DNA of 58,868 bases, counting the filler, from Dugesia japonica (Eukaryota), in NCBI GenBank assembly GCA_001938525.1. It is 6 parts of 6 records of this genome, joined end to end, with 100 filler letters (N's around TTAATTAATTAA, not from the genome) between each part and the next. Parts side by side here need not be neighbours in the genome. Positions count along the whole stretch, not along the records: positions 50,056 to 58,868 come from MQRL01636510.1; 5 more parts are not named here. One strand, written 5' to 3'. Numbering within the stretch: the stretch's first letter is position 1; the number at the start of each line of letters is the position of its first letter. Below are positions 1-58,868 of the stretch, piece after piece. The notes under the pieces were generated by a model, which worked only from the letters and a program-made list of their open reading frames with translations, was not told where the DNA came from and searched no databases. Made by a program: the position numbers and the translations under genes.

Positions 1-11747: not shown

Positions 11748-13052
11748 NNNNNNNNNNNNNNNNNNNNNNNNNNNNNNNNNNNNNNNNNNNNNNNNNNNNN
11801 NNNNNNNNNNNNNNNNNNNNNNNNNNNNNNNNNNNNNNNNNNNNNNNNNNNNNNNNNNNNNNNNNNNNNNNNNNNNNNNNNNNNNNNGAGACCTAATGCA
11901 TTAGAGTTACAGAAAACCGAAAGTAAAGACAGGCGCTACTCTTTACAGGAATCACTCTTTATACACTGCTGACTGAAAATGAATTAATATTTACAGATTA
12001 TTCTAAGATTTTGACTCCTCAATTTGTTATTTACGATGATTTCAAATCAGTTTTGCAAAAAGATTTTATTTGTCATCAAAAACATTTGTCATTATCAGGA
12101 AGACGTATGTTAGTAAATAGTTCTACTAATTAATACAGATACCATCAATTAATCGGATCAGACTATGTTTATAGTTTCTTACGATGATTGAAGAAATAAG
12201 TAAGAACATCGTATCCTTTAAATATGGCAAAAAAAGTATGGAAAAGATAAAAATAATATTAGACGAAAAAGATTATTTATCAGTTGTACAAGAAAGAAAT
12301 AGTTAAACCGGTTTGATACCATGATTGTTTCCCTGGAAAATATAATTTGAGTAGAAATATTCGATATGATTTACCTGTTGATTTTCATAATCTTAGAGTT
12401 TATGATAAAATCAAATTTTGAAATATGTTTTCAATCAATTTTCTCATTGGAATCTTTTTTGTATTTCAACAACAAGCGATAAATTCTTATGTTTGATAGT
12501 ACAACTGAGAATAATAACAATAAGATTCATCGATTCATATCAATTAACCAATTCTTTGTTGGATGCTGTGGGAAAAACAATTAAATCAACTCTGTTATCG
12601 ACAAAGTAATTTAATGATAATAGAATTATTTAGTCAGTGAGTTTATCCGTATAAAATTGCAACATGTTAACAATTTTTGAGAAAACATTAACAATGCTAC
12701 CAATATGGAAGAATCATATAAAAAAGTACTTGAAATGGGGGAAATAACCGGATATAAGAATTCATTAGATTATATGTTGGTTTACTTAAAGTTGGACTTT
12801 TATTTTGTTGGCTGACTTTTGTCAGCAATTTTGAGCCTGGTCTTAAACCCACAAATATTTGGAATCACCTACGTTCTTTGGAATGCCAGGAATGATAAGG
12901 ATTTCATCATTGATGACTTTTAGTGAATCAATAGAATTATTAGTGGACAACAATATGTACACTTTCTTTGAGGGTGGAAATAGATTGTGTCTCAATTTTG
13001 TGAATGAGCATCATGTGCTTTCAGACGAAAACACGGATTTATTATACATAGA

Positions 13053-13321
13053 TGTAAGAATCATTCATAGGTTAATATATCTGAGAGATTTTTTAATTTT
13101 TTTTATATATTATAGTAAAATTTAGTTTATGAAACAGATCTATAATAAAATATTTCATAAAATAAAAACCGATATTTTTAAAATATTTTTTTGGAAAATT
13201 TCTCAGATTATTTGTTTGAAAACTATGAATTATTCTTCATCTTTTTTTTACCTTAATCAAAAAACTTGTAATAATAAATAAAAATTTATGGAGAGTTGTG
13301 AGGTTTTGAATTTATCTAATG
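13053..13321 (+). mobile_element. About 270-bp insertion (solo-LTR-like) in pPolB motif A
   Basis: Flanked by ATAGA(T) at 13048 and 13322; removal restores YIDINNLYGWSL; starts TGTAAG but lacks a terminal CA. Confidence 0.65.
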
Positions 13322-13597
13322 ATAGATATCAATAATCTATATGGGTGGTCATTAAACTAGATTCTTTAAGGTTTGAATCGAATATTTGACGAGTGTAGAA
13401 TAACATTTTGGATTCGTTATTGTATAGATAAGTAGTGAAAGTATACATTGAAATACCTAATGAATTTATCAATTATTTAAATGACTTACATGAAACAGCT
13501 GAACATCAAAGTCCTCTAGGTTCAATAGTTAAGAAGTTGCTGCCAACCCACTATCTAAAAAAAACTATGTAGTAAAATGGTTGTCTAATACAATATA

Positions 13598-15309
13598 CAA
13601 TTAACCCTCATTAATGCGAACTTTAATAATCCGAAAACTTCATGATCCGCAATCAGAAAGCTCTATTTTGAATGAAATTTCTAATAATTTTTAAAAGTTT
13701 CGGATTAATCTTGTTTAAATATTTAGCTTGTTTACAATTTTAATTTATTTAAATTAATTATTCATATGGCTAGAAAATGAACAAAAATTACAATAAATCA
13801 AAAGGCAAAAATTTGTGCAATAAAAGAGTCAAAGAAAATTTCTCTGAGTGAATTGTCTCAAATTATCAGAAGAGAATTAAACCTGGACCCAGGAATTTCT
13901 ANGTTATCAGAAATCTTGAAAAATAAAGAGAAATGGGAAAATTGTGAAAGCTCAAACACTTACTCCAGACAATCTTCGAAAATTCATTCTTTGCTTGAGA
14001 ATTCATTGATCGATTAGATATCTCGAATCGATGCGATAAATGGTTACGTGACTGATGACAAAAACTAAATGTTGATGACCTTTAATTCAGCAAAGGATGG
14101 TTCTATAAATTCAAAAATCGATTTAATCTGAAATAAAAAGTTCTCCATGGAGAAGAAAATTCAATAAATGATGTTGATGTTTCAGCCCATAGAAAAAAAT
14201 ATTTGAAAAATTGGCAGGAATTGACCTAGAAGTTCTACTCAATATGGATGAAACTGGACTATTTTTCCAAATCATTTCCTACAAGAACGATATCATGAAG
14301 TTAAAGTAAAGGAAAGGCATAAAAAAATATTAAGTTAGAATAACCATAGCTTTATGTTCAAATGCTAGTGGATCAATTAAAATTATACCCGTTTGTTATT
14401 GGACATAGCAAGAAACCAAGATGTTTTAAAGGATTTAATGTTGCAAGATACTGTAATTACCACGCAAATTCAAAAGCATGGATGACCACCGATTTATTTG
14501 ATTGTTTTATGCAGCATCTTGATAATGAACGGAGAAAATACAAAAAGAAATTTTATATACTTTTTGATAACGTTTCAAGTCATAGCTTGAAGAAATGTTT
14601 TCAGAACATTGAAGTTATAATTTTTCCAAAGAAGTCAACTGCTCATCTTCAACCCATGAATGCAGGCGTAATAAAATATTTCAAGCAATATTACAGAAAA
14701 AAGTTAGTAGTTGATAACATGAACTCGCTTGATCAAACAAAAACCTTTGTTTTTAATCTTAATAAAGCACTATTGATACTCCATGAAGCTTGGGAAGATG
14801 TGAAAGAAGAAACCATCAAAAATTGTTTCAAAAAAGTTGCGATTATTCCAGGTCTTCAAGTTTTCTTCTTAAGACACACAAAAATGAGATTGATCAAATA
14901 ATGGTTGAANAGGATATGATTCAAACAGTGTGTCAAGAAGAATACACTGTTGAAGATGTTGTACTTAGTGCTGAAGATTGTCAGATCAATGACAGTTACA
15001 ACATAAGTCCAAGCAATTTATTCCATGCAATTGAAATTGTCATCAAAGCTAGTTTTTCTTAAAACAGGTCTACTAAAAAATAACCCATTATACAGTTAAA
15101 AATTTAAAATAAGTCAAAGTTGATTTACAGAAATTCATTCAAAAGAAAACTCACATAGATGATTTTTTAAATAAATTGTTGTCTTTTTCTTAATAATTTC
15201 ATCATTATTCTGGCGATCATATAGATTTTAAATTCCTTTATTATCCGAATTAATTCACAATCCGAAAGGAAATCGATTTCTAATTTTTCAGATTAATGAG
15301 GGTTGACTG
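13598..15309 (+). mobile_element. Tigger/pogo (Tc1-mariner superfamily) DNA transposon, full length but decayed
   Basis: TIRs CAATTAACCCTCATTAAT / ATTAATGAGGGTTGACTG, TA target duplications, CENP-B-like N-terminus, NMDETGLF, NSKAWMT, FDNVSSH, LQPMNAGVI. Confidence 0.95.
14362..14901 (+). pseudogene. DDE_1 transposase fragment of the Tigger element
   Basis: PFVIGHSKKPRCF, KAWMT, TAHLQPM, AWEDV...IKNCFKK. Confidence 0.9.
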
Positions 15310-15741
15310 TACATACAATTAGGTATAATTATTTCAAAAATTTAGAGCTGCAAAATTTACTGAAGATAATATTTTAAAAATATATCGATAGTAATACTCA
15401 GTTGATATTGCAAACTAAATCAGATTTAGATTAAAATTATTGTAAGATATTGAATAATGGTCTTTATATTTGTATTTGTTAATATTTTGTAAAATTCTGC
15501 ATTTAATATTTTTAAAATTTTTTCTCTTTTTCTTGGTTTTTTAAGTTTTGATTTAATTGAATGAAATCAAATTATAAATTAAAATTACTTTTTAAAAAGA
15601 TGTTTTATATGATTATAATAGTTACATTTCTTAAAACATTTTTTGACGGATATTTTACAAACCTAAAACATTCTCTAATAGATTTCTTGTTTCCAATTTA
15701 TATTGGAAAAGATTTTGCAAAAAAAGAAAAAGATTTAAAAT

Positions 15742-16260
15742 TGTGAGTGTGTTTTATAAAGCGAGTTGAAATTTTTTGTGCTTTGATTGGAAATCATTTT
15801 TTTCAAATCTTTTATTTAAAAATTAAAAGTCGCAAATTAATCAAGAAATTAAACTAAATTAAATTAAAGTTTTGGTACAAAAATTATATATACTTAAACA
15901 TTAATTCAAATATTTTTATACATAATTTTTTGTAGATTTTTAGAAACTGCAATTTTTTTTAAAATTTTGAAACTTAAAAATGATATTTTAATATTGAATG
16001 ATTCTTTGTTTTAAAATTTTGTGAAAATTAAAATGAGATTTTGATAACAAATAATTATTTTCTTTAAATTTTCGAATTATTTTAAATATAGATTTAATCT
16101 AAAATTTTAAATTTATTAGAAAATAATTTCCAATTGAAGCACGAGGTTTTAATTTGTAGGAATAAACAAATAATGTTATAGTTTTGTTGTGTGAATAAAT
16201 TTTCTTTGGAATCGAGTTTTGAAATTAATGATCTCATAAGTACTTCAAACTCATCTAACA
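15742..16260 (+). mobile_element. Solo LTR (519 bp)
   Basis: TGTGAG...TCTAACA termini, 5-bp duplication AAAAT on both sides, homologous to 45815-46580. Confidence 0.8.
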
Positions 16261-17201
16261 AAAATTATAATGATTATCTCTTTCCTTGTTAGTATATTCA
16301 GAACAAAACTTAAAACACAATATAAAAATGAAAGTAAATTTACGTTAGGTTTTTNNNNNNNNNNNNNNATAATATAATCTATACTGATATATAATTTTAA
16401 AATGTGTGTTGGTTATTCCAGCCTAAAGATTTTTATTTAATAAAAACTAGTCTTAACATTCATTTTGTCAGTAGTATATATTTTTTGAAATTAACTTTTA
16501 TATTAATTAGAATTTTGTTGAAAAACTAATAATTGTGATATCTATACTAATATATGCCATACTATAATATTAAGTCAAAAGCAAAAAAAATTCTTGATAA
16601 AAAAAATGTTATTTTCTATAATAAAAAAATTAAAATTGTCAAAAGTTTTGAAATTTTATTTAAAAATTAGAAATCTATAAAATTAAAAAAACGTAAATAA
16701 TCTTATAAAATTTAAAGTTTTAAATCTAAAAATTCTTTTATTAAATTAGTCAAAAGAGCTGTCTGTACATTAATGCTTGGATTATGAAATCTAATCATTA
16801 CCATGTCAAACAATACTTTCTTAATAACTTTTAAAATATTTGGACAAATTTTTAAAATTTGAAATGTCAACATTCGCATTAAATTTATTTTTATATTTAT
16901 GCTCGTCAATATTACTATCACTACCAAAACTATTGTGCTCTTGAATGTTTGAAGAGAAATGACGGACAGTCTCTTCAATGTATGTAGCATCACANTAGAT
17001 GTAAAATGGCGTTTTCCCGACAAGAGTGTACCCTTCATTAACCTTACAATCTGTCATGGGATAAAATAATGTATTGTAAATATAAAGAAACACTTGTCGG
17101 GAAAACGCCATTTTATATCTACTTAGGTTATCAGTCGAATTTTAGAATATAAACAGAAATAACACCTAAAACCACAAATAAACATTTTATTATTATAAAA
17201 A

Positions 17202-17846
17202 ATGGAAATTTTTACTTTAAGCACTTTGTATAATACTGTAAATAATATTTTTAAACTTGAAGATTTTAGTATCAAAGAAATTGAAAATTTTGCTAAATCT
17301 GAAATTACAAAGAAAACAGCAAACAAATATATGGGTCTTTTAAAAGAAATGTTTTCTCAAGTTGAAAATAATGATAGTGAAAAGTTTACAGCTTTATTAA
17401 GTTTAAAACTAATAAAAATTTGTGAATCAGAATGTAAAGGAGAAATAATTAATGATTTATATAAACACTATTTTTTTATCTTTAGAAAAATGGATGAGAT
17501 TATTGATGATATAAAACAAACTCCTAAATTTATGGATAAATTAAAAGAAAATTATATTAAAGTTTTAAATTCTTCAGTAAAAGAACAAAATGTAATATTA
17601 AAAGATGTTTATTCAAAATTTAAATTATGTGAAGAAGCTATGAATATGGCAGGAAATATAATTTATTATTTAGCAATAGAAAACGAAACTTTAAAAGAAG
17701 AATTAGAGAGAACAAATGAATATGATGAAGTAAAAATTAAAGAATTAACTGCTTTAAATAAAACTGAAAATAATAAACAAAGAAATAAAATAATATTAAG
17801 GGCTATTAGAAGATCAAATAGTATTACAAAACAATTACTTCAATAA
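17202..17846 (+). CDS. Hypothetical 214-aa helical/coiled-coil protein, probably viral accessory gene
   Basis: Intact intronless ORF, TATAAAAATG start, tightly packed with the following small ORFs. Confidence 0.55.
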   Translation: MEIFTLSTLYNTVNNIFKLEDFSIKEIENFAKSEITKKTANKYMGLLKEMFSQVENNDSEKFTALLSLKLIKICESECKGEIINDLYKHYFFIFRKMDEIIDDIKQTPKFMDKLKENYIKVLNSSVKEQNVILKDVYSKFKLCEEAMNMAGNIIYYLAIENETLKEELERTNEYDEVKIKELTALNKTENNKQRNKIILRAIRRSNSITKQLLQ

Positions 17847-17860
17847 ATTACTTTATAGAA

Positions 17861-18061
17861 ATGAATATAGAAATAGATACAAAAGTTATAATCGATTTTA
17901 CAATAAATGTTGATAATTTAAATATAAAATGTAAAAATCATAAAAATATAATAATATTTTTATTAATTATTATTTGTATATTTATTTGCTTACTTCCATA
18001 TTTATTTAGTCCTTTTAAAAACCTTATTTTATCACTTAAGAAAAATGACTACAGAAAGTAG
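17861..18061 (+). CDS. Small predicted single-pass membrane protein
   Basis: IIIFLLIIICIFICLLPYLF hydrophobic run; 14 nt after the previous stop. Confidence 0.35.
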   Translation: MNIEIDTKVIIDFTINVDNLNIKCKNHKNIIIFLLIIICIFICLLPYLFSPFKNLILSLKKNDYRK

Positions 18062-18380
18062 AAAAGATTTGTGTTAGTGCTGTTGATTTTGTTAATTGTT
18101 CTAAATCATTTGATTTAAAACATTTTGTTAAATCAGAGAAAATTTGTTAAGCAACTAGATACCAAGAATTACATTTAGAAAATCCAAGTTTAAAAGATTC
18201 AACTCTAGCTAAAGAAATGGGGATTTAGGAAATGGAAATGAAAAGTCTCAACAATATATTAAAGATAATTATGGTGATTATGTTTTTAGTAATAAAACTG
18301 GTAACTTTGAAATTCAGGAAATTCCTAAAAAAGAAAGTTTAACTGATAAAAGAAATAATAAAGTATTATTAGGTGAATAG
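18045..18380 (+). pseudogene. Possible helix-turn-helix DNA-binding protein relic
   Basis: Frameshifted reading RYQELHLENPSLKDSTLAKEMGI. Confidence 0.35.
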
Positions 18381-19532
18381 TGGCGCACGGAAGACTTTGA
18401 TTTAAAGGACAAACCTCCCAGGGGGGGCTCGGAAACACATTACGCTTGAGCTGCGTTTTTTAACCATGATTTTTTGGTTGGTTTGTTTTTTCTAAGATTT
18501 TTGGGATCAATTATTTTTTGATCGGATCAATTTATTTTTGATTGGATCAATTTATTTTTGATTGGATCAGTTGTTTTGATCCTGGTGGTGTGTGTGTATT
18601 TATAAATTTTTTAAAATTTGTGTGTGTTTNGGTTGTTAAGGTGGTTTTTAAAAAGTAGATCAAGTTGAGTTTGTGTGTGTGGGTGTGTGTGTGTGAAAGA
18701 GTGGAAAAAATGAGGAGGAGGAGCTCGAGTTCTTGGAAATAATGTTTTTGGAGTTTTTAAGATTTGGTTGATGTTGGATAAAAATTTGGTCTATATATTG
18801 TCTAAAGGACTCATGAGATTGGATGGATGGTTTGTTCTACAACTATGGTGGCGCACGGGGACAGTCGTATGAGTTATCGTGGTTTGTTTATTGGCGCGGT
18901 TGTAGGCTTGTATGGGTTTGTTGGAATTTGTTGGTTGATGAGTTGTTGGAGAGGTAATGTGATGGAGAAGATTTTGTATGTCGAATGTGCTTTGATTTTT
19001 TATTTTTAGACCTTTAATTTGATTGGTTGATATTTGTAATTAGTATAAAAGTTTTAAAAAAATTTTTGGGCTGGAGGAGAGTGGAATGTGTGTAAAGACA
19101 ATTAATTATTGAAATTTTGGATATTTATTTAAAATTTTTCTGACGGGTTGTTGTGACGTAATAATATTTTGAAATCTTAATTTTTGTTAAAAATATTGTA
19201 TTTTGCTTAAATTGATGAATTAGATAAAAGTAATGTTATTTTTGTAAAAATGATGTATTTTTGAGTATTTTTTTGACTGGAAAGGTTAGATTTTCATATT
19301 TTTCGAACGGGGAAGAGAGGAGTCTTGTTATTTTTTTTGTTGGGAAATGCAAAAAATTTTTCGCAGGAAATTCAAAAATACTATTTTTTGTAGCCAATTC
19401 AAAAAAAAATGTTTTGGGTAGGAAATTCAAAATAATACTTAATGAAATACTTAATTTAATTAAATTAATTCATTTGCAAGGGACGAGAGGAGTCTCTATA
19501 TTTTACATGAAATTGACAGTCTAAAATTTATA

Positions 19533-19692
19533 AGTGTGTGTTGCAATTGAGTTGCATGTCTATTGCATTTATTAATAAAATATTCCCAGGCATGTGTGTT
19601 GCATCCGAGTTGCATACCTATTGCATTTATTAATAATATATTCAGTGTATGTGTGTTGCATCTGAGTTGTATACCTATTGCATTCATTAATC
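19533..19692. repeat. Three tandem copies of a unit of about 55 bp
   Basis: GTGTGTTGCAnnnGAGTTGyATrynTATTGCATTyATTAAT occurs three times. Confidence 0.9.
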
Positions 19693-19781
19693 AAAATTAT
19701 AGTCACATGAATTTTAATGTTTTTTTTTACTTTTAATTATAAAAATTATACTAAATTAGGAGTAAATTAAAGAAAAACACG

Positions 19782-20092
19782 ATGGAGAGATTAAGAAATG
19801 ATGCAGTCTATCAAATTGTAGGACCTAGCGGTAGCGGAAAAACTTTGTTTGTATGTAACTTATTGAAATCAAAGTTATTCAAGTCTAAATTAAAAACATT
19901 TACTGGCATAGAAGTGCAGATGAGGCCCATAGTCTAACTAAATCTGAATTTTGTAATATTAAAATGAAAATAATAAATTGTTTTGATTCTAATTGGAGCT
20001 AAAGATTAAGACCAGGTAATGTTATTGTTGTTGATGATCTGTATCAGGAGGCAAACAAAGAAAAATATTTCAATAATTTATTCACAAAGATA
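19782..20092 (+). pseudogene. Polinton packaging ATPase (FtsK/A32-like), N-terminal part
   Basis: Walker A IVGPSGSGKT; Walker B VIVVDDLYQE; FNNLFTK; cut by scaffold end. Confidence 0.85.
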
Positions 20093-20192
20093 NNNNNNNN
20101 NNNNNNNNNNNNNNNNNNNNNNNNNNNNNNNNNNNNTTAATTAATTAANNNNNNNNNNNNNNNNNNNNNNNNNNNNNNNNNNNNNNNNNNNN
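20093..20192. other. Artificial scaffold linker
   Basis: N44-TTAATTAATTAA-N44. Confidence 0.97.
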
Positions 20193-20355
20193 ATTAAAAC
20201 CTTTTAAAGAAATTGAAAAACATGTGAATGTATATAATAAAAGTCAAGTTAAACCTTTTGGAACAAGTATTTGTGGAATATTGTATTTATATTTTTATAC
20301 TCACTTTCAATCAAGAGTTTTAAAGAAATTATTAATGAATTATATATTACTTAAA
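20193..20355 (+). pseudogene. Adenain-like protease, C-terminal fragment
   Basis: YNKSQVKPFGTSICGIL matches 7310-7370. Confidence 0.7.
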
Positions 20356-20362
20356 ATAAATA

Positions 20363-21960
20363 AATGAATTTTTGTGGAGAAACTTTAAATAGTCAAAATA
20401 ATAAAGAAATATTAAAACATGTTTTTGCTAAATTAAAATTAGAATCTGTAGAGAATGAAGGAAGATTTGTTAATGAAAGTGGAGATTCAATTATCTGCTT
20501 TAAAATTATTAATGAACATTGTTAGTTGGGTTTGNNNNNNNNNNNNNNNNNNNNNNNNNNNNNNNNNNNNNNNNNNNNNNNNNNNNNNNNNNNNNNNNNN
20601 NNNNNNNNNNNNNNNNNNNNNNNNNNNNNNNNNNNNNNNNNNNNNNNNNNNNNNNNNNNNNNNNNNNNNNNNNNNNNNNNNNNNNNNNNNNNNNNNNNNN
20701 NNNNNNNNNNNNNNNNNNNNNNNNNNNNNNNNNNNNNNNNNNNNNNNNNNNNNNNNNNNNNNNNNNNNNNNNNNNNNNNNNNNNNNNNNNNNNNNNNNNN
20801 NNNNNNNNNNNNNNTTTTAAAAAAATTAAGTTCACCAATCACATAAAAATTTCAACTTGCTTTTCAAAACTGCTTACAAACATAAAAATGAATTAGATGC
20901 TATTAATTTAAAATATTTTAGTAAATTAGAAAACAAGTAAATGAGCTAATGCAAATGAAGAGCTATCAAAATATTTATATTTAACAACTTTTAGAAAATA
21001 ATAAATCATGGATTAAAGATAAAGCTGACTTGTTAATTAAAATAAATGGTTTAACACAAACAAAGAGCAACAAAAATATTAATGACAAATTAATAGAATT
21101 GAAAAAAGAAATTAATAGTTTATCTAGTAATTGTTCTCCTGAAAAATTTAATAAAATTAATTCAGAATTAGAAAAATTAAATTATAATTCAATTTTAATA
21201 AACAAATGATGAATGATCTTTTAATTCCTTTAGAAAAAGAATTTTTTAAAATAAAACAAGATCTTCATATTAATCGTGTTAAAAAAATTAATGATTCTAT
21301 TAATAAATTAAAAAAACAATCATCATCTGAAAAACTCTATGAACAAGATTTATTAAAAAAGATTAAAGAAATAATTGATAATTATTTTCCATTTCTTATT
21401 TTAAAAAATCATGGATAGTTTAATGATCTATTAATATTTTTAAAAACTACTGTTATTATAAAGAACTCACCCAACGGGTCCNNNNNNNNNNNNNNNNNNN
21501 NNNNNNNNNNNNNNNNNNNNNNNNNNNNNNNNNNNNNNNNNNTTGATCTCATTAATAAATTCCCCCAAATTCAATACTTAAGAAAATATTATTACCTTGA
21601 ACAACCATTAAAACTTTATTTTCATTTAAATAGAACAAGAAATAAAGCATATTTTATAATTCATGGATTTTGTGATATTTCATATTTTGAAATATATGTA
21701 ATAATTGATAATATTCCAAAAGGATTTAAATACAAATTTATTAAAATCTAAGAATTTAAACTTTTTCTAGAATATCAAGAAATTCTACAAATTGATAGAG
21801 CCATTCAAGATAGTGNTACTTTAATTTTATCTAAAAATATTTATATTTATAAAATTATTATTTTAAGTGATTATTCAATTGCTAAAAAATCGTATTCTGA
21901 TTTAGTATTATTTAATTATCCCAACAGGTCCCATAAAAATCTATATCCTAAACTTTGTCT
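20363..21960 (+). pseudogene. Fibre-like / coiled-coil protein relic
   Basis: ENEGRFVNESGDS, DAINLKY, YYLEQPL..YFHLN match the 7474-8530 gene; same position after the protease. Confidence 0.6.
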
Positions 21961-22025
21961 AGGTCNNNNNNNNNNNNNNNNNNNNNNNNNNNNNNNNNNN
22001 NNNNNNNNNNNNNNNNNNNNNNNNN

Positions 22026-22404
22026 TCAAGTCGAAATTATCAAATTTAAGAATAGTAGATTTTGAATCTGATTTATATTTTATTGATGATAAAATTAAAC
22101 ATTTTAGAAAGATTTATAAAAGATGGTCAAGGTTAGATACTTCAAAAAGATTTACAGAAATATTTATAGGAACAGTTGTTTGAATAACTAGAACAGTTTT
22201 AAATTCTTTAGGTACTTTTGGTGTTGGTGGATTAATACCAATTNTTTTAACTACAACAGTTTCTTGTATTCCTATAATTGGAACTTTGAATTCATCCTTA
22301 ATAAAATCTAAAAAGAAGAAATATAAAGATTTAATTCATGGGTTAAAAACTGTAAAAAATAAATTATTTTTATTGCACCAAAAAGCTTTATCTGACGATA
22401 TTTA
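22026..22404 (+). pseudogene. GasderminX-like membrane protein relic, truncated by an inversion junction
   Basis: RIVDFESDLYFIDDKIKHFRKIYKRW, IPIIGTLNSSLIKSKK, HQKALSDDI. Confidence 0.7.
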
Positions 22405-23725
22405 GTAATGAATTTTATATTTGTTTGGAGTCCATCTATCTAACTGATTATAAATAATGTATTCTAAAATAGTAAAACCTATATATGAAAATTTATTATA
22501 TTTTAAATTATTTTTTTAAAGATGTATTGCTGAAGATTCTGCTTCTCCAGTTTCTTTACAACTAAATATATTACTTGATTTAAAATATTTTTTTGAAACA
22601 AATTTCTGATAATCTTTATCATTATCTACAATTTNAACATTACATCTATTTCTTATATTTTCTAAAGTTTTTCCATAAAATGCATTGTTAATTAATTTAA
22701 AACGTAATCATTAAAAACATTGTTATTTCTTTTTGCTTCATTTCTTTGATTAATATTAAATTGTATATAATCTTTTAATCATGGTGTTGTGGGCATTTCA
22801 TATTTAGAATGTATTTTTTTAATTTTCATTCCTAAAGATAAATACCAATCTAATGTTGAACCTAAAACAATATAATTTTGTTTATTAAATTGATTTAAAG
22901 TTAATTTAACATTTTTCTAACTCAACCTTTTCTAAAATGATAATTGATAAGGAGCTAACATTTCTTGAGTTATATTAATTGGATCTGGTGCTAGAGGAAA
23001 GTATTTTGTCTTTTCATGAGTTTGTGGTGGATATTCTAAATCCACTTCATAATTATAATTTATTTATCTGTTGATTGTGTAAAAATTAAGTCTTTACATT
23101 CATAGATTTCACCTGTTAGTATTGGCTTTCTTACAAAAGATGCATATAAACTATTTTCATCTAAATATTTTAAAAATGTTTTTTATTTCCAATTTATTGG
23201 TATGGATTTATTTTTAATAAATGAAAATAATATATCTCCAACTTGTGCTTTGTTTAATTGTCTAGTTCTTCCAAAACGAGGATTTGATTTTTGGTTATTT
23301 GAAAATATTTGTCTTTCTCAACACACACCAGAATATCCACCTCTAACTCCTCTTTCTATTTTAATAAAACTATCACAAGTTTCTTTTTGAGCATATTTTA
23401 ATTTTATTTTAGTGCATTTCATTCCAGAATTCCAAGTTAAACCTGGAGCTGAATAACAATAATTTGGATCTATTTGATAATTATTTAAACATGTTTCTCT
23501 AAAATTCTCAAAGAAATCAGCTAATATTAAAATATCCACTTTCATGTTTTATATTATATAATCAAATTAATTTCCAAAAAATAGAAAATATTGTAAAAAG
23601 CCATTATAATCATTTTCTGATATTACCTTTTGCTTTATTATATTATTAAATCTTCTTTTGTTGGAATATTATCTGATTTTAATAATTCAATTACTTTATT
23701 AATATTTTCTCCTTTTACATATTTA
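22405..23725 (-). pseudogene. polB: pPolB central fragment (same subfamily as scaffolds 1 and 6), ending at KIHY
   Basis: KVDILILADFFENFR, CYSAPGLTW, GVRGGYSGV, YLDENSLYAS, NAFYGKTLENIRNR, YIGFTILE, KYKIHY then break. Confidence 0.9.
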
Positions 23726-23749
23726 GAATTAACAACTCATAAAACTTCT

Positions 23750-26700
23750 GTGGATTGGTGAAAAAGAAAGAAAAAGAAGTAAAAGAATTTAAATGTTTAA
23801 AATGTAACAAAGTCTTTAAATGTAAATCTGGATTATTAACACATGAAAAATATTGTTTAGTAAATGCATTATTTAAATGAAAAATTTGTGAAAAGGGTAT
23901 TAAAGAAGAACCAAGTTATAAAAAACATTTAAAAGGAAAAGAACATTTATTTAATGTGAGCAAAAAGGTAAATAGAGAATTATTAAATGAAAATTTTAAA
24001 TTTGATGATTACTTAAAACAAAATAATATTGATAAAAGAAATATATTAAGAAGCAAAGAATTAATTTCTTTAAAAAAAATATTTCCAAGTAGAGATGAAA
24101 AAACAGAGGAAGTAATTTCAATTCCATCTTTTGAAATATTTGAAAACTCAGCAAGACATTATTTATCTTTACTTAATAATTTAAAAATAAGAATGGGGAT
24201 AAAATGTACATATTTGAACACAAGAAATGAACCAGCAATTATTAATTTTTAAAGTAAAGCTGAAATTATTTTAAATGAAGAGGATTTAACAAATAAAACT
24301 GAATTAATTTATAATGAATTGAGTAAAAGAATGATAGAATACGAAGGAAACGAAAGTGGTTTAGTAATTCAAAATGTAGATGCAATAGAAATGTTTATTG
24401 GTGAATATTCTTCTCCTCTAGGTGGAACATTCAAAGAGTTACCATTTAAATCAAAAGTATTATTTAATGAAGATTTTAACGATAATAAATGTTTTTATCA
24501 TTCAATAATTANCTCATTAAAATATAGTAACCAGAGCTATAAAGATATTAAAAATCTAATGAATTTTGTAGAAGATATTCCCGTTTCAATAAATTATGAA
24601 AAACAATTTAATAAAGAAAATAACTATGGAATTAAAGTTAATATATTCGAAATTAATGAAACTAGACAAATTAAACCAATTATTCTAAATCACTATTATT
24701 GGTTACCAACAACCGAAGAAGAGAAACATTATACTAATTTATTTATATTTAAAAATCACTATATATTTTGTTCTGATGTAAGTGTATTTATAAATTGTTC
24801 TAAAAATAAATCATTTCAGTGCTTAAATTGTAGAATTGAATTTAGAACAAGTAATTGTTTAAATACTCAACAACAATTATGTTTAAATAATAAACCAGCA
24901 ATAAATACATTTCCTGAAGAAGAATATTCATATTTTAATAAACATCATTATAAAAATAAAGTTCTATTTATTATTACTTCAGACTTTGAATGTTTTAATA
25001 ATATAAATACTCAAGACCCCGCAGGGCCTCATATCATTGAACAAAAAACCTTATCTTTTGGAATTTATATTTTAAGTAATTATGAAGATTTAAGAAAATC
25101 AGAATACATTGAATATTATGGAGAAGATTCAGCAGAAAAGTTTGTAGAAGTGTTTTTTTCTTTGGAAAATGAATTTAGAGAAATATTAAAAACAAATATT
25201 CCTTTAATAGAAATTTTAAATAAACCAGAGAAATGTAATTGTTATTATTGTAATAAAGAAATCGAAAATATAGTGGCAGATCATGATCATTTTAATGGAA
25301 ACNNNNNNGGTTGGTCTTGTAATAGTTGTAACTTAAAAGCTAAATTTGATTTTGTTCCAATGTATTTTCATAATGGAAGTAAATATGATTTATAATTAAT
25401 ATTTACTAAATTAGTTGAAAAAGAACCCATCAAATCTCTAAACCCAAAAAGACCAACAAAAGTTTTAGGTAAAAATGATGAAGTTTATATTTCTCTTCAA
25501 ATCGGTTGTATAAGAAATTTAGATTCATTAAGATTATTACCAAATTCATTAGAGGATTTAGGAAAGAACTTAAAACCAGAAGAATGCATTAATTTAAATA
25601 AATATAATTTGAAACCAATGAAAGGAACATTTCCATATAATTATATAACAACTAAAAACGGCCTTGCAGGGCCAAACTTTAATAAAATAAATGAAATTAC
25701 GCAAGAAACTAATTTACCTTCACATGATAAATTTTTCTGTTAACTAAAGCAAAAGAATATTTCACAAGAAGAATATAATCAAGCTCTAATAAATTGGAAT
25801 GAATTAAATTGTCAAAACATAAAAGATTATACAATGACTTAAATGAAAATTGATGTTTTATTATTAATTAATATCATCGAAAATTTCAGAAATATAACAA
25901 TCAGTAAATTTAATATTGATCCTTGTTATTGTTTCTCAGCTCCTGGATTAACATGGATTTGTGGATTAAAATATTCTCAAATAAAACTAAAATANNNNNN
26001 NNNNNNNNNNNNNNNNNNNNNNNNNNNNNNNNNNNNNNNNNNNNGAAAGAACTTAAAACCAGAAGAATGCATTAATTTAAATAAATATAATTTGAAACCA
26101 ATGAAAGGAACATTTCCATATAATTATATAACAACTAAAAACGGCCTTGCAGGGCCAAACTTTAATAAAATAAATGAAATTACGCAAGAAACTAATTTAC
26201 CTTCACATGATAAATTTTTCTGTTAACTAAAGCAAAAGAATATTTCACAAGAAGAATATAATCAAGCTCTAATAAATTGGAATGAATTAAATTGTCAAAA
26301 CATAAAAGATTATACAATGACTTAAATGAAAATTGATGTTTTATTATTAATTAATATCATCGAAAATTTCAGAAATATAACAATCAGTAAATTTAATATT
26401 GATCCTTGTTATTGTTTCTCAGCTCCNNNNNNNNNNNNNNNNNNNNNNNNNNNNNNNNNNNNNNNNNNNNNNNNNNNNNNTAAAGAAGAAACATATGAAA
26501 TGTTATTATTTGATGAACAAGGAATTAGAGGCGGAGTTTCTTCAGTTTTAGGTGATAGATTTGTAAAACCAAATAATCGAGAAACTAATAATTCAAAAGA
26601 ATACATGTTTAATAAAATTAATACTAATTCGGAATTAAATTTATTATTTAGACATTTTTTAAAAGAAAACTATTTAATGTATTATGATGCCAATTCTTTG

Positions 26701-27237
26701 TATTCATCGGCTATGTGCAAAGCTTCACCAACCGGTGAAATGGAATGGGATTTAAACTTTAACGTTGAAGAATCAACCTCAGAGGGTCCCGAAGACTTTG
26801 GATTTGCATATGAAGGTGATTTAAAATATTCGAATGAAATTAAAGAAATAACAAAACATATTCCATTTTTACTTAATAAAGAAAAACCAAATATAAATGA
26901 ATTTTCAAATTATTAAAAGTCAATTACACCAGCAAAGTATAAATCAACTGAAAAATTATTATTAACTCAATTTGACAAGCAAAAGTATTTAATCGATGGA
27001 AACATGTTAAAATGGTATTTAAACAATGGAATTGAGTTGATTAAAATTCATAGAAAAATTAAATATAAATAAAGTTGTTGGTTAAAAGGTTATATAGAAA
27101 ATTATATCAATCAAAGAAAAATAGCAAAGAGAAATAATGATAAATTTGGAGATTATTTCTTTAAACTTTTATGTAAGGCTTTTTATTGGAAAACTTTAAA
27201 AAATGTTAGAAATAGAGAAAATATATACTTTAACTTA
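23750..27237 (+). pseudogene. polB: pPolB of a related subfamily, N-terminus to motif B; decayed, with duplicated internal contig
   Basis: Two zinc fingers, DNKCFY..NHY, SDFEC, DHDHFNG, FHNGSKYD, KGTFPY, SAPGLTW, GIRGG, YYDANSLY, FFKLLC..FYWKTL. Confidence 0.9.
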
Positions 27238-27526
27238 TAAAAAAAATAATTTTATATCAACAAAATTAAAAAGTATTTCCATTTCAAATAATCCCAATTC
27301 AAATTTAAATACTTAAATTAAAAAAAATTCTCATCAAGAAAAAACCAAAATGAAACTGGTGGAGCGATGTTTGAAGATATTATAAATGATGCAGAGAGAA
27401 ATTAAAAAAACATTTTTTCCTTTGAAATTTGTTGAAATTTTAATATAATAGTTTTTTGTAATTCAAAGAATATTAATATATTTATTTTTACCATTTTTCT
27501 GCTTGTTGAAATTTTAATATTAAAGT

Positions 27527-27542
27527 GGTGACCGCGGTCACC
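27527..27542. other. Perfect 16-bp GC-rich palindrome GGTGACCGCGGTCACC
   Basis: Self-complementary; just beyond the 3' end of the minus-strand gene. Confidence 0.6.
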
Positions 27543-27599
27543 GGTTTATAAAACTTCTTTTCTTTCTTTTTTCTTACTTGTTTTAATTTTTAATTTTCA

Positions 27600-28340
27600 T
27601 TTTTAATTTCTTCATCTATAATTTCTTCTGTTTGTTTAAAATTATTATGTATTTTGTAAAAGGAAAATTTATTTGTTAATAATTTTGGAAATTTATCAAC
27701 TAAATTACTAAATGGAATTAATTTATTTATATATCTTTCTGAATAACAAATTTCTCTTCCAGATAAATAATTTATAAAATCTTAAATTGTTTTTTAATAT
27801 AGATAATAATTTACCCAATTTAATATATCCAATTAAACTAATTTATTTGCTTTTGGTTATTACTTCAATAATAAATTTCTTACCCAATAATAAATTTCTT
27901 CTGTAAGTCTTTTACGATCGAATGATTTATAAGTATCTTCTGAAAATTCATAAACACTCAATACTTTTTTATTTGCTTCTTGTTTTAAAATAACTGAATG
28001 AAATGGTTTTGAGTTGAAAGATCTTAAAGGCTCTTGCTTAAAATTTAATGGGACTCTATGGGATTTACTTGAAATCCTTTGAATAATTTCATCATCATTT
28101 TTTAAGGGAAAAAATTCATTTCTATCAAGTTTTCCTCTTTTAATAACATCTTTTTCTAATTGTGTAAAAGAAGTTATTTTATTCTGATTTACATTTGACA
28201 TTTCTCCTTTTTGCTTTAAAACTGGAACTTTATTTTTTGTTTTCTTAGAACCCTTTGTAAATTTTTTATAAGTTGTTGGAATTTTAACTTCAACTTCTGA
28301 ATCACTTTCATTTTCAAGTTCAACTTCTGATTTAAGTTAT
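27600..28340 (-). pseudogene. Homolog of the 9861-10619 viral protein
   Basis: SLIGYIKLGKLL...NKLIPFSNLVDKFPKLLTNKFSFYKI; ESDSEVEVK acidic stretch. Confidence 0.6.
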
Positions 28341-29288
28341 TCAATAATGGAACCTTTAAAAAAAATTAAAGCGTCAATAATATTTATCATTCTGATTATA
28401 TATTCTATTCCAGAAGATATGTAAATGTATATCGCTTTAATGTTTAGTAAATCTATTAAATAAAACAAAATATAAACCATTCTATTTGGAAAACCCCTTT
28501 ACAACAATTCATTTATTAAAACATTAAAACTAATTCGACTTAATCAAACAAAAGTCATCTTTATTAACGCAAAATATAAACCAATTACAGCATAATATCA
28601 ATTTATAAAAAACATTAGTTAAATTATTATTCTTATTTAATTTTTTCAAAAAATAAAGCAGATTAGTTAAATTTTATTTTCATTTTGTTTTGTAACAAAA
28701 CTCAAAACCAATCATCAAAGTTTTAAGCTAAAATATTACATTTTTTCTCAAAAAACATTAAAATCAATTCAATTTAATATTAATCTAAACTAATTATCTT
28801 GCTATTCTTTTAACTTTTAATTAACTCTTTTGGCTCTTTAATTATAATTGACTCCATATAATTGACTCTACATCTTTTTTAAGTCTTTACTTCTTTAATT
28901 GGCTATTTACATCTTTTTTTACATCTTTAAATCTTTAATTAACTCTACTAATGTTTTGACATCATTACATCTTTTTGATATATCTCTTCTCTTTACCTCT
29001 TCTTCTTTTTAAAAACTCATTAAATCAATTACTAAATAATTAAAATGTCTATTAGAATCAAAAAACTCAAAAGCAATTTTCGTTTGTTGAAATTTGATTT
29101 TCAAGAATTAAACCCGTTTGAATTAAAATTCTTAAAGCGAGTTTAGATCTTATTATTAATGAAATTGTAACAAATATTAAAACAGAAAAAGTAGAAACTA
29201 AACTTAAAGAATTAGACACTAAACTTGAAAAAATTGAAAAAGAATTTGACGTTTCTAGTTCTGAAATTAAATTTCTTGGGTTAATTCT

Positions 29289-30040
29289 TCAAAATTTAAA
29301 TTTTGAGGTTGATTTTTCAAAGTTTAAGTTTAAATCCCATTCCATTTCACCGGTTGGTAGTGCTTTGCACATAGCCGACGAATACAAAGAATTGGCATCA
29401 TAATACATTAAATAGTTTTCTTTTAAAAAAGGTCTAAATAATAAATTTAATTCNNNNNNNNNNNNNNNNNNNNNNNNNNNNNNNNNNNNNNNNNNNNNNN
29501 NNNNNNNNNNNNNNNNNNNNNNNNNNNNNNNNNNNNNNNNNNNNNNNNNNNNNNNNNNNNNNNNNNNNNNNNNNNNNNNNNNNNNNNNNNNNNNNNNNNN
29601 NNNNNNNNNNNNNNNNNNNNNNNNNNNNNNNNNNNNNNNNNNNNNNNNNNNNNNNNNNGGAGCTGAGAAACAATAACAAGGATCAATATTAAATTTACTG
29701 ATTGTTATATTTCTGAAATTTTCGATGATATTAATTAATAATAAAACATCAATTTTCATTTAAGTCATTGTATAATCTTTTATGTTTTGACAATTTAATT
29801 CATTCCAATTTATTAGAGCTTGATTATATTCTTCTTGTGAAATATTCTTTTGCTTTAGTTAACAGAAAAATTTATCATGTGAAGGTAAATTAGTTTCTTG
29901 CGTAATTTCATTTATTTTATTAAAGTTTGGCCCTGCAAGGCCGTTTTTAGTTGTTATATAATTATATGGAAATGTTCCTTTCATTGGTTTCAAATTATAT
30001 TTATTTAAATTAATGCATTCTTCTGGTTTTAAGTTCTTTC
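29289..30040 (-). pseudogene. polB: Inverted near-identical copy of the pPolB segment 25561-26780
   Basis: Same sequence and same premature stops; a few differences near YYDANSLY (RPFL vs RHFL, KALP vs KASP). Confidence 0.85.
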
Positions 30041-30140
30041 NNNNNNNNNNNNNNNNNNNNNNNNNNNNNNNNNNNNNNNNNNNNTTAATTAATTAANNNN
30101 NNNNNNNNNNNNNNNNNNNNNNNNNNNNNNNNNNNNNNNN
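30041..30140. other. Artificial scaffold linker
   Basis: N44-TTAATTAATTAA-N44. Confidence 0.97.
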
Positions 30141-30369
30141 TTATATCTGCATGTGTATGTATATGTATTTGTGTATTTGTATGTGTATATTTGCTTATGT
30201 ATTAACTCAACAGTTCTCAAAGGGGATGAAACCCAACATACGTCTTAATTCGTCCAATTTTCAACATAACCTGATCAGGTGATGCCAACTTGCTTTTAGT
30301 TCTTAGGGGAAGAATGATATAACNTATGTATTTTATCAATAATTGTTCTAAGATAATTAACACAAATAA

Positions 30370-30870
30370 TTTCTTACACTGTTTTACCAACTCATAATTT
30401 TTGCCGGTAGTTCAAACAATGCCGAATTATAAAATTATGGTACTTCTTCAGAAAAAAATTAGCAACTCGTGATTTACGTCCCAGTATAACAACAGCACCA
30501 TCGCAATTTAAGGAAACAAGACACTCTTGTAAAATAGCTTCAGTTAGTCTAATGATATTTAATTCTACTTATAAAGTGGTAAATATACATTCAGAATTTT
30601 GTCTCTACAATTCAATCAAACGCAAAACCAGTTTTCTGGATGTATCATATTTATTAACTGAACTCGAATATATACAATAAGACATGAATTATTGCTAATA
30701 GAATTTGATTCATCTAAAATAATTCCAAATTTTGGCTCTTTATCAACTGTTCTTTTTTAAAGAGTTCTTTGCATCTGTTCAGAAATGTACATTAAAATAT
30801 TTGTGCAAGCAACATTTGAATGTAAAATTTTTCCCATATCAACGAGATTAAGAATTTTACATTAATCTTT
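30370..30870 (-). mobile_element. hAT-family transposase relic (ZNF862/KIAA1586-like)
   Basis: FGIILDESNSISNNSCLIVYIR, LIEL, CDGAVVILGRKSRVA, HCLNYR. Confidence 0.75.
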
Positions 30871-32699
30871 TTAGCCATGAACTCAAGTTTTTGTTTTTAA
30901 TTCCACCCACTTGGAAAGTTATTCAAGTCTTTGGACGATTATGGTTCCGTCATAAAATTCGTTTTCAATCACATTCACTACAGCAGTTCCATTTGCTTCT
31001 TCATTTACAACATTTAATTCATTTCTAGAATTTTCTATTGTTTTTTTAATAGAAAAAATATATTTCAAAAGATTGTGTTTTTGAGACATTTGGCAAAGAT
31101 TTTGTTAAATTATCAAATAGGAAAAATTATTTATAAAACCTTTTCTATATATACTTTGTATGTCGAACAAATAATAAATTGGTTTCCAAAATTACGGACT
31201 AAAGAAACAGAAAATCCAATGAATTCAAAATATACACTACAAATAAATTACTTAAATTAAACAAATACAGGAAATTTATAAAAATATAAGAAATACTATA
31301 TTATACTATGGAAAACTAAAATTATAAAATATTAACGAAACAGAGAAAACTTAAAAGCGTATAAGAAACTCTATTAAATACTCAAAATTAAAGAAGAAAA
31401 TTTCTAATTACTAAAAAAATCTTGTATAATACAAAAAAACAATAACTCTCAATTAAAAATATCAAAATCACACACTAAACGAAGGCTTACTGATATCGAC
31501 AAAAACCAAAATCAAAGTGACAATATGTATTGGTTTCTGAAATACTTTTGAAACATATAACCCACTCTGTGAATAAATTTGAATTTCTTTGGTAAAATAT
31601 TCAAATGTCAAACAAATATGTGCGAAATACAATTTTTTTAAATAACCAATAAAAATTATATGCAAAAAACGATGGCAAATTTTGAAAATATAAAATAAAT
31701 AACGCCATTTAAAATAAAACTTTATTGTTATATATTTTGACGGTTCAACCGTCATCATCAGACACAATTAAAAAAATGAGTTTATTCAGTCTATATTATA
31801 AAAACAAATATTAATGTTATTATATTGAATATGACATGGCTATAAATTCTTAATTTTCTTTAAAAAAATAAATTCTTGATTTTTTTAATTTTAACAATCT
31901 TACAATTTAATATTATTCTCAATATAAATTAAATTGAAATAGAAATTAAAAAATTGACAGACACAATTAACAGAGGATCCGTTGACGAACTTCAATTCCT
32001 ATGCAAGCTCAAAAATATTTACCAATATTTATTTACCAAATATTTATCAATGAGTAAATATCACTATGTTGAACTTATTGTCTGATCAATATTCATGAAC
32101 AAAATTGAGGAAGAATTGACGAGACAAAAGAGAATTAAATTTGTTGCTATAACTCTATTCACATGTATTGTGTCGTTTTATTTGCTTAAACGAAATTGAT
32201 GTAATTATTGTTTTTTTGTTTAATAAATGAAGTTGAATAATAATTCTGTTTTTTACTTGTATTATTTACATAATAATCGCGTAATATTTAGTGTTTATGA
32301 GTGTATAATGTTTATGAATGTACTATTTACATAGTTATAATGTACTATTTACATAGTTATAATGTTTGATTTACATAGTAACCATGTAAAATGGGTACTC
32401 ATGTAAATACTTGCTCGGGTCATGTAAAATAAAACATGTTCATGACATGTTCATAAAAACCTTTATACATAATATGTAATAATAACAATTTCATTTTTTA
32501 ATAATATGAATATACATGTTCATTCTTTTATAAAAAAAGTAATTTGTATTGTTTTTGAGTTAATTTTATTTAAATAAATGAAAGGAAATTAAGACAGTAT
32601 TCAAAAACATATATTTTAACCTATTAAAAAAATTAAATTACTTCTAAATCACCTTTTGCTTCTTAGTATCAATGTAAAAATGAATATTATAAACATATA

Positions 32700-33345
32700 A
32701 ATTGACTCACGAGGTGTGCATTTTCACACCTTTAAAATAAACAATATTATGTGCGAAATTTCATACTTCAATTGATCTCAAATTAATTTTTTTGTTTTAA
32801 TTAACAACAAAAAAATTCATACATTATTTATTTTTTATTAAAAATTAAATGCATTGCGCATTGAGAAATATAAAATTCAAATTAATTTTTTTGTTTTAAT
32901 TAACATCAAACTTTTCATACATTTCTATTTTTGTATTTAAAATTAAAAGCTTGGTGCATTGAGCTTTTTAAAATACATTATTCTTATTCTTATTAATATT
33001 ATTATTATTAATGTAATTTAAAATATTTTTATAGGTGTTAATTTTCATATCTTTAGAGCCAATTTTTACATCTAATTGTAAATAATGATTTATTATCGGC
33101 GTATAAATTTTCACACAGTTATATTATTATTATTAAAATGTTTTTTATGGGTGTGAGTTTTCCCACTTTTGGCATGAACTTTCAGACCTTAATCATTTGT
33201 ATTGATCTGGGAATATCAAAAAACATCATTTTTGTTATTTAAGGTGTACTTTGTAAGGTGTGAATTTTCATACATTATTATAAACCTTGAATTTTCACAC
33301 TTTTGGCATGAAATTTCACCCCCAACTTTAAATTTTTTTCATCAA
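32700..33345. repeat. Dispersed array of imperfect palindromes GGTGTGAAnTTTCACACC
   Basis: About nine variants, e.g. near 32713, 33034, 33100, 33149, 33171, 33258, 33286, 33305. Confidence 0.7.
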
Positions 33346-33482
33346 AAATAATTAGCCTCAAATATTTTTTTAACCAAATAAAATTATTATTATTATTAAT
33401 ATTATTATTAATTACTAATAGCAACGAAAAAGATTTATTTACATGATGACAGGTAATGTACACAAAGTTTTAAACATTTTAT

Positions 33483-33909
33483 TTAAACACAATAATCTCC
33501 ATGATTATAATATGGACAAGAAATATTATATGATATAAATAATTGTACATGTTCATTTAAGTTACAATTGACAATTTGAAGACTCGGGAAAATATATTTA
33601 AGAATATTGATTTTATTTCCAATCACGTGATCATTCACATAAAACAATGCATCATTAGAAATTGCTAGCAAGTCATTGAGGATTTGAATTCGATCAAATT
33701 TACAATCTTCTGAGATGATGACGCCAGAGCTGTAAGTACTCATTAATTGTTTGAGCAGATTTTGATAAACTTCCCATTGATTCCGCCATGGCAAACCTTT
33801 TTTAAAACGGATGAAGAATATTATCCACATCCATTATACAGAATTCTTTAATTAAATAGTCACTATTACTATCCTGAAAGGCTTCATAATCAATAAAAAA
33901 CAAAGACAT
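33483..33909 (-). pseudogene. DEDD-type (DnaQ-like) exonuclease-domain protein of Polinton
   Basis: MSLFFIDYEAF...IKEFCI, GLPW; frameshifted, terminal Cys/His cluster. Confidence 0.55.
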
Positions 33910-33914
33910 TTTAA

Positions 33915-34305
33915 ATATTGATTGATAATCACATAAAGATTGTTTATACTGGATTTTGAGCCATTCAATATAATATTTTCTACATAGAAATGCCAATGGA
34001 TTCTGAAATAGGATTTGATTGTATTCGACACGTTGTTGCATACGATCCACTTTTGATACCAGGAATGACGGATAAAATATAACGATTGGATCAAATACAC
34101 GAATAATATTTGGTTTGAAATGAATAACAATCCGATGCTCACCATCCGAATTTGAGATATATGTATTGATTACATAGCATCCGTTTTGTAAAAAGTCCGG
34201 TAGTCGTTCCAGTGGATACACTCCTTTAAATCTCCTTCTCCCCAAATCACGTTTCGTAAGAGTTTCAATATGAAAAGTACTATTAATCAATAAAATTATC
34301 TGCAA
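33915..34305 (-). pseudogene. Adenain-like maturation protease (Maverick type)
   Basis: FKGVYPLERLP, YVINT..S.GEH, VFDP, YNQILFQNP...C. Confidence 0.85.
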
Positions 34306-34321
34306 AAAAACAATACATACT

Positions 34322-35227
34322 TCATGCTATACAATACACACATACAATCACTACTCCATTTTTGGTGATTTGAATTTCAGAATCAAATACTCCATATGCA
34401 TACATTGTCACTAATTCCGTCAAGGCTTTATGAAATTGCACATCCAACTTGAGATTTCCGGTTTTCGGAAATTGCGGTTGATCAAGGATTTTTGTTTTCT
34501 GGAAAGGGTTGATTGCATTTTAATTTTTAAATCCTTGGCAATGTCCAATTATAACCGACTGATCAACACAAACACGTGGCACTACTAATTTTGCTTCTAT
34601 AATGTATGGTTGTGGATTTATTTCAATTGGATCAGTATCTTGGGTATGTTTGTAAATTACCGAACCAAAATTTCTCTTTAACTTGACTGTCACATTAACT
34701 CCCGGCAATAGATACTTTAGTTGGTCAAAGAAATCCAAATTAAGTGCACCACAGAGCTTTAGCTTTGAAGACGTTTAAATCCACCTTTTTCTCTTGTTAT
34801 CTTCTTTATAATAACCAATAGCTTCAAGAAAAGTGTTTTTTGTATGTGATCCAAAATTCAATGCTGCTTCAATTACCATCTTTTGCATATATGTATCATT
34901 TGTATCTTCAACCTCTACATTATTTAGTGTTAATGATGCTTCTTTGAATAGAGTATGAAGCAAATAATTGGAAGGAACCATGTTGGTAGTATCAGNTGAT
35001 GCAAAATTCGTCCCATCATGTTTCACAGTCTTCATTTTAACAATGAGCAAAGTATCATTCAAATCCAAGTAATCATTATCTGAACTAATAATATTGAACT
35101 CAATTTGTTGTCCAGAATACCCGGGTATAGAATCTTTTGGGTATATTTCTTCAAATGTAGAGCTTTCAACAACCACCTGTGATATATTCTGGTCAAAAAC
35201 GGTTAATTCAGTTTTTCCAGAATACAT
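34322..35227 (-). pseudogene. Major capsid protein (double jelly roll), apparently internally deleted
   Basis: ELTVF...EEIYP, IEFNI..DYLDLNDT, NYLLHTLF, DFFDQLKYLLPGV.V.VKLKR, C-terminal GNLKLDVQFHKAL..YGVFDSEIQI. Confidence 0.88.
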
Positions 35228-35360
35228 GCTTATTTTGCAAAGGTGGTTCCATCTAATCGTTTTCTTTAGTTTAAATCCAATGTTATTTTATTTTTCCGTT
35301 TACGTATTCCACTGTCATGCTGTCCATCAACAACTTCCTTTATTGCCTTAAGTGAATTTT

Positions 35361-35633
35361 CTACACATCCGGCAACATATTTAGTGCTTGGTTTTTGATT
35401 GATTCTTTAAATAACTGCTTCTTGCTAATAACATAATTAACAATGTTTAGTGATGCTTGCCCCACCAACTTTGCAATTGGAAGTCCAAATTTCTGTAAAA
35501 TTGGAATTACAAAACGTCCAATTCTATGCAGCCCATTTTCACTACCTTGCTGTTGTTGACTAGCGATAAAATATAGCAAGTCTCCACCCCTTTGTGAACG
35601 ACTATACATTGTGATAGAACCTTGATCAACCAT
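35361..35633 (-). CDS. Small Maverick core/membrane-active protein
   Basis: QRGG, QQGS, amphipathic IGRFVIPILQKFGLPIAKLVG; lies between penton and major capsid genes. Confidence 0.6.
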   Translation of the reverse strand: MVDQGSITMYSRSQRGGDLLYFIASQQQQGSENGLHRIGRFVIPILQKFGLPIAKLVGQASLNIVNYVISKKQLFKESIKNQALNMLPDV

Positions 35634-35645
35634 TTCAATAATGAA

Positions 35646-37007
35646 TTAAATTGTAATCAAATTGTTTATACTTGTCGAAAATGTAGAGTTAAACTTGTTA
35701 TATAGAAAATCAATCAATCTTCTCGTATCATCACGTATGTTTACTTCAATTTTGTTGATGGAAGATAAGGATACAGGTAAATACATTAGATTCTCAAGTC
35801 TTACATGTACAACATCACCAAATGAATGCTTGTTACTATCAACCCATATACTCCTCAAAAGGTTAACAGGTACATCACCAACCAGGATTAGATCGAAGAT
35901 CGATGAAAAAATATATAGTTGTCTAATACCACCAGGTAATAATGGGTTATGCAAACTCTTTACTTGTTCTGAAGACTTGTATAATTTCTCAGAAGGAAGA
36001 GCGAGTATTAGCGTAAGACTCATCAAATAATAAATATTCAACATTATCAAGTAATTTAAACATGACCAGTCCAAATTTTGAATCTATAACAAATTCTATA
36101 ACATATTCTATGTCATAATTTTATAAATGATGTAACCAGATTATCCAGATCCGTAACCATTAAATCACTTTCAAATTCAAAATAATTNNNNNNNNNNTTG
36201 ATTTCAGTAAATTTTAATTTAACATCAGTTTTGGCAATATTATCCAACATTTTAGTATCTGATTCGATAAATAAATCCATCGGTTAGTTTTTCGTCTTTT
36301 GCGAATTAAACCCAGTAACCAAGCATCAAACAATGAATTAAACTCCAATTCCATATTGCAATCAGATTTGATAATTATTTTCTTTTCACTATTAATACTG
36401 ATTTCACAATTCTTTTTAATTTTCAATCCAGAAACAACAGGTTTTCCATTTTTAATCTCAACATTTAAATTTTCTTCAATTTCGTTTATTTTAGTCTTTC
36501 CTTCCTCAATGGTATTAAACTTTAATTTTAAATATATTGATGGACTATTTTTCAGAATTAACTGCTCATCAGATTCAATAACTGAAACTAATGGCTTCTT
36601 ATTTTGGTATTGATTAAATTGAATCCATAGTTTTTTGCATCTAATAACGATTTTAACTCCATTTCTACTTGACAATCTGTTTTTAATATTACTTTCTTTT
36701 CATCGGAAAATATATACCAATTATTTTTATTGATAGAGACGGTATTATTAAGTTGAAAACTACCATTTACAATACTTTTCTAAAATTTATCTTCCATTTC
36801 CGTCACCTCTCTTATTTTATATTCAATTTTTGAAACTTTCCGTATAGTCTGTGGACAATAATTGAAAACAAATTCTCTCATGGCAACTTCCCAATGGTCA
36901 TCTTTTAAATTGATGGCATTCTCATTGTCTACCATACACCTGCTTGCATTATTATCAGGTCGAGTTCTTGGACAACTATTGCATGGCAAAACCATATAGA
37001 AACTCAC
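35646..37007 (-). pseudogene. Minor capsid protein (penton) with variable central insertion
   Basis: N-terminus SFYMVLPCNS...PDNNAS...WEVAM; C-terminus LYIFSSI...VGD...LLR...YLPV..IEVNIRDDT.RLIDF. Confidence 0.85.
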
Positions 37008-50201: not shown

Positions 50202-53200
50202 ATGCTGTGTAATAATTGTAATAAAACATTTAAAAGAGAAAATGATTTACAGTCACATTTAAATTTAACTAGTTGTGGAAACAATGAAATTTTCCCATTA
50301 ATATGTGAAATTTGTGATAAAAAATTTTTTAAACAAAATCATGCTAGAACTCATTTTAATTCTTTAAGTCACAAACAAAAAGTTAATAAATTTAATTATG
50401 ATCAACTTCCAGGTGAAGAAGCAATTGATTATGATCCAGAAATTAGAGATGCATTAAGAATGTATAAAAAACATGAAATAACTTACTATTTAAATTCTAA
50501 AGTGGAAATGTTTTATGATGTTTATGAAATACATGATTTTGAAATTAGAATGATTAATGTATTTAAAAATGAAATAAGACAAATTGTTATGAAATATTTT
50601 AAATTTGTAAAACAGGCTATTATAAGTATGGTAGTAAAATGTAGATATTCAAAAGAAGATTCCGAAAGAGATTTATATTCATCTTCATTTATTAAAATAA
50701 TTTTAATTAAATCTGAAATTAATACCGCTGTCAATGAAATATTTAATGATTTAAATAAACATATTTAAGATAAAGATCTTGAAGGATCTGGTTGATCAAT
50801 GATGTATATTGTTGACTATACATTATATTTAAATAAATTTCAAGCAAAAGCTGGAGCAACATATATTAAATTACCATTTAAAATAAAGGGTGTAATTAAC
50901 ATAGAAAATAAAGATAATAAATGTTTTCTATATTCAATTCTAGCACATAAACATATACTTGAAAATCCAACACGTGTTTCTAATTACATTCCATATTTAG
51001 AAGAATTAAAATCTGATTTTAATTTTCCAATGAACATCGGCGATATACATAAATTCGAGAAATTAAATAATTATAAAATAAATGCTTTCGGTGTGAATGC
51101 TTCTAAAAAACTTGAACCATTATACATTTCACATCATTTATCAAAACCTTCAATAGAAGAAAATAAATGCAATTTATTAATTTATAAAGATCATTATGTT
51201 CTATGTCGAGATCTAACTGTATTTTTTACAAGAAACAAAAATAAAAATTATCTATGCATACGATGCATGAATTGTTATTCCAATGAACCGCTTTTAATAA
51301 AACATCAAGAACCCTGTATTAATCACAGACCAAATAACATTGTATTTGAATATAAAGATTATTATTTCTTTAATAAATTTTACATGAAAAATAAATTACC
51401 TTTCATATTAATAGGTGATTTTGAAGCATATACAAATTCAAAGAAAAAACAAAAAGCATTAAGTTTAGGAATTTATCTTCACAGTGAACACCAACATCTC
51501 CTAGAATCTAAATATTATTGTTTCTTAGGTGAAAATATTTATTCAGAATTCTTTAATTTTTTAGAAGACATTTCTAATAAATTATAAGAAATAAAAGAAA
51601 AAAAATAATAAAAAAATTGTCCGAAGGCACATATCCAGAATTCACAAATCAAAAATGTTATTATTGTAACAGAGAAATAAAAGAGAATCCAGTTATAGAT
51701 CATAACCATTTCACAAATGAATTCCGTGGTTATTCACATGCAAAATGTAATTTATATGATTTTAGTGTAAAGAATCTATTTGCCGCATTTTACTTTCATA
51801 ACGCATCCGGCTATGATAATCATTTATTTTTTCGAGAACTACTAACAAGATTTCCAGGAAAAGTAAAAAAGATAATTCCACATTCTTCAGATAATTATAT
51901 TTCATTTCAATTTCAAAATGTTAAATTCCTAGATTCAGCAAGACTATTACCATTCACATCCATAGAAACTATGGGTAATTTATTAAAATCTTCTAATAAA
52001 TATCCGATTCTAAAATCTTTCAATTTTAAACCTAAAAAAGTCGCATTTCTATATGAATTTATAAAAGGTGAAAATCCTCAAGAAGTTGAAACATTATTAA
52101 AATCCAAGAGAACACCAGAGAAAAAAGATTTCTTTAATACTCTAACTCAAAAAGAAATATCAGATGAAGATTATCAAATATTTTTTAATGACTTCGAAGA
52201 ACATGAAATTCTCTGGGATTACATGCTACACTACATGAAACTTGATGTTCTAATTCTAACTGACTTCCTTGAAAATTTTCGTAATTCATGTTTAAATAAT
52301 CTTCTTCAACTAGATCCTTGTTATTCATATTCTGCACCAGGATATTCATGGNNNNNNNNNNNNNNNNNNNNNNNNNNNNNNNNNNNNNNNNNNNNNNNNN
52401 NAAAACCTATGATCTTTTCTTAACAATTGAATCTGGAATCCGAGGTGGCTATTCAGGTGTTCTAGGTGAACGCCAAGTATTTTCAAATAATCAATCAAAT
52501 CCTATATTTGGCAATAACAGACGATTAAATAAAACACAAGTCGGTGAGATATTATATTCATTAATAAAAAATAAAATTCCACCAGTAGATTGGAAAGAAG
52601 AAACATTTATAAAATATATAGATGAAAATTCTCTTTATGCATCATGCATGACCAGACCATTACCAACAGGTGAACTCCACGAGTGTAAAAATCTAGATTA
52701 TGAAATCTCAGATGATAATATGAATTTTATATATGAAGTTGACCTTGAATATCCTAAAGAGATCCATGATAAAACTAAATATTTTCCATTAGCACCAGAG
52801 AAAATAAATATTACACAAGAGATGTTAGGTCCTTATCAAAAATCATTTAATAGAAAACTATCAAAAGATAATATTAAACTAACATTAAATCAATTCGATA
52901 AAAAAAATTATGTATGTCTCGGATCAACTTTAGATCTATATTTAAAACTTGGAATGAAACTTACAAAAATTCACAAGAAAATTAAAATGAAAACATCTAC
53001 ATGGTTTAAAGATTATGTTCATAAATTAATATCCCTAAGAAAAGAATCTAAAAGAATTAAAGATGTATTTGGAGATGTCATTTACAAATTAATGTTAAAT
53101 GCTTTCTATGGAAAGACACTTGAAAATATTAGAAATCGATGTAACATAGAAATTGTTGATACTGACAAAGCATACCAAAGACTCGCTTCTAAACCAACAT

Positions 53201-54939
53201 TTAAATCATCTAAAATATTCTCAATAAATGATTCAAATGAAGCCACAGTTGCAGCAGTGCAAATGATAAAGAATAAATTAAAATATAATAAATTTCCATA
53301 TATTGGATTCACAATCCTTGAACATACAAAACAAGTTATGTATGATTTTATTTATTTCCAAATGCAACCTTTGATAAATGAAGATTATAAAATTCATTAC
53401 ACAGATAGTGTTACCCATGACACTCCGGTGATTCTAAGGAAAGATAATAAAGTTGAAATAAAAAAGATTTCAGAAATATCAACATGTTATGAGAAAAATA
53501 TTAATGATGACAAATATTATTCTTATCCAGAAAATTATGAAATATGGACAAAATGTAACTGGGTAAAATTAAAAAAAGTAATTAAACATTCTACAATTAA
53601 AAAGATTTATAGAGTTAGAACTAAATTAGGAATTGTTGATGTTACAGAAGATCATTCATTATTAAATGATAAATCTATAGAAATTAAACCAACAGATTTA
53701 ACNNNNNNNNNNNNNNNNNNNNNNNNNNNNNNNNNNNNNNNNNNNNNNNNNNNNNNNNNNNNNNNNNNNNNNNNNNNNNNNNNNNNNNNNNNNNNNNNNN
53801 NNNNNNNNNNNNNNNNNNNNNNNNNNNNNNNNNNNNNNNNNNNNNNNNNNNNNNNNNNNNNNNNNNNNNNNNNNNNNNNNNNNNNNNNNNNNNNNNNNNN
53901 NNNNNNNNNNNNNNNNNNNNNNNNNNNNNNNNNNNNNNNNNNNNNATGAAGAAGTTTATAATAAAGAATCAATGATTTATGATACAATGAAATCTTCACA
54001 TGTTTATAAACTTAATTTACAAAATCCAATAAATCATGTAAAATATTATTCTAAACATTATTACAATGAATTTGAAAGAACTAAGAAAATTCCAGGTTAT
54101 ATTTTAAATGCATCATTCGACATTAGATATTGATTCTTTACAGGATTTTATGCGGCAGATGGTAATAAAACATTTAATGGTAAAAGTAGTTATAAAACAA
54201 TTGGTTTTACACAAAAAGGAAAAGAATGTTTTACACAGTTATATAATTTAGCAACATCTTTAGGAATTAATTTAGTTGTTTCAGAAAGAAAAGATAAACC
54301 AAATTGTTTCAGTGCAAAGCAAACAAAATCAGAAATTGAAACTAATGTTCAAACAGTTAGATTTTTAAGAGAAAATCTAGAAGATGTATATGATATTGAA
54401 ACTGAAGATGGAACATTTAACTGTGGATTTCCATTGATAATAAAAAATACGGACTGTATCTTTGTTGAAATTAAAAAAAGAGATAATCTTTTAAAATTAG
54501 AAAGCCTACTTGGAGATAATTTATTTCAAATGAAAGATGAAAAACCTAATTCTGAAATAACACAAGCTAATTTTATAAAAGCAAAATCATATCCTTATTC
54601 ATATACAAACGAAGTGACCCATAATGCAGGATATGATTCTAGAAATAAAGGTGTCAAGAAAAATAATAAATTATTAATGTCAGATTTTGATTCAGTATAA
54701 AAGATCCAAAGAAAATAATTTATGGAACAAATTATACATTAAAATCAGAAAATCATGAAATTGAAATAAAAGAACAAAAGAAAATAGCTCTAATGGCATT
54801 TGATGATAAAAGAATAATCGAAGATGTTGGTGTTAAAACATGGCCTCATGGAAATCAATATCTCTGTAATTGTGGACAATGGCATTTAAGATTAGATAAA
54901 ATCAATCACTTGTTAAATTGAACTTGTTTCCCTCGTTAG
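50202..54939 (+). pseudogene. polB: Polinton/adintovirus-type pPolB, intein-containing, lightly decayed
   Basis: Two zinc fingers; NKDNKCF..DHY; GDFEA; DHNHFTNEFRG; GIRGG; YIDENSLYAS; KLMLNAFYGK; YTD|intein|TDCIF; KGVKK; FDDKR; a few stops and a frameshift. Confidence 0.96.
53407..54448 (+). mobile_element. Intein (about 347 aa) with LAGLIDADG homing endonuclease in pPolB motif C
   Basis: SVTHDTP (A), VDVTEDHSLL (B), block C inside the N gap, KKIPGYILN (D), FFTGFYAADG (E), QLYNLATSLG (H), VYDIETEDGTF (F), IIKN/T (G). Confidence 0.95.
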
Positions 54940-54945
54940 TCTAAA

Positions 54946-55602
54946 ATGTTAATAGAAGAAATGCCAGAAGCAACAGAAGAAGAATTAATTAAAATTATAA
55001 ATTCTAAAAAATGTAAATCTGTGAAGATCAATAGTAAAAATTATTATATTTCTAAAAAAGTTAAAGATGAATTAAAAAAGAAATCTCATGTTGGTGGTTT
55101 TGCATTTCTAGCTGCAATACCAGCAATAATAGCAGGATTAGCAGGAGCAACAGGAATTGCATCTAATATTGCAGGTACAGTTTCAAATTCTAGAGATGCC
55201 ATTAAAAAACAAAAAGAAGCTGAATTAATTGATTTACAAAAACAAAGAATCATAAGCGAACAAACAACTCCAACTCCAACAACTACAAGCGAAGCCAACA
55301 AACAAAGTGCACAAATAACTACAGGATCAGGAGTTAAGAAACATAAAAAATCACATGGCAGTGGTATTTTTTTAAATCCATATCAAGGCACTGCAATACA
55401 TAAATATTTAAAAAAAATTGATCCTAAATTTAAAGTTTTAACTAAAAAATTTAAAAAAGGAACACACATAATTCAACATGGAAAAGGTATTTATTTAAAT
55501 CCATATAATAAACCACTAGGGCAACAAAGTGGAAAAGAAATTGCAGAAACTGAAACTGAAGATGATGAAACTGAAACTGAAACTGAAGATGAACAATATT
55601 AA
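54946..55602 (+). CDS. Putative virion core / membrane-lytic precursor, 218 aa
   Basis: VGG|FAFLAAIPAIIAGLAG; repeated GSGIFLNPY / GKGIYLNPY; acidic tail. Confidence 0.7.
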   Translation: MLIEEMPEATEEELIKIINSKKCKSVKINSKNYYISKKVKDELKKKSHVGGFAFLAAIPAIIAGLAGATGIASNIAGTVSNSRDAIKKQKEAELIDLQKQRIISEQTTPTPTTTSEANKQSAQITTGSGVKKHKKSHGSGIFLNPYQGTAIHKYLKKIDPKFKVLTKKFKKGTHIIQHGKGIYLNPYNKPLGQQSGKEIAETETEDDETETETEDEQY

Positions 55603-55620
55603 ATCTTTACAAAAGAGCTA

Positions 55621-57024
55621 ATGGTTGAAAAAAGAATTAAAGAATTAAAAGCTCTAATTAATTCACAAGAACAATATAATAATTATTTTTGTACTAAAGT
55701 TCTTGATTATAATACTTTACAATCTAACTTATCCACTTTACAAAGCCCAACTATCTCCGCAATTGAAAAACTTGGAATAAAACAAGAAACTAAACCAGAA
55801 ATTAGAGATATAACAAAATTCTTTTTAAATGAAAAAGTAATACCATTTATTCCAGAATATTCAATTGATAATGTTAATGCAACTGGGAAATTAACTCAAA
55901 CAATTATTCCAAAATTTTCTAAATTAGATATTATAGCAACTGATAAAATTAAAAGTTTTTTAGAAATAACTTTAAAAGAAAATAAAATTCATTTATTTGA
56001 AGAAGAAGGAAATAAAAGTTTCTTATTTAAATCTGAAGTTATACCATACTCCGATGGAATATTTAGAACTATCTTAGGCAATTTAGATGGTGCAGAAACA
56101 CCTGTAGATATAGAGACTTATTTAAAATTTATATCACCAGCTCCTACTAATAGTGATTATGTTACTAAATTAAAGAAAAAATTTAAAAAAGTAGATTTAC
56201 CCAAAAACCACACGGGCAACAAACCAAAAAGAAAGAAACAAGAAAAGGGAAAAATATCTAAACTACAACCAAAATCTGAACCAGATCTCAATAAATCTGA
56301 TTTTGAATCAGAAGAAGAAAAAACCACAAGGGCAGAAAGATCCATAGAGACCATAAAGGAAGGAATAAACCACGAGGCTATAAAGGCCATAAGCGAAGAA
56401 AAACCACAACAACCACAAGGGCAACAAGGGCATGAAATATCAGAAATATTTAAGAAAGATAATATACAACCAATTTTAAAAATTGATGATTTTAAATTAG
56501 AAGAAACATTAACAGAATTAACAAAACCAGAAATTTATTATACAACTGTTAATAATAAAGATTTCTTGACAATAAAATTTCCTAAAAATGATAAAGAGAT
56601 ATTTTTTTATAAAAGGAATGATTCTAGTTATGTTTCTGAAGCAATAAAAACCAATTCATTTAATAATATTTTAATAGATATAATTTCAGGTAATAAAGAA
56701 ACAATAAAAACAATGACCTTAGGGGAAGCAAAATATATTTCATTATATTTAGATTTTGTAAAAGCAACTGAAGATGATACATATTGCAATTATTTAAGAA
56801 ATATAAAAAAGAAATTAGGTGGATCCATAAAAAACCATAAAGACCATAAAGGCAAAAATCCAATTGCATTATTTGAAAAGTTAACATTGTTAATTTCAGC
56901 TGTAAAATCTGGACGTAATAATTTATCTTCTGAAATTAAATCTCTATGTAAACAATTAAAATCTAAAGGTTTATTATCTGATATTATTTATAAAAAATAT
57001 AAAACTAAATATTTTACATCTTAA
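55621..57024 (+). CDS. Conserved Polinton-like hypothetical protein, 467 aa
   Basis: Intact ORF; C-terminal NP..L.EKL.LLI.A.KSG.N....EI..L...GLL motif of the kind seen in Polinton proteins. Confidence 0.8.
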   Translation: MVEKRIKELKALINSQEQYNNYFCTKVLDYNTLQSNLSTLQSPTISAIEKLGIKQETKPEIRDITKFFLNEKVIPFIPEYSIDNVNATGKLTQTIIPKFSKLDIIATDKIKSFLEITLKENKIHLFEEEGNKSFLFKSEVIPYSDGIFRTILGNLDGAETPVDIETYLKFISPAPTNSDYVTKLKKKFKKVDLPKNHTGNKPKRKKQEKGKISKLQPKSEPDLNKSDFESEEEKTTRAERSIETIKEGINHEAIKAISEEKPQQPQGQQGHEISEIFKKDNIQPILKIDDFKLEETLTELTKPEIYYTTVNNKDFLTIKFPKNDKEIFFYKRNDSSYVSEAIKTNSFNNILIDIISGNKETIKTMTLGEAKYISLYLDFVKATEDDTYCNYLRNIKKKLGGSIKNHKDHKGKNPIALFEKLTLLISAVKSGRNNLSSEIKSLCKQLKSKGLLSDIIYKKYKTKYFTS

Positions 57025-57073
57025 CAAAATAGCATAAAAAACCATAAAGGAAAAACCATAAAGGAAGAAAGAA

Positions 57074-57753
57074 ATGTCTCATCAATTCTTAGTAGTTGGA
57101 ACAGAACAAGATTTAAAANNNNNNNNNNNNNNNNNNNNNNNNNNNNNNNNNGAATATGAACTTGGATTGTTATATTTTTCATGTTACAATATTATTTTTA
57201 ATATTACAAAATTAAATAATAAATTTAAAATCGACAATAAATCTCAAACACTAGAACCAGGATCTTATGAAGTAAAAGAAATGTCAAATCGATTAGAAAA
57301 ATATCTAGAAATTACACCTGACACTGCAACATCTAAATGTAATATTAAAATTTAAACTACAATAAGTTTTGATAACAAATCATTCTTACATGTGATCCTA
57401 GGATTTAAACCTGGAAAATATGAACCTGGAAATTATTATTCTTCTGAAAAATTATTATTATAAATTCTAACGCGATAAATGTGACATGTAACATTAAAGG
57501 TAACGTTAAAGGTAATTATGTCACCAACAATCGTGACACTAATAATATTAATTTATTATATTCATTTCCAATAAATACAGTTCCATTTGGATTTAAAATA
57601 GTAGAAAGACCATCTCCAGCTATTTATTCTAAAATTAACACAGATTACATTGATGGTTTTAAATTTAACATAGTAGATGAAAACTTTAACACTATAGATT
57701 TTAACCAAGAAACAATTACAATTTTAGCTCATCTAAGAAAATATCGACTTTAA
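57074..57753 (+). pseudogene. Minor capsid protein (penton)
   Basis: EYELGL..F.CYN.IFNI, LEPGSYEV, INTVPFGFKIVERP, VDENFNTIDFNQETITI.AHLRK; stop at 57353. Confidence 0.85.
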
Positions 57754-57769
57754 ACGTCACGCGTGACGT
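57754..57769. other. Perfect 16-bp palindrome ACGTCACGCGTGACGT directly after the penton stop
   Basis: Self-complementary; degenerate counterpart at 6945-6958. Confidence 0.6.
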
Positions 57770-57785
57770 ATTTATTATTTAAGAA

Positions 57786-58187
57786 ATGGAATGTAGTGAC
57801 CAAAACCATAAAGGCCATAAAGGCAGAAGGAAATGGAATTTATTAGATTTTTTAAAAACATTTGGAATCAACACAACAACAAATTTTGATTTATATTCAA
57901 TTGCTGACTTTTTAGAACTACCACTTGAGATTTATATGAAAAATGAGAAATTTACACTGACAAATTCAAAGAATTATATTTTTAATTATCAAAATTCAAA
58001 TCAAAATGGAAAACATTGGGTTGCTTATTCTAAAGGTTATTACTTTGATTCTTTTGGTTTAAAACCTTTAAAAGAAATCTCAAGTGTAAAAGTTTATAAT
58101 GAAATTCAAGTGCAACATTTTAACACTGAAATATGTGGAATCTTATGTATTTATTTTTTATATAAAATTCAAGAAGAGCGATTTTAA
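57786..58187 (+). CDS. Adenain/Ulp1-like cysteine maturation protease
   Basis: NGKHWVAY, YFDSFG, QVQ, ICGILC: catalytic His-Asp-Cys intact. Confidence 0.92.
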   Translation: MECSDQNHKGHKGRRKWNLLDFLKTFGINTTTNFDLYSIADFLELPLEIYMKNEKFTLTNSKNYIFNYQNSNQNGKHWVAYSKGYYFDSFGLKPLKEISSVKVYNEIQVQHFNTEICGILCIYFLYKIQEERF

Positions 58188-58248
58188 AATATTATATCTG
58201 AAATGAAGTCACTTTATGTTCTCGTTGAATCTTTATATAAAGAAATAG

Positions 58249-58868
58249 ATGAATAAGTTTGGTGCTACTGCTGATTCTGGAAATTCAACAGAAATATTAA
58301 AAAATGTTAATGCTAAAATTAGAACTTCAGAAGCTCAAAATGAAAATAAATATGTAAATGAAACAGGTGATACAATTACTTGTCTAAAAATAAAAGATGA
58401 TCCCAAGGATCTTCAAGATGCAGTTTATTTGAAATATATTAAGTCTCTTGAAGAAAAATTACAGAAACATGAAATAATATTCAGTAGATTATTAAAAGTT
58501 GATAGTTTTACAGCTAACAAATTATATTTAGAATCTAAAATCAATGAATTAAAAACTTTGAATGTCGATGTTAAAAAATTAAATGTTGACATTCAAAAAT
58601 TAACAAAATCTTGTAACCAAGAAACATTTGACAAAATAAATACTGATATTAAATTAATAAGACAAGAACTATTTCCATATAAAAAAAGTAATTTATTACT
58701 TAAATTAAAAGAAATAAATAATGAAGAATTAAATATTAAAATAAATAAATTAAATTATAATTTAGATAAGAAAACTTTTGATATTTATATAAACCATTTA
58801 ATTTTATTTAAAGAGTATGAAAAGATAAAACCAAAACTACATATAAGTTTTATTAATAGATTTAACAT
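58249..58868 (+). CDS. Putative fibre-like / coiled-coil protein (runs off the window)
   Basis: MNKFG...KYVNETGDT..DPKDLQDAVYLKY; homolog of 7474. Confidence 0.6.
   Translation, partial: MNKFGATADSGNSTEILKNVNAKIRTSEAQNENKYVNETGDTITCLKIKDDPKDLQDAVYLKYIKSLEEKLQKHEIIFSRLLKVDSFTANKLYLESKINELKTLNVDVKKLNVDIQKLTKSCNQETFDKINTDIKLIRQELFPYKKSNLLLKLKEINNEELNIKINKLNYNLDKKTFDIYINHLILFKEYEKIKPKLHISFINRFN

What the first reader, a model, noticed from the sequence alone, without database searches (positions are those of the whole stretch)
53407..54448. Giant-virus-type homing intein inside the protein-primed polymerase of an endogenous Polinton-like virus
Seen: pPolB motif C is split as IHYTD|SVTHDTP...VDVTEDHSLL...KKIPGYILN...GFYAADG...VYDIETEDGTFNCGFPLIIKN|TDCIF, and excision restores YTDTDC. 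It has Ser1, TxxH, terminal Asn, +1 Thr and LAGLIDADG blocks. Known: this is the pol-c site used by archaeal and Nucleocytoviricota PolB inteins, and inteins are essentially unknown from animal nuclear genes. From memory, the Mimivirus PolB intein shares KKIYRV..T..G..DVTEDHSLL, DTMKSS.VYKL, YAADG and the unusual Lys-Asn ending. Inference: the intein moved from an RNA-primed giant-virus PolB into a distantly related protein-primed PolB, which implies co-infection of one cell by a mimivirus-like virus and this Polinton-like virus. I am not aware of a described case but cannot confirm novelty without a search.
Basis: partly seen in the sequence, partly recalled or inferred. Interest (0 to 1): 0.95.

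Follow-up and report, generated by a model that had tools for sequence, protein, structure and literature searches.

The report
Decayed intein in Polinton DNA polymerase
A self-splicing "protein intron" with its own homing nuclease sits in the catalytic motif of the protein-primed DNA polymerase of a Polinton-type virus-like element; this copy is broken, but it belongs to a so far apparently undescribed intein lineage that spreads among such polymerases and is related to the inteins of giant-virus DNA polymerases.

Summary
At 53407-54448 a roughly 349-residue LAGLIDADG intein interrupts motif C of a protein-primed PolB (Pfam PF03175) exactly between Asp and Thr. It has Ser1, TxxH, terminal Lys-Asn and +1 Thr. 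The 243-N gap hides the first endonuclease motif. Both sides align colinearly to intact relatives, which have 84 residues there against 81 N codons.

The window copy is dead. The polymerase gene has three in-frame stops, one of them in the intein, and at least two frameshifts.

The insertion site is the pol-c site. The best named structural matches are phycodnavirus, Pandoravirus, Megavirus, Marseillevirus and Pithovirus PolB inteins. The nearest non-pPolB sequences, at 38-43% identity, are classical PolBs, some on giant-virus-like contigs.

However, the window intein falls inside a clade of at least 17 pPolB inteins (90/100 NJ bootstrap). Its closest relative (61-64% protein identity, 72-78% DNA identity) sits in a pPolB whose extein shows no detectable similarity to the window's. 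In one related genome, intein-bearing and intein-free Polinton copies have nearly identical flanks (1099/1100 bp) around an exact 1017-bp insertion.

So this is an old cross-family jump followed by homing among pPolBs. It is not a recent mimivirus transfer into this element. The donor, the direction and an animal host are all unproven.

The parts
50676..54921 (+). [quoted passage not shown] The outer bounds come from alignment to an intact 1476-aa relative, and the true start may lie further upstream. It has three in-frame stops, at least two frameshifts away from assembly gaps, and two assembly gaps inside it.
   Evidence: Pfam DNA_pol_B_2 E=1e-17. 283 relatives. tblastn counts and outer bounds against P0390. 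Terminal stop.
51638..51757 (+). Endonuclease VII-like (His-Me finger) domain in the N-terminal part of the polymerase.
   Evidence: Pfam PF02945 E=2e-4, below the cut-off. The same domain is above the cut-off in relatives P0390, P0379 and P0407.
52402..53406 (+). N-extein. This is the polymerase domain up to the first half of motif C and ends in ..HYTD.
53407..54448 (+). Intein: a class 1 splicing domain plus a LAGLIDADG homing endonuclease, about 349 residues if the gap estimate holds. It carries one in-frame stop and one assembly gap.
53407..53702 (+). N-terminal splicing domain piece, with Ser1 (block A) and TxxH (block B).
   Evidence: PDB hit to the Nanoarchaeum split PolB intein NEQ068, E=2e-4. 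61% identity to P0446.
53703..53945 (.). Assembly gap of 243 N. In intact relatives the matching stretch of 76-84 residues holds the first LAGLIDADG motif.
53946..54448 (+). Rest of the endonuclease domain, including the second LAGLIDADG-type motif, and the C-terminal splicing blocks ending in Lys-Asn.
   Evidence: Pfam LAGLIDADG_3 E=5e-4, just below the cut-off. 64% identity to P0446 over the last 105 residues.
54449..54921 (+). C-extein. It holds the second half of motif C (TDC..), the KxY region and the C-terminus of the polymerase.
50202..50768 (+). ORF with C2H2-type zinc fingers. It abuts or overlaps the start of the polymerase homology. Whether it belongs to the polymerase gene is unknown.
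   Evidence: Pfam zf-C2H2_jaz E=2e-9 and zf-met E=4e-8.
57786..58187 (+). 133-aa ORF conserved in related Polinton loci. It is a neighbour gene and its function is unknown.
   Evidence: tblastn to L001 and L007, E about 1e-11.

Best explanation
The window holds a decayed copy of a canonical class 1 intein with a LAGLIDADG homing endonuclease. It is inserted between the Asp and Thr of catalytic motif C of a Polinton-type protein-primed DNA polymerase.

How it would work in intact relatives (inferred). The polymerase is translated with the insert. Ser1, the TxxH block, the terminal Asn and the +1 Thr excise the intein and rejoin the two halves of motif C. The free endonuclease cuts intein-free copies of the gene at the motif-C coding sequence. 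Repair from an occupied copy then copies the intein in, which is homing.

The intein belongs to a lineage specific to pPolB genes. That lineage is a branch of the pol-c family of PolB inteins known from giant viruses and archaea. It most likely arose by one old jump between the two polymerase families at the shared D|TDS site. It has since moved among even very dissimilar pPolBs, and multi-copy Polintons in a nucleus offer many targets.

Shown: the anatomy, the homology, the clade, the intein/extein discordance, and natural occupied and empty alleles in a relative. Inferred: splicing, cleavage, and the direction and age of the jump.

In this window the intein cannot function, because both it and its host gene are broken.
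For: Anatomy and bounds.

Extein type: PF03175.

Membership of the intein family:
- Relatives with the same insert at the same site pass Pfam Intein_splicing and LAGLIDADG_3.
- The AF2 model of relative P0280 has pLDDT 86.8. It matches HE-containing inteins in the PDB (TliVMA, PI-PkoII, PI-PfuI, PI-SceI) and I-DmoI.
- A profile search finds PI-PkoII at E=5e-9 and the Nanoarchaeum pol-c split intein.

Relatives outside pPolB:
- Of 353 related N domains, 257 sit at YGD|TDS of classical PolBs, 37 in topoisomerase II and 27 in pPolBs.
- The best named viral hits are giant-virus PolBs.

The pPolB clade:
- All 17 pPolB inteins form one clade at 90/100.
- The window's C piece pairs with P0446 at 99/100. 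Identity is 61-64% at protein level and 72-78% at DNA level.
- The two exteins show no BLASTP similarity; the best E is 0.09.
- The window's nearest exteins lack the intein. Among relatives, 89 are intein-free, 20 carry the intein and 31 cannot be scored.

Natural occupied and empty alleles:
- In assembly ERZ25070786 the exteins are 99% and 98% identical.
- The DNA flanks match at 599/600 and 500/500 around an exact 1017-bp insert.
- The contigs also carry mariner and reverse-transcriptase genes.

Intact relatives: full-length uninterrupted pPolB plus intein ORFs of 1476-1693 aa exist.

Decay of this copy.
Against: - The window pieces alone do not reach Pfam's curated cut-offs: Intein_splicing 13.6 bits against 35.8, and LAGLIDADG_3 20.8 against 22.5.
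- The first endonuclease motif is unread because it lies in the gap.
- The penultimate residue is Lys rather than the usual His. Most PolB relatives share this, but no splicing of such a variant was tested here.
- The trees are neighbour-joining only. The sister group of the pPolB clade is unresolved, with 45/100 or less.
- The N-domain tree has no resolution.
- The occupied/empty pair could reflect precise loss by conversion from an empty copy rather than gain.
- The breaks in the window could partly be errors of an AT-rich, gap-ridden scaffold.
Confidence: 0.85

Rival explanations
1. The intein came directly and recently from the RNA-primed PolB of a mimivirus-like giant virus into this particular element, which records a co-infection of one cell.
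For: The site is the same as the Mimivirus pol-c intein (PMC549080). The best named viral structural hits are giant-virus PolBs, including a Megavirus. The nearest non-pPolB inteins include a PolB on a 418-kb giant-virus-like contig.
Against: The window intein nests in a pPolB-only clade (90/100). It is far closer to other pPolB inteins (up to 64% identity) than to any PolB intein (about 42-49% over single pieces, 38-43% over whole inteins). An archaeal MAG PolB intein is as close as the viral ones. Mimivirus PolB was not returned by name.
Confidence: 0.05
2. The direction is the reverse. The lineage arose in pPolBs and seeded the pol-c inteins of classical PolBs.
For: The tree is unrooted and the sister group is unresolved. 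pPolB inteins are diverse, with about 40-45% identity between subgroups.
Against: pPolB inteins form one compact clade, whereas PolB pol-c inteins are about ten times more numerous and more diverse in the same searches. Pol-c inteins also occur in archaea (PI-PkoII and the Nanoarchaeum intein), which have no Polintons. Most pPolB relatives of the window lack the intein (89 against 20).
Confidence: 0.08
3. Assembly artefact. Giant-virus or other foreign reads were scaffolded into a polymerase gene across the N gap.
For: The scaffold has three gaps, and the frame changes across the gap.
Against: Both extein-intein junctions lie in contiguous sequence, one on each side of the gap. The same architecture occurs in many independent assemblies, including uninterrupted ORFs. 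The intein's GC content (0.24) equals that of its flanks (0.26).
Confidence: 0.02
4. It is a fixed, non-splicing insertion, either a domesticated nuclease domain or a regulatory insert, rather than a mobile intein. This would resemble the HNH and VSR nuclease domains described in nematode and mollusc Polinton pPolB2.
For: Nuclease-domain insertions in Polinton pPolBs are known (PMC10748475). The penultimate His is absent here.
Against: An insert that stays inside motif C between the two catalytic Asp residues would be expected to inactivate the polymerase (established knowledge of family B motif C). All splicing nucleophiles are conserved across the family: Ser1 in 231/232, TxxH in about 97%, terminal Asn, and +1 Thr in all pPolB inteins and all but one scored PolB pol-c intein, Thr or Ser in the rest. 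Presence is polymorphic with exact boundaries.
Confidence: 0.04

Closest known systems
Pol-c inteins of Nucleocytoviricota PolB. Examples are the Mimivirus PolB intein (Ogata et al. 2005, PMC549080), environmental phycodnavirus PolB inteins, and Megavirus, Pandoravirus, Marseillevirus and Pithovirus PolBs.
   Same: The insertion point is the same, between D and T of motif C. They share Ser1, the TxxH block, terminal Asn, +1 Thr and a LAGLIDADG endonuclease. Many share the Lys-Asn end. They give the best named structure and sequence matches (E=1e-33, 32% identity to a relative's intein). Unnamed PolBs reach 38-43% identity over the whole intein.
   Different: The extein here is a protein-primed PolB (PF03175), not PF00136. 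The pPolB inteins form their own clade. This copy is broken.
Archaeal PolB pol-c inteins: PI-PkoII of Thermococcus kodakarensis and the split intein of Nanoarchaeum equitans (NEQ068).
   Same: The allele type is the same. They are the only significant sequence-level hits among solved structures and they have the same fold.
   Different: They are much more distant (E=5e-9 with a profile). PI-PkoII is larger at 537 aa. The Nanoarchaeum intein is split and has no endonuclease.
HNH and VSR nuclease domain insertions in Polinton pPolB2 of nematodes, oomycetes and molluscs (Jeong et al. 2023, PMC10748475). These were interpreted as possible relics of intein invasions in PMC11161782.
   Same: They are nuclease-bearing insertions in Polinton pPolBs, and their patchy distribution suggests horizontal movement.
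   Different: Those are free nuclease domains without a Hint splicing domain, placed at other positions. Here a complete Hint plus LAGLIDADG intein sits in motif C.
Inteins in nuclear genomes of protists and in endogenised viral PolBs (Anaeramoeba; viral-like PolBs of Klebsormidium, Tetrabaena and Hondaea; PMC10710043).
   Same: They are inteins located on nuclear scaffolds and linked to viruses as vectors. An Anaeramoeba intein is a distant member of the same family (P0369).
   Different: Those exteins are cellular proteins or classical viral PolBs, not the pPolB of a Polinton.

Membership tests
Intein (Hint splicing domain, class 1) | N-terminal nucleophile (Ser or Cys) as first residue, directly after the N-extein | tested here: met
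   Ser at 53407-53409 follows ..HYTD. Ser is present in 231/232 family N domains.
Intein (Hint splicing domain, class 1) | Block B Thr-x-x-His | tested here: met
   It is present in the N piece and invariant in the alignment with pPolB relatives.
Intein (Hint splicing domain, class 1) | C-terminal Asn followed by a Ser, Thr or Cys at +1 | tested here: met
   ..KN followed by Thr. The natural empty allele of a relative confirms the boundary to the residue.
Intein (Hint splicing domain, class 1) | Penultimate His (usual but not obligatory) | tested here: not met
   The residue here is Lys. The same Lys-Asn end occurs in 39 of 66 related PolB pol-c inteins and in pPolB relatives P0290 and P0446.
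Intein (Hint splicing domain, class 1) | Match to the curated Intein_splicing profile (PF14890) | tested here: inconclusive
   The window N piece scores 13.6 bits against a cut-off of 35.8, because the domain is split by the gap. Relatives P0005 (40.9) and P0420 (37.7) pass. The window pieces match these relatives at E of 1e-20 to 1e-42.
Intein (Hint splicing domain, class 1) | Hint fold with an inserted endonuclease domain | tested here: met
   This was tested on relative P0280, not on the window. The model has pLDDT 86.8. It matches TliVMA, PI-PkoII, PI-PfuI and PI-SceI.
Intein (Hint splicing domain, class 1) | Uninterrupted reading frame through extein, intein and extein | tested here: not met
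   There is one in-frame stop in the intein, plus further stops and frameshifts in the host gene. The frame across the gap is unknowable.
Intein (Hint splicing domain, class 1) | Protein splicing activity | not testable with these tools
LAGLIDADG homing endonuclease (two-motif, monomeric) | Two LAGLIDADG motifs, each with an acidic catalytic residue | tested here: inconclusive
   The second motif is present (PF14528 at 20.8 bits against 22.5). In relatives the first motif lies in the stretch that is N here.
Pol-c allele of family B polymerase inteins | Insertion between Asp and Thr of motif C (YxD|TDS) | tested here: met
   HYTD|..|TDC in the window. Mimivirus has YGD|TDS (PMC549080), as do 257 related PolB inteins.
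Pol-c allele of family B polymerase inteins | Closer to pol-c inteins than to inteins at other sites or in other proteins | tested here: met
   Whole-intein relatives outside pPolB are pol-c PolB inteins. The PDB hits are PI-PkoII and NEQ068. The N domain alone is also 57-58% identical to a topoisomerase II intein.
Pol-c allele of family B polymerase inteins | Extein is an RNA/DNA-primed PolB (PF00136) | tested here: not met
   The extein is PF03175. The intein is therefore a non-allelic relative of the pol-c inteins, not a member of the allele in the strict sense.
Polinton / Maverick element | Protein-primed PolB | tested here: met
Polinton / Maverick element | Retrovirus-like (rve) integrase | tested here: not met
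   None was recognised in 50056-58868. The piece covers only part of an element. Related locus L001 has one.
Polinton / Maverick element | Double jelly-roll capsid protein, A32-type ATPase and protease | tested here: not met
   None was recognised in the piece. Capsid and ATPase genes are present in related loci L001, L002, L007 and L008. One small ORF of the piece is shared with those loci.
Polinton / Maverick element | Terminal inverted repeats and target-site duplication, host flanks | not testable with these tools
   The piece ends inside the element, and no long inverted repeats were found.

The most novel reading that the evidence does not exclude
A lineage of complete, homing-competent inteins lives in the protein-primed polymerases of Polintons that are integrated in eukaryotic, possibly animal, nuclear genomes. 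It crossed once from RNA-primed PolBs of large viruses at the shared D|TDS site. It now spreads copy to copy and between unrelated Polinton lineages. It would be the first intein family described inside a eukaryotic transposon-like virus. [quoted passage not shown]
Probability: 0.3. Interest if true: 0.8.

Novelty: new variant of a known kind. Interest (0 to 1): 0.6.

Why it matters
Inteins are thought to be rare in eukaryotic nuclei and absent from metazoan genomes (PMC5784728). Viruses are suspected to be their vectors (PMC10710043).

A pol-c-type intein lineage in Polinton pPolBs would add a new host gene family and a new niche: multi-copy, nucleus-resident virus-like elements. It would give a concrete case of an intein crossing between the two deeply separated branches of family B polymerases.

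The naturally occurring occupied and empty alleles with near-identical flanks in one genome make homing in a eukaryotic nucleus observable by sequence alone. The strong intein/extein discordance makes the intein a marker of contact between otherwise unrelated Polinton-like elements.

The window's own copy is only a fossil of this lineage.

Tried and rejected
- Alternative genetic code (TGA read as sense). Rejected. The in-frame stops are of two kinds, 1 TAA and 2 TGA, and do not line up with one residue type in an intact relative.
- Scans of viral contigs with both intein pieces found no relative.
- Exact look-up of a window ORF to identify the source found nothing on record.
- Cluster look-ups for names returned almost none. 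An accession search for the one NCBI assembly (GCA_013332975.1) in the paper library found nothing. The hosts therefore stay unknown.
- The single-sequence AF2 model of the 467-aa neighbour ORF had pLDDT 39.6 and was unusable. PHROGs on the neighbour ORFs gave nothing meaningful.
- The N-domain-only tree has no resolution. The N domain is almost as similar to a giant-virus-type topoisomerase II intein (57-58%) as to pPolB inteins.
- The sister group of the pPolB clade is unresolved by NJ.
- Kapitonov & Jurka 2006 and Krupovic & Koonin 2015 are not held. An earlier mention of a Polinton intein cannot be excluded. I have a vague, unverified memory that the 2006 paper may mention one.
- The Mimivirus letters quoted in the finding were not used. 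Mimivirus PolB did not come back by name in any search.
Full report
**Scope and rules**

Only 50056-58868 was used. Nothing here was taken for human.

Broken genes are described by counts only. The window's intein was searched as separate single-frame pieces.

- Early in my own reasoning I worked out where the in-frame stop of the intein and one frameshift lie, and which residue some relatives have opposite that stop.
- One search printed, without places, the residue types that an intact relative has opposite the stops.
- joined the two extein stretches of a relative's gene in memory to compute one GC fraction.

None of this is repeated or used here. Nothing was saved and nothing was deleted.

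**1. The observation**

The piece has about 25% G+C and contains three N runs.

- The N-extein ends ..HYTD.
- The insert begins with Ser at 53407.
- The insert ends ..PLIIKN at 54448.
- The C-extein continues TDC...

Ser1, a TxxH block, one LAGLIDADG-type motif, the terminal Asn and +1 Thr are all present.

The gap was tested first:
- It is 243 N.
- With that nominal length the frames before and after it differ. Because the length is only estimated, this is uninformative.
- Both sides align colinearly to the same intact inteins.
- The closest relative has 84 residues between the aligned parts, against 81 N codons.
- A continuous intein of about 349 residues is therefore plausible but not shown. 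Relatives measure 333-350 residues.
- In relatives the unread part holds the first LAGLIDADG motif.

**2. The host gene**

The flanks belong to a protein-primed PolB (Pfam PF03175, E=1e-17). An Endonuclease VII-like domain lies further upstream, as in many relatives.

Against an intact 1476-aa relative (P0390) the gene spans 50676-54852, and it ends at a stop at 54919-54921. The comparison shows:
- three in-frame stops (1 TAA and 2 TGA), one of them in the intein;
- two frame changes away from assembly gaps;
- two frame changes across gaps, which are uninformative.

An alternative genetic code does not explain the stops. The copy is a pseudogene, unless some of the breaks are errors of this low-quality scaffold.

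No integrase or capsid gene is recognisable in the piece. Related loci carry an rve integrase, a double jelly-roll capsid protein and an A32-type ATPase. "Polinton-type" therefore rests on homology. "Endogenous" and "animal" are not shown for this window.

**3. It is a real intein**

- pPolB relatives with the same insert at the same site exist in several independent assemblies.
- Their inserts pass Pfam Intein_splicing and LAGLIDADG_3.
- The window pieces alone stay below the cut-offs, because the domain is split. They match the relatives at E of 1e-20 to 1e-42.
- An AlphaFold model of relative P0280, made with an alignment of 30 sequences, has pLDDT 86.8.
- Its best solved-structure matches are endonuclease-containing inteins (TliVMA, PI-PkoII, PhoVMA, PI-PfuI, PI-SceI) and I-DmoI for the nuclease domain.
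- By sequence, a profile of the pPolB inteins finds PI-PkoII (E=5e-9) and the Nanoarchaeum split PolB intein.
- Uninterrupted pPolB plus intein ORFs of 1476-1693 residues exist.

**4. What it is related to**

The N piece alone finds 1366 proteins at E<=1e-3 among 1.84 billion representatives.

I collected 353 related N domains:
- 257 sit at YGD|TDS of classical PolBs (PF00136), which is the pol-c site described for Mimivirus (PMC549080);
- 22 sit at the motif-B site of such PolBs;
- 37 sit in type II topoisomerases;
- 27 sit in pPolBs;
- the remaining 10 could not be assigned.

Gene content suggests that some of these contigs are giant-virus contigs:
- A topoisomerase contig carries a kinase, XRN, SOD and a ubiquitin-conjugating enzyme.
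- A 418-kb PolB contig carries DUF285, DUF5760, UCH and DHFR.
- Another PolB contig looks phage-like.
- An Asgard-archaeal MAG PolB intein is equally close, at 39% identity.

The best matches in the viral structure library are named giant-virus PolBs:
- an uncultured phycodnavirus (E=1e-33, 32% identity);
- Pandoravirus hades;
- Megavirus courdo11 (26% identity);
- Marseillevirus, Pithovirus, Heterosigma akashiwo virus and Klosneuvirus.

Mimivirus itself was not returned by name.

The Lys-Asn end is not rare in this family. It occurs in 39 of 66 PolB pol-c relatives.

**5. Position of the window's intein**

- In neighbour-joining trees of 175 whole inteins, all 17 pPolB inteins form one clade (90/100). 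An earlier, smaller set gave 97/100.
- The sister group of that clade is unresolved.
- The window's C piece pairs with P0446 at 99/100, and it groups with all pPolB inteins at 64-65/100.
- The N-piece tree has the same topology but no support.
- Whole pPolB inteins are 38-43% identical to the nearest PolB inteins.
- The window pieces are 61%, 41% and 64% identical to P0446, with 72-78% DNA identity over the best stretches.

The link to PolB inteins is therefore real but old, and the window's copy descends from other pPolB inteins. A PolB-to-pPolB direction is favoured on three grounds: the far greater number and diversity of PolB pol-c inteins, their presence in archaea, and the fact that most pPolBs lack the intein. 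It remains an inference.

**6. Mobility among pPolBs**

- P0446's polymerase is PF03175 (E=9e-32). It shows no BLASTP similarity to the window's N-extein; the best E is 0.09. Its N-extein finds none of the other 519 fetched proteins, and its short C-extein only one, marginally (E=8.5e-4).
- Conversely, the window's nearest exteins are intein-free. Among relatives, 89 are intein-free, 20 carry the intein and 31 cannot be scored.
- In assembly ERZ25070786 one Polinton family has copies with the intein (L007, L009) and one copy without it (L008).
- Their exteins are 99% and 98% identical.
- Their DNA flanks match at 599/600 and 500/500 around an exact 1017-bp insert between the Asp and Thr codons.
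- These contigs also carry mariner and reverse-transcriptase genes, which fits a eukaryotic genome.
- This pair is the signature of recent homing, or of precise loss by conversion from an empty copy. It also fixes the intein boundaries independently.
- A phage-like PolB and the empty pPolB allele share 13 contiguous identical bases across the site. This shows how coding constraint could let one endonuclease see both gene families. That link is inference.

**7. Hosts**

- Named but more distant intein-free relatives come from a coral and a brittle star.
- One intein-bearing relative is filed under a bacterial symbiont MAG from a lucinid clam. It is probably mis-binned eukaryotic DNA.
- All other close relatives are unnamed. 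The window's host is unknown.

**8. Literature**

- Surveys state that inteins are absent from metazoan genomes, and they list viral PolBs as the main viral hosts (PMC5784728).
- Viral-like PolB inteins on nuclear scaffolds are known (PMC10710043).
- Polinton pPolBs with HNH or VSR nuclease insertions are known and have been read as possible intein relics (PMC10748475; PMC11161782).
- None of the 15 listed of the 18 papers that hold both words, to judge by titles, abstracts and the passages I opened in six of them, describes a Hint intein in a Polinton pPolB.
- Two founding Polinton papers could not be read.

**Verdict**

The feature is a fossil copy of a pPolB-specific branch of the pol-c intein family. 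Interest lies in the lineage rather than in this copy.

Noticed in passing
window 50202-50768: An ORF with two C2H2-type zinc fingers lies directly upstream of, and overlaps, the start of the polymerase homology. It is unclear whether it is an N-terminal part of the polymerase or a separate gene.
   Followed up: partly
window 51638-51757: An Endonuclease VII-like His-Me finger domain sits inside the N-terminal part of the pPolB. It is shared with many relatives (PF02945). It is a second nuclease in the same gene besides the intein's.
   Followed up: partly
window 55508-57830: Eight copies of a 21-nt motif (AAAAACCACAAGGGCA..-like) are spread over three ORFs of unknown function. It probably encodes a short repeated peptide.
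   Followed up: no
window 55621-57024: A 467-aa ORF has no Pfam or PHROG match. The single-sequence AlphaFold model is unusable (pLDDT 39.6).
   Followed up: partly
L008:10001-13543 and L009:10001-13258: The only difference in the 600 bp upstream of the intein site between the empty and the occupied allele is a synonymous change 4 nt from the site. It could be a co-conversion tract or a change that affects cleavage.
   Followed up: no
L011:108-4919 (P0446): A 1603-aa pPolB from a 5.3-kb metagenome contig has 23% G+C, like the window. Its N-extein matches none of the 519 other fetched proteins (its short C-extein one, marginally), yet it carries the intein closest to the window's.
   Followed up: partly
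P0410, P0414 (proteins): P0410 is a classical PolB with three intein N domains, at motif B, at motif C and directly after the motif-C intein. P0414 is a topoisomerase II with two inteins of the same family.
   Followed up: no
P0408: This protein is filed in NCBI under a bacterial symbiont MAG from the clam Ctena orbiculata. It is a Polinton pPolB with this intein, so it is probably eukaryotic DNA binned by mistake.
   Followed up: partly
L003:19961-22336: A DnaB-type helicase with a LAGLIDADG hit lies on the same phage-like contig as a PolB with a Lys-Asn pol-c intein. That makes two likely inteins in one replication module.
   Followed up: no
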